This document shows, in pieces, positions 1 to 64,000 of a DNA stretch of 64,000 bases. Source of the DNA: Vampirovibrionales bacterium (GTDB lineage Bacteria > Cyanobacteriota > Vampirovibrionia > Vampirovibrionales > JAJTHC01). The notes beneath the pieces were generated by a model. The model did not search any database, was not told the origin of the DNA, and saw nothing but the letters and a program-made list of their open reading frames with translations. The DNA lies in contig JBJTUH010000088.1 in the NCBI GenBank assembly GCA_046080605.1, forward strand, positions 10,028-74,027. Direction: 5' to 3'. The position numbers were made by a program, and so were the translations under genes. The first letter of the stretch is position 1, and every line of letters begins with the position of its first letter.

Positions 1-494
1 GAGCTTGGTGGTTGTGCTTTGCTTCAGGGTTTTTAAGCATGAAACTAAGTAACGCCTCTAAGGTAACACGTATCACACGTTTGGATACAGAGCTGTGCCA
101 CCAAAAGCTAAAAAACAAAGGAAGTATGCAGTTTATTCTAAGTTACTATTATCTTTCAAAAACACGATGAGGGCAAGTGAGAAAGCACTGTGATGGTAAC
201 TTTAAAAAAGGCTTATTCTTAACGTATAAAACAATACTTTATTTTGGCGTGTGAATTAAAAGTATTCATAGATGAAAAGGGTAAAGTTCTCGGCTAAATG
301 GTCGAACTCTTAAAGGATGTCCTTCCTTTGTTTCATTGGCTCGTGGTATGAGACGATGTAGTCAAGAGTGTTCATGTCGCATGATACCCAATCATTCGAT
401 AAGCGTTTGAATGGAGCGATGCCTAATGAGTATGCATGAATTCTAGGGCATCTTGTCGTCACACTACCCCCTCTAGGATGGAGGCTTGAATCTC

Positions 495-2249
495 ATGATG
501 ATGGTTAGCGGATTAGGCAGTTTTGATTATCAAAGCTATGTCTCTCAAGTTATTGAGAATCAACGTGCTACACGTTCCTCATTGTACACCACCAGTAATA
601 CAAGGATAGGACGGCAAACAACCCAAATCAATACGCTTTCCACACGTGCAAATACCTTGCTTACCAGTGTTAAAAAGTTTTTTCCTTCTGTACTAGACAC
701 CAGTAATGTTTACAGTAGCTATAGTGCTTCGCAGACATTAACAGGGGGTGTCACAAACGCTGTGGCTAGTGATTATTTAACCGTAACGACTGATACCAAT
801 GCGACCACTCAAAACCTGAGTATCAAAGTAAATCGCCTTGCAACGAATACTCGTGCAACCAGTACCACAGATGTAGGACAAACCCTTCAAACGTCAACCC
901 TTGTAAGTGACTTAGGTATTAGCACAGGCAATTTTACGGTGTTTAGAAATGGGGTCGCCAATACTATTGCCGTTAATACTGGGGATACGATTCAAGATGT
1001 TTTGACACGCATTCAGGGGATTGCTGGTGTGAGCAGTACGGGGGTAAGTGGTGGGAAACTGAACATTGCGTTTGACAATACACAAACCATGCAGTTAGGG
1101 AGTACGGGTGATACCAGTAATTTTTTAAGTAAGACACAGCTTTTAACGGCAGTAAGTACCTCAGGGACTCCTGATAATACCTTAACCAGTGGTAGTACGG
1201 TAAGCTTACTGAACCTGAACGGCGATATGACTAATGCGACGGGGGCAAAGCTACAGACTACTGTGACCGCTGGGAGTACTTTTAAAATAGGGAGTGCTAC
1301 TTTTACGGTCAATGCTGGCGATAGTTTAAATAGTATTATCAGTCAAATTAATGGTTCAACCGCCGATGGTGTGACTGCGTCATTCAATACCAGTACTAAC
1401 CGTCTTGAGTTGACTAGCACCACGACAGGACAAAATGCTATTTTTCTTGAAGATACTTCGGGCAATTTTCTTCAAGCCATGGGGCTTCTCAGTGGGGGCA
1501 ATAGTTTAGCATCACAAACTTTAGGACAGAATGCCAGTGTTGAAATTAATGGTCAAACCTATTTAAGCACTTCTAATACGGTGAACTCAAGTACCACAGG
1601 TTTAACAGGGGTTACGTTAAACCTCAAGCAAGTCACTACAACGGGTGCGACCATTAATAGTGTGATAGCCCCAGATAGTACGAATCTTAAAAATGCCTTT
1701 AAGGACTTGGTCACTCGATTTAATGAGTATGTGAGTGCCAGTGATTTACAAACAGGCAAAGATGGTGTATTAAATGATATTTCAGGGTTCCGACGTTTGC
1801 GGAATAGTTTACGCAGTCAAATTGCAGACCGTAATGGGAGTGCCACTGTTTATAACAGTTTAACCCAAATTGGTTTAGGGACAGGTGCTGCTACTGGTGC
1901 GGCTGTGACAGGTGGTACGGTATTGCCCTTACAGTTTAACGAGTCTACGTTTGATGCTGCCTACAGTGCAAACCCAACTGAGGTGACCAATACCATTAAG
2001 GCAATCATGGGAACGTTACGAGACACACTTCAAAATGCTGTAGCCCCTACCTCGGGTACACAAAAAGGATTGTTTCAGGGTGCGAATGATAGTTTGGGTA
2101 CCCGTAAGAAAAATAATGATGATAAACTAAAGCGTATTACGGATCAATTAGAAAAAGAGAGAAGTAATATGCTCCGCCGCTTTGAGGCAATGCAAAAAGC
2201 GATTCAGCAGGTACAATCTCAGTCAGGGCAACTGTCTTCCGTTAGGTAG
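495..2249 (+). CDS. fliD: Flagellar hook-associated protein 2 / filament cap FliD
   Basis: N-terminus ...MMMVSGLGSFDYQSYVSQVIENQRATRSSLYTTSNTRIGRQTT... and a coiled-coil C-terminus (ITDQLEKERSNMLRRFEAMQKAIQQVQ) match the FliD pattern. The middle is Thr/Ser/Asn/Gly-rich. The track starts at a TTG at 486, only 1 nt after the GGAGG at 480-484; the ATG at 495 has better spacing. Confidence 0.65.
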   Translation: MMMVSGLGSFDYQSYVSQVIENQRATRSSLYTTSNTRIGRQTTQINTLSTRANTLLTSVKKFFPSVLDTSNVYSSYSASQTLTGGVTNAVASDYLTVTTDTNATTQNLSIKVNRLATNTRATSTTDVGQTLQTSTLVSDLGISTGNFTVFRNGVANTIAVNTGDTIQDVLTRIQGIAGVSSTGVSGGKLNIAFDNTQTMQLGSTGDTSNFLSKTQLLTAVSTSGTPDNTLTSGSTVSLLNLNGDMTNATGAKLQTTVTAGSTFKIGSATFTVNAGDSLNSIISQINGSTADGVTASFNTSTNRLELTSTTTGQNAIFLEDTSGNFLQAMGLLSGGNSLASQTLGQNASVEINGQTYLSTSNTVNSSTTGLTGVTLNLKQVTTTGATINSVIAPDSTNLKNAFKDLVTRFNEYVSASDLQTGKDGVLNDISGFRRLRNSLRSQIADRNGSATVYNSLTQIGLGTGAATGAAVTGGTVLPLQFNESTFDAAYSANPTEVTNTIKAIMGTLRDTLQNAVAPTSGTQKGLFQGANDSLGTRKKNNDDKLKRITDQLEKERSNMLRRFEAMQKAIQQVQSQSGQLSSVR

Positions 2250-2379
2250 GTTCATCTTAAGGCGTGGACTTTGCTATTTCATGCACTGTGTGGCATGATG
2301 GTGCCGTGGGTTTAGTACTCCTCATGACTTACGTCACGTAGTGTGTTAAAAAGTGTAACGCTCAGGGTATGTCTGCATC

Positions 2380-2691
2380 ATGAGATTAGATAAGTTTTTA
2401 AAGTGTGTGCGTGTGATTAAGCGTCGCACCGTTGCGAATGAGTTATGTGACCTTGGGCTTGTAAGCCTGAATGGTAAAGTAGCTCGTGCCTCTGCTGAAG
2501 TGCGTGTGGGTGATATCATTGAAGGACGTATTGTAAACCGTCGCTTCAAGCTTCAAGTTATTGAGGTGCCTAAGCATGAGCTACCCTCTGCCAAAATCCC
2601 TCTTTATGTTCAGGTAGAAACCTACTATCAGGCTACGCTTGAGGGTTCTTCTGTCAGCCCAGAAGCCTTGCTGGAGGATGGTGAACGGTAA
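2380..2691 (+). CDS. S4-domain RNA-binding protein (Hsp15/YlmH-like)
   Basis: MRLDKFLKCVRVIKRRTVANELCDLGLVSLNGKVARASAEVRVGDII fits the S4 RNA-binding fold pattern (RLDKxL ... VNG ... GD). Confidence 0.55.
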   Translation: MRLDKFLKCVRVIKRRTVANELCDLGLVSLNGKVARASAEVRVGDIIEGRIVNRRFKLQVIEVPKHELPSAKIPLYVQVETYYQATLEGSSVSPEALLEDGER

Positions 2692-2806
2692 ACAAGGTTT
2701 ATGTCATTGCAAGATATTGCAATTTTTTCTTGAGTATTTCATACTATACAATACAGTGATTTAGCTTGTTGTCGTAACACTAAATGCACTTCCACTTTAT
2801 GAAAGT

Positions 2807-2883
2807 GGCGGGTATCGCCAAGTGGTTAAGGCCTCGGGTTGTGGTTCCGATATACGCGGGTTCGAATCCCGTTACCCGCCCCA
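2807..2883 (+). tRNA. tRNA-His: tRNA-His (anticodon GTG), with encoded G-1 and CCA
   Basis: The cloverleaf was read directly. Acceptor stem GCGGGTA pairs with TACCCGC. D-arm is GCC...GGC. Anticodon stem TCGGG/TCCGA carries loop TTGTGGT, giving anticodon GTG. T-arm is GCGGG-TTCGAAT-CCCGT. Discriminator is C, followed by CCA. An extra 5' G at 2807 is typical of tRNA-His. Confidence 0.9.
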
Positions 2884-2888
2884 TTTTA

Positions 2889-2930
2889 AAACCTCTCTCC
2901 TTATACCTTGGATGAGAGGTTTTTTATTGT
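2889..2930 (+). terminator. Rho-independent terminator downstream of tRNA-His
   Basis: Hairpin ACCTCTC...GAGAGGT is followed by TTTTTATTGTTTGTTTT. Confidence 0.5.
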
Positions 2931-2990
2931 TTGTTTTCGTGAGCCAGTACGGTTGTATCAGTCAACGTTAAATCATCAAGGGTATTTATC

Positions 2991-3911
2991 ATGGCTTCTC
3001 ATTCTTCTCCTGCTCATTCTGTTGCTCATGTAATGCCTGAAGGAACACGTATTCCTGTTGTGATTTTAGGAGCGTGCGGTCGTATGGGGCGGGAAGCGGT
3101 CAAAACAATGCTTCTCCATGAGGAGAGGTTTCATTTGGTAGGTCTTTTTGACCGAAATAAAAAGGGAGCCTGTGCGGGAGAAGTGGCTGGCATGCCCGAT
3201 CATCCTAGTCCTGTGACGGTACAGTATGACTTGGCTGAGGTCTTGCAGTGGGCAAAAGAGCAGTCTAAACTCCCTCGGCAGTCTTTTGTGGTAGTAGATT
3301 TAACCGTAGGCTCTAGTACCCGTGAGCATATTACGACCGTGGCTCAAGCAGGTGGATTACCTGTGATTGGTGCAACTGGTTTCACCCCTGAGGATATTGC
3401 CTCGATGGATACACTTTTGAAAACCTATGGGTTAGAGGGTGCCTTGATTCCAAACTTCTCCATAGGGGCGGTACTGTTAATGCAGTTTGCCCAAAAGGCG
3501 AGTACCTATTTTAGCCATAGTGAGTTAATTGAATACCATCACAACCAAAAGCTTGATGCTCCTAGTGGTACCGCAGTACGTACTGCGACCTTAATGGAGG
3601 AAGCACGCCAGACGTTTGCTGTGACCAATATTACAGACCATGAAACCATGGCAGGTGCGAGAGGCTGTGAAACGCAAGGAAAATTACGCATTCATAGTGT
3701 CCGCTTACCAGGGTTAGTGGCACATCAAGAGGTTCTTTTTGGTGCTCAAGGTGAGCTTTTAACCCTGCGTCATGATAGTTTTGACCGAGCGTGCTTTATG
3801 CCAGGTGTCAGACAGGTTGCCCAAAGCCTTGCCGCCCATCTTTATGCTTCTGCCTCAAGCTATCAGTTACAGTATGCAGGTTTAACCATTGGGCTTGAGC
3901 ATTACCTGTAA
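2991..3911 (+). CDS. dapB: 4-hydroxy-tetrahydrodipicolinate reductase
   Basis: N-terminal Rossmann motif IPVVILGACGRMGREAVK, DapB-like length (306 aa) and the C-terminal region match DapB. Confidence 0.75.
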   Translation: MASHSSPAHSVAHVMPEGTRIPVVILGACGRMGREAVKTMLLHEERFHLVGLFDRNKKGACAGEVAGMPDHPSPVTVQYDLAEVLQWAKEQSKLPRQSFVVVDLTVGSSTREHITTVAQAGGLPVIGATGFTPEDIASMDTLLKTYGLEGALIPNFSIGAVLLMQFAQKASTYFSHSELIEYHHNQKLDAPSGTAVRTATLMEEARQTFAVTNITDHETMAGARGCETQGKLRIHSVRLPGLVAHQEVLFGAQGELLTLRHDSFDRACFMPGVRQVAQSLAAHLYASASSYQLQYAGLTIGLEHYL

Positions 3912-3925
3912 TGAAGTAAAAGCAC

Positions 3926-3961
3926 AAAAAAAAACCTACATGTGAGAGACACTTGTAGGTT
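3926..3961 (-). terminator. Hairpin with a U-tract on the minus strand (possibly bidirectional)
   Basis: A9 run followed by AACCTACA...TGTAGGTT inverted repeat. Read on the minus strand this is a stem-loop followed by T9, i.e. a canonical intrinsic terminator for a leftward transcript. On the plus strand it lies 15 nt after the dapB stop with only a weak U-tract. Confidence 0.4.
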
Positions 3962-4869
3962 GGGGTTATTCAACAGTAAATCTTTATTTAACGAGGTGTA
4001 TCTGTCAAAACGCAGTACCCTGAAACATATGCTTGTGTGAAACTTCAAACAGAAGTTTTAGACACACTATGAAAGAAAATTTTTGAGCAGTACAGACAGA
4101 GAGAGGAAAGCACTTATATTTAAAGCTTAGGGTAAGTATAACACATAGGGTAGGAAATAACAATAGTCTAATAAACAATTATTTTTTTAAGTTTAGAATA
4201 TCGTGGATACTATTAGTTGTGGACAAGTTTAGAAAATGCACGAGAGAAAAACCCTTGTTCAGTACCATCATTGCGGTATCCTTTTGAGGCTGCTTCAGCA
4301 CTGCCAAAACGCAATGAGAAGGTGTCACCATGTGCATTGCGTGCAACTACGGCGTGTGTACTACGCTCAGGGAAAGGAACTGCCACCACACTGTGGGGAA
4401 AATAACGAGCTTGAGAAGAGGCTAAAGCAGGAGCTTGGCATTTGAAGGGAGAGGAAACCGACTGAATATTCATGGTGTGAGAAGCCTTTTAGTAAATAGT
4501 GGTGTAAGGTAGTGCGTGTGTTACAAGCGGTGATGTAGGAAAGAAAGTAACTTTATTATGTGTTTCTTTAACACTTTCTATAATGTATTCTATACACTAT
4601 ACCTAAGTGTGTCAATATACACAAAGGTATCTCTTTCAATATTTACTTTTTCTTTATATTGAGATATTTCTCTCATGAGGGCGAAACATGACCGTATTCA
4701 GAGGGTTTAGCTCATATGGCTATGGGAGGTTAGTCTGTTGGCACTTGAGTGTTTGATGAGGAAGGACGAACTTTCAAACGGAGTAGGGTGATGGTATGTG
4801 TGGAGCCATTGTGTGTATTAGGCTTCATGGTGTTATGTACTTTAATCTCTTGAAAGCTCTTTACATCTC

Positions 4870-5604
4870 ATGATGGTGCTTTACGCTCATAAACAAGTGC
4901 ATCATATGGGGGACGATTCTACGAATGTCTCTCGGACTTATACCATGCCATCTGCTTCTCGTTCAAGAGCGTATGTATGGCAAGCTTGGGGCTATGTAGG
5001 GTGGATACGCCAGCGTGTGGCACAGCTATTGGGCTGGATAGGATTAGGGTTATTGGGTGTGGGTGTGTTTACATTAGGTCATACAGCTTGGAGGATGATG
5101 GTAACATTTCCGCCTTTATCTTCTCAATCATCACTGACTCACCCCTATCCTCAAGCGAGTTCTGATGGTGTAACTGAGACATCGACACCTAGCTTCTGGG
5201 CATCTTGGGGGTCTCAGGCATGGGCTGCTAATCCTAAAAAGAAATCAAAAGAAGACATTGATAAACAACTTGACGATTACCATAAAACATTGAAAGTCCT
5301 TGAGCAACGTATTGCGGAGCATTCCTTTTTTACAGGAGAAGACCAATACCATTTAATGGAACTCATTCCTCTTCTGAAAGCACTCCCAGATGAGCTTGGC
5401 ACTGATGAACCCAGAGTCCCTTTATTGCTTTATCGACTGGTGCAGGTGTTAAAGGCACGTGATGAGGCTTTGGAAGCGTGGGAGTGTCTTGAAGTCCTTG
5501 CGACAAAATATCCCAAGTCCTCTATGCTCAAGCGATACCAGTATGAGCAAAAGAAGCTTGAATCTCAAATGAAAGACCCTCTTGTGCCATCAAGTTTAAG
5601 GTAG
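4870..5604 (+). CDS. Hypothetical membrane-anchored protein with a helical (TPR-like) C-terminal region
   Basis: Single predicted TM segment (LLGWIGLGLLGVGVFTLGHTAW) and an alpha-helical C-terminus. No recognisable catalytic motif. The start is uncertain. Confidence 0.35.
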   Translation: MMVLYAHKQVHHMGDDSTNVSRTYTMPSASRSRAYVWQAWGYVGWIRQRVAQLLGWIGLGLLGVGVFTLGHTAWRMMVTFPPLSSQSSLTHPYPQASSDGVTETSTPSFWASWGSQAWAANPKKKSKEDIDKQLDDYHKTLKVLEQRIAEHSFFTGEDQYHLMELIPLLKALPDELGTDEPRVPLLLYRLVQVLKARDEALEAWECLEVLATKYPKSSMLKRYQYEQKKLESQMKDPLVPSSLR

Positions 5605-5632
5605 CGACTTGGAACAAATTAGAAATAAAATA

Positions 5633-5705
5633 TGCCACCAGCCGGAATCGAACCAGCGACACGGGGATTTTCAGTCCCCTGCTCTACCGACTGAGCTATG
5701 GTGGC
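5633..5705 (-). tRNA. tRNA-Phe: tRNA-Phe (anticodon GAA)
   Basis: Minus-strand reading: GCCACCA-TA-GCTCAGTCGGTAGAGC-A-GGGGA-CTGAAAA-TCCCC-GTGTC-GCTGG-TTCGATT-CCGGC-TGGTGGC-A. Anticodon is GAA. CCA is not encoded. Confidence 0.9.
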
Positions 5706-6176
5706 ATATTTGTTTTTTGATAAGTTACTTCAGTGAACGCATTGTATCAATCAGGCTTTTTAGTATGAAGCATTTTTGATTTAATGAACTTTGTAACACC
5801 TTTTATTAACTCAAGAATATACCCCCGTGTCAATGTTTCTCTTAAAACTCTTTATATCTTTCACAGGTATGAAGTATCTTTGCCAAGACGCTCGTGTATC
5901 TAGGCTAAAAGTTTGTTAATCCTACTTGCAAACTTTAGGAAAGGTCGTACACACTATGAGTAGTAAGTATGCGTATGGCGGTTTAAAACGCTACGCATGC
6001 CTTCATAAACAACGTTACCATCAATCAGAGGCTATGAGGTACGTTGTTTGCATAGGATATTCTGAAACCTGTTTGGTCAGTTTGATATTGTACGAAGTCA
6101 CTCTTCTTGTGTGTGGTATGTACTTGTTCGTTGTTGGCATCCATCAAGCTTTTTGCTTGCGTTTGGTTGACCGTTT

Positions 6177-8972
6177 ATGAAAGAAGAAGGTAATGCGATG
6201 ATTTACACTGCTTATAATACCTATAATCCTTATGTGGTAGACCCTGCCCATGACGTATTTCGGTATGAACCACGAAGCTTGGATGCTATTTTCTCTCCTA
6301 AATCAGTGGCAGTGATTGGTGCGACCGAAAAACACGGGAGTGTTGGAAGAACCATTTTATGGAATTTGATTACGAGTAATTTCAATGGGGTGGTTTTTCC
6401 TGTAAACCCCACTCGTAAGAGTGTGCTAGGCATTGCGGCGTATCCTAGCATTCAAGATGTACCAGAAAAAGTAGACCTTGCCGTGATTGTGACCCCTGCC
6501 CCTAAAGTGCCAGGCGTGATTCGTGAATGTGCTGCACAAGGGATTCCAGGTGCTATTATTATTTCTGCAGGCTTTAAGGAAGTAGGTCCTGAAGGGGTTG
6601 CGCTTGAGCAAGAAATTTTAGACATTGCACAACGCTCAGGCATGCGTATTGTAGGTCCCAACTGTTTGGGTGTCATGAATGCACGCAAAGGCTTGAATGC
6701 GACCTTTGCGAAGGGAATGGCCCGCCCTGGCGATGTTGCGTTTATTAGTCAGAGTGGGGCTTTGTGTACGGCGGTGCTTGACTGGAGCTATCAAGCCAAT
6801 GTGGGCTTCAGTATGTTTGTGAGCGTCGGTTCGATGTTAGATGTTGATTGGGGCGATCTGATTTATTACTTAGGAGATGACCCTAACACCAAGAGCATTG
6901 TCTTGTATATGGAAACCATCGGGGATGCACGTTCGTTTCTTTCTGCCGCACGGGAAGTGGCTCGGATTAAACCCATTGTGGTTATTAAACCTGGTAGGAC
7001 AGAAGGTGCTGCGAAAGCGGCAGCAAGCCATACGGGGTCATTGACAGGGAGCGATGACGTTCTGGATGCCGCCTTCAAGCGTTGTGGTGTATTACGTGTG
7101 GATAGTATTGAAGAAGTGTTTGCGATGGCGGATGTGTTAGACAAACAGCCTTTACCCAAAGGACCCCGTTTAACCATTGTCACAAACGCTGGTGGACCTG
7201 CCGTGCTTGCCACGGATGCGTTATTAACTTCAGGCGGACAGCTGACTGAAATTTCTGAAGAAGCGATTGCCTCTTTGAATGAAACCCTCCCCAGTGCCTG
7301 GAGCCATAGTAACCCCATTGATGTGTTAGGGGATGCGGATGCTTCACGCTATGCACGCTCATTGGAAATTGCAGCTCAAGACGAAAACAGTGATGGCATG
7401 TTAGTCATTTTAACCCCTCAAGCCATGACGGAGTCCACGGAAACAGCACAACTCCTTGCACAATACGCTAAGAAGTATGATAAACCTATTCTTGCCAGCT
7501 GGATGGGCGGGCAAGATGTGGCGGTAGGATCTCAATTACTGAATCAAGCGGGGATTCCTGTATTTGCTTACCCCGATGCGGCAGCACGAGCCTTTTCCAG
7601 AATGTGGCAATACGCCGACCATTTGGGAGGACTCTATGAAACCCCTCAGCTCTCTTCAGTCTCAGATGAAGCAGCACGCCACAAGCAAGAGGTGTGTGAG
7701 GGACTCTTACAAAGCGTTTTGGCAGAGGGACGTACCCTTTTAACCGAATGGGAGTCTAAGAAGCTCCTTGCCCATTATGGTATTCCTACCGTACTCACGG
7801 AGCTTGCCTTGAGCCGAGAAAAAGCCCTAGAAGCGGCCAATGCCATGGGGTATCCTGTGGTTCTCAAGCTCCATTCTGAGACTATTACCCATAAAACCGA
7901 TGTGGGTGGCGTGAAGCTCAACCTGCAAACCCCTGACCATGTACTTGAAGCCTATGACACCATTGTAAAAAATGTGACGGAAAAAGTAGGCTTTGAACAT
8001 TTCCAAGGGGTCACGGTGCAACAAATGGTCAAGCTCTCCGAGGGCTATGAACTGATTTTAGGGGCAAGCCAAGACCCTCAGTTTGGGTCCGTGGTACTTT
8101 GTGGTACGGGTGGACAGCTGGTGGAGGTGTATCATGATAGCGTGTTGGAGTTGCCTCCTTTAAATAATAAGTTGGCTCGTCGGATGATGTCTAAGACACG
8201 CATTTTTAAAGCTTTACAGGGTGTACGTGGGCGTGACCCAGTAGACCTAAACGCTTTAGATGAACTTTTGGTACGGTTTAGTCAACTTGTGGTGGAACAG
8301 CCTCGAATTAAAGAAATTGATATTAACCCTTTAATGGCATCGCCTTCAGGGCTGATTGCACTTGATGCTAGGGTGGTATTATTTTCAGATGCAGCGTTTG
8401 ACGATGCAACCCCAGTTCAGGCGATTCGTCCTTACCCTAGCCAGTACACAACCGAGGGAAGTACAAAACGAGGAGAACCCTTGACCATACGTCCTATTAA
8501 GCCTGAAGATGAACCCTTGGCAAAACATTTTCATCTGAATCTTTCTGAACGGAGTGTGTACTTACGTTATATGCAGTCCATGCCCTTACAGGAGCGTCTA
8601 CAGCATGAACGGTTAAGTCGCTTGTGTTTTATTGACTATGACCGTGAGATTGCTTTAATTGCTCTTACGCCTGATGATGCCTTACCCCAAGGTGAGAAAA
8701 TGATTGGGGTAGGACGCTTGAGTAAGGAGCATGGTAGCGATGCAACGGGGACGTTCCGTATTCTTGTGTCTGACCCTTATCAAGGTCAGGGTGTGGGTGC
8801 CAGGCTGGTGAAGGAAGTGATTGCCGTGGCACGTGCTGAGGGCTTATCGTTACTGTGTGGACAGATTTTGAATGAAAATCGTGAAATGCAGGCGATTTGT
8901 GAAAAACTAGGGTTTACCTTGAAGCCTATGGCAAAATATGCCGACCGCTTGCTTGCAACGCTGACCCTTTAA
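6177..8972 (+). CDS. Pat/YfiQ-type protein lysine acetyltransferase (NDP-forming acyl-CoA synthetase-like domains plus C-terminal GNAT)
   Basis: 931 aa. CoA-binding region [21 protein letters not shown], succinyl-CoA-synthetase-like and ATP-grasp segments, and a C-terminal GNAT ([18 protein letters not shown]). An alternative start is at 6198 (MIYTAY...), preceded by AAGGT. Confidence 0.7.
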
Positions 8973-9000
8973 ACGCCTGACATAGAGCATCTTGTACCTT

Positions 9001-9035
9001 CACGCCCTCTTCTCGTTTATCGAGAAGGGGGCGTG
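9001..9035. terminator. 15-bp stem hairpin between convergent genes
   Basis: CACGCCCTCTTCTCG-tttat-CGAGAAGGGGGCGTG with one mismatch. No clear U-tract on either side. Confidence 0.3.
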
Positions 9036-9057
9036 GCTTAGAGGAGTCTTTGATTGT

Positions 9058-10536
9058 TTAACGTTTTACCTTATTCCGTATTGCCGCAATAAGTTGAAAT
9101 ACCAAGAAACCCTGAATGATAAGTTGGCATGTAACCGAGACACTCATTAGTGTTGGGTGACAAGACATAGCCTTTTTCCACGTCGTTTCAAGAGTCTTTT
9201 TTATGAAGTAATCAGTGGGTAACGATAGGTTTAGACTTGTCCACCAGTGTTTTAGCCAGATCGATTGGTTTGTATTGTTAACAAGACAAGGTGCATTTAA
9301 TGAGTGATAAATCCATGCAAATACTCTTGAATTAATGAATAACCATACAATAGGTAACCCTATTGATAATCCAAAATGAGAGGAGTATAAATACAGTCTT
9401 AGTAAAACACCTTCTGGGGAAATGCAGTTTGTAACACCCCGAAGCCTGAACCAACTTTCCCAAAAGTAGAAGCTATGAGCAAGTTGTACTTCTCCTCTCT
9501 CTTGAGCCTTTGCTTTTAACTGGCTGTAGGTAATTCTTCCCTGCATTGCTTCTGTGGGCGAAGTATACTTTTCGTGAAGGCTAGGGGGTAAGCTTCCATG
9601 ATGAACCCACCATGTAAAAAAGTGATCAAAAAAGAAGAATAAGTTTATTATAATTTTATTAAGGAACTGAGTAGTTTTATTGCAATAAATAATTGTTTTA
9701 TTGGTAAAATGAGTAATTTTATTATATAAATCAATTATTTTGTTGAGAAACTGAGCAGGTTTATTATATAAATTAATTAATTCTGTTAAATATGTTTTTA
9801 TGTTTTCTATTGGAAATTGACGGGTTGTACTGTCTGGGAAAATACACTGGTCAAAGATAAACCCTGTTAAGCCATTTCCTCCTTCAATAGAAACATGTCC
9901 TAAGTCCCATTGAATAAGATAAATAGTTGAGGGGGGTAAGTAGCATTTTCTAAATGTGAGTGGCACACAATCAGTATTGGAGGAAGTGTTTTTTTGGCTT
10001 TCTATCGTATCTCCCTCTTGATCGTATTGTTTAAAGAATAAGGTACCAGAAGAGGCATAATTGATATTTTGAATCTCAGCTTTACCACCGTCATGATAGC
10101 TGACTTCAAAAACGCCTCCTGACTCAAAATGAGTATTATCTATTATGAAGTTACCAAAAACTTTTGTTTTCTCAACTTTAGCACTTTTTAAACATCGAGA
10201 GCTAAAAATAGCAAATCTCTTATGAAACTCACAATTTTCTATATTTAAGGTGTTTTCAAACGTGCAGTTTGAAAATGTAAAACCTTCTTGAAATATTACA
10301 CTTTTAATTTTAACAGGTTTTTCAAATACACAGTTTTGAAACTCGATTGTAAAGTTCAAGTCTCGCATGTTCTGGATGCGGAGTTCAAAATGGCAAGTGC
10401 CTTTAAAGACAAGTGGTATATTTCCCGGGTTCTCAAGCCATTCTGTAAGCTTAGTGTCGAGTTCTTCTTGAGATGTAATCTCGTCAAGTGAAAATTCATC
10501 TGCTGTAGGTATTTGGGTGGGTATCTGGTCTATCAT
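9058..10536 (-). CDS. Pentapeptide-repeat-like N-terminal domain fused to a multi-TM C-terminal domain; AT-rich gene
   Basis: N-terminal tandem A(N/D)LxF-type repeats (FQNCVFEKPV, FSNCTFENTL, IENCEFHKRF). A central 14-aa repeat region (LNKIIDLYNK...). C-terminal hydrophobic segments (LSIGLPIVWLFINSRVFAWIYHSL, LIIQGFLVFQLIAAI). GC is far below the window average, about 25-35% over 9600-10400. Confidence 0.4.
   Translation of the reverse strand: MIDQIPTQIPTADEFSLDEITSQEELDTKLTEWLENPGNIPLVFKGTCHFELRIQNMRDLNFTIEFQNCVFEKPVKIKSVIFQEGFTFSNCTFENTLNIENCEFHKRFAIFSSRCLKSAKVEKTKVFGNFIIDNTHFESGGVFEVSYHDGGKAEIQNINYASSGTLFFKQYDQEGDTIESQKNTSSNTDCVPLTFRKCYLPPSTIYLIQWDLGHVSIEGGNGLTGFIFDQCIFPDSTTRQFPIENIKTYLTELINLYNKPAQFLNKIIDLYNKITHFTNKTIIYCNKTTQFLNKIIINLFFFFDHFFTWWVHHGSLPPSLHEKYTSPTEAMQGRITYSQLKAKAQERGEVQLAHSFYFWESWFRLRGVTNCISPEGVLLRLYLYSSHFGLSIGLPIVWLFINSRVFAWIYHSLNAPCLVNNTNQSIWLKHWWTSLNLSLPTDYFIKKTLETTWKKAMSCHPTLMSVSVTCQLIIQGFLVFQLIAAIRNKVKR
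9646..9803 (-). repeat. Degenerate ~42-nt tandem repeat (about 4 units) inside the 9058..10536 CDS
   Basis: Units begin ttattataat.../ttattgcaat.../ttattatataaatcaatt.../ttattatataaattaatt... They encode 14-aa repeats KPAQFLNKIIDLYN / KITHFTNKTIIYCN / KTTQFLNKIIINLF. Confidence 0.5.
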
Positions 10537-10828
10537 TTTTGTCTTTTAATCTATCTTGCGACCATCTATTGATGGTTTATCAATTACTTATGATGTTTAA
10601 TTAAAGATAAAACTTTATAAAATAATGGATGTTTATTCATTTTACTGAAAATGGTTTTGTATCTCAAGGTGACAGATAATAGGTCTCTTTTCAAGGTTCT
10701 CTTGTAAGAATAGGATGAACCTTAAAAAGCATTTTTTTCATGGGCTAGAGTAAAAAAAGCCATTCGTTCAGTGCCAATGCACCAGTACCTTTGGATGTTT
10801 TTCTCTCCTTTTTAGCCCTAAGGACCCC

Positions 10829-12790
10829 ATGCCCATGATATTTTCTTTCCACGAGCCTCATGAATCCTCTGAGATGTCTGATGACATTATGCACATGCCT
10901 CTAGGTGCATCAGAGGAAACCCGTGCTAACATGTTAGCCATTGCTCACGAAGAAGAAGCCAGTGTGATTGCTTGGTGCAATGCGTTTAAGCAAAAAGCAA
11001 CCACGTATGCACAGGCAAAAAAACAAAAACTAGAGGTTGCCTATCGACATTTACAAGGGGTGTTTGACGCACAAGATGCCCTTCCTGTGCCTTTTATGAC
11101 GCAGCCAGGGATTGCAGATGCCCGCACACAACAGCGTTTAGACAAACAACGTCCTAAAACGTTTTTTCCGTTGACAAAACAGGTGGTGCATCAGTTATAT
11201 GCCCAGCTAAAACTCACGTTTTTCCCCAACGATGAAGATTACTTCCGAGTCAGAGGACGTGACCCTGAAGCAGCACTACTGGAAGATGATTTGACAGATG
11301 CACTCAAGCAGGTGTTCAAGGAAAACTTATTAACCGAACAACTAGGGGCTTTTCTGTTTGATTTATGTTGGGCAGGCATGGGGTTTGCCATTCCTGCCAT
11401 GGAAACCATCACCCAAAGTGAATGGTACTGGGATGAGGTTCAAGCCACTTATCAGTACCGCCCTGTGTTACAACAACGTATGACCTTGCATACCCTGCAT
11501 CCTATGAGCTTTTTCATTGACCCTCAAGCCTCTCTTGGACGATGGCATGAAAGTGCATGGTGTCATGTGGGAAAAAAGAAAATCAGATCCATCTTGGAAG
11601 AAGGATGTTCACAGCGTCACGTCCAACGGTTTCAAGCTCTTTTATATGGTACACATACCCTTGAGGACACCTTACGCTTTTCTGGCCTTACCCATGGGTA
11701 TCAGTTACATACTCATTTACCTTCCCCTGGAGAGACGGGGTCTTTTCCTGAGGAGTCTTCCCATGCCATGACGGGTGGAGCGTCTGGCAGTTTGCATGAA
11801 AAAGCCCTGACCTATGAAACGTTTTACTTTCCGTATTTAGAACTGCGTCATGACACAACCCAAGCCGTGAGGGTGTTACGTCATGTGAGTGTTCATGTGG
11901 TAGAGCATCAGTGGGTCGTGGGCGTGTATCCTAATACGTCCCCTCGTGCGGAAAATCCTGCGGTGTTTTGTCATTGGCATTTAACCCCAGAAGGACCCTA
12001 TGGTGAAGGTCCTGCAGAGGCTATCACTGAGTTACAACGCCTCGTAAATATCCTTGAAAATTACAAATTAGAAGCAATGGCACGTATTGGTAACCGTTTT
12101 GTGGTGCCTGAAGGGACTGACTTAAGTCAGTTTTTTGGTGTGGCAGGCGGTATTATGGTGACGGAGCGTCCGAATGATGTACAATCGTTCCATGGCGATT
12201 TCTCAGAAATTGCTACACTGATGAATCAAATAGGGATGCTCAAAGCCGAGGCTCAAATCACTTCAGGGGCGAATCATGCCTTCCAAGGTGCCAGTCAAAT
12301 TGACTTCAAAAAAACGGCGACTGAAATGCAAATCCTTCAGGAGCAAACCATTAATGATTTGCGTGAAGTGATTGAACATATCGGTATTATGGGAATTAAG
12401 CCTTTATTAGAGCGGTTTATGGTGTTAGTGGCACACCATGCGACTGAACCGATGTTGATTCGACAAGATAGCCCTACGGAAGGTACGGTCTTTAAATCGT
12501 TAGACTTACGAGTACTATTGTCGGGACGCTTTCATATTGAGGTGGTGAGTATTAATGTAGGACAAAGTAAGCAAAAGCAGTTGGAGTGGTTGACACAGCT
12601 GTTAACGCTTACCCAGAAAAATCCTGTATGGTCTCAGCAACTCAAGCAGGGTGGGTACCCTATTTTGAAAAAAATGGCAATGATTGCAGGTATGAAAGAT
12701 GTAGATGCTTTTCTCACCCCTCCTGTTGCTTCGTTTGAGGGAGGAGCGTCGGGGGATACTGCACCTTCTATGACGGTGCCTCCTATGTAG
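10829..12790 (+). CDS. Hypothetical protein resembling T7-like podovirus head-to-tail connector (portal) protein
   Basis: 653 aa intact ORF with normal GC. From my memory of T7 gp8, segments run in parallel. LYAQLKLTFFP matches LASKLMLALFP. DLCWAGMGF matches LVVAGNVLL. YGEGPAEAITELQRLVNILEN matches YGRSYIEEYLGDLRSLENLQE. GIMVTERPNDVQSF matches GDFVTGRPEDISF. No capsid or terminase neighbours are present. Confidence 0.45.
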   Translation: MPMIFSFHEPHESSEMSDDIMHMPLGASEETRANMLAIAHEEEASVIAWCNAFKQKATTYAQAKKQKLEVAYRHLQGVFDAQDALPVPFMTQPGIADARTQQRLDKQRPKTFFPLTKQVVHQLYAQLKLTFFPNDEDYFRVRGRDPEAALLEDDLTDALKQVFKENLLTEQLGAFLFDLCWAGMGFAIPAMETITQSEWYWDEVQATYQYRPVLQQRMTLHTLHPMSFFIDPQASLGRWHESAWCHVGKKKIRSILEEGCSQRHVQRFQALLYGTHTLEDTLRFSGLTHGYQLHTHLPSPGETGSFPEESSHAMTGGASGSLHEKALTYETFYFPYLELRHDTTQAVRVLRHVSVHVVEHQWVVGVYPNTSPRAENPAVFCHWHLTPEGPYGEGPAEAITELQRLVNILENYKLEAMARIGNRFVVPEGTDLSQFFGVAGGIMVTERPNDVQSFHGDFSEIATLMNQIGMLKAEAQITSGANHAFQGASQIDFKKTATEMQILQEQTINDLREVIEHIGIMGIKPLLERFMVLVAHHATEPMLIRQDSPTEGTVFKSLDLRVLLSGRFHIEVVSINVGQSKQKQLEWLTQLLTLTQKNPVWSQQLKQGGYPILKKMAMIAGMKDVDAFLTPPVASFEGGASGDTAPSMTVPPM

Positions 12791-12822
12791 TATCTTGCGG
12801 TAAGGTTGCGAGAGATGACAAA

Positions 12823-12862
12823 AGCATCACGAGCCACTGACTCGTGATGCTTGGTTTTATGG
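12823..12862 (+). terminator. Rho-independent terminator after the portal-like gene
   Basis: 11-bp stem AGCATCACGAG / CTCGTGATGCT with loop CCACTGA, then TGGTTTTATGG. Confidence 0.5.
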
Positions 12863-13213
12863 CTACTTTATAAGGGAAACACTATGAAAAATCCTGTGAG
12901 GATGCTTAGTGGCATAAGGTACTGACAAACCATAAAATGGCTGAAATGGCACCGCAAACGCCTGCCGCTAAGCAAATAAGCTTTACACTTGGGGTGAGTT
13001 CACCTGTGGAAGCATCTAAACCGTAATGAATATAGGCAAAATTAGTATGGGACATGGTCTTAGGGTCTCTTTCTCTCGTGAGGCTGGGGGTGGGGGGAGC
13101 GTGTGTATTAACGCAAGCTAAGGGTTAGGGTCATAGAGGTTTCACTGAGTTTATCTGGTGTGAAGAAAAGCTTCTCATCTCTCACAGAATCGGAGGAGGG
13201 TGAAGGACTTGCC

Positions 13214-14458
13214 TCAGGGTAATAAAAACGGTTGGATGGCAGAAATTGCCTTTTCTTGGAGTTGCCTTGTGTATACCGCACTATCAGTGTGTGAAGGTAC
13301 AAGCTGAAGCATCTTTTTAGCCATGCTTCCCATGCCTGCACCATGAACCTCTAAACGTGCTTGTTGTACTGGATGGCGATAAAATACGGCACTTTCAGGA
13401 CTAATCCCCCCTGAGAGTGTCAGCCAAGTCCAAGGAGGGTTGAAGGAAGGAGAAAGGGTGTGATAACGTGCATGCATACGATAGGCAACATGCCAAGCGT
13501 ATGCATGAGGAGAGGTCTGAGAGGGCATTGTATTAGACGTTTGGATGCCTTGTTGTTGTAACTGGTAGCCCGCCCCACCCATGGCAATGCCATCCACTTG
13601 AGCCATCCATACTTTATGGGTATTGATGGTTTTAACCCATGTGTCAAATGTTGCCAGAAAAGTCTGCTCTTGTGCTTTACACGCTAAAGAGGCTTCCTCT
13701 GTGACAGGTCGCCAACATAACGAGAGGAGCTTGTCCTTTAATCCATCTTCGAGTGAGGTGAGCAGCTGTAAGAGTGCTTCTTGGTTGAGGTGTTCTGTAT
13801 GAAGTTCTACCATCGTAATGGCAGGGTGACGTAAGAGGGTTTGGAGTGTTTCAGAGGCTTGCGTGATAGGGTGTAATGAGAGTGCTTCTGTTGGACAAAC
13901 GGGAATACATTGGTTACAGCCGTAACATCGGGTATGAACCATGTCAAGAGGATGACTTGGCGTGGGCGTATCAGGCAGTGCAAAAACTTGGGTGGGGCAT
14001 ACGGGGATGCAGGCACTACACTGAATACAGGCTTCTGTCTGGAGTTCAATGGTTTTAAAGTGAGGGTCGCCGTCAACATCAAGGCTTACCATGAGGGCGG
14101 GAAAAATAGGTGTAGGGCCTGGGTGGTCTAGGGCTAAACGTTTGAAACTTTCTAAGACCGTCTCAAGCACGGAGGGGTCTGCTGCAAGGTCAAAAACTTG
14201 AACGCCACTGAGGGCGTACGCCGTACATAGTTTTTCAATGAGTTCGGTATCTTTAAAACTTGCCCCTAAAATAAGCTTAATATACCTGTGGTGCCTCAAG
14301 GCTTCTATCACTTCGGGTAGGCGATAATGGGTGATAACAGGCATAGGACGAACGCTTACAGGATGGTTTCTTCTATAGATGGTGAGTGCTACACTAGGAA
14401 AGCTTTTGGTATCAATGGTGTGTCGTAACGGCACTCTCTGCGAGCAAAGAAAGCACAC
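13214..14458 (-). CDS. LdpA-like iron-sulfur protein (Ycf23-like N-terminal region plus two 4Fe-4S ferredoxin motifs)
   Basis: Two CxxCxxCxxxCP motifs (CIQCSACIPVCP, CYGCNQCIPVCP). N-terminal KLILGASFKD...VFDLAADP region resembles Ycf23/LdpA. The likely true start is the ATG at 14344 (MPVITHYRL...). Confidence 0.4.
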   Translation of the reverse strand: MCFLCSQRVPLRHTIDTKSFPSVALTIYRRNHPVSVRPMPVITHYRLPEVIEALRHHRYIKLILGASFKDTELIEKLCTAYALSGVQVFDLAADPSVLETVLESFKRLALDHPGPTPIFPALMVSLDVDGDPHFKTIELQTEACIQCSACIPVCPTQVFALPDTPTPSHPLDMVHTRCYGCNQCIPVCPTEALSLHPITQASETLQTLLRHPAITMVELHTEHLNQEALLQLLTSLEDGLKDKLLSLCWRPVTEEASLACKAQEQTFLATFDTWVKTINTHKVWMAQVDGIAMGGAGYQLQQQGIQTSNTMPSQTSPHAYAWHVAYRMHARYHTLSPSFNPPWTWLTLSGGISPESAVFYRHPVQQARLEVHGAGMGSMAKKMLQLVPSHTDSAVYTRQLQEKAISAIQPFLLP

Positions 14459-14500
14459 GATAACCTTTCTGCTTTTATTATCATACCTAGAAGGAACGCA

Positions 14501-14785
14501 ATGTCCATGTTTTCAGCCCCTCTTCTTCCAGACCCTATACCAGAGCCTCGTTCGGGAGGTATTACACTAGAAGGCTTACCTTGGCTTGCCAGAATGACTG
14601 ACAAAGCAAGGCTACAACCCACGGGTGCCTTAACCATCTTAGATCTTGATTATCCCTGTCCGATGGATCAGCAATTGTTACGAAAGCTTCAGCTTACAGG
14701 AGAGTCTTTTCAAGCCCTAGCACTTGCTTTGGATGATGCTGCCCTTGTGACTCATTTGAAAGCTCATGGGCATTGGCCTGTTTAA
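14501..14785 (+). CDS. Conserved small hypothetical protein (GLPWLARMTDKARL motif)
   Basis: 94 aa. The motif LEGLPWLARMTDKARL resembles a conserved DUF-type small-protein family. The function is unknown. Confidence 0.3.
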   Translation: MSMFSAPLLPDPIPEPRSGGITLEGLPWLARMTDKARLQPTGALTILDLDYPCPMDQQLLRKLQLTGESFQALALALDDAALVTHLKAHGHWPV

Positions 14786-15184
14786 CGCTCGGCCTTGCCT
14801 AAAAAAAAGGGGATAGAATATTCAATATTCTATCCCTCTCTCTGCAATCACACTAGAACGCAAAAGGTCGGGTTTATCCCTAAGTGGTTGTTATGAAAAT
14901 AGCTCACTCACAAAAGTAACTTCAAAAGATACTAAAAATATTAGTGAGTCAGCACACTGGCAGTGATGTCATTTATGCGTGTGATTTCGCCGAAAACGTC
15001 GCCTTTTATGAGACATGATGTCTGTTTTAGGAAACTCATATCGTACAAAGCGTACTTTACATGACTTACCCAAGAACTGTTGCGAAAGTTTCAAAAGGAA
15101 ATACTATAAAAACATAACCAATTTTACTATGACATGTTTTTTCGAAAATGTCAATTCTGTGACAATACTTTTGGCGCAGAGGTT

Positions 15185-16840
15185 TCAGGCAGAAGCTTGT
15201 TTAGGATGAACATGATGTACCCAACATGTTGTAAACACGCCTAAAAGGATCCACATGAGACACTGAATAGGAGGACGAAACCAGACCGTATCCACAAAGC
15301 CATGAAGAAGTAAAATGGCAATGGCAGAGCCACTTGCAAGAAGTATCCATGGGGTATCTGTGGATGTGGCGTTTGTCGTCTTAGGGTCTTGAGGCGGTGT
15401 TTCGATGGTACCCATAAGGCAAATACTTATCAGTACCCCTAGCCCCAGGAACCATAGTAAGCCTCCAAGCCCCAGTTCAACAAAATACTCAAGAGGTACA
15501 CTGTAAGCACCAAGGGCGTTAAAGCCGCTGTGCATGTAAAAACCGTACACTTTTTTGAAGGTATCGTTTCCTGGACCAATGCCAAATAGCCAATGGTCTT
15601 GAATCATGTGTAACACACTCTGATAGACATGAAAACGATAGGCAATGCTACTGTCTTCTGCCATTTTCCCAATAGAAAGTAGACGATTCAGTAAGGCAGG
15701 CGAGAGCCATAATGCACAGCTTGCTAACAGAGTAGTTGTGCCTCCTAGGGTTAGCCACCATGTTTTCAGGCGTTGCTTGGTGTCTGTTCCTCTGTCTGTG
15801 GTTGTTGGCACATACCACAGGACATGTCCTAGGGCTAAGTAACTTGCCAATGTCATGCAACCTGCAGACACGTAGGCACCACGGCATCCGCTCAACAAGA
15901 TACCCAATAACAAGAGTCCTGTCAGTGTGACTCCAAGTACTAAGGGCTTCAATGAGATTGCTTTTGTGGTTTGGTGGGTAGGGTGTTGCTGTAGCTTCGG
16001 GTGTATGAGGTGTTCCCAAAGAGGGCGAATGACTCCGAGAATCAGAGTCAAAGCGTAAGTAGGTAGTAAAAACCCTGCATACAAATTAGGGTTTAAAGGC
16101 AGCAGTGTTCCAAATACTCGTGTGAGTTGGTGTTCGGGTAATGTCGAGGGGTCAACCCATGTAGCTTGAGGGGCAACGCCTAGCTTGTATTGATAGAGTC
16201 CAATGCCTGCTTGAAGGATGCCCGCTCCTATCACCCAATACAACGGGTGCCAATGCTTGATGGGGGTTTTGGTTTTTTGTGTCACTAAGTAGTGGCAAGC
16301 GATTCGGGTAAAGCCGTAGCAGGGGATGACCATCAGGCTATATTTGAGCCATCCAATCAAAGCGCTTGAAATAAAAGAGGACCAAGCGGTGGCTAAAACA
16401 ATGAGTGCAAGGTAAAGGAGGACATACTGGTCTAGAAGTGCTTTAGGGTGTACCAGCCACTGCCATAGGTGTTGAAGGGTCAATGCGATGCCTTGACGGT
16501 ACCCTGCCACACCTCCCCATAAGAGGCAGGAACTTACCAGCATCAGTGCAATCGCATCAGAGGACATAACAGAAAATCCTACAAGCCATACTAGCCAGGT
16601 ACTCCAGAGTCCGAGTATCATACCCCAAGAAGTCTGAGGCACTGCTGCTTCACCAATACTGTTAGTGTCTGTTAGCGTAGGCTCTTGGAGCAATGAAACA
16701 GTAGGCGACTTCCATAAAACTCGACACAGCCACCCAATGAACCTAGAGTGCCATAGGGCATCACCCCAAGGACTCAACCAAGCAGTTTTGGAGTAAGGTG
16801 TATCTTCGGAAGCAACAAGGGAGGCGGGCATATCGGGCAT
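15185..16840 (-). CDS. O-antigen ligase (Wzy_C)-family polytopic membrane protein, IctB-like
   Basis: 551 aa with at least 10 TM segments and a large periplasmic loop. It resembles the O-antigen ligase / cyanobacterial IctB family. Confidence 0.45.
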   Translation of the reverse strand: MPDMPASLVASEDTPYSKTAWLSPWGDALWHSRFIGWLCRVLWKSPTVSLLQEPTLTDTNSIGEAAVPQTSWGMILGLWSTWLVWLVGFSVMSSDAIALMLVSSCLLWGGVAGYRQGIALTLQHLWQWLVHPKALLDQYVLLYLALIVLATAWSSFISSALIGWLKYSLMVIPCYGFTRIACHYLVTQKTKTPIKHWHPLYWVIGAGILQAGIGLYQYKLGVAPQATWVDPSTLPEHQLTRVFGTLLPLNPNLYAGFLLPTYALTLILGVIRPLWEHLIHPKLQQHPTHQTTKAISLKPLVLGVTLTGLLLLGILLSGCRGAYVSAGCMTLASYLALGHVLWYVPTTTDRGTDTKQRLKTWWLTLGGTTTLLASCALWLSPALLNRLLSIGKMAEDSSIAYRFHVYQSVLHMIQDHWLFGIGPGNDTFKKVYGFYMHSGFNALGAYSVPLEYFVELGLGGLLWFLGLGVLISICLMGTIETPPQDPKTTNATSTDTPWILLASGSAIAILLLHGFVDTVWFRPPIQCLMWILLGVFTTCWVHHVHPKQASA

Positions 16841-16891
16841 GGGATAAACTCTTGAGGATTTCTATCAACCGAGGTGGACACACTTATGGGT

Positions 16892-17419
16892 TTACAGGAG
16901 AGGGGCTTGGGTCGCTTGAATATCAACAATGACCCCATTGACTCGGTAGGAAAACCCTTCGAGTTCTACGGGTAAGCCTTTTTTTAATTTAATACCCTCT
17001 GACACATAGCCATCTTCGGTGATGGCGGCATGGTCTTTCAGGGTGAGTGTATAAGAGCGTGCAAGTGGGTCTGTCGCATCTGGAGCCCAGTGAGGTTTCC
17101 CATAAGCATCACTGACCAAGGTGAGCTTTGGTTCTACTTTGACATGGGTAATAGGCAGGGCACCTCGAGGCACATTCCTGACGGTGAGTGCAGTTTCTTC
17201 ACCTGCCTTGAATAAGTCTGGCTGCAGGGTACGAAGGTTCATGATAAATACGGTCATTTGAACGTCTGTTTCCCCTTTCACCACCTGTTTGGCTGTGCGA
17301 TGCAGACCAACTTTGACGGCTAAAAAGCCTACAAGCCCTATCACGATGATGGCAAGAATGAGTTTGTCAAAGTGAGGTGCAAGTTTTTCAGAGAAGGAGG
17401 GTTGAGGCTGAGACATCAT
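16892..17419 (-). CDS. DUF4330-like membrane-anchored protein
   Basis: N-terminal TM segment (LILAIIVIGLVGFLAV) followed by a beta-rich domain. It resembles a family common in Cyanobacteria and Chloroflexi. Confidence 0.35.
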   Translation of the reverse strand: MMSQPQPSFSEKLAPHFDKLILAIIVIGLVGFLAVKVGLHRTAKQVVKGETDVQMTVFIMNLRTLQPDLFKAGEETALTVRNVPRGALPITHVKVEPKLTLVSDAYGKPHWAPDATDPLARSYTLTLKDHAAITEDGYVSEGIKLKKGLPVELEGFSYRVNGVIVDIQATQAPLL

Positions 17420-17754
17420 GATGAGGAGAGGGTCGCTTTACAGTCAACAATCTTGAGAGTACAAACAGGTAAACAATAGAGGGTGATGAAGTAAGTGGCA
17501 TAAAAATGTTCTATGTATCCATAGTGTTATTATGGAAGTACCTCACGCAAGAATCAAGTACAAACCTTGAAGAAAAGCGTTTGCCCCCAGTCTTTTCCCA
17601 TGGGGATGGGGAGGAGCGGTCTCGTATGTTATACGGATGTTTTAACGCCTATCCCTATGCTATGGTAACAGCATGACGAAGCCTTAGAGCAAGCATCTTT
17701 GGGGTGTGGTATGTCATAAAAGCATGTTGAAATCATAGAAAGAGCTGAAACGAT

Positions 17755-18270
17755 ATGATGACGGCGATTGAAATGCGTGTAATAGGAATTGCACTTGATA
17801 CTCGTACAGGAACCCCTATTGTCGTCCTTAATGATACTGAAAATCGGCGAGCATTGCCTATCTGGATCGGTACCGCAGAGGCAAGTGCAATTATTCGTCA
17901 GTTGGAGCAGATTCATTCCTCTCGTCCTATGACCCACGACTTGCTGTGCAATATGGTAGAAACCTTGGGCTATAAGGTGCTTAGAGTTGAAATTAATGAC
18001 CTTAATACAGATACGTACTATGCCTCTGTGGTGGTGAAACATCAAGAGCTTGAGGTAGAGTTTTTGGTGGATGCCCGCCCTTCTGATGCCATTGCGATTG
18101 CACTCCGTGCCGAGGTGCCTATTTTTGTGACACCTAATGTGATTGCGAATGGGACGATTTCCACGAATGTGGAGCGAGATGAGGAAGAAGCACGCCAGTT
18201 TCAAGAGTTTGTCTCGAACTTGAAAGCCTCTGATTTTATTCGAGAACCCTTTGATAAAGACCTGCACTAA
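17755..18270 (+). CDS. Bifunctional nuclease (BFN/DUF151) family protein
   Basis: Signature VDARPSDAIAIALRAEVPIFV, plus the N-terminal PIVVLND...ALPIWIG pattern typical of OmBBD-like BFN domains. Confidence 0.6.
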   Translation: MMTAIEMRVIGIALDTRTGTPIVVLNDTENRRALPIWIGTAEASAIIRQLEQIHSSRPMTHDLLCNMVETLGYKVLRVEINDLNTDTYYASVVVKHQELEVEFLVDARPSDAIAIALRAEVPIFVTPNVIANGTISTNVERDEEEARQFQEFVSNLKASDFIREPFDKDLH

Positions 18271-18311
18271 GTTAAGGTATCAAGGGTATCCCCTCTCATA
18301 CTCTGACGCAG

Positions 18312-19397
18312 TTAGAAAACCCAAGCTTCTCCTGTTACACGATAGTGTAGGAGGGCTTGGGTTTTTTCGTGGGCGTAGTGTTGTAATACCCACTGATAAA
18401 ACTGTACTTGGGTATGCTCTAAGTGATGGGTTTCTTGAGATGTGGCGTGTGCGGATTGAGTGAAACGAAAATGAATGCTGTGAGACGCTTGGTGAGAGGC
18501 GATATCGGCTGTGGTCAGTGTGTCTTCTGGTAAAACGACAGGGTGATAGGGTTGTGTAAGGAGTGTTTCGGCGGGGTCTAAACATGTGGGAGAGGGCATG
18601 TTGGGGTTGGAAGTATGCCATGCGTGTTTTAACACACTTTGAATGAGAGGGTAATGCGTACACCCTAGTACCCAGTGATAAGGAAGGGGTGTTGGGTGCG
18701 TTGAGAGGATTTTTTTTGGGGGGGCTGCTAAAGTTGCCAACGTTGTAAAAGGAAGGCGGAGGACTTCTTGCAGTGGGATACCGCCTGACGAGGTCGTATC
18801 GGTCTTTAAGGAGGTGAAATCTGCTTCAGTTTGGAACGCATGATAGAGTGTGTTTTCTACCCAACTTGCTAACCCTGAACATGCCACAGGAACGCAAAGC
18901 GTTTCCCATGTTTGTGCAAGTTCATGGGTTCTTAGGGTCTGCGACAATAAACGAGGGTATACGCCAGAGCTTGCAGTTAAAGGCGTTGCCAAAATACCCA
19001 TGGGTCTTAATGAGGGTGGTGTGATGTTTTGTTGATGATAGTGGTGACACGTCTTGACAAGGGTTTCACATACGGCATGGATGGGATCCCATACCTGATA
19101 TTGTGATTGTAGGAAAGGCAAAAAATCTTCTGCCGTGACGCTCACTAATGTATTACAGGCAATCACGATAAGGTCTGGCTGAAAGGCTTGAATGCAAGTT
19201 TCTAACAATGCAATGACTCGTGGTTTTAGGCTTTCTCGAGAACGCTCACCGTATGGAAACCAAGCAGTGTCTGCCACATAGCAAGCCTCTAGTGCGATGT
19301 GATTTTGGGTTGCCTGTTCTAGTAAACGTGCCAGCACACTGAGTCCTCCGATACCAGAGTCAATCAGAAGCACTTTTTGTTGTTTGACCAATACCAT
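18312..19397 (-). CDS. murI: Glutamate racemase with a C-terminal extension of about 90 aa
   Basis: LLIDSGIGGLSV and IVIACNTLVSV correspond to the MurI motifs (D-S-G-x-G-G-L and V-I-A-C-N-T-A). 361 aa against roughly 270 typical. Confidence 0.6.
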   Translation of the reverse strand: MVLVKQQKVLLIDSGIGGLSVLARLLEQATQNHIALEACYVADTAWFPYGERSRESLKPRVIALLETCIQAFQPDLIVIACNTLVSVTAEDFLPFLQSQYQVWDPIHAVCETLVKTCHHYHQQNITPPSLRPMGILATPLTASSGVYPRLLSQTLRTHELAQTWETLCVPVACSGLASWVENTLYHAFQTEADFTSLKTDTTSSGGIPLQEVLRLPFTTLATLAAPPKKILSTHPTPLPYHWVLGCTHYPLIQSVLKHAWHTSNPNMPSPTCLDPAETLLTQPYHPVVLPEDTLTTADIASHQASHSIHFRFTQSAHATSQETHHLEHTQVQFYQWVLQHYAHEKTQALLHYRVTGEAWVF

Positions 19398-19740
19398 GTG
19401 ACACGTTTTATCTTTATTTGGGGTCGAGTGTGTCTCGATACTACGTTATAGACGACATGAGTGTTCTATCAGATTGTATGAACTTTGATAGAAGGGTTCT
19501 TTCTTAATGGTAGCACAATGATATGATGCGTCATGCCATTGTCTTCGCTGCTGTCTTGATAGGAGATACTTCGAGTCTCCCTTCAGAAATGAAATCACCA
19601 CGTCGAACATGAAAAATAGTCAAGTTTATTCATGGTTGAGGTGTGTTAGGCAGCACTGTGTTGTCTGACCTCAATGAGTTAAGTGATGTAAGCGTTTTAT
19701 TTATGATGACGCACGATATTCTTTACACCTCCCTGATGAG

Positions 19741-21231
19741 GTGCTATTAAGAGGGTGTGCGATGTTTAACATAAAAGTACAGGAGCTAATAATCGTGAGT
19801 CAACAGCCTAATCAATGGGTGCGTTTGAGTGTATGTACGTCTTTAATGCTGGGTTGTGCAGTGACTGCACTGGCTGCGAGTCCTGTCACGAATACTTGGA
19901 ACCAGTGGCGTTTAGAGACCTCAACACTTTTTGGAGATACGCTTCCTGATAGTGCAACGAGTGTGGATGTACGTGAGACGGCGAAACAGTTTGTGGTAGG
20001 ACTCAATAGCAAAAAGGCGGTGATGCCAAAACCTACGGTATTATCGACCACGCTAGGTACACCTGCGGCTCAAAGTAAGGCACAATTACTGGTAACAGAT
20101 GATAAGGGTATTCCGTTGCGGAACATTCGCCTTGGAGGCGATCAACTCGATGATGTGGTGATTGAGGGAACACAACAAGCGATTGTTGCGATTGGGGATT
20201 TTGGGCTTGTAAAACTTACCCCGAAAGATGACAAAATTGCTTGGCAGAAATCCATCTCTCAGGTGGGTAATGCGACGGCAAGTAAAGGTCGGCGTGTTGC
20301 TTCAGGTGCAGATGGTACCATTGTTGCTTTAGCTGGAAATGTTGTCTATATTTATAAGCCTGATGGTACCTTGGTGAAGCAATTTGCACCCAATACGCAA
20401 GGTCGTCCTGAAGATATTGCTTATGACCCCAAAACAAAAACGGTCATTGTGGGTGGATGGTCACAAAAAGATGGAGGTGGCTGTAAGCAACTCCAAACCC
20501 CTTGGGTACGTGCTTATGACCTGCAAGCTAAACAAAAATGGCAAGCATGGGATTATTCACACTTACAATCTTTTACGACAGAGTCTTCTTGTGCTGATTC
20601 TCGGATTACAAGAGTGAAGATTGGATTGGATAATAAATTATACTTTGCAGGGACTACCGATGGTGGAAACAGTATTTTCCGTATTCATCCCAGAGATTTG
20701 AAACGACGTAATACCGTTGTGAAAGCTGACATGTTCACGGATACCTATGGGATGAAAGGTGCAAAGAAGCTCATGTTCTTTGCACGAATGAATCCTGGCA
20801 CTGGGGATGTAGAACAAGGACAGTTTTATGTGACTCGGTTGTCGGATGGTTCAGGGAACTCTATTTCTCCTAGCGATATTACGGCAAGTGCGAATGGTAC
20901 TGTCTATTTGACAGGTGCCGCAGTAGCCTTTTTTGCAGGTCGTGATAAGCAGGTGATTAATGGGAAAGCCATTGGTGCCTATCAAGGAAGTGATGGTTAT
21001 GTGCTTGTGGTGCCTTCTTCATTTAAAGGAAGACTTTTCATGAGTTCACCTCACGTGGGATGTAACTTAACCATGAATGCGATTGCTTTGGGAAGTTCCT
21101 CGGCATCAATTGCAGGTACAGCCAATACTGGGTGTAAAGCTGTATTAGAAAGACCTTGGCAAACCACGGTAGGTGGTGATAAAGACGCATACTTTGGTGC
21201 TTGGTCCTTGTTGACAGGCTATGCTCCCTAA
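19741..21231 (+). CDS. Secreted or lipoprotein hypothetical protein, beta-propeller-like
   Basis: N-terminal signal peptide with a lipobox-like LMLGCAV. Repeated G-x-DG-T/K-V/L-Y strand motifs. No catalytic motif recognised. Confidence 0.35.
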   Translation: MLLRGCAMFNIKVQELIIVSQQPNQWVRLSVCTSLMLGCAVTALAASPVTNTWNQWRLETSTLFGDTLPDSATSVDVRETAKQFVVGLNSKKAVMPKPTVLSTTLGTPAAQSKAQLLVTDDKGIPLRNIRLGGDQLDDVVIEGTQQAIVAIGDFGLVKLTPKDDKIAWQKSISQVGNATASKGRRVASGADGTIVALAGNVVYIYKPDGTLVKQFAPNTQGRPEDIAYDPKTKTVIVGGWSQKDGGGCKQLQTPWVRAYDLQAKQKWQAWDYSHLQSFTTESSCADSRITRVKIGLDNKLYFAGTTDGGNSIFRIHPRDLKRRNTVVKADMFTDTYGMKGAKKLMFFARMNPGTGDVEQGQFYVTRLSDGSGNSISPSDITASANGTVYLTGAAVAFFAGRDKQVINGKAIGAYQGSDGYVLVVPSSFKGRLFMSSPHVGCNLTMNAIALGSSSASIAGTANTGCKAVLERPWQTTVGGDKDAYFGAWSLLTGYAP

Positions 21232-21331
21232 GCATGTTGCTGGTATTCATGACCTTTTAAGCGTCTAAACGCTGTGTAAAGTATAAGACTCTCCAAACTC
21301 ATAGGTCACTATGTTTGGGGAGTCTTTTTTG

Positions 21332-22657
21332 TTAGGGCGTATGAAGTTTACCCTGAATAGGTTGGAATCCAAGAGGCACGAACGTTGGATGCGTTTGGAA
21401 TGAGGGTGTTTTTTCTTGTTCCTGCATCACTTTTTTATGTGTATAGTAGTTATTCACCAGAGGTAATAGTGTGTTAATGGCGGCACAGGCACCTAGTATA
21501 CCACCCCAAAAGTTTAGTACTCCTAGCCGATAGGGTAATGAGTTTTGTCCGTAGGTTGCCAGTAAAGTATGTAAGGGCTTTAATCGAGGTAATCCTAAAG
21601 GTCCTTTGATGTCAGACAAAATGGTTTGTCCTGTTTTTTTGACGCACCAGCGGTTTAACTGTTTTGCGATGAGTCCTGTGGTAATATCATCGCCAATGGT
21701 ATATAGTACAAGGGTTGTACCTCCTTTGATAAGGGTTTCTCGTCGTTCGTGTTTGTCCCGAGAAGAGAGTAAGGCAGGGATATTCCAATTAAACATTGTG
21801 TGCCAAGCAATAATCCATTTACTCATAAAAATGCCATCGGTATGGTTAAACCCTGCGTGCATTAAGCGTTTGAGTTGCCCAACGATACCCTTCCCACTTT
21901 GAACGGGGCTTTTAAGTAAACCATAAATAAGTAAGGGTAATGTAAGTGCTGACCCATAGCCTATCCATAAAGATGCTTGTAAGCGTTTTTTATGTTCCCT
22001 TTGATAGGTTGCAGTATTTTTTTCTAGGGTTGTATTATTGGCATAATTAAACTCTCCTGAGAACCCTTGTTTCCCAGAGAGCTTTTCTGTTAGCCAGTTT
22101 TTTCCCCAGTAGTAGCCTTGTCCTTTGGTTGCCATCAAGAGCATATCCATGGTCAAGACCCCTAATTTTAAGGCTCTTATCCTAGAGGTTATCTCAGGGG
22201 TAAGGGCTTGAAGTCCGTGGAAGCCATGATGGTGTAGTTCACGAGAAAGCATTTGACGCTCCGCTTGGCTTGCCTGATTCCAAGCCTTTAAGTTTGCTTG
22301 GTCTAGCCACTGCCAGGTAAGGTGTAATGGTTTTGTGGTGTCTGGCAGATTGTAAGGTTTTAAGAGGAGCTTAGGTACCAACAGGCGGTTGAATAACTGT
22401 CCTAGTAGGATAGGTGTTGTCACACCCACAACAAGCCAGCTTCCTACATCCAGACCCTTCTCAATGCGTTCGTATTTGTTTCTAGCTGTCAGAATGGCAG
22501 GACCACCCCATCCAAAGATGTCAAGCACCGTTCTGTTCAAGACTTGGTTACGCTCTAAGAGTACGGGGAAAGGTTCTGAGCCAAACCTTCTGGTAGGGTG
22601 GGAGGCAATACGAGCCGTAGCAAATGTGTGCTTGTGCTTAAAAGAAGGCTGAAACAT
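21332..22657 (-). CDS. Hypothetical integral membrane protein
   Basis: 441 aa ORF with several hydrophobic segments. No recognisable domain. Confidence 0.3.
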   Translation of the reverse strand: MFQPSFKHKHTFATARIASHPTRRFGSEPFPVLLERNQVLNRTVLDIFGWGGPAILTARNKYERIEKGLDVGSWLVVGVTTPILLGQLFNRLLVPKLLLKPYNLPDTTKPLHLTWQWLDQANLKAWNQASQAERQMLSRELHHHGFHGLQALTPEITSRIRALKLGVLTMDMLLMATKGQGYYWGKNWLTEKLSGKQGFSGEFNYANNTTLEKNTATYQREHKKRLQASLWIGYGSALTLPLLIYGLLKSPVQSGKGIVGQLKRLMHAGFNHTDGIFMSKWIIAWHTMFNWNIPALLSSRDKHERRETLIKGGTTLVLYTIGDDITTGLIAKQLNRWCVKKTGQTILSDIKGPLGLPRLKPLHTLLATYGQNSLPYRLGVLNFWGGILGACAAINTLLPLVNNYYTHKKVMQEQEKTPSFQTHPTFVPLGFQPIQGKLHTP

Positions 22658-23102
22658 GGATTGGAGCGTCTTAGAGACCGTGAGTACAAGGAGGCTTTAT
22701 AAAATTTGAGTGATAGCGTTGGGTGTTTTGGCGAGCCTTTATTAAGGCTTAGTATAACATCTTCATGCTGTCTTCACAGAAACCAGCTTCTTAGGTGCAT
22801 GATTTGTAACAACTCTGTGATAGTGCTGTAGTGGTTCCTTTTTTTGGTCGAGAAAAGTATTAAGGATTCCTTCTCTAGGATGTACCTGATGTAAGAATCC
22901 CGTTTCCCCTGATAGATCCTACATGATGAGTCAGCAAGGGTGTTTCTTCCTTGTCATCTGTCTGTAAGGTCACCGTATGGTAAAAAAGTAAGCTGAAAAA
23001 GGTCAGGGTTTCTTTCTGTCCTTGGGAGGCTTGCCGTCGTGAGATAGAGCCATTTCCCCTGTATTGCTGATACATAGTTTAAGAAGAGCGAGATAGACAC
23101 AC

Positions 23103-23753
23103 ATGCTTAAAGACCTGTTAAAAATTGGATTAACGTTGGGGATTATTTGTAGTTGTTTGTATACCCCTAGTGTGGTGTCTCAATTCTCTCAAGAGGTGGT
23201 TTCAGGTGTAAAGCACCAAGTGACACATGTGGCACAGGCTCAACATACCCCCCTTTTGAAGGAAGCTTTGGGTCTGATTGCGTCTCGGTTACCTGATGCC
23301 CATGCTCATAAACCCCCACATCAGGGAGGGCAAGATGTCCTTGACTTAAGTCACCCTGAAATTCAAGTACAGCTTGACCCCTCCAGTAAAGCGTTGGCGG
23401 TGGATGCGATTATGAATGACCAAGTGGCAGGGCGTTTTATTGTGGATACAGGTGCAACCTACACGGCAATTACGAGTGATACTGCTGATGCGTTAGGGGT
23501 TGATACGAGCCATGCCCAACGTATTCCCATTATGACGGCGAGTGGGAGAATTTTTGTGCCTAAGGTCACGCTTGCTGTTTTGCGTCTTGGAAGTTTAGTG
23601 GCTCATGATGTTGAGGTGACCGTGCTTCCCGTGAGGCAAACGCCACAGTTTTCTGGCTTGTTAGGACTCAATTTTACAAATCGGTATATCATGACCGTTG
23701 ACCCCACTCAATCACGCTTGATTTTTAAACCTCGTCAAGATGTCACTGAATAA
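23103..23753 (+). CDS. Retropepsin-like (clan AA) aspartic protease, membrane-anchored
   Basis: RFIVDTGATYTAITSDTADALGV is a D-T/S-G-A active-site pattern in the TIGR02281-like context. N-terminal TM segment. Confidence 0.5.
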   Translation: MLKDLLKIGLTLGIICSCLYTPSVVSQFSQEVVSGVKHQVTHVAQAQHTPLLKEALGLIASRLPDAHAHKPPHQGGQDVLDLSHPEIQVQLDPSSKALAVDAIMNDQVAGRFIVDTGATYTAITSDTADALGVDTSHAQRIPIMTASGRIFVPKVTLAVLRLGSLVAHDVEVTVLPVRQTPQFSGLLGLNFTNRYIMTVDPTQSRLIFKPRQDVTE

Positions 23754-23778
23754 TGGCGTGTCGTTGATGCTTTACCTG

Positions 23779-24717
23779 TTAAAAGGCATTTTGTGAACCC
23801 AGCTGATAGCCTCCAATTTGAGGTTGGTAGGTATAGATTAACTGATACCCAGGTCGAACGGTCAGTGCGATATCTTGCCATCCGTAATGTTGAGAGGCTA
23901 AGGGCTGGAGTGATTGTCCTTTCCCGTAAAATAGCTCTCGTTGACCTTGCGTTAAAATAGAGAAGTTATTTAATCCTGAACGACGATTTTCGGTATGAGT
24001 GAGTAGCTTTTCACTGGTACCGTCTCGGTTCAGGTCTAATGTTTGGGATACCATATCGCCCGTCTGACTTGAAAAAGCCTGAATCGGTTCATCCTGTTTA
24101 ATCCGTCTGGCGGTCTCTGGGGTGTTCAAGTTTAAGGGAAGAGGGGGAGAGGAGCGAAACGTTTTGTCAGACAGACTTTCGGCTTGAGAGGTGTTTACAG
24201 TATGAAACCCGTAAAGCGTTCCATGAGGCATGGCGTAAGGGCGAGTGATTTGTGCTGTGTTTGACGGACTGATACCTGAGCCTTGTGTTCTTCGTAATGT
24301 GTTACTGTCATTACTCTGTAACGCCAGTGCTAACGTGTCAGGCGTGGGTGCCTGTGCGATAGGAAGTTCTTTGGTATTAAAGCGTCCCTCTCTGCGATAG
24401 GGAGAAAAATTTTCTCCTCCTATCGAAGCCAAGTTTCCCGTCGTGGTGAAGCCATTGAGAGGGACTTCTTTCCAGGAACCTGTTAGGCGGTCATGCTCGT
24501 ACATGTGTCCTTGGTATGGGGTGTGTTCATACCGTAGAAAAACATTTGCCATCAACAATATGACAATCCAGAATAAGGGGGATTTCATTAACTCACCCAT
24601 GAGTGGGGCATTCCTTTCACGTACTTGTAACCTTGTCGTAAGAAGCAAACCATGATTTACAGTGCTTTTTTGCATCAGGGTATAAGTCAGACTTACGCTA
24701 TCATACCACTGCATCAT
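23779..24717 (-). CDS. Hypothetical secreted protein
   Basis: Probable true start at MKSPLFWIVILLMANVF (signal anchor). Ser/Thr/Pro-rich. No recognisable domain. Confidence 0.3.
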   Translation of the reverse strand: MMQWYDSVSLTYTLMQKSTVNHGLLLTTRLQVRERNAPLMGELMKSPLFWIVILLMANVFLRYEHTPYQGHMYEHDRLTGSWKEVPLNGFTTTGNLASIGGENFSPYRREGRFNTKELPIAQAPTPDTLALALQSNDSNTLRRTQGSGISPSNTAQITRPYAMPHGTLYGFHTVNTSQAESLSDKTFRSSPPLPLNLNTPETARRIKQDEPIQAFSSQTGDMVSQTLDLNRDGTSEKLLTHTENRRSGLNNFSILTQGQRELFYGKGQSLQPLASQHYGWQDIALTVRPGYQLIYTYQPQIGGYQLGSQNAF

Positions 24718-25033
24718 CCTTTATATACTGTATTTATAGAAAAAAAGTCACATTTATCGCATAATAAGAGCTGTCTTCTCCTCTATTTGGAGGACGCTCT
24801 GTTTTCGCATTCAGTGTGTATGCAGCGAAAATGGTATGTATAAATGGTATTGATGTGTGATGGTTCTTACGAAGAAACACCCTTCAAAACGGTTAAAAAG
24901 CTTTCTGGTGTCCGTTGTAACCCAATGAAAGTTGTTTTATAGTGTGAGACCAGTGTTTCATACAAAACGGTTTGATCGTGCTTTTTTGGTTCATACGCTG
25001 TGATAAAACTTAATTTGAAAGGATTCATACCCC

Positions 25034-25348
25034 ATGATGATGTTTGACCTCCCTAAAATGATTAAACAAGCCCAAAAGCTTCAAGAGCAAATGGGTAAAG
25101 TACAAGAAGAACTTGGCGACCTTGAAGTAACGGGTGAAGGTGCGGGCGGTCAGGTGACCATTTTAAGTAACTGCAAGTTTGAGTTCAAAAGTGTGAAAAT
25201 TGCCGAAGGCTTGACAGGCACTGCACTTGAGCAAGCTATTTTAGACGCACTGCAAGATGTTGGTAACAAAGTGGCTAAAACGACGGAAGATAAAATGTCT
25301 GCGCTTACCAGCGGCTTAAATATTCCTGGACTCAAGCTACCCTTCTAA
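25034..25348 (+). CDS. ybaB: Nucleoid-associated protein YbaB/EbfC
   Basis: MMMFDLPKMIKQAQKLQEQMGKVQEELGDLEVTGEGAGGQVTI... is the canonical YbaB pattern. About 104 aa. Confidence 0.85.
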   Translation: MMMFDLPKMIKQAQKLQEQMGKVQEELGDLEVTGEGAGGQVTILSNCKFEFKSVKIAEGLTGTALEQAILDALQDVGNKVAKTTEDKMSALTSGLNIPGLKLPF

Positions 25349-25375
25349 CTTATTGGTACCTTGCTTCTAAGTTTG

Positions 25376-25420
25376 TCCCTCTCAAGAAGTCGTAAGACGC
25401 TCGAGAGGGATTGTTTTGTG
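25376..25420 (+). terminator. Probable intrinsic terminator after ybaB
   Basis: TCCCTCTC...GAGAGGGA stem with an internal sub-stem, followed by TTGTTTTGTG. Confidence 0.4.
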
Positions 25421-25464
25421 CGTTAGGTGCTTGAGAAAGGGTTTACTAAGCTTGTCACTCGGGT

Positions 25465-26328
25465 ATGATAGTAACACACCTGTTGCTCCTCATGCTTTGT
25501 TTTTTCCTTGTGATAGGTTGTTCTGCCGCACTCACTTTTACTTTTGCTTACGGTTACTTTGACGTTTGCATTCAACAAGGGTATATCATACGGATGTTTA
25601 AGCATTACTTTCATCATTTAGGGGTGTTATCTCTCGTGAATCGATCTGTTTTAAAGTGCATGGCACTTGTGGGTGGCGCTTGCTTTCTGCCCTTCTTGGG
25701 GATGCTGCCTGCTTGGAGTATTGAAAATATTCTTTTGCCTGGGAAAGTGGATGAAGCCATCCAATGGGGGCAAAGTCAGATTGATTTTGGCTATACCAGT
25801 GTATTCGATAAAAATCAGTATGAAGGACCAATGGGGAGTATGGTGCTTGTCTATACCCCTTACATGAGTGTGGCTCATATTGCGGCAAAAGCTCATAGTG
25901 CAAAGCAAACCAGTACAAAAAACGCCTTAAATAAACGTCTAAAGCAAGAAATTAGATACTTGAAATACACGCCTCCAGAGTCTTTTCAGGTGAAAATGGT
26001 CATATTACTATACGGCGATACGGAAACGTTTCTCACCCAGATTCAACCTACCCTAGAAGGGTTTGGGCAAGGGCGAACGCAAGGCATTAAACCCACAAAA
26101 ACGGTTGTAGATACCAAAGCAAGTTTACTTGAAACTCGCCATGGAAAGCCTGTTTATACAGGGAGTATTGCCCTCTATCTTCCCTACCAGAAAATCATGC
26201 GTTTGGAAACGCTCAAGCTGACGTTGGCACCAAAACCCTTTTTACCTGATGGGACACCTGTGGATTTATCCTCCAGTGGGTTAACCCCTGAACTTCACGT
26301 TGCGTTTGATGTTGCAACCTTGAGATAA
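25465..26328 (+). CDS. Hypothetical exported protein
   Basis: The ORF has internal candidate starts with signal-peptide-like segments (MALVGGACFLPFLGMLPAWSI). No known domain. Confidence 0.3.
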   Translation: MIVTHLLLLMLCFFLVIGCSAALTFTFAYGYFDVCIQQGYIIRMFKHYFHHLGVLSLVNRSVLKCMALVGGACFLPFLGMLPAWSIENILLPGKVDEAIQWGQSQIDFGYTSVFDKNQYEGPMGSMVLVYTPYMSVAHIAAKAHSAKQTSTKNALNKRLKQEIRYLKYTPPESFQVKMVILLYGDTETFLTQIQPTLEGFGQGRTQGIKPTKTVVDTKASLLETRHGKPVYTGSIALYLPYQKIMRLETLKLTLAPKPFLPDGTPVDLSSSGLTPELHVAFDVATLR

Positions 26329-26344
26329 GTCTGTATGCTTCTGT

Positions 26345-28840
26345 TTGATTGGTTCTTGTAGGAACAGTGGAGCTTTCATGAAACACATTTTTCTATGGCT
26401 AAGGTGGTGCTGTCTTTTAGGGATGTGGGTGCAGTCTCTTGTATTGCCTAGCTTTGCCATGCGTGTGAGACCCCCTGTACCACAAAGTCATCAGGTTACG
26501 AGACCCCCTGCAGAAGGTATTCCTTCGAAAGGTGCAAGTTTGCCTGCTGCCATCTCGTCTCCTGTCCCTGTAATACCAAGTCCGCATGCCGCTCACACTT
26601 CAGAGGAGGCACTTGCTATCTCCTCTATGTCTCCTTCTGTCCCTCAGGCTTTATTAAGTGGCTTGGAGGCCTCATGGGTACGTGAGGCTTCTCAGGGGGT
26701 CAAATTTCCTTCTTCTCCTGTGTCTCTGCTTCAGTCTTCACAGGTGGAAGGTGCATCATTGCAACCCCCGTATTTTGTGAAAGTAGGGCTTTCTGACCCT
26801 AAAACGCAAACCCAAGGGTTTGAGATGGTTACTATTAAAGCACAAGTCCCCTTTAAGGTACTGACCTTGCCCGATGAAGCGTCGCTGGCAACGGATGAAA
26901 CCAGTCAGATGCCACAGGTGTTTCCAGCCCATAGTACCCTACAGTGGGAGCAAACATCCATTCGTGGCATCACTCGAGTATTGCTCACGGTCAGTTATCC
27001 TTCGTTGCAACCTAAACAAACCTGGGTGTTTACCTTTGACCCAACGTTTAAGCAAGGGCAAGGTATGGGCGTAAAGCTTGTAGCACAAACCCCTGTAAGC
27101 TCTGTGTTAGCTCCTGTGGCATATTGGCATATTTTACAAAAAGTGAGCGGTCAACGAAGTGGCTTATATACTGGTGTACTCTCCTTATTTAAGCCCCCTG
27201 GTTCGCCAGAGGCTAAAACGCTGTTGATGAATGAGCTTCCCTTGGATACCTATTTGTTGGGTGTGTTGCCTTATGAAATGAGTATTGGCTTTGCCTTAGA
27301 AGCCCTCAAAGCTCAAGCCGTTGTGGCACGTAATTATGCGCTTCGCTCAGGAAGAAAACGCTGGCAGTGGTTTGACCATGTCGATACCACACAGTCTCAG
27401 GTATATGGTGGTTTGTTTATGGGGGATACCTCTAAATTAAGGCAAGCCATTCAAAGCACCCGAGACCTTCATTTACTCACACCCTCGTTTCAACCTGCAT
27501 TAACGTATTTTTATTCGACGAGTGGGGGGGTCACGGGGAGTTTGTCTCAGTTGCAAAGTCTTTCTGCTCAAACATTGATTCAAAAGTTTTGTGCGTTTCA
27601 ACCCCTTTTAACGCCTCCTCCCACAACGCTTTCTGGTGCTAATGGCGCGTCTTCTTCAAACGCCCCTGCTGTAAGACCTATGCCGATTACTTGGATAGGG
27701 TGCCATTGCCAAGCAGAGGATACCCTGTGTCAACGTCCTTCTCGAACCACGGCACCATTACAAACGATGGTACAAGAGCGTGACTTGAGCTGGGTATGGG
27801 ATACCCCTAAACTTGCCTTTGATACCCTCTATCCTGCTTCGCCCCAAGCATCTTTGGCACCTTGGCTTGAGGCGTTTAAACGGTTTCTTTATCAGCCTGT
27901 TACTTCTCCGCCATTCTGGGATACTCAGAGTAGTTATATGCGATGGCAGTGGAACTTAGAGGGGGACATGAAAACCTTTCAAACAAGGTTTTACCGAGGG
28001 TTCCAAGCTTTAAAGCAACAGGGCTACCTTGCGAAAAAAGCTGTATACAGTACCTCTTCTCAATGGATACCCTCTTCTCCTCAAGCGTTGGGAGATATCT
28101 ATTGGGCAGGTCCTGTGCTATGGCAGCCAAATGGTAGGGTGTTATTATTTATGGTACGAACCAGTCAAGGGGCGTGGTGGGTTGCTGGAGATAGTGCGAT
28201 TCGTCAATTGATACGTTCAGACGATACAGAGCGTGGGAAGCCCCTCCAAAGTAATCTTTTTTATTGCGATGCACAACAAACGCTCCCTAAAGACCTCACA
28301 GATGTCCGACAAGAGCCTTTACTCACTCGTCTAAGCTGTCGAGGTGGCGGTTGGGGGCATGGGGTAGGCATGAGCCAGTACGGGGCAGAAGGAATGGCAC
28401 GTGCGGGTAAAACCTATCAGGAGATTTTGCGACACTATTACCCTACCTATCGTTTGGGGACATTACCCATCTCGTTATCTGGTAGTCAGACGCAACAGTA
28501 CCGTCTGCATAACCCTGTTTCAATGACCAGTGCTTTATCTAAGCATAGGGTTTATCTTAAGCTTCACATGCCCTTCAGTGCCTGTCGTGAGTCTGGAAAA
28601 TCTGAAGCCTTGAAAACGCTTACGTGGTCTTTACAGGGACTTACAATGAGTACAGTCCCTGCGACGCAATGGCGTTTTGTACACTGTCTTTCTTCTCAAG
28701 AGAGCCTTTGGCAGGCCTTATCTTCCCATCAAGCTGACTCAGAGGAGATGTCTATCACATGGGAGCCTCCTCAGGAGCTTTCTCCTTGGCAGCAACAGCT
28801 TTTAAATACAGCCCAAGTCTACGTGACCCTTGAAGAGTAA
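26345..28840 (+). CDS. SpoIID/LytB-domain protein (peptidoglycan-remodelling, amidase enhancer) with a long N-terminal region
   Basis: C-terminal GGGWGHGVGMSQYGAEGMARAGKTYQEILRHYYP is the SpoIID signature. N-terminal signal peptide. 831 aa. Confidence 0.5.
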   Translation: MIGSCRNSGAFMKHIFLWLRWCCLLGMWVQSLVLPSFAMRVRPPVPQSHQVTRPPAEGIPSKGASLPAAISSPVPVIPSPHAAHTSEEALAISSMSPSVPQALLSGLEASWVREASQGVKFPSSPVSLLQSSQVEGASLQPPYFVKVGLSDPKTQTQGFEMVTIKAQVPFKVLTLPDEASLATDETSQMPQVFPAHSTLQWEQTSIRGITRVLLTVSYPSLQPKQTWVFTFDPTFKQGQGMGVKLVAQTPVSSVLAPVAYWHILQKVSGQRSGLYTGVLSLFKPPGSPEAKTLLMNELPLDTYLLGVLPYEMSIGFALEALKAQAVVARNYALRSGRKRWQWFDHVDTTQSQVYGGLFMGDTSKLRQAIQSTRDLHLLTPSFQPALTYFYSTSGGVTGSLSQLQSLSAQTLIQKFCAFQPLLTPPPTTLSGANGASSSNAPAVRPMPITWIGCHCQAEDTLCQRPSRTTAPLQTMVQERDLSWVWDTPKLAFDTLYPASPQASLAPWLEAFKRFLYQPVTSPPFWDTQSSYMRWQWNLEGDMKTFQTRFYRGFQALKQQGYLAKKAVYSTSSQWIPSSPQALGDIYWAGPVLWQPNGRVLLFMVRTSQGAWWVAGDSAIRQLIRSDDTERGKPLQSNLFYCDAQQTLPKDLTDVRQEPLLTRLSCRGGGWGHGVGMSQYGAEGMARAGKTYQEILRHYYPTYRLGTLPISLSGSQTQQYRLHNPVSMTSALSKHRVYLKLHMPFSACRESGKSEALKTLTWSLQGLTMSTVPATQWRFVHCLSSQESLWQALSSHQADSEEMSITWEPPQELSPWQQQLLNTAQVYVTLEE

Positions 28841-28876
28841 TACCTTGTGCATTGGGTTCATAGGGATAGGTTTAAA

Positions 28877-28916
28877 CCATAAAAGCTCTTAAGAAATCTC
28901 TTAAGAGCTTTTATGG
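28877..28916. terminator. Perfect 18-bp palindromic hairpin between convergent genes (bidirectional terminator)
   Basis: CCATAAAAGCTCTTAAGA-aatc-TCTTAAGAGCTTTTATGG, with A/T runs on both flanks. Confidence 0.5.
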
Positions 28917-28961
28917 TAAATCTGCTAGGGCTTCCCGTAGGTAGGGAAAGCAGAACAATGC

Positions 28962-29204
28962 CTAACCAGCTGTTTTGGTAGCATTGAGGTCAATGTAAGA
29001 CTCAAGCTCAGCAGGCACTTCAGAAGAAAGATAAATGGCATTCACAGGACATACGGGCTGACAAGCACCACATTCAATACACTCATCAGGATTGATGTAG
29101 AGCTGGATTTCACCATCATAGTCGTAAATACAATCCACGGGACATACGCCCACGCAAGCTTTATCTTTAACATTTTCACAGGCTTTAGTAATAACGAAAG
29201 GCAT
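28962..29204 (-). CDS. 4Fe-4S ferredoxin (7Fe-type)
   Basis: MPFVITKACENVKDKACVGVCPVDCIY ... CIECGACQPVCPVNAI. Start chosen at the ATG at 29204, which has a GAGGTG SD. The track ORF extends to 29228. Confidence 0.8.
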   Translation of the reverse strand: MPFVITKACENVKDKACVGVCPVDCIYDYDGEIQLYINPDECIECGACQPVCPVNAIYLSSEVPAELESYIDLNATKTAG

Positions 29205-29442
29205 GACAAGCACCTCAATGATGGACAAAAGGAAACGTTACACAAAGACATGTCGAGCAAGACATCGCACAAAACACAATGTTCCTATAATCAGATATAG
29301 CACATCTCCTCTTCTTGTCAACCTTTCATTGTATTTTTTGTTTTTTTAATAAAAACTTCTGTATCAAGAACGAAGAGGAATATAGGGATATTTTATGAGG
29401 TTCTACCCGTTCCATTCGTTTCATATGAAAGTTGTAGGATGA

Positions 29443-30987
29443 TTGCTCATGACGCACGCTTTAGACCGTTTAATGCCCTCGATACCTTTGAGTAGAAGCA
29501 CTTACCTACATGCTTCTGCAATAGGATACTGGCTGGCAAAGTGCTGTGTTGTGTTCGGGCTTTTGGGCTTAGGTAGTCTTGGTCAGCTGGGTCATGCACA
29601 AGATAGTGCGTGTACACCACAATTTCACAAGGGATTACAAGCGTATCGGGTGAATCAGTGGGAAAAAGCTATGGAGGCCTGGGAGCCTATTTTAAGTCGT
29701 ACCCTTGAATGCGAGGAAGACCTTGGGAAGGTCATGTACTATACTGCGATGATGCTTCAAGCTCAAGGTAATTTAGAACAAGCACGTATGTTGCTTGAAC
29801 GCACGATTGAGCAGGCAGAGCCAGACTCTAATTTACAAAAAGCCGCCTCTCAGGCACTTGCACACATTACACAAACACAGATGAAAGCTTCCTCTCAAGA
29901 CGAAAAAACTATGAAGGTTGTGAGCTGGTCTCAGCAGCAACAGCACAAAGCACCCAATTACCTTCCTCATGTGTTACGTAATGGGCAAGTGACACGTTGG
30001 AATCTCCAGAAAATGCCTTTGAAGATTTTTGTGGAGTCAGGTGCCAAGATTCCTGGCTGGAAACCTGCACTGAACCAAATCCCTTTTCAGGCGGGTTCGA
30101 TTTGGACTCGTGCCTCGGGGGGTAAAATTACGTTTACGCCTGCGACGACGGCAGAGCAAGCGGATATTCATGTGAAATGGATTAACGCTTTTTCAAAAGA
30201 AACGCCTGGTAGGGTTGGAGAACAGTACTATAAACTTTTGGGACAGACGCTTGTGAGGTCAGAGGTGAGCCTTGCAACAGGCATGCAAGGTTTTAAAGGG
30301 TTTCTTCCTCCAGAGTATCTTTTGCGTATTACCACCCATGAAATGGGACATGCCTTAGGCTTACAGGGACATAGCCCTTTTTCAGAAGATCTGATGTACT
30401 GGGAAATGAATCAAGCCCAAACAGGTCGCCTTACACTGAGAGATATTAATACGCTAAGGTTACTGTATCATATGGAAGCTGACGTTGATAATAATGGTAC
30501 TGTGAGCCATAAAGAAGCGGAAGATATTTACACTCTCATTGAGCAAGCTGACAAGGCTTTACAACAAAAGCAGTACGCACAGGCTGAGGTATTGTATGAA
30601 AAGTTGTTAAAGTACAAGAACTGCCCTAATCAGCATCAAATTTGGTATAACGTTGGGGTGCTAAAGGCACAACGCCATGAGTACCAAGGTGCTATTTTGG
30701 CATGGGAAAATGCTTTAAAGGTTCAAAGCAGCTATATTCCTGCACTGTATAATTTATCTCAGATTTATTTTCTGTTGGCTCAAGAAAAGCAAGAAACACA
30801 ACCTACAAGTGTCACAACCAGTCAGCTGGAAAAAGGTCGATATTATTTAGAAATGTGTATCAAGTTTTACAAAGGACCCCAGTGGGGCGTGCAGGGCATT
30901 CCTAGTCTTGAGGATATGAAAGCTCAACTTGCAAAAGTGAATGAGATTCTTCATGAGGTGCCTGTGTCTGAGGAAACGTCTCCTTAG
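29443..30987 (+). CDS. Secreted matrixin-like zinc metalloprotease with C-terminal TPR repeats
   Basis: HEMGHALGLQGHSPFSEDLMYW is a HExxHxxGxxH zincin motif with a Met-turn. N-terminal signal/TM segment. TPR-like helical repeats at both ends. Confidence 0.5.
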   Translation: MLMTHALDRLMPSIPLSRSTYLHASAIGYWLAKCCVVFGLLGLGSLGQLGHAQDSACTPQFHKGLQAYRVNQWEKAMEAWEPILSRTLECEEDLGKVMYYTAMMLQAQGNLEQARMLLERTIEQAEPDSNLQKAASQALAHITQTQMKASSQDEKTMKVVSWSQQQQHKAPNYLPHVLRNGQVTRWNLQKMPLKIFVESGAKIPGWKPALNQIPFQAGSIWTRASGGKITFTPATTAEQADIHVKWINAFSKETPGRVGEQYYKLLGQTLVRSEVSLATGMQGFKGFLPPEYLLRITTHEMGHALGLQGHSPFSEDLMYWEMNQAQTGRLTLRDINTLRLLYHMEADVDNNGTVSHKEAEDIYTLIEQADKALQQKQYAQAEVLYEKLLKYKNCPNQHQIWYNVGVLKAQRHEYQGAILAWENALKVQSSYIPALYNLSQIYFLLAQEKQETQPTSVTTSQLEKGRYYLEMCIKFYKGPQWGVQGIPSLEDMKAQLAKVNEILHEVPVSEETSP

Positions 30988-31155
30988 CTTGGATTGAAGG
31001 TTGATCTTGATATCCTCCTTTTATATGGATTTCTTTGTACATCGCTTTATGGAAACGGGTACTGTTTCGTACTCTTATAGAGTAAGAAGAGTATGCGAAC
31101 CATAAGTAGTTTAGCGCTTGTGTGGTGTTATGTGAAAGTATTGTAGCTTTCAAAG

Positions 31156-35790
<4,635 letters not shown>

Positions 35791-35800
35791 TTATGGAGGG

Positions 35801-36370
35801 TTAGAATGGAATATCATCTTCTAGCTCTTGAAGGTCTTGCTGGAAGTATCCAAACATCCCGCCACTTTGATCTGGAGAAGGCGTTGCCTGTGCAACTGGA
35901 GCGTTTGACGTAGGCGCTGTAGCAGGGGTTGGAACCGTTGTGGGGGGAGTGACCCCTGTGTTTTGAGTTTGCGGGCTAGAGGGAGTGGTACCTGATTGCG
36001 TATAGCCCTGAGCTTGTGGCTGTACATTCACAAATCCATACTGACCGTCAGGGAACTGTCCTAAATATTGAATGGTATTGGCAACGACTTCAAGCTGTTT
36101 TGATTTACGACCATCTTGCATGGTTTGTGTATTGAACTGCAGTCTGCCTTCAATGAGAATCGACATGCCAGGCTGTAATGTGGTTGAAATGGCTTCTGCT
36201 AAACCACCCCATACTGTAATGGGGACTCTTGTGGCTTCCGTGGCACGAGGGGCACGGTCATCGAGTTCAAGATGGAAAACACTCACCGCTTTATTGTCAT
36301 TGGTATATCGTTTTTCAACCGCAGAAACTAACCTGCCCGATAATACTGTGGATGCAAGGCTCATCATCAT
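35801..36370 (-). CDS. ssb: Single-stranded DNA-binding protein
   Basis: OB-fold N-terminus. Gly/Gln/Pro-rich linker. Canonical acidic tail ...LEDDIPF. Confidence 0.85.
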   Translation of the reverse strand: MMMSLASTVLSGRLVSAVEKRYTNDNKAVSVFHLELDDRAPRATEATRVPITVWGGLAEAISTTLQPGMSILIEGRLQFNTQTMQDGRKSKQLEVVANTIQYLGQFPDGQYGFVNVQPQAQGYTQSGTTPSSPQTQNTGVTPPTTVPTPATAPTSNAPVAQATPSPDQSGGMFGYFQQDLQELEDDIPF

Positions 36371-36531
36371 GGGGAACTGTCTATACCTTTCTATTTAATG
36401 TGTTACCTCAATCGAGTAAGGATTTCCCCTCTAAAAGGTTACACTGTATACAGAGAAAACATGAGAAAAAGCTTCTGACTGTATACAGTGTAACGTATGA
36501 ATGGGGGCTTATTTAAACACCCAGCACCATG

Positions 36532-36966
36532 CTAGGCATCTTCGTCTGTATCAAGACCGTCAAATGACTCATCTTCATCACGCTCTGCAGCCAATGCAGC
36601 TTGCTGTGCAGCTCTTTCAGCAGCAGCAGCTTTCTCAGCAACACGGTCTTTTTTAGAGACAATGTTGACCCCTGCATTTTTCAGAAGGTCATAAGTTTTA
36701 GGTACTTGGCTAAGCGTAAAGCGAAGAATGGCTTCGTTAATCATGCACTGACGACGGAGTTCTTTCACTTGGGTTGCACTGAGTTGGAAAACAATGTTTA
36801 CAATCCAGCCATCAGAAGATTTTTTGATTTCAAAAGCAAGACGCTTACGTCCAATTTTTTCAACTTTAATGAACTTTCCACGGAGTTGACGCACGAGGTT
36901 TTCAATCACACGAATGGAAGCATCTACACCCTCAACTTCAACGCTAGGGCGAAAAATCACCATCAT
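36532..36966 (-). CDS. rpsF: 30S ribosomal protein S6 with an acidic C-terminal tail
   Basis: MMVIFRPSVEVEGVDASIRVIENLVRQLRGKFIKVEKIGRKRLAFEI fits S6. Start taken at the internal ATG pair (36966/36963) rather than the track start at 37038. C-terminal DEDESFDGLDTDEDA. Confidence 0.75.
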   Translation of the reverse strand: MMVIFRPSVEVEGVDASIRVIENLVRQLRGKFIKVEKIGRKRLAFEIKKSSDGWIVNIVFQLSATQVKELRRQCMINEAILRFTLSQVPKTYDLLKNAGVNIVSKKDRVAEKAAAAERAAQQAALAAERDEDESFDGLDTDEDA

Positions 36967-37248
36967 TTCATAAGGGCGACCAAAAGGAAGAACAGGAAGA
37001 GGTGCTGCAACTTGAGCGTGAGAAGATGGCATTGCCATAACGAGGGATAACTCCTAAAATATTTTTACACTATCAACATAATGCTTGAAAAATAGCCTAG
37101 TAAGACTATGCAAAAAGACGATACCCAGAGTAAACTTTTTTACTATAAGTTACGTTCACGGTACCATAACCATGCTTCTATCGCAAGCACCATGCTTCTT
37201 CAGTCTACAACCGTTTTTTGAGGACACTTTGTTTGCGATTGTTCTATT

Positions 37249-38136
37249 TTGTGCGTTGTTCAACCCGATGGATACTTTATTTGTATGCCTCATGTCATAG
37301 AACCTACGTATTTGGATGCGTGTTTACACCAAGGGAAGCTCATACGCTGGCCTGACCACATGATGCCCTTAAAAGTCTATGTGGCTCCCTTTCAGTGGTA
37401 TGAACGTGCCAAGCAACAACATGCGTGGCAATATCACCAAATGGTTTTAAATGCCTTTCAAAGCTGGAGTCAAGCGACGGAGGGTAAAATCCGCTTTCAA
37501 ACCGTGCCTAAGCTGGCAGACTCGCATGTGAATCTTGTCTGGCGGCGGGTTGATAGAAATTCACTGGGGCATTGTCAGTATGATATTCATCCTAGTGGGT
37601 TTTTATATTCGTGCGAGCTTTCCATTGGTATTTCAGACGGCTTAGTGCATCAGAAATATAATCATCAAGAAGAGGTGAAACATACGATTCTGCATGAAGT
37701 AGGACATGCTTTAGGGTTGTTGGGGCATAGTGACCATCCAGAAGACATCATGTATGTGCCTCATCGTTTTGGGGTGCATCAGCTCTCCGCACGAGATAAA
37801 GCAACGATGCATCAGCTTTATCAGTTGCCTTCAGGGCTTCATGTGCGTGAAGCGAGTGAACTTTTGGGACTCAAGCCTCCCTATCGTCTGCAAACCTTCA
37901 TTGAAAAGCGATATGACACGCAGCGTACTGCACTGCAAGCCACTCGTGTTTCTAATTTTAAAGAAGCGATGACACTGGATGAGAAAGCTTCCGTGCCTGA
38001 GGAAGACTTGGCGAAAAAGCTTGAAGAAGAGCAAGCCCTTCTGAGTCAATTAGGACAGATGTATCTTCACACCAGTGGGCTGAAACCTTCCATGCCTGTG
38101 GTTCCTGTGAAGCGTTATCCGTTTCATATTGAGTAG
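37249..38136 (+). CDS. Matrixin-like zinc metalloprotease (paralog of 29443..30987)
   Basis: HEVGHALGLLGHSDHPEDIMYV motif. The surrounding sequence parallels the 29443 protein. The true start may be downstream. Confidence 0.5.
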   Translation: MCVVQPDGYFICMPHVIEPTYLDACLHQGKLIRWPDHMMPLKVYVAPFQWYERAKQQHAWQYHQMVLNAFQSWSQATEGKIRFQTVPKLADSHVNLVWRRVDRNSLGHCQYDIHPSGFLYSCELSIGISDGLVHQKYNHQEEVKHTILHEVGHALGLLGHSDHPEDIMYVPHRFGVHQLSARDKATMHQLYQLPSGLHVREASELLGLKPPYRLQTFIEKRYDTQRTALQATRVSNFKEAMTLDEKASVPEEDLAKKLEEEQALLSQLGQMYLHTSGLKPSMPVVPVKRYPFHIE

Positions 38137-38782
38137 CTTAGGCATTGCAATGCGGGCGTTTCGCTCGTGAGAGGATAAGCTGGTTTGGTTATGGGGTGAG
38201 AGAAGTTTTTATCCCATGACACATAATTGTGTCCCACATAGGCTACTTCCTCCAAAACCTTGCAGGTGAGCGGGAAGTTGAGAGGTAATCACGGGGCGTA
38301 ATATGCCTTTTTCATTGGAAGGGACTTGAGGGTTATACCCAAAGTTAAAAGGATTCGTCGTTTTGACAAATGCGGAGGTGCTTACTTCAGAGGGAGGTGT
38401 GACGGGGCGTGGGGTAACGGGAGGGGTGGCAAATGCGTCAAGGGGTATATTCACCCTGAGTGGGGGTGTATTGGAAGCACCATGTGTGGTGTCTTCTTCC
38501 CCATAACGTTTAGGGTAAGTATAGCCTGCCTGAGAGGCAAGAAGTGTGTTTAAATGAATCATCATGGGAAAGTTTAAATACACTCTCTACAGTGGAACAA
38601 TCAGAGGGAACAGTAAAATGACATGTACTACTGAGATTAAACACATGTTTGAGGTGAAAATTGCCTTGGGTTTTGCATCGTCATGCTCTGTCTTCGGAAA
38701 GCCATGCTGAAACATGCGTATGTTTCTGTGTATAATTTGAATATGGTGGTTTGGCTCGTTACGAGCCTTCTTTTAAGTATGT

Positions 38783-40003
38783 GTGTTCTACTCTCTCCAC
38801 TCAATACATGTCGGTCTGCCTGTCATGATGACCCTTGATTCATCCTCTTCGTTTCTCAATACTTCTACACCACCTGAGAAACCCTCCATCATTATACAGC
38901 CCCATGCGTCTTCGGCGTTGCAGGGCGTTTTGTTGGGGCAACTTGTGACACAGGGACCTATCCCGTTATGGGAAAAGCGCGTTTTGCCCTGTATGCAACA
39001 GGCCATTTTAAATATCATCACCCCTGATGTGTCAAAGCTGGCAGACAGTCTGACCCATGCTTTACAGGTTCGAGGAAAGCTTTTACGTCCGTCGATGACG
39101 ATTTTGTTTACCTTGCTCTTATTAAGAGAGAATCCTGCTTATCAAGCGTTGTCTGATGAGGCATTAGTGGACAAACTTGAAGCACGGCATTGGGATACTG
39201 CTGCGATTAGTGAACTCATTCATATTGCTACTTTGCTTCATGATGACGTACTGGATCAGTCTGACCTCCGCCGTCATCAAGTGACCGTTCGTGCAAAGTG
39301 GGGTAACCATCAAGCCATTTTATCAGGGGATTACCTTCTTGCTCAAGCAAGCATTAAATTAGCTCAGGTGGGGAGTATTCCTTTAGTAGAGCGGTATTCT
39401 CATGTGCTTGCCGCCTTATGTCAAGGGGAAGTGCTTCAGTGGGATACTCAGTACAGTACGGCCTGGGACTGGGATACCTACGTGAAGAAAACCCATTATA
39501 AAACCAGTTCATTGTTTGAAGCCGCCTGTGAAGCTGCTGCTATTTTAGAAGCACCTGAGCAACGGATGGCTCTTGCCAATTTAGGACGACAGTTTGGATG
39601 GTTGTTCCAACTACGTGATGATGTTCTCGACTTAACTGCCAGTGAAGCGGAGGCAGGTAAGCCAGTGTTGGATGATTTACGTAATGGACTTGTGGGCATT
39701 CCTGTATGGATGGTATTAAGGTCAGACGATATTCCAGAGTACACCAAAGCGTCTTTGAAACAGCATATTGCACACGTGTTTCATTATGCACAAGGGAGCC
39801 ATGAGACATTCCCTCTGCTGGAGGAGTCTCTCCAGCATGTCACGGAACTGCTTGAGGTTCATGGTGCTGTGGATAGAACGCATACTTGGATGAAGGAAGA
39901 AGTTGCAAGTTTATCTGCAAACATTCATACTTTGTTCCCTCGGTCGTCGTTGTGGCGGGAGTTTTTACTTCAGTGGGTGGGGTTATTACTTCCCTTAGGG
40001 TAA
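38783..40003 (+). CDS. Polyprenyl diphosphate synthase (trans-isoprenyl synthase family)
   Basis: First Asp-rich motif LHDDVLDQSD and second LRDDVLDLTA. 406 aa including an N-terminal extension; the start is uncertain. Confidence 0.7.
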   Translation: MFYSLHSIHVGLPVMMTLDSSSSFLNTSTPPEKPSIIIQPHASSALQGVLLGQLVTQGPIPLWEKRVLPCMQQAILNIITPDVSKLADSLTHALQVRGKLLRPSMTILFTLLLLRENPAYQALSDEALVDKLEARHWDTAAISELIHIATLLHDDVLDQSDLRRHQVTVRAKWGNHQAILSGDYLLAQASIKLAQVGSIPLVERYSHVLAALCQGEVLQWDTQYSTAWDWDTYVKKTHYKTSSLFEAACEAAAILEAPEQRMALANLGRQFGWLFQLRDDVLDLTASEAEAGKPVLDDLRNGLVGIPVWMVLRSDDIPEYTKASLKQHIAHVFHYAQGSHETFPLLEESLQHVTELLEVHGAVDRTHTWMKEEVASLSANIHTLFPRSSLWREFLLQWVGLLLPLG

Positions 40004-40057
40004 CGTGTGTACTTTAGGGTTTTCACGAGGTTTAAGCTTCTGGGAGTGTCTTAACCC

Positions 40058-40097
40058 AAACCCTCCTGTTGATGGTTCATATCAACAGGAGGGTTTC
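40058..40097. terminator. Bidirectional intrinsic terminator between convergent genes
   Basis: AAA-CCCTCCTGTTGAT-ggttcat-ATCAACAGGAGGG-TTT. 13-bp perfect stem flanked by A3 and T3. Confidence 0.55.
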
Positions 40098-40125
40098 GTA
40101 TAGTGAGAGGTATTAGGTATCTTGC

Positions 40126-40947
40126 TTAGGACATCGCCGAAACTTCTTGTGTTACCAAGGCTTCAGTGTCTTCGGCTGAGGCATCAAGTGTGGAGGGTGC
40201 ATCCACTAATCCGTGCTTAATGGCGTATAAAACAGCTTGTGTACGGTCATTTACTTGAAGTTTTTGGAAAATATTATTGACGTGAGTTTTAACCGTGGTT
40301 TCTGAAATCACCAAGCGGTCAGCAACCCCTTTATAGGTGATGCCTTCTGTGAGCAATTTCAGCACCTCACGCTCACGAGACGTTAAATAGGTTAGCAGTG
40401 CCTGACGTTGTGCGTCTTGGGCAGGGTTACTGTTGAGTCTTGCATGGAATTGGTCAAAAAACTTCGCAGCTAATCCACCAGGTAGGAAAATACGCCCTGC
40501 CATGACTTCCTCAATTGCCTGCATGAGCTGCTGTGTAATACTTGTTTTTAACAAATATCCTCTAGCACCTGCTTTCATGGCTTTAAAAATAAGGTCAGGG
40601 TCATCATGACCTGTCAAGGCTAAAATTTTAATATTGGGTTTACGAATGAGCATTTGTTGAATGGTGGCAATCCCATCGAGTTCAGGCATGTGCATGTCCA
40701 TCAAAACGAGGTCAACATCCACTTGGTTTACTCGACGAATGGCTTCATTCCCATTGGCACAAAGCCCCATGATTTTATGACTCGACTTAATTTCAAGCAG
40801 TTGCTTAATGCCTGAACTATGGGCTGCCGTATCATCAACCACAAGAATACGATAGGTTTGCTCGCCTTGAAGATAATCAGCAGCACGTTTCATAGGAGGT
40901 AGCATGAGCGATAAACACCCTTTCTGAAGGATAAACCAAGAAAACAC
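40126..40947 (-). CDS. NarL/LuxR-family two-component response regulator
   Basis: REC domain (ILVVDD...DLVLMDMHMPELDG...KILALTGH) plus C-terminal LuxR HTH (LTSREREVLKLLTEGITYKGVADRLVISETTVKTHVNNIFQKL). Confidence 0.8.
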   Translation of the reverse strand: MFSWFILQKGCLSLMLPPMKRAADYLQGEQTYRILVVDDTAAHSSGIKQLLEIKSSHKIMGLCANGNEAIRRVNQVDVDLVLMDMHMPELDGIATIQQMLIRKPNIKILALTGHDDPDLIFKAMKAGARGYLLKTSITQQLMQAIEEVMAGRIFLPGGLAAKFFDQFHARLNSNPAQDAQRQALLTYLTSREREVLKLLTEGITYKGVADRLVISETTVKTHVNNIFQKLQVNDRTQAVLYAIKHGLVDAPSTLDASAEDTEALVTQEVSAMS

Positions 40948-41280
40948 ACAGGAGAGAAACTTGTAAAACGGCTCAAAAACGTTTTGCTTTTGGAAGAAAG
41001 CCTAATCTATGCGACCCACAGGAGAGCATGTGAGGTGTATACGGGTGTCGTAAGGAATGCTTGTTTTTGAATGTATATGTACATACTACGCATTTTTGAG
41101 GAGAGATACCATCAATTATTTAACGGAAGTTTTTGTACCCTTGCTTCTTTGGAAAGCTTGTAAACACTTACCCTGTCCTTGAGAGCAACCTTTTGTAAGA
41201 TGTCTATCCTCTATGTGTAGGATAAGCTTTTTTTAGGTAAAAAGACAAGCGTTTTTCAAAAAATGGCGTGTTTGCTTGCG

Positions 41281-42084
41281 TTAGCTTTTTAAGCGATGCG
41301 ATGGTGAAGGCGACTGCCATAACAGCGTTTGTAATGCTTCCAAGACTTTGGCACGATGTGACATGTCCCATGATGGTGCATGGATAGGAGCATGAGGGTG
41401 AGGATTCTGAGGGGGGAGTTCTAGGGTAATGACGGGGATATGGCGTTCCACGCCCCAGTAGGTACCAAAAGAGCCTGGTGTAGGGTAGCCTATGGAAGCC
41501 TCTAAGGGATATTGAAGCACTTCTGCCATGGTGTTTGCCCACGGCTTGGCGAGCAATGGGGGACCGTCGTAATTCACACAGTATAATGGTGCATGAAGGG
41601 TTAAGATATGGCTAGGTTTTACGAGCGTAATAAGGCGTAGAAGTCCTCTTGTTTCAGGCTCAGAGGCTGGGAAAGGACCTGGTGGGAAATGACTTTCTGT
41701 TGCCTCAGCTTGCCAATTCTGGGTGGGGTAATTGCGGTTTAAATCGGTACCCTGTGCATTGACTCGTGTGTTTTGGTGTAGCCCGTCAGGGTTGGCTTCA
41801 TGGACAAAGCCAACCCACTGCCAAGGGCAATCACCGTCTTTGCGCAGTGCCTGCTGCAGAGAAACTTCAAGTGCTTTACTTAGGTCAACCCCTTCTGGTT
41901 CGTCTCCGTGGATACCTCCAATAACAAGCAACTTCTGAGTGTTTAGCTCAGAGGGGGGTAAGCTTGAATGGGTGTCATATACCACGACCTTCAACGCTCT
42001 TTTTTGTACAGAGTATCCATAGGTTTTGGTTTGGGGTATACAATGAGAGCGCATCATGGCGTTATACCTTTTTGTGTGTGGCAC
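41281..42084 (-). CDS. M14-family zinc carboxypeptidase (succinylglutamate desuccinylase/aspartoacylase/MpaA-like)
   Basis: LVIGGIHGDEPEGV zinc-ligand motif of the AstE/AspA/MpaA family. About 267 aa. Confidence 0.5.
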   Translation of the reverse strand: MPHTKRYNAMMRSHCIPQTKTYGYSVQKRALKVVVYDTHSSLPPSELNTQKLLVIGGIHGDEPEGVDLSKALEVSLQQALRKDGDCPWQWVGFVHEANPDGLHQNTRVNAQGTDLNRNYPTQNWQAEATESHFPPGPFPASEPETRGLLRLITLVKPSHILTLHAPLYCVNYDGPPLLAKPWANTMAEVLQYPLEASIGYPTPGSFGTYWGVERHIPVITLELPPQNPHPHAPIHAPSWDMSHRAKVLEALQTLLWQSPSPSHRLKS

Positions 42085-42093
42085 ACGGACATG

Positions 42094-43377
42094 TTAAGAA
42101 GCTGAGGGTTGGTCAGTGTCTTGAATCGTCATGGCATGGTGTACCTTCTCATCGAGTGGCACGTGAGGGGCTAATGCTGAGAGAAGCAGTGTCATGACGA
42201 GGGTATCAAAAGAGATGCCTAAGGTTTCAGCTTGTGCAGGGAGGTCACTGGTTTGAGTCATACCAGGTAAGGTGTTTACTTCAAGCATGATGGGGGATTG
42301 TGTTTCAGTATCAATCATCCAATCAATCCGAGAAGCCCCCAAGCACCCAAGAGCCAAATGGCTTTTAACGCTGAGGCGTTGCAACACAAGACTAAGCTCT
42401 TGAGGGATTTCAGCAGGCAGAATAAACTCGGTGGCACCCTGTGTGTATTTTGCTTTGTAGTCATACCAGCCCTCCTTGACTCTTAGCTCTAGGGCGGGGG
42501 TTGCGAAAGGTAATCGTCCAAGGCGAGGCTCTAACACACCCACCGTCAAAGAAGCACCCTCAATGAAAGGCTCCACAAGGAGTTCGGTATCGTACTGAAA
42601 TCCTAGTTCAATGGCTTGGTACCAAGTATCAATATCATTCACGACACTCATTCCCATGCTTGAGCCTTGGGTCACGGGCTTGACAATATAGCGTTTCCAT
42701 TGCCCTGCGTCTATGGCACGCTTAATATCAAGTTTTCTTGCTTCTTCAGACTGTAATTGCCAAGTGGTTTGATGCCAAGAGGTATCGGGAAGCACAGGGA
42801 TGCCTTGGCTTCGCAAGAATTGTTTGGTGGTACGCTTATTAAGTGCCATGGCATGTGCTGCAATGGCACTTCCTGTATAAGGAATCCCCATCCATTGAAG
42901 TAATCCTTGCACGGCGCCATCTTCCCCATAAGCACCATGTAAAAGAATGAATGCTACTTCAACGTGAGCTTCTTTGAGTTGTTCTGGCAGCGTAGGATTT
43001 GCATCAATCAGTACACTGCGATGAAAGCCTAACCGATGCAATGCGTCTAAGCAATTTTGTCCTGAGCGTAATGATACCTCACGTTCACTTGATAAGCCGC
43101 CACACAGTACGCCAATGACGGTCTCAGGTGTCAGAGGGGTGTCTCGTAAGGGCTTGTAGGCAAAGGGACGTTCAGGGGTAGGGGTGGCGTGTAATGATTC
43201 ATGCCACCATTGATGAAAGGTCGTAAAAGGTGCCTTCTGTGAAGGATCCTGAGCGTGGGTGTTAGGCAATGCCATGACGGTTTTAGGGATTGAGAGGCGT
43301 GAAAGCATTGCCACCGACATAGGAGGCATGGTGACTTGAGTGTCATCCGAGGATACAGGCGTGAGTTGAATGTCCAT
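42094..43377 (-). CDS. ddl: D-alanine--D-alanine ligase with an N-terminal low-complexity extension of about 100 aa
   Basis: VIGVLCGGLSSEREVSLRSGQ, central ATP-grasp domain, and C-terminal ...IDWMIDTETQSPIMLEVNTLPGMT match Ddl. Confidence 0.75.
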   Translation of the reverse strand: MDIQLTPVSSDDTQVTMPPMSVAMLSRLSIPKTVMALPNTHAQDPSQKAPFTTFHQWWHESLHATPTPERPFAYKPLRDTPLTPETVIGVLCGGLSSEREVSLRSGQNCLDALHRLGFHRSVLIDANPTLPEQLKEAHVEVAFILLHGAYGEDGAVQGLLQWMGIPYTGSAIAAHAMALNKRTTKQFLRSQGIPVLPDTSWHQTTWQLQSEEARKLDIKRAIDAGQWKRYIVKPVTQGSSMGMSVVNDIDTWYQAIELGFQYDTELLVEPFIEGASLTVGVLEPRLGRLPFATPALELRVKEGWYDYKAKYTQGATEFILPAEIPQELSLVLQRLSVKSHLALGCLGASRIDWMIDTETQSPIMLEVNTLPGMTQTSDLPAQAETLGISFDTLVMTLLLSALAPHVPLDEKVHHAMTIQDTDQPSAS

Positions 43378-43950
43378 GTCGAGGGGCTTTCTTTAGCGAT
43401 GACGAGGTTGTAAGGGTATTTTTTGGGGTGTTGTGATGAAAAAGAGATGAAAAACTTATGTTTAGTTTAACAAGATAATCTGTTTTGTGTAAGCCCCTCT
43501 AGGACTCTTTTATCCGCTGTGTTCAGAGGAATCAGGTATGAAGCGTCTAAGGTACTATCATGTGAGGTTTGGATGAAACTTTTTAAGCTCTGAATGCTTC
43601 TAAGGACGTTTGGTGTAAAAAATACCCCCGCTTAGTGTAGGGGAAACACGGCTTGCAAACCGCTCAAACCATTGTTATAGTAGCTTCAGAGACACTTAAA
43701 GAAGGGGTTTGTTCAACAGTAACAAGCATGACCCTCTCTGGTGAAGATACTTTATATGGTGATATAAAGTGTTGGGTACTAGGGAGGGCTTATTTTTGGG
43801 AGACTACGTGAAAGAAGCGTATAAGTGTTCGGCGGTTTGGGGGACTACGTATGGTATACTGTAGCTTGAGTAGGCTGGATGCTTGATGTCTTTTGCCTGC
43901 AAGGCTTCGATGTTTTTTGTATTCACTAAGATACTTCATCTTTTTATTGG

Positions 43951-44205
43951 GTGATAACCATGCCACTGATTGTCCTTCCTTCTACTCCTGCAACCCAACA
44001 AGCCAGTGCGTACTTGAAAAGTCTTGAGATTGACCATCAGTGTATTCCCATGCCACCACGGTTGAACTATACCAATGGTTCTAGTCTTGCCATTTATACC
44101 ACTGCCTTCAATGCTCAAGCACTTTCTACGCTACTTACCCAACAGCGTTTTGTGGTGATGCGGGTGTTTAAAGACTTTGTGCTACAACCTGGCGATGTTT
44201 CCTAG
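43951..44205 (+). CDS. Small hypothetical protein, possibly translationally coupled to the downstream SBP gene
   Basis: 84 aa ORF ending 11 nt before the 44217 start. No recognisable domain. Could be spurious. Confidence 0.25.
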   Translation: MITMPLIVLPSTPATQQASAYLKSLEIDHQCIPMPPRLNYTNGSSLAIYTTAFNAQALSTLLTQQRFVVMRVFKDFVLQPGDVS

Positions 44206-44216
44206 CGAAGGAATCT

Positions 44217-45719
44217 ATGATGACTTTATTGAAGTCTTTAGAGGGCGTTTTATGCCTGAGAACCACGGCTTTTTGTGCTTGGGTGTTATTATTGGGTGTC
44301 TTGACGATGAGCTTAGTGGGGTGCGAAGGTAAGGTTGCCTCTAGCACACATCCTGTGGCTCCTGTACAGACGCTCACGTTATGGACACTCCAAATGGGGT
44401 CTTTTTCCGAGGTATTACGCCCCAGTCTTCAACGATTTGAAGCAACACACCCATCCGTGAAAGTGCATTGGGTGGATATCCCCTTTCAAGATGCTGATAA
44501 AAAGCTTGTGGCAGCGGCTTTGGCACATCGTCTTCCTGATGTCGTCAATCTGAATCCTGATTTGGCACGATTACTCGCTGAAAAAGACCTGTTAACCCCC
44601 TTGTCTTTGAAAAATGACACGCTCCCAGTACCTCTGAAACAAAGTGTTTCTTGGGGTATTACGACAGAGACCCCATCGTTTGACAAGGGGTTTGCCTATC
44701 CTTGGTATTTAACCAGTCAGTTAAGTATGGTGAATACCGTAACGGCTTTGAGGCATTCGGCAACAGGGACGCCTCCTTGTCTTCCTGCGTGGGAGACCTC
44801 TAAGCCTATACACGATGCTTCTTCTGAAAAACGCTATTGGATGATACCGAGTCTTAGTGAAAGTGGCACCTTACTGAAGCAGCTTTGGCTCATGGGAGAA
44901 CATCCTTTTGTACGTAAGCGTGTGGGTGCAACCTCTTCTGAGAGCGTGTCTGTGTTACTACCTCATATTGATTCTCCCATGTTTCTTGCGTTATTGCGTG
45001 CTTGGTACCTTGTTTATCATCAAGGGGGTATTCCTCCTGAAAGCCTCAACACCTATAAATCATACAGTGCAAGTATGTTTTTACAACAGCGTAGTCATGT
45101 ACTAGCGGCAGGTAGTAGTTTTTTGAATGTGCTGCAAGCCAATCAACCCGCCATGGCTTCTTCGTTACAGATTTTACCTCAGTGGAAGCCCTGTCTTTTT
45201 CAGGGTTTTTTACGAGCCAATGCTTTATCTGATAGTGTCATCCGTCCAAGGTCCCAGCGGTATGACTTTTCCCCTATGGTGCTTGCTGTGCCTCGTGCTA
45301 CGCAATATGAACGGCATTACGGTCGCCCGCATCCTGCGTCGACGGCACTGATTGCTCATTTGACGAACACGTTGGAACAACGTAGCCTTATACAAGCTTT
45401 GCCCGTCTTGCCTGTAAGACGTAGGTTGTTAGAAGCCTTAGCACAAGGGACGCAAGAACCTTTGGCTCAGGTCACTCAGACTCCTATGCACCCTGCGTTT
45501 GAACCGTTGAGAAAAAAAGCTTCACAACAAGGGGCTTGGCAGGTGCTTCATACACAAGAAAGCTATCCTAATGTGCCTCAGCAGGCTTGGTTGCATCAGC
45601 AAGTGGATATTTTGGTGCAGGAAGCCCTTTTAAGCCCCAGTATGGCACAGTTTCCTACATTAATTCAGCACACCCAACAGCGTATGCTCCAAAAGCTTCA
45701 AGAGGATACCCTTCCCTAA
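44217..45719 (+). CDS. Lipoprotein, ABC-transporter extracellular solute-binding protein (family 1)-like
   Basis: Lipobox LVGCEG. The VQTLTLWTLQMGSFSEVLRPSLQRFEATHPSVKVHWVDIPFQDADKKLVAAALAHRLPDVVNL pattern is typical of SBP_bac_1. No adjacent permease or ATPase genes. Confidence 0.45.
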   Translation: MMTLLKSLEGVLCLRTTAFCAWVLLLGVLTMSLVGCEGKVASSTHPVAPVQTLTLWTLQMGSFSEVLRPSLQRFEATHPSVKVHWVDIPFQDADKKLVAAALAHRLPDVVNLNPDLARLLAEKDLLTPLSLKNDTLPVPLKQSVSWGITTETPSFDKGFAYPWYLTSQLSMVNTVTALRHSATGTPPCLPAWETSKPIHDASSEKRYWMIPSLSESGTLLKQLWLMGEHPFVRKRVGATSSESVSVLLPHIDSPMFLALLRAWYLVYHQGGIPPESLNTYKSYSASMFLQQRSHVLAAGSSFLNVLQANQPAMASSLQILPQWKPCLFQGFLRANALSDSVIRPRSQRYDFSPMVLAVPRATQYERHYGRPHPASTALIAHLTNTLEQRSLIQALPVLPVRRRLLEALAQGTQEPLAQVTQTPMHPAFEPLRKKASQQGAWQVLHTQESYPNVPQQAWLHQQVDILVQEALLSPSMAQFPTLIQHTQQRMLQKLQEDTLP

Positions 45720-47671
45720 GAGAACTTTTCTAACAGATCTTCTTCTACTTCAGAGAGGTCATCTTCTAAGGATGGGAGCCGTTTCATAGGGCTTTCCTCA
45801 CTCTCAGACTCAAGGGTGTTTTGAGAGGCATCAAGTTCAGCCAGTGTTTGGTAACGGACTTTTTTGTGTGTAGGGATGGGAGCGTCTGCATGAATGATTT
45901 TAAGGACGTGGGTGGGCTTATCATCCACTCGGCACGCATCGCTTAAGGCAACCCCCGGAATCCATAACACTTGGTCATCCCCAGCGACTAATAGGGGCAA
46001 TGTGTCTCGAAGGTGTGCAGGTATTTTTTGGTTGATAAGATACCGTTTCAGTGAAACTGTCGTGGGCATGCCTAGTGGCATAAAACGGTCTCCTGTACGT
46101 CGAGGGCGTAAGGTTAAGGCCCAAGGATGGGTTTCATGGTCGGGTAACTCTTTTGCAATGTCCATCCACCACTCTAAGTTGACCATGACTTCAAACCCTT
46201 TACTTTTAAGGGTTTGCACGCTAAAGCGTTTTCGTTCGTTGTTAGAAATATCCCGAATAATCAGATTTTTCTTAAGGGTCTCATGAAAAAACGTGCCAGG
46301 TACACTGACAGGTAAACAATACGCTGGGTCTGGTATAATCACTTTTGTTTTAGACGTACTGGGGCATACAGAGGTAACGCTCAGCGTATCTCCTAGTACT
46401 CTCACGTATAAAGGGGTGGTGCCTGATGCTGATGAGGCTTGCTTTGCAGATAAAAGCTGGTATTTAGGGTGGTTGGTTGCCGTATCATACGAGGCTAAAA
46501 AGCGAACGAGCTTTTCCATTTCGGCTAAAGGAGGTTGCTCTCCTGCGTAGTAGGTGCTTAACCAGCATTGTAATAAACGCTTCTGGAGTCCTTGACTTAA
46601 GGGAGTTAAAAGGGATAGACATAAGTAAGGGTGAGAGCTTGTAGCTTGAAGTTGTGACAGTAAATGGGTATGTTTAGGGTGCTGTAATTGCTTTAAGCTT
46701 TGCTGTTCAAGTTGTACATAGTGTAAATGTAGCAACTCCTCTAGCCAGGTCATATCTTCTTTCACATGGTCTGTCAGGCGTAGCAGATGATGCTCAATCT
46801 CGGGGTACTCGCTTTGAATGAAAGGCAACAACTTATGTCTGACCCAGTTTCTAGGGTGTTGAGTGTCTTGATTACTGGGGTCTTCAAAGAAATAAATGCC
46901 TTCTGAGTGCTGGTAATGCACGAGGTCTTCTTTATCAATGGCTAAAAGAGGACGACCCAACGTCACCTGTAAGCCTTCCTCATTACGCATGGGACGCAGT
47001 GCTTGAATACCCTGAAGCCCAAAAAGCCCCGTCCCACGAAGCAGACGTAGCATGATAGTTTCAGCTTGGTCTCGTCGATGGTGTGCCGTCATGAGGATAT
47101 CACTTTGTAGTTGATGGGTGAGACGAATGAGTGCCTCATACCTTGCACTACGAGCCTTGGTTTCTGTGCGAGGGAGTGTTTTGTCTAGGGGGAGTACCAT
47201 TAACGGAATACGCCCTTGGGTACAGGTTTTATGAATACGTGGAAACTCAGGGGCAGGTGACCCACGCCAGCCATGGTCACACCATGCGGCAACAACGTGT
47301 AATCCTTTTATACCATGTTCGGGGAAGTTCAAGGCACGATACGCTTCTTGTAATGCGGGAGATTTGGCATAGGTAACCCCTTCTTGCAACGCTTTTAATC
47401 CGTGCAGCAACACACTCGAGTCAAGCCCCCCTGAAAACGCAACCACAACAGACACTTTTTCTTGCGTCTGAAGTAAAGGGTATACCATACGATAGAGTGC
47501 CTCTAAAACACGTTTTTCGGGTGACCCAACAGTGGCTTCTACAGGATGAGAGGCATCGAGCGATATCTGCTTAGTGTGTGGGGTCTCTGACGCTTGAGGA
47601 TGGGAGGATGCAGGCGTAGAAGATGGCTTTTTGAGGTGTTTAAAAAGGTCAAACATGAAAAAGAAAGGCAA
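45716..47671 (-). CDS. tilS: tRNA(Ile)-lysidine synthetase with a long C-terminal extension
   Basis: PP-loop VVVAFSGGLDSSVLLHGL in an N-type ATP pyrophosphatase domain. 651 aa. Confidence 0.7.
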   Translation of the reverse strand: MPFFFMFDLFKHLKKPSSTPASSHPQASETPHTKQISLDASHPVEATVGSPEKRVLEALYRMVYPLLQTQEKVSVVVAFSGGLDSSVLLHGLKALQEGVTYAKSPALQEAYRALNFPEHGIKGLHVVAAWCDHGWRGSPAPEFPRIHKTCTQGRIPLMVLPLDKTLPRTETKARSARYEALIRLTHQLQSDILMTAHHRRDQAETIMLRLLRGTGLFGLQGIQALRPMRNEEGLQVTLGRPLLAIDKEDLVHYQHSEGIYFFEDPSNQDTQHPRNWVRHKLLPFIQSEYPEIEHHLLRLTDHVKEDMTWLEELLHLHYVQLEQQSLKQLQHPKHTHLLSQLQATSSHPYLCLSLLTPLSQGLQKRLLQCWLSTYYAGEQPPLAEMEKLVRFLASYDTATNHPKYQLLSAKQASSASGTTPLYVRVLGDTLSVTSVCPSTSKTKVIIPDPAYCLPVSVPGTFFHETLKKNLIIRDISNNERKRFSVQTLKSKGFEVMVNLEWWMDIAKELPDHETHPWALTLRPRRTGDRFMPLGMPTTVSLKRYLINQKIPAHLRDTLPLLVAGDDQVLWIPGVALSDACRVDDKPTHVLKIIHADAPIPTHKKVRYQTLAELDASQNTLESESEESPMKRLPSLEDDLSEVEEDLLEKFS

Positions 47672-47720
47672 CCATTCTTGACTAAAATAAGTGAAAGACG
47701 AGAGGTGTCAATAAGATTTT

Positions 47721-48491
47721 TTAACGAGAGGTAAGTGAATAGGGCGAGCAAGTCATGAGACTATCGATGTACGTTTGCCAGCGTGTATCTTGGTATGGCA
47801 TGAGAGGGCATGTGGGGGATACTTCCAGAGGTATTGCTCCTTGAGGATATTTAGAAGGTATATCCGTAGTATACCACAGCTTTTCTCGTGTATCAGGACA
47901 GGAAAAAAGGGCATCGTCTATCAGGGGTATCCCCTCAGGATACCATATTCCTTGGTGTTTCAGTAGTTCGGCTAGCGGTGCGAGTACGAAGGGACGCTTC
48001 ATGATGTGTGGATGAGGCAAACGACACAAAGGGTCTTGTAGAGAGAGCCATGCTGTCGGTGTATCAACGGGTGCGTAAAGCCATAAGTCAATATCAATGG
48101 GGCGTTGCATTGCCTGAAGCTCAGCTTTGGAAACGTGTGGGATTCTGATGCGTCCCAGTGCTGCCTCTATGGCTAAGGCGTAAGACAGTAATGCTTGAGG
48201 AGTCAATGCGGTGCGTAACAGGATACCTGTATTTAAAAACCATAAAGGTGTATGTGAACTCAGGTGATGAGAGTCTGCTTCACGGGGGATGGAACCCCAT
48301 GTCATAGGGGTGTGAGCTTCAGGATGCCATGCGATGCTTTTGAACAATGAGGCAACAGAGATGACGCGAATATCAGGGTGTGTATCAAGCTGACCGAGGG
48401 TATTAAGAAACAGGTCAACTGTATCACCCACGTTACCCCCAAGCCCCATATAAGCCCATGACAAAGGAGATGCTTTCATACGATGGGTCAT
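47721..48491 (-). CDS. folK: 2-amino-4-hydroxy-6-hydroxymethyldihydropteridine pyrophosphokinase (HPPK)
   Basis: AYMGLGGNVGD ... pattern of FolK, with an extra C-terminal region of about 90 aa. Confidence 0.65.
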   Translation of the reverse strand: MTHRMKASPLSWAYMGLGGNVGDTVDLFLNTLGQLDTHPDIRVISVASLFKSIAWHPEAHTPMTWGSIPREADSHHLSSHTPLWFLNTGILLRTALTPQALLSYALAIEAALGRIRIPHVSKAELQAMQRPIDIDLWLYAPVDTPTAWLSLQDPLCRLPHPHIMKRPFVLAPLAELLKHQGIWYPEGIPLIDDALFSCPDTREKLWYTTDIPSKYPQGAIPLEVSPTCPLMPYQDTRWQTYIDSLMTCSPYSLTSR

Positions 48492-48510
48492 TCAAACAAG
48501 GAGGGAAAGG

Positions 48511-49539
48511 TTAAAACAGAGCAACCTTCATGCAAAAGACTGAACCCCCTGAAAGCACATATTCGCTGGTATTCACGGGGACAGGGATAAATCCTCTTTG
48601 CTTTAACATGGTTTCAGTGATTGTGTTGCCTTCCTGTAGGATGACGTGTTGACCATCAGGGCAGTGGGCATTGCAGGCAAATCCTGGAGAGTCCGCCTCA
48701 CTTAAAGGGACTTCAAGGACATGCGGAAAGAGTTGGTACAGTGCGTCAATTCCTTCAGTGGTAAAGGCTTCCAAGCAGGCTAAGACGGTCGTTTCATTGA
48801 GTAGGCTTAGGCAGGTATCTAGGTGGTAAAAACGGGGTTTTAATAACGCAAAGGTTACAATGTCTGTGTGTAACACTTGGCTTAACCACTCATAAATGCG
48901 TTGGCTGGTTCTGAAGCCATAGCCACCAAGAAGTAAGCGTCTCCCTGGTACCCAAAGTGCATCCCCCATGCCCTCAAAGTGTTCTTGTGCATACGCAGGA
49001 GGTATTTGTAGTGTACGGTATCCTATGGCTTCTAATCCTCGGCTGACTGCATCCACTTCCAGATGTCTTACAGGATTTGCCATATGGGATAGTACAGCGA
49101 CTTTTTCTCCGCAAGGCAGGAGTGCGGGTAATGCTTGGTTTGCGGCAAAAACCATATCAGGTAAATGAGGGGTGCAGGGTAGCACGCTAAGTGTGAGTGG
49201 CTGAGGGGCGTTTACGGCAATGGTTTCATAGGCTTCACGGAGTTTGTGCCATTGATAGTGGGCTAAGTCAAGGTTTGGGGTGTTGAGTTCCCCCGAGGCA
49301 TTTTGCATATGGGGGTTGATAGCGTCTTCTACTCGAAAAGCATCTGGGCGAATCATGCGAATATGACTTTGCCAAGCCATGGCGGGAAAAGAGCGTGCTT
49401 CAGGGAGAACAGCGTGAGGTGTTTCTTGGGTGTGCCATACGGTATGCATCATGAGGGAAATGTCCTTTATTGAGTCCACGGGTAAGAGAGAGTAAGGATT
49501 GGGGGAGTTAAGGTCACTAAGGTTTGTTGAATAAACCAC
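48511..49539 (-). CDS. Amidinotransferase-superfamily protein (DDAH / arginine deiminase-like)
   Basis: C-terminal SGGSVFCMK resembles the catalytic Cys of DDAH/ADI/AGAT enzymes. Fold-level call only. Confidence 0.45.
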   Translation of the reverse strand: MVYSTNLSDLNSPNPYSLLPVDSIKDISLMMHTVWHTQETPHAVLPEARSFPAMAWQSHIRMIRPDAFRVEDAINPHMQNASGELNTPNLDLAHYQWHKLREAYETIAVNAPQPLTLSVLPCTPHLPDMVFAANQALPALLPCGEKVAVLSHMANPVRHLEVDAVSRGLEAIGYRTLQIPPAYAQEHFEGMGDALWVPGRRLLLGGYGFRTSQRIYEWLSQVLHTDIVTFALLKPRFYHLDTCLSLLNETTVLACLEAFTTEGIDALYQLFPHVLEVPLSEADSPGFACNAHCPDGQHVILQEGNTITETMLKQRGFIPVPVNTSEYVLSGGSVFCMKVALF

Positions 49540-49950
49540 AATGTTTTGTGAGGATTCGATTGAGTCAAAAGCTTATTGCTGTGGCGTTTCCCTTGAAAGG
49601 CTTACGCTATCGAAAAAAGTATATCGCAAAGCCTTGTATGGATGCGATATCTTTTTGAGACGATATGAGACGAATCGTCTCACACTGGCACGGTGTGTTT
49701 TGAAAGAACGGCTTGCATGAAGAGTGTCTCTTGCGTTAAAGTGTACATATCTCAGCATGGCAATAAAGTTTTCTCTGTCTATGGTATGACTTGAATCTTG
49801 CGTCGTTCTGACGCTCTCCTTGACAGTGTGAGAGTAAAAAGCTTTTTACTCCACGAGATTCTTTAGCTATTTTGTCAAGCAAGCTTTAAATTAAAGTGCT
49901 TTATGTTTTCTTTTATTTATGTTCTTTAGCATGTAAAAACAGAAAAGTGT

Positions 49951-50175
49951 TTGTGTCTTATGGCAGACAATCGCAAAAAACGTTGTTATTTCTCTTCTAA
50001 TCGTATTCAGTACATTGACTTCAAAGACGCTGCTTTGTTGCGTCGTTTTCTGACCGATAGTGGTAAAATCCTTTCTCGTCGTATTACAGGGTTAACTTCT
50101 AAGAAGCAGTCTGCTCTTAAAAACGCTGTGAAACGTGCCCGTGCTGCAGGCTTGCTTCCTTACACCATTACGTAA
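49951..50175 (+). CDS. rpsR: 30S ribosomal protein S18
   Basis: [60 protein letters not shown] is the S18 consensus. Confidence 0.85.
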
Positions 50176-50313
50176 GTTGTGCTTCATTCGTTTGACGAGT
50201 GCTAAGGCTTAAGAAAGAGGATAAGATGTTTGGTCACTCTGTCCTCTTTCTTGTTTTTTGTTCAGGGTTAATTCTATTTTCTATTGTTTAAGCATAAAGT
50301 GTAGGTTGTTTAT

Positions 50314-50835
50314 ATGCTTGCTAAAGCGAGTACCCCCACGCAACCTTCTGGGGGAGCCAAACCTTCTACTCCCAAGAAAAAGCCTGCTTCTAAAACCATT
50401 GCAGTGAACCGCCGTGCGTACCACGACTATGAAATCCTTGAGACCCTGATGGCAGGTATTTCCTTGATGAGTAGTGAGGTTAAGTCTCTTCGGTTGGGGC
50501 GTTGCTCTTTAGGAGAAGGGTTCTGTCGAGTGCAAAAAGGTGAGATATTCCTTTTTGGGATGAGTATTCCTAAGTTTGAGCAAGCCACTTACAATAATCA
50601 TGACCCCGACCGTACCCGAAAGCTTTTATTACAGAAACTTGAAATTCGAAAACTTGCTGCGAAAATGCAACAAGATGGCTTAACGCTGATTCCTTTGAAA
50701 CTATTTTTTAATCGTTGCTGGGTCAAGGTTGAGCTGGGGTTAGCGAAGGGTAAAAAATTGGTTGATAAACGAGAGACGCTTAAACAAAAAGACCAAGCTC
50801 GTCAAATTGCACGTATTAAAAAGCATTTCCAATAA
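50314..50835 (+). CDS. smpB: SsrA-binding protein SmpB
   Basis: IAVNRRAYHDYEILETLMAGISLMSSEVKSLR ... C-terminal basic tail. N-terminal low-complexity extension. Confidence 0.85.
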   Translation: MLAKASTPTQPSGGAKPSTPKKKPASKTIAVNRRAYHDYEILETLMAGISLMSSEVKSLRLGRCSLGEGFCRVQKGEIFLFGMSIPKFEQATYNNHDPDRTRKLLLQKLEIRKLAAKMQQDGLTLIPLKLFFNRCWVKVELGLAKGKKLVDKRETLKQKDQARQIARIKKHFQ

Positions 50836-51027
50836 GTGCGTGTAACAATTTATCCGCTTTGTAACGCTTTAGGCTTTAGGGTGTCGCACTTAAAGATGCG
50901 TACCCGTTTAAGCTTATGCTACCCTTAGTACACGCTGTAACCTTATCCTAGAGGGTGCCTTCTTGTAGAAGAGGGTGATGGTGCTACAGGTATTTTGCGA
51001 TAAGCCATCATAGAGCTTGGTTGTCTA

Positions 51028-52644
51028 TTGCGTTTGATTACACTTAGAAAAAGTGTTATGGTTTCTTCACGGTTGAGCTTTCCACTACGTTCATCTTCTT
51101 TGGGTGTTGCGAGCTATCCTAGACGGGTTGGCATTCGTATGGGTCATGCTTTATCTCAGGCTGGAGATGGCTCAGAACCTTCTTCTTTTGCCAAATCTTG
51201 GCTCCGTGATGCAGAAGTATTCCTGAAGCAGTCTCACATCACGGGATCCCCTATGGCGTTGCCTCAAAGGGTAGCCTCTCAGGCTGAATCTGTGGGGAAT
51301 AAAATGCTTGAATTGAGTATTCCAAGCCTGCATTGGATTAAAAGTGGTCTCATTCAAACCATCATTGCCCTTGATGTGTTGGGTATTTGGATGCCTCGGA
51401 TTGGGGTTTCTTTGGTAAGAGGGGCATTGCCTTATGACCCTCAAAAAGATCCTGACTTAAAAACCATGTCTCCGTGGGATGCATGGCGAACAGGCAAGTG
51501 GCGACAATTGAAAGCACTGAATTGGCCTAACTTGGCAGAGGAAACGAATCGGGAGTTTGCATCAGGGCCTGGCTTTTACAGTATTTGTATTCTCAGTTAT
51601 TTGGCAGCGAGTAAATTTCTTTTTAAGGCGGGCGAACTGACAGGACTTCCTAATGCTCGTATGGCTCACCATATCTATCAATTAGATCATATGCAACACA
51701 CCCAAACGGAACGACTTCAAAAGGTCATGACCTCTCCCAAGGAGCATTTAAAACCTTTCCTTGAACATGTATTCACGCAACATGCCTCACCTGACACTTG
51801 GCCTGACGCATGGCGAACGCATCCGTTAACGCATCAAGGGCAACGGGTACCCCAAGCGCAAGCTTCAGCACTGTCTCAGACGACATTCCCTGACCTTGTA
51901 AAACGGTATGCCCATTTTGCTTCGGAAGTTACTCAACTTGAATGGCAAGACAAGGTGGTCTCTCATCAAGCACGTCAGAAGGTTCATCAAGGTTTATTGC
52001 AGTCAGGCAAGCTTACTGAAGAAGCTCCTCAAGCCTATAAAAAGCTTATGAAAGCAGGACTTCAGTATGCAGAAAAAGCGTTACACCAAGCGGTGATTAC
52101 ACTGAATGAAGACACTTCCCCCCGAGCCACACTTTATGCAAAAGACCATATCCCCGTACAAACATGGCAAGGACGTATGGGTGAGTGTGCTGTCTTACAT
52201 TCACAGACGTTACCTTTGGCACAATTACTCAAAGAACGCCAAGCGTTGGGAGATGTGTACCATACGTATCTAACCCATACCATGGCAGGTCAAAGTTTAC
52301 CTCTTCCCGAACTACTGCAAACAGCCTTGAGGCAGAAAGCAGCTGTGATTACGGCAGGGGTTGGACTTAATATTGCAATGCTTTTTGGATTGGCTTGGAT
52401 GGCACAACGTCATGCCGAATACCCTGCGAATCGTTTGCTTTATCGGCGTGAGTCACGCACATCTTCTTTATCTGAGCATTCAGATGCCATTCCCTCATCG
52501 GTTGCTACGAAAAAAGCACCGCATGAGCTATCGCATACGGGGGCTTCTTCGTTGGTGGTGTGGCGTGCTTTATCGAAGCCTTTACCTCAAGCACAAGTGC
52601 CTGAACCCCTTCCTGCTCGTTTCATGAATCCTGTACCCCAGTAA
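51028..52644 (+). CDS. Hypothetical membrane-associated protein
   Basis: 538 aa with 2-3 hydrophobic segments, Trp-rich, and a C-terminal TM followed by a Ser/Pro-rich tail. No recognisable domain. Confidence 0.35.
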   Translation: MRLITLRKSVMVSSRLSFPLRSSSLGVASYPRRVGIRMGHALSQAGDGSEPSSFAKSWLRDAEVFLKQSHITGSPMALPQRVASQAESVGNKMLELSIPSLHWIKSGLIQTIIALDVLGIWMPRIGVSLVRGALPYDPQKDPDLKTMSPWDAWRTGKWRQLKALNWPNLAEETNREFASGPGFYSICILSYLAASKFLFKAGELTGLPNARMAHHIYQLDHMQHTQTERLQKVMTSPKEHLKPFLEHVFTQHASPDTWPDAWRTHPLTHQGQRVPQAQASALSQTTFPDLVKRYAHFASEVTQLEWQDKVVSHQARQKVHQGLLQSGKLTEEAPQAYKKLMKAGLQYAEKALHQAVITLNEDTSPRATLYAKDHIPVQTWQGRMGECAVLHSQTLPLAQLLKERQALGDVYHTYLTHTMAGQSLPLPELLQTALRQKAAVITAGVGLNIAMLFGLAWMAQRHAEYPANRLLYRRESRTSSLSEHSDAIPSSVATKKAPHELSHTGASSLVVWRALSKPLPQAQVPEPLPARFMNPVPQ

Positions 52645-52682
52645 AGGGTTTCTATTTAATGTATTTTTAGTGGACTGTTATT

Positions 52683-53777
52683 ATGTCGTTTCAAATTACA
52701 CCCCCACAGTATCCTTTGGCGCATACCCTCTTTCATAGGGTTCCTCAACGAGTGAATGCTCTTAAGGCACATCATTTGGAAGCTGCCCAAAAGCTCGCAG
52801 GTACAACAGGGCGTAAGGTGATGAATGTTGTGTATGATACGGTCATTATTCCCACGACGACCAGTGACCCTATTCATGATATTAAATTGGGGAGTCGCTA
52901 CTTTAAGACATTACCCGCAGGAGCCACCATTACAGCCATTTTGGTGGGTGCGATTGGTGGTAGAAGCTTATTTGCTTGGTTACGAGCCCCTCTCAACCCA
53001 GCGGATGAGACCCATCCAAAACCACGCAAAGATTTAAGTGAATTATGGGATGTGTTGCGTCGTGATACGGTTGCACTAAGCATGATGCTTTTTACCCTTG
53101 ACCCTTTGTGTGATCGTGTGATGATACCGACCCTTGAAAAACTAAAGCATCTTCGCTTAACGCACCCCGTCACCAAGGCTCCCTTTGCGTTTACGGCATT
53201 ACAAGACATCTATGCTCTCCGTACACCAGCGTTGCTACACGCTTTCTTGGTGGATAAGTCTGACCACCATCGGGCATTTGACCATGCCATGAGGCAAGGA
53301 CTTGCCCGAGTACAGCTACAACGAGCTTCCGCTCCTGATACTGTCAAAAAAGTGCTTGCGACGCTTGAGGCTCAGTGGCACGAAACACAAGCCACCCTTC
53401 ATGTGTATCATGGATTAAAGGGGTATCAACAAGGTAAACTTTCTAAGGAGCTTTTACTCTCTGGGCTGTCTCCTGACCATCTCGCATGTTATCGGCAAGC
53501 TTCAGACCTTGCAGCCTTTCAGCAGGAAATACACCAAGCGCTCCAGATCCAAGTGAAACGATTATATGCTCAGTTGTTGGCGTTAGATCCTGTCCTGAAA
53601 GCACACGGGTTGCCTGAGGTGATGCCTCAAACTTGGGTCTCGCAGTATGCTCGTCGTAGTATGGCCCCAGCCTATCTTGGTGCCATTGCACTTTCGACTC
53701 TCCTTGTGGGTGTCGCACCCGTATGGCTGAATAAGCTTTTGGGGGAGCGTCAAACACAAGCACGTCCCATCACATAA
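52683..53777 (+). CDS. Hypothetical membrane-anchored protein with architecture similar to the 51028..52644 product
   Basis: 364 aa. TM near residue 85 (ITAILVGAIGG). Helical middle. C-terminal TM (AYLGAIALSTLLVGVAPVWL). 38-nt gap from the upstream gene. Confidence 0.35.
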   Translation: MSFQITPPQYPLAHTLFHRVPQRVNALKAHHLEAAQKLAGTTGRKVMNVVYDTVIIPTTTSDPIHDIKLGSRYFKTLPAGATITAILVGAIGGRSLFAWLRAPLNPADETHPKPRKDLSELWDVLRRDTVALSMMLFTLDPLCDRVMIPTLEKLKHLRLTHPVTKAPFAFTALQDIYALRTPALLHAFLVDKSDHHRAFDHAMRQGLARVQLQRASAPDTVKKVLATLEAQWHETQATLHVYHGLKGYQQGKLSKELLLSGLSPDHLACYRQASDLAAFQQEIHQALQIQVKRLYAQLLALDPVLKAHGLPEVMPQTWVSQYARRSMAPAYLGAIALSTLLVGVAPVWLNKLLGERQTQARPIT

Positions 53778-54032
53778 AACGTCATAGAGGTGGGGTGGGT
53801 GACAGTGTTTCGTATCTGATGGTTTGGTAAAAAAGGGGTTCTCAAGGTATACTAAAAGCATTCAAATGCGGTGACGCATCGTGGTTTACCCTTTTTTCGA
53901 GCAATGTCAGTGGGTCATGCAGAGTATCGTGTGACACTTTTTTCACCTCTCTGTCTATCTCTCTTTCCTGACCGATAGATCTCTGATGTATACCTACGTT
54001 TTATTCCTTTTATTTTTTAAGAGACCGTTACA

Positions 54033-55238
54033 ATGCCTCATCCTTCAAAGCGTTTAGAGACCCTACCTCCCTACTTATTTGCTGAAATTGACCGTAAAAT
54101 TGATGAAGCTAAAGCCAAAGGGGTAGATATCATCAGTCTAGGAATTGGGGATCCTGACCTTCCCACGCCTGAGGCTGTGGTAGAAGCCATGTGTGCGGCA
54201 ACCCGGAATCCTACCAACCACAACTATCCTCCGTACCAAGGAACGCTTGCCTTCCGAGAAGCTGCCTCTCGTTGGATGAAACAACGCTTCACTGTAGACG
54301 CTGATGCACATACAGAAACCCTTGCCTTGATTGGTTCAAAAGAAGGACTTGCACATTTAATCTTAGCTTATGTGGACGCAGGTGATGTGGTGCTTTGCCC
54401 TAGTATTGGGTATCCTGTGTATGCCAATTACACCCGTATGTGTGAGGGTGAGGCTTACATGATGTCCTTAAAACCTGAAAATGGCTATTTACCTGTGTTG
54501 CGTGAGATTCCTGAGGATGTTGCACGCCGTGCGAAAATCATGTTCTTGAATTATCCTAATAACCCCCTTGGTGCGATTGCAACAGAGGCATTTATTCAAG
54601 AGGCAGTAGACTTCTGTAAGCAGCACGATATTCTTTTGTGCCATGACCATGCCTATTCTGAGATGACCTTTGACGGCTATAAAGCACCTAGCTTCTTGAG
54701 TGCGAAGGGTGCCAAGGATGTCGTGATTGAGTTCTTTAGTCTTTCTAAAATGTTTAACATGACAGGTTGGCGTGTTGGGTTTGCCGTTGGCAATCCTGAA
54801 GCAGTGAAGGTGTTAGGCACTTTAAAAAACAATACAGACAGTGGCGTATTCAAGGCCATTCAGGATGCCTCGATTGTGGCACTTGACCAAGCCGATGAAC
54901 TGACACGTGACCTTAACGCCATTTATGGTAAACGTCGTGATTTGTTTGTGGAAGGGTTACAAGCACTTGGATGGCCTTATGAAAAGCCTGTCGCAACCTT
55001 TTATCTATGGGTTCCTGTGCCTCAGGGTTGGAAGAGTGTTGAGTTTGTGAACCATTTACTTGAAACGTGTGGTATTGTGGTACCCCCGGGGAATGGGTAT
55101 GGTGCAGAAGGGGAAGGCTTCTTCCGTGTTGCCTTAACGGTGCCTGAAACAAAACTACAAGCTGCCATTGACCGTATGAAAGCACATAATTTCCGCTATG
55201 ATGTGTTATCACGCACTCCTGTGAGCGGTGCGGTGTAA
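54033..55238 (+). CDS. dapL: LL-diaminopimelate aminotransferase (class I aminotransferase)
   Basis: N-terminus LETLPPYLFAEIDRKIDEAKAKGVDIISLGIGDPDLPTP matches the DapL pattern. 401 aa. PLP-fold features. Confidence 0.6.
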   Translation: MPHPSKRLETLPPYLFAEIDRKIDEAKAKGVDIISLGIGDPDLPTPEAVVEAMCAATRNPTNHNYPPYQGTLAFREAASRWMKQRFTVDADAHTETLALIGSKEGLAHLILAYVDAGDVVLCPSIGYPVYANYTRMCEGEAYMMSLKPENGYLPVLREIPEDVARRAKIMFLNYPNNPLGAIATEAFIQEAVDFCKQHDILLCHDHAYSEMTFDGYKAPSFLSAKGAKDVVIEFFSLSKMFNMTGWRVGFAVGNPEAVKVLGTLKNNTDSGVFKAIQDASIVALDQADELTRDLNAIYGKRRDLFVEGLQALGWPYEKPVATFYLWVPVPQGWKSVEFVNHLLETCGIVVPPGNGYGAEGEGFFRVALTVPETKLQAAIDRMKAHNFRYDVLSRTPVSGAV

Positions 55239-55247
55239 CCACGCTTT

Positions 55248-55280
55248 GTATCCCCTTTACAGCGATTGTAAGGGGGATAC
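55248..55280 (+). terminator. 14-bp stem hairpin between dapL and murT (attenuator or weak terminator)
   Basis: GTATCCCCTTTACA-gcgat-TGTAAGGGGGATAC, followed by TTGCCTT (a weak U-tract). Confidence 0.4.
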
Positions 55281-55304
55281 TTGCCTTAGTCTTGTGTCAC
55301 ATGC

Positions 55305-56813
55305 GTGTGGGGGGATGTCATCATGAATCAAGAAAACACCCGAGGTATGAAAACACGCTTCTTATTTTTTGTGCTGTGGCTTCTAGCATCTATCACACGC
55401 TATCTGTTGCGTTTGGCGAAACCGTTTCGTAAGACATTGTCAGGGAACGGAGGCACAAGCCTACCTGGGTTGTTGGCACTCCGTTTCATGCCTCATGTGC
55501 TTGGTGCAATTGTGCCTCCAGAAGATTACCCATGTGTGGGGGTTACGGGAACCAATGGAAAAACGACAACCAGTGGATTTCTTGCACAAGGGCTAAACAC
55601 CATCCTAGCGGGTCAAGTGATTCAAAACACTCTAGGGGCGAACATGAAAACAGGGATTACCAGTTTACTTCTTGCCTCCAGTGACCCTTTCGGGAAGCTA
55701 GAGGGAAAGGGCTGTGTACTGGAGCTTGATGAAGCCAGTGTGCATGGGGTGGTACAGGCGTTTCCCCTTGATGGCTTAGTGGTGACGAACTTATATCGTG
55801 ACCAACTTGACCGTTATGGTGAACTGGATACCACAGCAGCCTATATTGCCAAAGGGTTTCCCCACGTCAAGGATGTTCTGTATTTAAATGCAGATGACCC
55901 TTTGGTGTATGCACTTCATCGTCACGCATCGCCTCATCATCGTATTGTGACATTTTCGGTCATGCTTTCTTCTGAGTCTGAGGATCCCACATTGATGGAC
56001 GAAGGCTTGCATCCCATTCCCTTTCCTATAGAAGGAACCGAATGTCCTGTTTGTGGTCATCCGCTTCACTTTACCCGTCGAGTGTATGCTCAGTTAGGAG
56101 GGTACGATTGTCCTCAGTGTGGGTTTGCTCATCCTGTTTCTCCTGAACTTCAAGTGACTCTTGTGGCATCTTCTCCTGAGATGGGTACCGAGATTGCCTT
56201 TACGTGGCAAGGGATAGAGGCTACCTACCACTACACCCTTCCCGTACCTGGGAGTTTTAACGTGTATAATTGGGCGGCTGCGTCTTGTGTCTGTCTTGAC
56301 GTACTCACGCAACGACTTGGAGACCCAACGCAAGCCCTTCAGGCTTTTATCCCTGAAAGCTTATTACCAAAAATGCAGGTTTTTGGGCGGGCTGAAACCT
56401 TGCAGTATCAAGGAAAAACGTTGAAGGTTTTTTTAATTAAAAATCCTGTGGGTACCAGTGAAGTCTTACGTTGGGTGGCGATGCAGCCCAATATCCAGAT
56501 TCTTTTAGCCTTAAACGACCAAGCTGCCGATGGCAAAGATGTCAGTTGGATATGGGATGCACCGTTTGAACGCCTGACGCACCCTCAGAGTAAAGTTAAA
56601 GCACTCCCTAGCGTGTGGGTTTCTGGAAAACGTGCTGAGGATATGGCATTGCGACTGCATTATGCGGGGTATGCGACTGAGCAACTGGTGTGTATTCCCT
56701 CACTTGAACAGGCACTTCAAGAGGCCTGTCGTTCACTGAACCCAAAGGAAACGCTTGTTGTGATTCCTACCTATACTGCATTACTGTCATTACAAAGCTT
56801 ACTGAAGTCGTGA
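55305..56813 (+). CDS. murT: Lipid II isoglutaminyl synthase subunit MurT (Mur-ligase-like, DUF1727)
   Basis: VGVTGTNGKTTTSGFLAQGL, GANMKTGITS, VTNLYRDQLDRYGELD, Cys4 ribbon CPVCG...CPQCGF, and NDQAADGKDVSWIWDAPFERL. Each parallels S. aureus MurT (ISGTNGKTTTS, GANMAAGITS, FTNFFRDQMDRFGEID, CPNCG..CQCGF, NDNAADGRDTSWIYDADFEKL). Confidence 0.8.
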   Translation: MWGDVIMNQENTRGMKTRFLFFVLWLLASITRYLLRLAKPFRKTLSGNGGTSLPGLLALRFMPHVLGAIVPPEDYPCVGVTGTNGKTTTSGFLAQGLNTILAGQVIQNTLGANMKTGITSLLLASSDPFGKLEGKGCVLELDEASVHGVVQAFPLDGLVVTNLYRDQLDRYGELDTTAAYIAKGFPHVKDVLYLNADDPLVYALHRHASPHHRIVTFSVMLSSESEDPTLMDEGLHPIPFPIEGTECPVCGHPLHFTRRVYAQLGGYDCPQCGFAHPVSPELQVTLVASSPEMGTEIAFTWQGIEATYHYTLPVPGSFNVYNWAAASCVCLDVLTQRLGDPTQALQAFIPESLLPKMQVFGRAETLQYQGKTLKVFLIKNPVGTSEVLRWVAMQPNIQILLALNDQAADGKDVSWIWDAPFERLTHPQSKVKALPSVWVSGKRAEDMALRLHYAGYATEQLVCIPSLEQALQEACRSLNPKETLVVIPTYTALLSLQSLLKS

Positions 56814-56886
56814 TATTGGCTATATATAAAATCTAAAAAATGTTTTATACTGATTGAATATGCCGTGACGAATGCCTTCTTAAGGT

Positions 56887-58569
56887 ATGCTCAGGTTGCT
56901 TTACGGTGTCATTGTTTCCAGGTTTTTTGATGAGGTTTCAAGTATCTCCATGGCTCAAGGTACTTCCACGTCACGGGTTTGGCATACGGCTTCAGCCTAT
57001 CCTTTGAGTCCAATGAGTCCAATGAGTCCAAGGACTCCTTCGACATTAGACCAAGTCAGACAGAAACGAGCTAAGAAACGAGCGATTCAAAGAAAACGTC
57101 GTTTAATGTTGGTCGCTGTTATGGCATTGGTGTTGCTTGGACTATTGGGCTGGGTGACGGGTGCGTTGTGGGAACAATACCAGCGTATGGTAAGCACACA
57201 GGTATCCTCTCAGGTTAAAATGTCTTCAGGTAAGCCTAGTACACTGATTCTTACTTCTGTGGGGAATACCGTGTTGCCTCTTACTGGGAATGCTACCCCA
57301 AATGCCTCTGAACTAGCTTCGGTGGTACCTTCCTCCGTACGGTCTTCTTTGCCTTCCTTTCATTCGCTCTTACGGCATGATGCGTTGAATCTTTGGGTTC
57401 AAGAGCAGCTATCTTATCCTGAGAGTGTGACGACACAGTATACTCAAACTTCTTTACAGCGTTTGGGATGGGAGCGGTTTTTAGTTCAACCCGTACAGGC
57501 AACCATGGTTCCCTTGCATCTTGTGAGTCGTCAGCCTACTTGGTTACACGTCTCTCAGGGCTGGCGTTTTGGGGCGGATATCCCTGTGGTTCAACCCAGT
57601 GATATCCCTTTACTACACACACCGACCCGTTTAGTGTGGGGAGAACGTTATTTATTCCCAAGACCCTTACATCAAGCTTTAGAAGCACGCTATGCACTTC
57701 CCTTTGTATCCCCTTTGCATGCTCCGATGGATGCGGCACTCACCCAAAAACTGACGCAACTGTTTGCCCGTACGGACAGTAGTTTAACGCCCCATGTTTA
57801 TGTATATCATCCTGCCTCCCAGCAGAGTGTGAATCTGCATGGTAATACGCCTGTATCCTCAGCCAGTGTGATTAAGCTCCCCTTGTTGTATATGTTGGCT
57901 TTACGATATCCTCAAGCCTTTACGTCTTTGTCGTCTTTGGGTACCACTTTACCTTCTTCGGTGTCTCATACTTCCACGTGGAGTCCTCAGGCACGGATGC
58001 CTCAATTATTTACCGATACGCTAAGAGCAGGGGGGTCTGGACACCTAAACTTTATGCCTGCAGGAGGCGTTTACGACTTACACCAAGTGGCAAAGTACAT
58101 GATTCAGTCCAGTGATAATTCTTGTACCAATATGGTGATTCAAACGTTAGGTGGACTCCCCACAGTGCATGCCATGTTTGAGGCTATGGGCTTTCAGGGA
58201 ACCCAACTTCGTGACTGGCTTCCTGACCTTGCAGGGTATAATACGCTTACACCCCATGATATGGTGAGTTTGCTCTATCATCTTCGTCATACAGATCGTT
58301 TGAGTCCTTCTGTAAAACAAACGGTCTTGTCCATTTTGAAAGGGACATTGAATCGTTCCTTACTGACAGGGCAGCTCCCCGCAAGCGTTCCTTTTTACCA
58401 TAAAACGGGAGACATCGGAACCGCACTGGCAGATGCAGGCTTTTTTGTATTACCCAACGGCGAAGAAGTGTTTATTGCCATACAGGTTGAACGCCCGTTT
58501 AATGCACCTCAAGCACGTCCTCTGATTCAAGCCGTTGGGCATCTTGTGTATACGCATTATCTTCCCTAG
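56887..58569 (+). CDS. Membrane-anchored serine hydrolase with a class-A beta-lactamase / penicillin-recognising fold
   Basis: C-terminal domain carries SxxK (SASVIKLP), SDN (SDNSCTNM) and KTG (HKTGDIG) motifs. Long N-terminal region with a TM segment (LMLVAVMALVLLGLLGWVTGAL). The start is uncertain. Confidence 0.5.
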   Translation: MLRLLYGVIVSRFFDEVSSISMAQGTSTSRVWHTASAYPLSPMSPMSPRTPSTLDQVRQKRAKKRAIQRKRRLMLVAVMALVLLGLLGWVTGALWEQYQRMVSTQVSSQVKMSSGKPSTLILTSVGNTVLPLTGNATPNASELASVVPSSVRSSLPSFHSLLRHDALNLWVQEQLSYPESVTTQYTQTSLQRLGWERFLVQPVQATMVPLHLVSRQPTWLHVSQGWRFGADIPVVQPSDIPLLHTPTRLVWGERYLFPRPLHQALEARYALPFVSPLHAPMDAALTQKLTQLFARTDSSLTPHVYVYHPASQQSVNLHGNTPVSSASVIKLPLLYMLALRYPQAFTSLSSLGTTLPSSVSHTSTWSPQARMPQLFTDTLRAGGSGHLNFMPAGGVYDLHQVAKYMIQSSDNSCTNMVIQTLGGLPTVHAMFEAMGFQGTQLRDWLPDLAGYNTLTPHDMVSLLYHLRHTDRLSPSVKQTVLSILKGTLNRSLLTGQLPASVPFYHKTGDIGTALADAGFFVLPNGEEVFIAIQVERPFNAPQARPLIQAVGHLVYTHYLP

Positions 58570-58584
58570 TATTGGATTTTTTCC

Positions 58585-59607
58585 GTGCCTTCTTCTGAGT
58601 TCCCTTTCCTTCAGTGGCGTGAAGATGCTTGGCATGCCTTGGACTTTTTCCCCTCTTCTTGGCTTGCACCCTTGAGTTTGGGCTGTGTGGTTGTCACAAC
58701 CTATCCAGCCTCTTTAACATCTTGGGCATGGCACTACCATCAAGTAAGGCTATTGAGTACCCTTGAAAAATGCTTTCCTACCCTAGAGCCTCAAGCTTAC
58801 CCGCCATGGCTGGTGTCTTGTGATGGGGTGCTACCCATCCCCCCCTTTTTCGAGGGTGAGTCAGAGAGTGCGTTGACGGATAAGCACTATGCTGTAAGAC
58901 TGTTAGGGATACCCTCTGCGGTGCATGGTGGTTCATTATGGAGACCTCCTACAATAGAGGGAGTCTCTCAAGCCCATGAAATGGTTTGGATCATGCAGCG
59001 ACGAGAGCTTCCCCTATCGTCGGCACCTGTTTCATTGAAAGAAGTGTTATGGCAAAGACAAGGTCTCTTGGCACCGTTTAAATTAGGGGGTACGCTCTTA
59101 GAAGGTCTTTGGGAGCAGTCGGTGCATAGCGATACGCTCATGTGGGTGAAGCCCAATGGGTTGGCTAAGAAACGTATTTGGTTAGAAACGCCTACAAGTA
59201 GTTGGTTTGCTTTAGCGTGGGATGTACAGGCACAGTGTGTGGTAGTCTTGATGCCTAACGCCACGGAAGATACGCACAGGCTTTACAGTACCTCCTGTGC
59301 CATGATTAGGCTTTGGGTAGCCCAAGAAGTACTGGCTGACCGATGTTTTTTACAAGAGGTTGCGACTCCTTTGAATAGAGAGGCTCACACTTTATTGTAT
59401 GGTGTCTATCTTGTCAATGCCTTACGGGGGATTCAACCCGTGGTGAGCGTGACGACACTAGAGGGCGTTGAGGTGTCTTTGCCCTCTTCAGGTGAAGGCA
59501 CTGATGCTATGCATAGAGCCTGTCGTACCTTGATTGCTCGGTTAGGTCACTGGTGGCAACATGGCGTGATGGGGTGTGAAGGAGACCTTACACTGTCTGA
59601 GTCGTGA
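58585..59607 (+). CDS. Hypothetical protein, third gene of the murT string
   Basis: 340 aa, 15-nt gap after the upstream gene. No recognisable motif. No glutaminase Cys/His signature. Confidence 0.3.
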   Translation: MPSSEFPFLQWREDAWHALDFFPSSWLAPLSLGCVVVTTYPASLTSWAWHYHQVRLLSTLEKCFPTLEPQAYPPWLVSCDGVLPIPPFFEGESESALTDKHYAVRLLGIPSAVHGGSLWRPPTIEGVSQAHEMVWIMQRRELPLSSAPVSLKEVLWQRQGLLAPFKLGGTLLEGLWEQSVHSDTLMWVKPNGLAKKRIWLETPTSSWFALAWDVQAQCVVVLMPNATEDTHRLYSTSCAMIRLWVAQEVLADRCFLQEVATPLNREAHTLLYGVYLVNALRGIQPVVSVTTLEGVEVSLPSSGEGTDAMHRACRTLIARLGHWWQHGVMGCEGDLTLSES

Positions 59608-59994
59608 TTCTGTGTAACCGTGATGCATGAGCCATCCTGCGGGATACTCTATGACACCCCTATGAGCCTGCCACACCCACTGACTTACCCGCCATGGCAT
59701 CAGAGCGTGTGTGATGGTTAGGACGTGATGGTCAGCATCGAGCCATACAACGTCCAAGGCTCCTTGTACACCCCAAGTATGAACGATTGGACACCAACTG
59801 GGTAAATAAAGCCCGTAAGCCGTTGCCAGAGGTTGTCGTGTGAAATGCTGCCATGCCAATACGCCTACTTGTTCTTGCCACCAAGACATAGCACGGTATA
59901 TGCCATGAGAGTTACCGAATCTTTCCAAGTGAAGCACTTGGTACTGCCAGCCTTGTTTACCCGTAGGAGCCATGGAAAATGATTGCAGAAGCAT
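59542..59994 (-). CDS. DUF192-domain protein
   Basis: ALDVVWLDADHHVLTI resembles the DUF192 core (pLDiifLd.dg.V). Confidence 0.4.
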   Translation of the reverse strand: MLLQSFSMAPTGKQGWQYQVLHLERFGNSHGIYRAMSWWQEQVGVLAWQHFTRQPLATAYGLYLPSWCPIVHTWGVQGALDVVWLDADHHVLTITHALMPWRVSQWVWQAHRGVIEYPAGWLMHHGYTESRLRQCKVSFTPHHAMLPPVT

Positions 59995-60629
59995 TAAACC
60001 TCAATAGGGTAAAGCCGATGGGTTTGCTCAAAGCGTTCAATGGCTTCAAGGTGTGTGAGGGTATAGCCTATTTCATCAACCCCTTGCACTAAACATGCTT
60101 GCCAAAAGGGATTGATGGGAAAAGAAGCATGATATTCCTTGGAGGGTACTTCAAGGGTTGCGGATTCGACGTTTACCTTAACGATGAGGGTAGGCTCTGC
60201 TTCAATCCAGTCCAGAAGCTGTAATACCTCGGTTTCAGGGAGTACGATGGGAAGCACACGGTTTTTCAATGCGTTATTTTTGAAAATATCGGCAAAGCTA
60301 GGGGCAATAATGGCGTGAATGCCATAATCTTTCAATGCCCAAGGGGCATGTTCTCGAGAACTCCCACAGCCAAAGTTCTCAAGTGCCACCAGTATGCCCG
60401 CCCCTTGGTATTGAGCGTGATTCAACGAAGATTCAGGGTTTAACTGAGTGCCTTCTTGGTCAAGGTAGCGTAAATCATGAAACACCACTTGACCGAGACC
60501 GTCTTTGGAGGTTCCTTTTAAAAATCGAGCAGGAATCACTTGGTCGGTGTCTACATGACTTCGCCGTAAAGGCATCGCAGTGGTTTCCAGTGAGACAAAC
60601 GGTGCAATAGAAGAAGAGCTTGACATCAT
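59994..60629 (-). CDS. leuD: 3-isopropylmalate dehydratase small subunit
   Basis: RSHVDTDQVIPARFLKGTSKDGLGQ and ...GCGSSREHAPWALKDYGIHAIIAPSFADIF match LeuD. Confidence 0.8.
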   Translation of the reverse strand: MMSSSSSIAPFVSLETTAMPLRRSHVDTDQVIPARFLKGTSKDGLGQVVFHDLRYLDQEGTQLNPESSLNHAQYQGAGILVALENFGCGSSREHAPWALKDYGIHAIIAPSFADIFKNNALKNRVLPIVLPETEVLQLLDWIEAEPTLIVKVNVESATLEVPSKEYHASFPINPFWQACLVQGVDEIGYTLTHLEAIERFEQTHRLYPIEV

Positions 60630-60670
60630 GACACATAACCCCTTTTTGCAACAAGAAACAAGACGGTACG

Positions 60671-61048
60671 TTACTCAATAAGCCCTTGAGAGAGCTGTTC
60701 AATTAAATGGTACACCCGAGTGCCACGTTCCAGTGACTCATCCAGTTCTAAACTGAGTTCGGGGACAAAACGTAATTTGACACGTTGTCCCAAATGAAAA
60801 CGGATTTTGGGTACTAACTCAAGTAAGAGGGTCATGAGTTTGACCTTTTCACCCTCCTCTGCCAAAATGCTCACGTACGCTTTGACGTGTCGCATATCAG
60901 GGCTGAGGTCAATATCAGTCACAGAAATGACTTGATGTTCAAGTGCAGGGTCTGAAAGGTCATACCGTAGTACTTCCCCCAGAGCCTTTAGAAGTGCTTT
61001 ACGTACCTTATCTACACGGGAAACCCCGCCACGATGAGAGCTAGGCAT
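60671..61048 (-). CDS. rbfA: Ribosome-binding factor A
   Basis: RVDKVRKALLKALGEVLRYDLSDPALEHQVISVTDIDLSPDMRHVKAYVS is the RbfA consensus. Confidence 0.8.
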   Translation of the reverse strand: MPSSHRGGVSRVDKVRKALLKALGEVLRYDLSDPALEHQVISVTDIDLSPDMRHVKAYVSILAEEGEKVKLMTLLLELVPKIRFHLGQRVKLRFVPELSLELDESLERGTRVYHLIEQLSQGLIE

Positions 61049-61050
61049 GA

Positions 61051-63414
61051 TTATACCCCCTTCAATTCGACAGTTTCCATGACATAGGTTTCAATGATGT
61101 CACCTTGTTGGACTTCGTCAAACTTTACAAAGGTACAGCCACATTCTAAGCCAGCACGTACTTCTTTCACGTTATCTTTGAAGTGGCGTAAGCTATTAAA
61201 CGACCCGTTATAGATTTCTTCTTTACCACGTTTGATGCTGATGCGGGCATTTCGTTGTACTTTGCCTTCAAGCACCATACACCCTGCCACCATCTGGTTA
61301 TTGATGGTGAAAAGGGCTCGTATTTCTGCCACCCCTGACTTCACTTCACGCATTTCAGGCTTAATACGACTGAGCATCAATTTCTGGACGCTCTCTACCA
61401 AGTGATAGATGACATCATACTTGTAAATAGGGACGGTACCCATGAGGGGGCTATTTTTCAAGCTAATATCTTCACGCACGTTAAAGCCTACCACAATGGC
61501 ATGACTTGCAGACGCAAGCATCAGGTCAGTAGCGGTCATATCTCCTGTCCCCTGATAAATGACTTGAGCGGAAAGATGCTCAACCGTTAAGCCACTTAGA
61601 GCATTTGTGACCGCTTCCACGGCACCTTGTGAGTCGGCTTTAATGACAATGTTAAAGGTATCAGGCGTGCCTGTATCACCGCTTTTGACGGCTAACGAGC
61701 TACGTCGTGCATTGAACACCGCTTGGTTGTTTTGTGCTTGTTGTTGGGCGAGGAGTTCTTGCTCGGTTTGTTGTTGTTGCTGGTACTGGCGTAAGGCTTT
61801 TTCAGTGGGGAAACACTTAAATACTTCTCCCGCTTGAGGCACATCGGATAACCCGAGTAACTCTACGGGTTGAGAAGGACCTGCTTCTTTACACCGTACG
61901 CCTGCATCATTATGCAAGGCACGTACACGTCCAGAAACCTGACCGCACAAAATAAAGTCGCCTTGCGTTAAGGTACCATTTTGTACGAGAAGGGTTGCCA
62001 CAGGACCTTTGCCTTTGTCGAGCCGTGCTTCTACAATAACCCCTTCAGCGTCCACTGTGGCATCTGCTTGAAGGTCAAGCAACTCAGAGACCAGCACAAT
62101 CATTTCTAACAAGTCATCAATGCCAAGTTTCTGCAAGGCTGAAACTTCTACTGTGACGACATCGCCGCCCCATTTCTCAGAGACCAAGCCATGCTCAGAT
62201 AACTGCACTAACACTCGCTCGGGGTCAGCACCAGGCTTATCAATTTTATTCACTGCGACAATAATGGGGATTTCTGCCGCTTTGGCGTGTTGAATTGCCT
62301 CAATGGTTTGAGGTTTTACGCCGTCATCTGCCGCCACTACTAAAATGGCAATATCTGTCGCTTTGGCACCACGCATCCTCATGGCGGTAAAGGCTTCGTG
62401 ACCAGGGGTATCTAAAAATACAATGGTTTGGTCATCTTTTTCCACAGTATAGGCACCAATACGCTGGGTAATCCCCCCCGCTTCGGTGTCCACAATTTTA
62501 TGACGTACCTCACGGATCGCATCGAGTAATGAGGTTTTCCCATGGTCAACGTGTCCCATAATGGAGATGACAGGTGGACGGCCTGCTAAGTTTTGACACC
62601 CTGAAAGATCCACCTTTGTTTTCGTGGTTTGAGAAAGCACATCGTGTGTGGCTTCTGTATTGGTTTCAGTGATATCTTCTCCTTTGGTGTATGTAATTTC
62701 TAGGAGGTCTGCCACTTGGTGTGTTAAAGGAACATCCAATAATGAGTTTACCGTGACAGGGGTTCCCTTAAGGAAAAGCTGCTTAATGACTTCGGCACTA
62801 CGAACCTTTAAGTACTCTGCCAATTCCGAGACGGTCATAGGGGCGTTGAGTACAAAAACATCAGGGGTGGTGTCTTCTACGGGAGTGTTTTTTCCACCTT
62901 TACCCTGATGACCTTTTGATTTTCCTTGCCATTTTTGCGAAGTGTTCCCCTGCTGCGTGCCTCGTTCGGGCTGAGGCTGGGGTGCTTGTCCTTTTCCTTG
63001 AGGAGCTTGTTGCGTAGGCTGAGGTGTTTGTGCGTTTACGCTAGGTTTTTGAGCTTGTTTTGAGGGGGCTGCAACCGCAGGAGAAGGATGCACAGGGCGA
63101 GCCTCATGATGATGGGCTGGCTTACTGGCTGTAGGCACAGGAGGGGCTACGGTAGGTGCTTTTGGAGGGGCTATAGGCTCTTGAGGCGTAATAGATGCTT
63201 TGACGGCTTCGGGTTGAGGGGCATGAAGTGCTTGATACTTTGCCGCAATGGTATCGCCTAAAGAGGCATCAATGCTACTGGAATGGCTTTTAATGCCAAG
63301 GTCAAAGTGGGCATCAATAAAGGTTAATAGGTCTTTATTAGGAATATCAAGGCGTTTCGCAATTTCATACACACGAACCTTGGCAGTGGAGCTAGTGGCA
63401 TTCATCATCATCAA
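61051..63414 (-). CDS. infB: Translation initiation factor IF-2
   Basis: G-domain motifs GHVDHGKTSLLD, DTPGHEAF, NKID. Gln/Pro-rich N-terminal linker. C-terminal beta-barrel domains. 787 aa. Confidence 0.9.
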   Translation of the reverse strand: MMMMNATSSTAKVRVYEIAKRLDIPNKDLLTFIDAHFDLGIKSHSSSIDASLGDTIAAKYQALHAPQPEAVKASITPQEPIAPPKAPTVAPPVPTASKPAHHHEARPVHPSPAVAAPSKQAQKPSVNAQTPQPTQQAPQGKGQAPQPQPERGTQQGNTSQKWQGKSKGHQGKGGKNTPVEDTTPDVFVLNAPMTVSELAEYLKVRSAEVIKQLFLKGTPVTVNSLLDVPLTHQVADLLEITYTKGEDITETNTEATHDVLSQTTKTKVDLSGCQNLAGRPPVISIMGHVDHGKTSLLDAIREVRHKIVDTEAGGITQRIGAYTVEKDDQTIVFLDTPGHEAFTAMRMRGAKATDIAILVVAADDGVKPQTIEAIQHAKAAEIPIIVAVNKIDKPGADPERVLVQLSEHGLVSEKWGGDVVTVEVSALQKLGIDDLLEMIVLVSELLDLQADATVDAEGVIVEARLDKGKGPVATLLVQNGTLTQGDFILCGQVSGRVRALHNDAGVRCKEAGPSQPVELLGLSDVPQAGEVFKCFPTEKALRQYQQQQQTEQELLAQQQAQNNQAVFNARRSSLAVKSGDTGTPDTFNIVIKADSQGAVEAVTNALSGLTVEHLSAQVIYQGTGDMTATDLMLASASHAIVVGFNVREDISLKNSPLMGTVPIYKYDVIYHLVESVQKLMLSRIKPEMREVKSGVAEIRALFTINNQMVAGCMVLEGKVQRNARISIKRGKEEIYNGSFNSLRHFKDNVKEVRAGLECGCTFVKFDEVQQGDIIETYVMETVELKGV

Positions 63415-64000
63415 TGGTCATTCATCTTTCATTATTTTTAGCAGTATCTTTGGCAAGCGTTAGGTTGCATGATTAGGTATTTCATACGCCTTGAAGGTTA
63501 AGCTACTCTACCTAATGTGTGAAATAGGGTCATTCAGCGAGAAAACACTTGGGTGGTTAAAACACGCAATCGGGGGCGGGAGAGAGGGGGCATCCTGGAA
63601 ACGGGAAGGTACAAATCCTTTAAGTTGAGGCAAAACGTGCAACACGTATTCATAGGGGGAAAAGAGGCAGGCTTTTCACTGATGCTTGCAAGGGGCTTTT
63701 TAGGTGGGAAACCACACCGTATTCAAGGCGATGACAAGACCATCAAGACGACAAAGGTATGTCTTGAAACAGAGGGAAACCCTCAGTGGCTTCAGGGGCG
63801 GGAAGCTTTCGTCTATGAGCTTGAGGGGGTACCCTGAAGCATACCTCCCCTATAGTATCGCATAGAGACGCAGTTTCGTATAGAGAAGCTCGTGTAAGTT
63901 TCACAATCTTCCTCTGGATGTGTGACCCTCACTTGTGTGATGAACCTATCACTTTCCTAAACTAAGCATGAGTTACCATGGTGAAGCTTTGGAATACTCG

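Follow-up and report, generated by a model that had tools for sequence, protein, structure and literature searches.

A divergent, AT-rich member of an uncharacterised pentapeptide-repeat membrane protein family in a Vampirovibrionales genome

Gene and genomic context

We identified a complete gene on the minus strand of the window (the whole stretch of 64,000 nucleotides that was analysed), with exactly the boundaries given in a preliminary description of the sequence (Table 1). The product is identical to an NCBI protein listed as 'MAG: hypothetical protein ACKO37_04655 [Vampirovibrionales bacterium]'. The gene is intact and encodes a membrane-anchored repeat protein of a Vampirovibrionales MAG, for now to be regarded as accessory and uncharacterised. 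Its neighbours are a convergent Pat-like gene and a divergently transcribed portal-like gene.

Table 1. Positions of the gene, its flanking features and the predicted parts of its product in the window.
Feature	Position	Strand	Description
Synteny breakpoint vs closest available genome (L002)	8970..8975		Alignment up to Pat stop codon, divergence directly after
GC-rich hairpin between convergent Pat and gene stops	9001..9035		15-bp stem, one mismatch, 5-nt loop
Complete CDS	9058..10536	-	492 aa; ATG start at 10536, TAA stop 9058-9060
Conserved C-terminal module	9061..9549	-	Residues 330-492; alignments A2 and A3
Predicted TM helix 2	9076..9156	-	Residues 461-487, then invariant basic tail RNKVKR
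Predicted TM helix region 1	9295..9417	-	Residues 374-414, hydrophobic core ~376-408
Helical stalk linking beta-helix to membrane helices	9436..9810	-	Residues 243-367; AF2 model
Tandem repeat	9653..9779	-	42 bp x 3 = 3 x 14 aa (xLYNKxxxFxNKxI); residues ~255-296; TRF
Right-handed beta-helix, PF13576-type repeats	9847..10413	-	Residues 42-230; predicted cytoplasmic
N-terminal strand and alpha-helix capping the beta-helix	10432..10500	-	Residues 13-35; AF2 model and sequence
Divergent intergenic region, gene to portal-like gene	10537..10828		292 bp, AT-rich, ~34% GC
Sigma-70-like site	10667..10639	-	Consensus match only; such matches no more frequent than in shuffles

The hairpin between the convergent stop codons (dG -28.5 kcal/mol, z -3.9) has no U-tract and is possibly a terminator. 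An Rfam scan of the gene flanks returned no match. As previously described, a tRNA-Phe gene (5632-5706) lies 3.35 kb from the gene, with the Pat-like gene between them. Integrase, transposase or other mobility genes were not identified among the neighbours, and a search for flanking repeats and insertion scars found only short repeats at chance level. PHROGs gave no match. The neighbouring genes show no defence-island context and PADLOC returned nothing, and known defence systems were set aside as candidates.

In the closest available genome, the gene and the portal gene are both missing after Pat, and the entire downstream region is different. Thus, it is not demonstrated that one gene was cleanly inserted between Pat and portal: comparison with this one related genome bears out the absence of the gene after Pat, but the portal gene is missing as well and there is no clean empty site. 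Location in a variable region, where synteny breaks, is consistent with gain and loss of an accessory gene.

Adjacency to an orphan portal-like gene raises the question of whether the two function together, for example with a host-encoded ring protein that regulates or triggers a membrane effector. The genes are divergent and share the AT-rich spacer, and the closest genome lacks both of them after Pat. Defence proteins of the pore-type or ring-activated kind, Rip1 and RAZR, are known to be triggered by portal rings (review PMC13434031). Such a pairing is very improbable, however, given that a portal neighbour occurs in none of the nine homolog loci and that the portal gene has normal GC, with no sign of co-transfer.

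Protein architecture

The structure was predicted with AF2 using an alignment of 41 sequences (pLDDT 82.7, pTM 0.79; TM helices pLDDT 92-95). This model replaced an earlier one from a 4-sequence alignment (pLDDT 57.8), for which fold matches were uninformative. We predict with confidence a layout consisting, from the N- to the C-terminus, of a cytoplasmic right-handed beta-helix of the PF13576 type, a helical stalk, a C-terminal module with two TM helices (2-TM), and a basic cytoplasmic tail, AIRNKVKR. The N-terminal cap is acidic and, as read from the sequence, lacks a signal peptide. The repeats of the beta-helix have a period of 11 residues (5+6). Model confidence is low in the first half of the stalk. 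The stalk also contains the tandem repeat, which is the lowest-GC part of the gene and corresponds to an alignment gap in the three closest homologs.

The C-terminal module comprises, in order, an amphipathic helix (Y..LK..A...G..QLA..F.FW), TM1, an LSLPTDYF loop, TM2 and the basic tail. Hydropathy indicates two strong TM segments (residues ~376-408 and 461-487), and TM region 1 contains a motif, S-x-x-G-L-S...P, that is nearly invariant in the family alignment. The AF2 model and hydropathy bear out the earlier outline, with repeats first and a membrane domain after them. To call the C-terminus 'multi-TM channel-like' was an overstatement, because there are only two strongly hydrophobic helices and no match there to Ion_trans or any other Pfam model.

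Fusions of pentapeptide repeats to channels of the Ion_trans_2 type exist, and Foldseek lists pore domains of TRPV, Nav and TRPML for the target (E 0.8-5, probability <=0.11). Nevertheless, it is extremely improbable that the gene encodes a fusion of a pentapeptide domain with a potassium channel of the Ion_trans_2 type, since only two TM helices are predicted and a GYG-type filter motif is absent from the sequence. The HMM search for Ion_trans and Ion_trans_2 that had been suggested found neither, in the target or in the C-terminal modules of 22 relatives, even at E<=10. The target and these 22 modules had no match to any channel family in Pfam, so that Ion_trans_2 and other channel families were rejected as candidates. 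A match of the C-terminal profile to TMC-1 (E 0.008) was treated as noise due to hydrophobic composition.

Family membership and distribution

Close homologs are few: only four were found among 5.8 billion proteins, and word-index protein searches with alignments recovered the same four proteins and no others. An exhaustive profile (HMM) search, on the other hand, yielded 6879 matches at E<=1e-3, including 825 at E<=1e-10. Among the best 150 of these, about 50 reach the C-terminal end of the profile, with the same layout and the AIRNKVKR ending. The architecture is thus not the unusual one that it had been taken for.

We place the protein with confidence, as a divergent member, in a large and so far uncharacterised family that combines pentapeptide repeats with two TM helices. 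The family is unnamed and is defined in this analysis, by alignments A2 and A3, as the PF13576 + 2-TM 'AIRNKVKR' family. The sequence elements that characterise it (Y..LK..A...G..Q; S..G.S...P; the Q..F....AIRNKVKR end) are found in the target, as are all of the nearly invariant residues of the 41-sequence alignment. With a local HMM built from alignment A3, the window ORF, itself part of the model, reaches 170.9 bits and independent relatives 103-179 bits.

The repeat type and beta-helix fold are those of PF13576 (Pentapeptide_3) proteins, that is, a right-handed beta-helix of ~5-residue repeats. PF13576 is matched by 34 of the 41 aligned relatives at E<=1e-3 (best 2e-36). The target itself scores 23.4 bits (E 6.9e-5, residues 66-107), below the gathering threshold of 27 bits. 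The family-defining 2-TM module lies outside PF13576, and no model covers it: neither Pfam nor NCBIfam gave a match. At present, then, this is a family with a membrane module that lacks a domain model, and with no assigned function; its members carry the source names 'pentapeptide repeat-containing protein' or 'YjbI-like'.

All of the named relatives belong to Vampirovibrionia, the class of the host, and a paralog is present in the same MAG. A tblastn search of plasmids and phages with the target gave no match; with a central family member, the matches were to unrelated pentapeptide proteins and were confined to their repeat domains. No relatives were identified in IMG/VR. Two metagenome scans for further loci produced nothing and one 1.7-kb fragment, respectively, and the neighbourhood analysis was therefore limited to nine loci obtained by exact look-ups. 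At all nine, the gene is solitary, lies among housekeeping genes and is not in a syntenic position.

Base composition and horizontal transfer

The gene has the lowest GC content of the 40 long ORFs in the window (0.348, vs a mean of 0.463 +/- 0.026) and also the lowest GC3 (0.308, vs 0.416 +/- 0.038; z -2.8). GC falls to 0.29-0.39 in 400-bp windows across it, and the low-GC tract coincides with the gene and the spacer upstream of it. In tetranucleotide content, the 1.5-kb tiles at 9001-11000 deviate more than any others in the window. The GC dip noted in the preliminary description is real and involves a single gene, but the background is 45-48% rather than about 50%, and the gene averages 35% rather than 25-35%.

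FYMINK residues constitute 0.348 of the protein, vs 0.205 in the other ORFs. Given its own amino acids and window-average synonymous usage, the gene would be expected to have a GC of 0.381; amino-acid composition thus accounts for ~8 of the 11.5 GC points (~70% of the deficit). The synonymous-site residual of -0.032 (z -2.4) is the most negative of the 40 genes. By Karlin codon bias B (z +0.5), the gene does not stand out. Windowed GC and codon-usage calculations, proposed earlier as a check, therefore give a divided answer: GC, GC3 and tetranucleotides deviate, but codon bias is ordinary and most of the deficit comes from the amino acids.

At eight of the nine loci of relatives, the gene is also lower in GC than its flanks (0.35-0.44, in hosts of 0.45-0.61). 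As the dip recurs in relatives from other genomes, we regard it as a property of the family, and low GC is consequently weak evidence of recent transfer. We conclude that the low GC derives mainly from the F/I/N/K-rich composition of the family, together with a modest synonymous shift towards AT.

Horizontal acquisition, as proposed in the preliminary description, would involve insertion of a single gene from an AT-rich donor, long enough ago for mobility signatures to have been lost. We consider this unlikely. The extremes of GC, GC3 and tetranucleotide content, the negative synonymous residual, the coincidence of the low-GC tract with the gene and its spacer, and the absence of the gene after Pat in the closest genome, where the breakpoint falls at the Pat stop codon, are consistent with it. 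So is the presence of a family member of matching GC in Caenarcaniphilales, a lineage that belongs to the same class and is AT-rich (flank GC 0.35). However, most of the deficit is a matter of amino-acid composition, codon bias is ordinary, and relatives have the same dip at eight other loci. Furthermore, there is neither an integrase nor a convincing direct repeat, a native gene separates the nearest tRNA, the whole downstream region rather than this gene alone differs in the related genome, and the MAG contains a paralog. Recent transfer from an AT-rich donor is not demonstrated. For annotation, the lesson is that a sharp dip in GC over a single gene can reflect the amino-acid make-up of a family, and is not by itself a mark of recent transfer.

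Comparison with HalA and possible function

HalA, the effector of the Hailong anti-phage defence (PDB 9nyi; NCBIfam NF051894), is a DNA-gated ion channel built as a homotetramer, with a crown in the cytoplasm, and is gated by bound oligodeoxyadenylate (review PMC13434031). It is the only solved structure of similar layout. In a Foldseek search of the PDB, HalA (9nyi_A) was the top match to the target (489 columns, E 1.4e-3) and the sole match with probability 1.00. It was also the best PDB sequence-profile match to the family (E 2e-4), with similarity confined to the repeats. Both proteins have, in the same order, a cytoplasmic pentapeptide-type beta-helix, a helical region, TM helices at the C-terminus and a short basic tail. 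However, HalA has three hydrophobic segments and the target two, and the target exceeds HalA by 120 aa, both its beta-helix and its stalk being longer. In Hailong, HalA is partnered by HalB, a Pol-beta-type nucleotidyltransferase encoded in the same two-gene operon, whereas the target stands alone.

Despite these best full-length structural and sequence-profile matches, there is hardly any chance that the gene is a bona fide Hailong HalA effector with its HalB nucleotidyltransferase elsewhere in the genome. The target does not match the NF051894 HalA model (cut-off 250 bits) even at E<=10, and relatives reach only 27-36 bits against that cut-off, at model positions 23-120, in the repeat region. 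The C-terminal profile has no match to HalA, and the TM modules are without significant similarity. No HalB-type nucleotidyltransferase is adjacent to the gene here or at any of the nine homolog loci, while in a genuine halA-halB pair on a Sulfitobacter plasmid (L093) the two genes overlap. On HMM score, missing partner and TM-domain comparison, HalA membership was rejected.

The best explanation as a whole, which we advance tentatively and at rather less than an even chance, is that the gene product is an inner-membrane protein under selective maintenance, namely a beta-helix-gated 2-TM channel or pore, encoded by an accessory gene with a GC content set by family composition. The C-terminal module would oligomerise to form the channel or pore, the state of which would be controlled by a ligand bound to the cytoplasmic beta-helix. 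The logic would be that of HalA as a DNA-gated channel, here in a stand-alone unit that dispenses with a HalB-type partner. We infer channel function from architecture alone.

The two TM helices could also be no more than a membrane attachment for a beta-helix scaffold. Under one such alternative, which we find doubtful, the protein is a membrane-tethered DNA mimic or scaffold without channel activity, in which a Qnr/MfpA-like beta-helix sequesters a DNA-binding enzyme or other partner and the TM helices are an anchor. Qnr, MfpA and McbG-like DNA mimics are soluble dimers of ~200 aa with A(D/N)LXX repeats, unlike the target, which is membrane-anchored, with F-rich repeats of PF13576 type and an 11-residue period. 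Moreover, conservation within the family is highest in the C-terminal membrane module rather than in the beta-helix. Nearly invariant polar residues (Q471, R487, N488, K489) occur in or beside the TM helices, and the loop between these helices has a conserved motif. The passive-anchor reading is weakened because this conservation of the membrane module exceeds what such an anchor needs.

As to a gated channel like HalA, counterpoints are the missing defence-island context, the lack of a PADLOC match, and the absence of relatives from the plasmids, phages and IMG/VR searched. In its broadest and still less probable form, the gated-channel reading would make the PF13576 + 2-TM 'AIRNKVKR' proteins an extensive class of HalA-like gated membrane channels that act alone and have so far gone unrecognised. 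These would be single-gene sensor-effectors in which detection of a ligand, either a nucleic acid or a protein, by the cytoplasmic beta-helix opens a 2-TM pore of a new type. The class would have expanded particularly in the predatory or parasitic Vampirovibrionia, with the window gene as a divergent member bearing a stalk extended by tandem repeats. If the HalA-like reading is true, the Hailong channel effector would represent a single specialised offshoot within a far larger family of beta-helix-gated membrane proteins.

Base composition of the gene

The interval of the AT-rich repeat-protein gene in the preliminary description corresponds exactly to one ORF with an ATG start, encoding 492 amino acids (coordinates of all features are tabulated). 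The sole alternative frame, an overlapping plus-strand ORF of 67 amino acids, is without support. The gene has the lowest GC content (about 34.8%) and GC3 (30.8%) among the 40 non-overlapping long ORFs of the window (mean GC 46.3 +/- 2.6%, GC3 41.6 +/- 3.8%), and values across it fall to 28.7-39.5% in 400-bp windows. The dip is real, but smaller than claimed; the window averages 45.4% GC. The low-GC tract extends from the stop codon of the gene up to position 10829, where the next gene begins, and so comprises the gene and its 292-bp upstream spacer. Tetranucleotide content (1.5-kb tiles) is the most deviant in the window at 9001-11000.

Features of the window, the encoded protein and an apparent plasmid Hailong pair
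Feature	Position	Strand	Basis or remark
tRNA-Phe	5632-5706		
Hairpin	9001-9035		dG -28.5 kcal/mol, z -3.9
AT-rich repeat-protein gene	9058-10536	-	
Tandem repeat, 42 bp x 3	9653-9779		in the stalk
Portal-like gene	10829-12790	+	653 aa, GC 0.46
LdpA-like Fe-S protein gene	13214-14458	-	
Codon-usage outlier ORF	17629-18267	-	212 aa
Aspartyl protease-like gene	23103-23753	+	216 aa
Short strand and helix	residues 13-35		AlphaFold2
Beta-helix	residues 42-230		AlphaFold2
Pentapeptide_3 (PF13576)	residues 66-107		Pfam
Helical stalk	residues 243-367		AlphaFold2
Weak hydrophobic segment	residues 291-309		hydropathy
Membrane region	residues 374-487		AlphaFold2
TM helices	residues 374-414 and 461-487		AlphaFold2, pLDDT 92-95
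Two amphipathic helices	between the TM helices		AlphaFold2
Strong hydrophobic segments	residues ~376-408 and 459-488		hydropathy
HalA homolog and NTase genes	2776-3891 and 3834-4577		plasmid CP144550.1

When the protein was recoded according to the synonymous codon usage of the 39 remaining ORFs, the expected GC was 38.1% (z -4.2 relative to the other genes), compared with 34.9% observed. Thus, amino acid composition accounts for about 8 points of the 11.5-point GC deficit: FYMINK residues make up 34.8% of the protein (vs 20.5% elsewhere) and GARP residues 14.4% (vs 25.0%). Synonymous choice accounts for about 3 GC points. No other gene among the 40 has as negative a synonymous residual (z -2.4), and the Karlin codon-bias distance is not exceptional (0.34, z +0.5). 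In codon usage, the window's strongest outlier is a separate 212-aa ORF (Karlin B 0.613, GC3 0.531, GC1 0.423) with no match in a Pfam search, perhaps a foreign gene or a wrongly called frame.

GC content is below that of the flanks in eight of nine relatives from other genomes, by 9-17 GC points, with host GC ranging from 45 to 61%. The exception is L089, from an AT-rich Caenarcaniphilales genome, where gene and host agree. We therefore consider GC of about 35-44% to be a trait of the gene family, and one that says little about recent transfer into this genome.

GC content of relatives and their flanks at loci in other genomes
Locus	Gene GC	Flank GC	Remark
L001	0.431	0.532	
L082	0.439	0.593	
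L083	0.439	0.610	short contig, same protein as L082
L084	0.373	0.464	
L085	0.382	0.472	
L087	0.354	0.451	
L088	0.363	0.475	
L091	0.383	0.472	
L089	0.359	0.348	AT-rich Caenarcaniphilales genome

Protein architecture and family

The only Pfam match of the protein is to Pentapeptide_3, at 23.4 bits (under the 27-bit cut-off), and searches of NCBIfam, PADLOC and PHROGs returned nothing useful. A channel-like multi-TM domain had been suggested, with Ion_trans_2 among the models to be searched; this is not supported. There are just two strongly hydrophobic segments (the weak third lies within a non-conserved insert) and no Ion_trans-type match in Pfam even at E<=10. An AlphaFold2 model built on a 41-sequence alignment is confident (pLDDT 82.7, pTM 0.79), and resolves a beta-helix, a stalk and a membrane region. 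The repeats have a hydrophobic period of 11 residues (5+6). Given the absence of a signal peptide and the tail RNKVKR behind TM2, the simplest topology would place both termini in the cytoplasm. The tandem repeat encodes three 14-residue units in the lowest-GC part of the gene, where the closest homologs have a gap, and may be a recent lineage-specific expansion.

A word-indexed search of 5.8 billion proteins recovered four sequences only: the identical NCBI entry ('MAG: hypothetical protein ACKO37_04655 [Vampirovibrionales bacterium]'), a paralog from the same MAG (ACKO37_02540, 564 aa) and two metagenomic proteins. The paralog, encoded outside the window, diverges past TM1 and has neither TM2 nor the terminal AIRNKVKR; truncation, a frameshift or decay to a pseudogene may explain this. 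An exhaustive profile search gave 6879 matches at E<=1e-3 (825 at E<=1e-10 and 26 at E<=1e-30), with the alignment reaching the C-terminal end of the profile in about 50 of the best 150. In 41 aligned relatives, the C-terminal module, not the repeats, is the most conserved part (consensus YAxLKxxAxxxGDxQLANDFxFWQQ ... TSAYGLSxxLPLxW ... LQxLIQGYLLFQIGAAIRNKVKR), and its nearly invariant residues are common to our protein. Thus, the layout, previously described as unusual, recurs across a widespread family. PF13576 is matched by 34 of these relatives, and the C-terminal module alone matched no Pfam family. Relatives are named 'hypothetical protein', 'pentapeptide repeat-containing protein' or 'YjbI with pentapeptide repeats', and those with a named organism come from Vampirovibrio sp. 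(CP050876), Candidatus Caenarcaniphilales and Vampirovibrionales. The family is without a name and is well represented in the bacterial class of the host. The gene is a real and probably functional member of this large uncharacterized family.

Comparison with the Hailong effector HalA

In reviews of Tan et al. (2025), among them PMC13434031, HalA is described as a DNA-gated, homotetrameric ion channel bearing a cytoplasmic crown. According to these reviews, oligodeoxyadenylate, the product of the nucleotidyltransferase HalB, keeps it shut, and HalA causes depolarisation once phage exonucleases have destroyed this ligand. The HalA structure (9nyi_A) ranked first in a Foldseek search with our model (E 1.4e-3, 489 aligned columns, TM-scores 0.22/0.30), and was the only entry listed with probability 1.00. 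The family profile matched 9nyi at E 2e-4. The NCBIfam model 'anti-phage Hailong system effector protein HalA' was weakly matched by 5 of the 41 relatives. Relatives reach 27-36 bits (cut-off 250), in the repeat part only (model positions 23-120).

An apparently complete Hailong pair was identified in an unannotated record of a Sulfitobacter pontiacus plasmid, where the gene for a 371-aa HalA homolog (E 7e-67 to 9nyi) overlaps that for a 247-aa Pol-beta-type NTase (motif GSTARGD...DIDLL). Alignment of our family to this homolog with hhalign gave 68% probability over only 30 columns.

We do not assign the protein to HalA: the HalA NCBIfam model is unmatched, an NTase gene (the HalB type) is absent both nearby and in nine homolog loci, and the profile of the C-terminal module shows no significant similarity to 9nyi or to the plasmid HalA homolog. 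HalA has three hydrophobic segments, whereas our protein has two. By eye, both share an aromatic-G-x-S motif at the opening of a TM helix and a C-terminal ending of I-x-N-[KR]-[VL]-x-R, parallels that we take as a lead.

From the architecture, we tentatively favor, as the likeliest mechanism, a HalA-like oligomeric membrane channel or pore formed by the C-terminal two-TM module, the state of which would be controlled by the cytoplasmic beta-helix with no need for a HalB partner. As the chief alternative, the beta-helix would serve as a scaffold or DNA mimic tethered to the membrane. More speculatively, the family as a whole could be a new class of stand-alone gated channels.

Genomic context

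As first described, a tRNA-Phe gene occurs near the gene, and a Pat-type protein acetyltransferase (CoA-binding, ATP-grasp_5 and GNAT domains) is encoded between the two. Pat is convergent with our gene, and a GC-rich hairpin without a U-tract lies between both stop codons; it is not conserved in the closest GTDB genome, a Vampirovibrionales MAG from Lake Mendota (L002). That genome is collinear with 470-8962 of the window (Pat: 93% protein and 79% DNA identity), and the alignment breaks off no more than a few bases from the Pat stop codon. Beyond Pat, the next 10 kb of L002 match no part of the 64-kb window and include no family member. Thus, the gene is absent after Pat in this one genome, but a clean single-gene insertion was not seen, because the portal-like gene and everything beyond are also missing. 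A homolog from the metagenome of L002 (P0165; 46% identity over the C-terminal 196 residues) is at an unrelated locus. This fits a gene family in variable positions.

In all nine homolog loci the gene is solitary among housekeeping genes, with different neighbors each time, and searches of plasmids, phage genomes and IMG/VR contigs yielded no relatives. The original observation is largely borne out, and horizontal acquisition is only partly supported.

The divergent portal-like gene, of normal GC, matches SU10_portal (Pfam, E 4e-12) and PHROG 332 (head-tail adaptor, E 4e-26). It stands apart from any other phage structural gene, and neither a tblastn search of 50,697 phage genomes nor IMG/VR gave a match. 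Farther neighbors encode FliD, DapB, an LdpA-like Fe-S protein, a DUF5069 protein and a Wzy_C-domain protein; none of the neighbors are mobility or defence genes. The LdpA-like protein has an LdpA_Fe-S-bd domain and a weak LdpA_C match. LdpA serves circadian input in cyanobacteria; here, the host is a non-photosynthetic member of the Vampirovibrionales. Also identified, in a chromosomal context, was a protein with a retropepsin-like aspartyl protease domain (Asp_protease_2, E 2.5e-19).

Follow-up and report, generated by a model that had tools for sequence, protein, structure and literature searches.

Portal proteins nucleate the phage capsid shell, dock the terminase, and conduct the DNA, and to our knowledge they are held to have no use outside the capsid. 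The domestications of virion genes that we know of concern either sets of genes, as in GTAs, tailocins, and contractile injection systems, or a capsid protein, as in the encapsulins. The portals of GTAs sit in a head-tail cluster, together with the terminase and the capsid. Full-text phrase searches of the literature returned no report of a stand-alone portal, and portals are absent from a 2022 review on the recruitment of mobile-element genes (PMC8987985).

The portal gene described here lies by itself in a stretch of 64,000 nucleotides from a Vampirovibrionales bacterium, the whole of which was analyzed and is called the window below. The solved structures nearest to its product are the SU10-type portals of cyanophage A4 (9k09), Vibrio phage VP1 (8zkk), and phage SU10 (7z44). 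The whole model of the lone portal aligns with these three over 630 to 650 columns, with Foldseek E values of about 1e-17 to 1e-18, at an identity to solved portals of only 12 to 14%. The metagenomic relatives of the lone portal adjoin genes for an SU10_adaptor protein and an N4-gp56-type capsid, whereas the lone portal itself has no such neighbors.

The portal gene and its product

The gene occupies 10829..12790 on the forward strand and is an intact ORF that encodes 653 aa from its first ATG; the NCBI annotation starts at the second ATG, at 10835, which gives a product of 651 aa (MFM7468769.1). An AAGGA at 10820..10824 on the same strand resembles a Shine-Dalgarno sequence and may function as one, lying 4 nt before the ATG at 10829 and 10 nt before that at 10835. 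A terminator-like hairpin (12822..12852, forward strand) begins 32 nt past the stop codon and has a 12-bp stem and a 7-nt loop, followed by GGTTTTATGG. The GC content (0.460) and GC3 (0.420) of the portal gene match those of the window's other genes (0.463 and 0.414), and its codon usage (RSCU) correlates with that of the window genes at 0.89, compared to a mean of 0.70. The initial annotation, made from the same DNA, had described an intact ORF of host-like composition with its own terminator, transcribed divergently from an AT-rich neighbor across a 292-bp spacer, and all of these features are present; the neighbor lies at 9058..10536 and has a GC content of 0.348. A sigma-70 scan of the spacer found no forward-strand promoter and no enrichment.

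Profile searches assign the product to the SU10-type portals. It matches SU10_portal (PF23899) with an E value of 3.9e-12 and 45.8 bits, above the family cut-off of 30, over residues 377 to 633 (profile positions 313 to 569 of 593), and it matches PHROG 332 at 4e-26 and also the portal PHROGs 1216 and 156. A sequence search of the PDB gave the cyanophage A4 portal (9k09_D, E = 0.005); NCBIfam had no match for the portal, and tblastn against 50,697 cultured phage genomes had none at E ≤ 1e-5. The initial annotation had called the protein a T7-like portal homolog and proposed a check against the T7-type family Head-tail_con (PF12236); the portal identity stands, but the T7 type does not: PF12236 scores 25.2 bits, short of its cut-off of 27, and BLASTP to T7 gp8 reports 25% identity over 154 residues. 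The two T7 motifs cited in support, VTGRPEDISF and LASKLMLALFP, do both occur in gp8, and BLASTP pairs the first of them with the lone portal as claimed, but the E value of the pairwise match is only 0.051. The fold is shared with gp8 (Foldseek 6qwp_A, E = 2e-13), and the lone portal is a distant cousin of that protein, not a member of the T7 group. Because PF12236 falls just below its threshold, “SU10/A4-type” is a better label than “T7-like.”

The AlphaFold2 model of the portal (pLDDT 78.3, pTM 0.75) matches the portals of A4 (E = 4.8e-18) and, as noted above, T7 over its full length, and it is likewise a full-length match to the portal of podophage N4. Foldseek aligned 139 PDB chains at E ≤ 0.001, and the 50 matches listed are all portals or portal-tail complexes, aligned over 610 to 700 columns; the ORF encodes a full-length phage portal protein. 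About 84 to 90% of the family's conserved residues are kept (counts of 77, 74, and 83 of 92 columns), the clip and tunnel-loop motifs among them, and the fixed changes specific to the clade of lone portals number only five, all conservative. The lone portal is a complete, canonical portal protomer.

Conservation is unevenly spread along the protein. The strongest constraint falls on the stem and clip residues 391 to 480 and on residues 121 to 180, and the wing strands (181 to 360) are constrained at or below the family average. Codons ~391 to 500 (11999..12328, forward strand) form a helix, a short strand, and a helix, and general portal architecture leads us to take this stretch as the stem and clip, with the tunnel loop, an assignment that draws on secondary structure, conservation, and alignment. 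Conservation in the lone clade peaks here, with 70 to 83% identity in 30-residue windows between our portal and P0003, one of the lone-portal clusters. A variable loop at codons ~270 to 325 (11636..11803, forward strand) is modeled with low confidence, with pLDDT below 50 at residues 281 to 322. The window and a second lone-portal locus, L006, have about 20 residues more in this loop than a third, L001, and all phage relatives, the region measuring 64 residues compared to about 40.

The surroundings of the portal gene

The claim that the window holds no other phage gene is upheld by Pfam, PHROG, and tblastn searches, which agree. All the remaining ORFs of at least 120 aa were searched with Pfam and proved to be host genes or to have no family match, and the ten ORFs closest to the portal were searched with PHROGs. 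Three related phage modules supplied 53 proteins for tblastn; of these, the portal alone matched the window, L006, and L001. The neighbors of the gene are a pentapeptide-like protein, a Pat-like acetyltransferase, and an ldpA-like Fe-S protein, with no large terminase, scaffold, or major capsid gene beside the portal. An N4-gp56 capsid lies on the same contig as the portal in at least 21 phage-type cases, but in none of the three lone-portal clusters from our first search (P0001 to P0003). PADLOC-DB v2, at E ≤ 0.01, gave no match for the portal or for eight of the nine neighbors tested, the only match being BrxP on the Fe-S protein at a chance-level E value of 0.0039, and no defense island is evident around the portal.

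A solitary portal is found in five independent loci, namely, the window, L006, L001, L012, and L013, which represent two deep sublineages and come entirely from MAGs or metagenomes, L006 from the Lake Mendota series; the lineage distribution of the lone portal is narrow. The ldpA-like/DUF5069 gene adjoins the portal in four of the five; the L012 sequence stops short of it. Upstream of the portal, each lineage has different genes, and no conserved partner was found there, the neighbors of 94, 507, 249, and 492 aa each being lineage specific; the sole constant neighbors are convergent. A pattern-based scan of metagenome contigs found no member of the lone clade, and two JGI members came to light later through a cluster look-up. 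An empty-site search with the ldpA-like protein yielded a single contig, L009, which is short and distant and has its genes in another order.

Selection and descent

Synonymous divergence between the deep lineages is saturated, and we therefore used raw pN/pS and codon-position identities, followed by unsaturated pairs. In the latter (dS 0.43 to 0.58), the dN/dS of the portal is 0.022 to 0.055, at or below that of the flanking host genes (0.05 to 0.10). The portal proteins of the window and L006 are 76% identical, compared to 57% for the neighboring ldpA-like protein and 55% for Wzy. By codon position, the portal identities are 0.76, 0.85, and 0.43. GC3 of the portal tracks that of the host, being 0.42 at the window (a 44% GC locus) and 0.84 at L001 (a 59% GC locus).

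The lone portals form one clade in 200 of 200 bootstraps of a distance tree, and this clade nests within a small family made up of podophages from metagenomes and prophages of Vampirovibrionales. Low dN/dS, the same site in five loci, and a single clade bear out the earlier description of an intact lone portal under selection; the recommended check on dN/dS and synteny likewise came out in its favor, with the ldpA-like neighbor common to four of the five loci. The proposal of a domesticated (co-opted) phage gene also holds. Synteny, monophyly, host-matched composition, and purifying selection mark the gene as an exapted mobile-element gene. In a single event, an ancestor of one Vampirovibrionales lineage acquired a podophage portal; all the phage genes that surrounded it were lost, and the portal has since passed down vertically like any chromosomal gene, with very strong purifying selection acting on it. 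Since the same site has been kept under such selection, the host seems to use the portal.

Two other accounts of the locus deserve mention at this point. Isolated structural genes are a common outcome of prophage decay, and the upstream flank here varies and contains an AT-rich gene that looks foreign, as might be expected if the portal were a functionless remnant of a decaying prophage that is intact by chance. We reject this account, the relic half of the initial annotation's proposal, as very improbable; it is contradicted by the dN/dS values and the synteny, since the ORF is intact in all five loci and the protein remains 51 to 76% identical across the deep lineages despite saturated synonymous divergence. 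The portal is, moreover, better conserved than the adjacent host genes, and tblastn with the 53 module proteins detected no pseudogene fragments of neighboring phage genes. Recent transfer of one sequence among the five loci is ruled out by dS values that run from 0.4 to saturation. The portal could instead belong to an intact prophage or to an island integrated at a tRNA-Phe, or it could be a phage-host assembly chimera. A tRNA-Phe does lie at 5632..5706 on the reverse strand, 5.1 kb from the portal, in keeping with the distance of about 5 kb given earlier, and related prophages exist in the order. We consider these possibilities refuted, with practically no probability left to them. Host genes flank the portal for 10.8 kb and 51 kb; it is located 5′ of the tRNA, and the genes between the two are host genes, including that for the Pat-like acetyltransferase. 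The suggested search for att-like repeats found no second copy of the tRNA-Phe 3′ end in the window, even with three mismatches, and no integrase family match occurs in the window. The same junctions are shared by independent assemblies from NCBI, Logan, and JGI, and GC3 matches each host. Host composition, low dN/dS, and the retained residues therefore argue for an exapted gene, neither a relic nor part of a prophage.

Possible roles and known counterparts

Because the conserved residues are kept, including the clip and tunnel-loop motifs, a 12-mer ring with native portal interfaces is the most probable form of the protein, and we think that such a ring probably still assembles. On balance, we favor a stand-alone host protein that would provide either single-gene immunity against podophages or a new cellular ring or channel. 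The role that we would tentatively put first is to block the assembly or packaging of infecting relatives of the donor phage. The phages affected would be podophages like A4 and SU10, with capsids of the N4-gp56 type; such podophages do lysogenize Vampirovibrionales. A portal ring or subunit made by the host could nucleate phage procapsids or co-assemble into them; alternatively, its conserved clip could bind and sequester the phage terminase or adaptor, and by either route packaging would be aborted. One Vampirovibrionales MAG carries a prophage with a terminase, portal, capsid, and adaptor of related type, and related capsids have also been annotated from Vampirovibrionales; related phages infect the order, which counts in favor of interference. 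Against it, an arms-race gene is expected to evolve fast and the lone portal is almost frozen, and neither a PADLOC match for the portal or its neighbors nor a defense island was seen. The clip and tunnel loop are unaltered, and thus nothing marks the portal as a “poison” version. Taken as a whole, a single capture, a retained ring, and interference with related phages make up our best explanation, one in which our confidence comes close to even but falls short of it.

The slow, housekeeping-like evolution of the portal and its dN/dS of 0.02 to 0.055 would fit a stable partner better than an arms race, as would be the case for a portal ring with a cellular role unrelated to phages, for example, in the transfer of DNA or protein, as a channel or docking ring (the bacteria are probably predatory), or as a scaffold whose clip binds a host partner. 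Its fully host composition, the lack of a defense signature, and the weaker constraint on the wing region than on the clip and stem point the same way. However, no partner gene is conserved in the portal's transcription unit, the constant neighbors being convergent, and no signal peptide or membrane segment is visible in the portal sequence; since the DNA-tunnel motifs of packaging portals are kept and the lineage distribution is narrow as well, we regard such a role as rather unlikely. The retention of nearly all portal-specific conserved residues is what use in capsid assembly and packaging predicts, and the portal may still function as it once did, within a particle of phage origin for which the remaining genes are located elsewhere in the genome, as in a GTA-like system with dispersed genes or a cryptic prophage that has become scattered. 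Unlinked partner genes are possible because the genomes are incomplete MAGs. Nonetheless, every phage relative examined has its portal in a contiguous phage module, known GTAs hold theirs inside the head-tail cluster, the 64-kb window has no structural gene, and the family capsid was not found on the 74.7-kb, 175-kb, and 60.8-kb contigs among the best 120 matches, all of which makes a dispersed particle improbable in our view.

Returning to the stand-alone host protein, dN/dS values of 0.02 to 0.05 maintained through synonymous saturation, together with the shift in GC3 from 0.42 to 0.84, imply a portal activity that is useful to a cell on its own. If this is true, the lone portal would be the first solitary portal ring used by a bacterium. 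Finding its activity would reveal either a new type of cellular machine derived from phages or a new principle of immunity, and the lone portal is a simple one-gene system in which to test this.

Other close counterparts are the prophage and phage portals of the same family, for example, P0017 (in Vampirovibrionales GCA_035285165.1, locus L003) and P0006 (in L007), which are 36 to 41% identical to the lone portal over ~90% of the length and have core motifs in common with it, e.g., LFPNDEDYFRV and FKKTATE; the lone clade branches apart from them with 200/200 support. In all three phage modules, a small gene follows the portal, and a putative scaffold and the capsid come after it, with an adaptor next in L003 and L008 and a terminase match upstream of the portal recorded only in L003. 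The portal of RcGTA is, like the lone portal, a phage portal under purifying selection in a bacterial chromosome, although GTAs keep the portal inside a head-tail cluster and the lone portal has none in the 64-kb window or at the other lone-portal loci. The encapsulins are stand-alone HK97-fold capsid genes thought to be phage derived (PMC8987985). They differ from the lone portal in protein and fold, and the lone portal lacks an evident cargo or partner gene, but in both cases a single virion gene has been kept by the host, and the analogy is one of evolutionary route.

A podophage-type portal and its phage relatives

The open reading frame at 10829..12790 (+) is intact, as the initial annotation stated, and encodes 653 residues from its first ATG. 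NCBI starts the gene at the second ATG, 10835 (a 651-residue hypothetical protein of a Vampirovibrionales MAG, MFM7468769.1), and the spacing of an AAGGA read from the sequence at 10820..10824 (+) suits that start better. In Pfam the protein matches SU10_portal (PF23899) with 45.8 bits (cut-off 30; E=3.9e-12), whereas Head-tail_con (PF12236), the T7 gp8 family, reaches 25.2 bits, slightly below its cut-off of 27. PHROG 332 matches at 4e-26, two portal PHROGs match too, and the sole significant sequence match in the PDB is the cyanophage A4 portal (9k09_D, E=0.005). The AlphaFold2 model, with 48 homologues as input, has a pLDDT of 78.3 and a pTM of 0.75, its low-confidence parts being limited to residues 1-24, 281-322, and 641-650. 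Foldseek aligned the entire model with solved portals over 610-700 columns, matching cyanophage A4 (4.8e-18), VP1, SU10, Pa223, Pan3, and N4, with T7 gp8 lower in the list (2e-13); pairwise BLASTP against gp8 is marginal (E=0.051). Given these matches, the gene belongs with the podophage-type portals of the SU10/A4 kind, and its kinship to T7 gp8 is only distant. The proposal of a T7-like portal thus stands as to the portal and not as to the T7 type; both gp8 motifs cited in its support do occur in gp8.

The family is small, with 65 matches at E<0.001 in an exhaustive HMMER search of 1.84 billion representative proteins. Its typical members share 30-41% identity with the window protein, and tblastn gave no match to the portal among cultured phages. 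Most members lie in contiguous phage gene modules, carried either by prophages or by contigs of roughly 15-43 kb. One gene order is common to L003, a prophage of this family inside a Vampirovibrionales genome (GCA_035285165.1), and the related phage or prophage loci L007 and L008: after the portal come, in turn, a small gene, a probable scaffold gene of about 200-230 codons, and a capsid gene of the N4-gp56 type. A Terminase_3 match lies upstream of the portal in L003, and an SU10_adaptor gene lies downstream in L003 and L008. A capsid-profile search placed an N4-gp56-type capsid on the same contig as at least 21 of the phage-type portals, and the listed matches include no lone-portal contig. 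The head/adaptor module of L003 also holds a Colicin_D-like toxin gene and a colicin-immunity-like gene (14082..15685), an unusual cargo position for such genes.

Solitary setting and descent

Pfam, run on every other window ORF of at least 120 residues, gave ordinary bacterial genes or no family match (among the genes are FliD, DapB, a Pat-like acetyl-CoA synthetase/GNAT protein, an LdpA-like Fe-S protein, a Wzy-type ligase, LigA, SSB, S6, Ddl, TilS, SmpB, MurT, and IF2) and showed no gene for a terminase, capsid, scaffold, adaptor, tail part, or integrase. PHROGs matched none of ten ORFs close to the portal, five of them lacking a Pfam match at E<=0.001. When 53 proteins of the L003, L007, and L008 modules were compared by tblastn with the window and two orthologous loci, the portal alone gave a match attributable to those modules, and no pseudogene debris of a phage module was seen; the one other significant match (8e-11), between the L008 lytic transglycosylase and a 775-residue SLT-domain protein of the host in L001, is due to a generic domain. 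The claim that the window holds no other phage gene is therefore borne out, and the gene does not sit inside a complete prophage.

The suggested integration at tRNA-Phe (5632..5706, -) fails on three counts. With the tRNA on the minus strand, an element integrated at its 3' end would sit on the side opposite the portal; host genes lie between the two; and the window has no second copy of the tRNA 3' end, even allowing 3 mismatches.

The evidence for lone portals comes entirely from MAGs and metagenomes and covers five loci, which fall into two deep sublineages: the window; L006, a MAG of Vampirovibrionales from Lake Mendota (76% protein identity to the window); L001/L002 (51%); and L012 and L013, found via cluster members and 95-99% identical to L001. 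In the window, L006, L001, and L013 the portal gene and the same ldpA-like gene meet tail-to-tail, with DUF5069 next in line, while the L012 sequence stops short of the ldpA position. Synteny between the window and L006 extends ~9 kb downstream of the portal; the genes upstream differ in every lineage. A neighbour-joining tree built from 48 family members unites the lone portals in a single clade (200/200 bootstraps) nested among phage sequences. The fixed neighbours, shared synteny, and single clade give a picture of one capture, loss of all other phage genes, and then vertical descent.

Neighbouring genes

The constant neighbour, the LdpA-like protein (13214..14458, -), evolves faster than the portal (57% and 37% identity versus 76% and 51%). 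LdpA is the light-dependent period protein of the cyanobacterial clock, and Vampirovibrionales is an order regarded as non-photosynthetic. Between the two genes lies an unannotated hydrophobic ORF of 49 residues (window 12906..13055, -; L006 11910..12062, -), with 80% protein identity, pN 0.11, and pS 0.57; in the GC-rich lineage an unrelated 163-residue gene holds this position (L001 11882..12373; likewise L012 and L013). The divergent AT-rich neighbour described initially is a 492-residue ORF (9058..10536, -; GC 0.348) of foreign composition (RSCU correlation 0.31, window mean 0.70), whose sole family match is a weak pentapeptide repeat. It is also missing at the other loci with a lone portal, so a recent insertion unconnected with the portal is probable.

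Farther away, two sizeable ORFs without Pfam or PHROG match (19741..21231, +, and 18312..19397, -) keep their synteny with L006; identity is 82% for one, which is highly conserved, and 49% for the other, which evolves fast. A retropepsin-like aspartyl protease gene (Asp_protease_2/gag-asp_proteas; 23103..23753, +) recurs on the syntenic contig of lone-portal cluster P0002. Genes for a type I restriction-modification specificity subunit and a RhuM-like protein occur on that contig and in L006 (1..1617). In the Lake Mendota genome they precede the lone portal by ~9 kb and housekeeping genes intervene, so there is no clear defence island around the portal.

Selection and possible function

Portal composition follows the host in each lineage, as had been noted for the window: GC is 0.46 and GC3 0.42 at a locus GC of 0.44 in the window, and 0.63 and 0.84 at a locus GC of 0.59 in L001. 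Its codon usage correlates with other window genes at r=0.89, above most genes (mean 0.70). Between the window and L006 the portal is as conserved in protein sequence as DUF5069 (76% each), with DUF4330 at 73%, the ldpA-like gene at 57%, and Wzy at 55%; portal identity by codon position is 0.76/0.85/0.43 (pN 0.19; pS 0.78, saturated). The three GC-rich loci are near enough for a proper estimate, giving dN/dS of 0.022-0.055 for the portal (dN 0.009-0.031, dS 0.43-0.58), 0.06-0.08 for the 163-residue neighbour (0.029-0.093, 0.49-1.18), 0.05 for DUF5069 (0.037, 0.72), and 0.10 for the ldpA-like gene (0.121, 1.17). L001 and L013 portals differ at about 140 synonymous and about 12 non-synonymous sites, nearly all amino-acid changes falling before residue 106 and after residue 633. 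The low ratios and few, terminal changes rule out a decaying relic; of the two origins first offered, domesticated gene or prophage relic, the former fits the solitary state, vertical descent, and host composition.

The lone proteins keep 77, 74, and 83 of the 92 alignment columns whose conservation among 45 phage-type sequences is 90% or higher. Fixed replacements specific to the clade number five only, all conservative (R>K, K>Q, N>H twice, L>V), and a disordered loop (270-325) is longer by about 20 residues in the window and L006 proteins. Constraint relative to the phage family is strongest at residues 121-180 and 391-480, the latter a helix/short-strand/helix stretch that, from general portal architecture, may be the stem and clip; in the strands of the putative wing (181-360) it is not above the family average.

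The gene thus encodes a complete portal protomer. It stands alone, has adapted to its host, and is under very strong purifying selection. We infer that the protein would still form a ring and act via portal interfaces, above all the clip, which in phages docks the terminase and then the adaptor. Our preferred reading, a tentative one, is that it targets relatives of the donor phage when they infect, and would either corrupt their procapsid nucleation or sequester their terminase or adaptor. Related phages do infect Vampirovibrionales, but the lone portal shows none of the fast evolution of an arms race, lacks a defence-island setting, and matches no PADLOC model. Its housekeeping-like rate favours instead a new cellular role for the ring, which we consider rather doubtful. 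That the portal still serves in a particle whose other genes are unlinked seems unlikely, though the genomes are incomplete MAGs; origin as a relic, prophage, or assembly chimera is essentially excluded.

Among known systems, the protein belongs to the SU10-type portal family, has the portal fold, and falls outside the T7 portal family by Pfam; its context is not that of a prophage, gene transfer agent, or tRNA island. Phrase searches of the literature turned up no description of a portal that stands alone, and portals go unmentioned in a broad 2022 review of mobile-element genes recruited in prokaryotes (PMC8987985). The lone portal is of a known protein family, and the state it is in, both genomic and evolutionary, is so far undescribed; its nearest analogy in evolutionary route is the encapsulin, a stand-alone capsid-fold gene.
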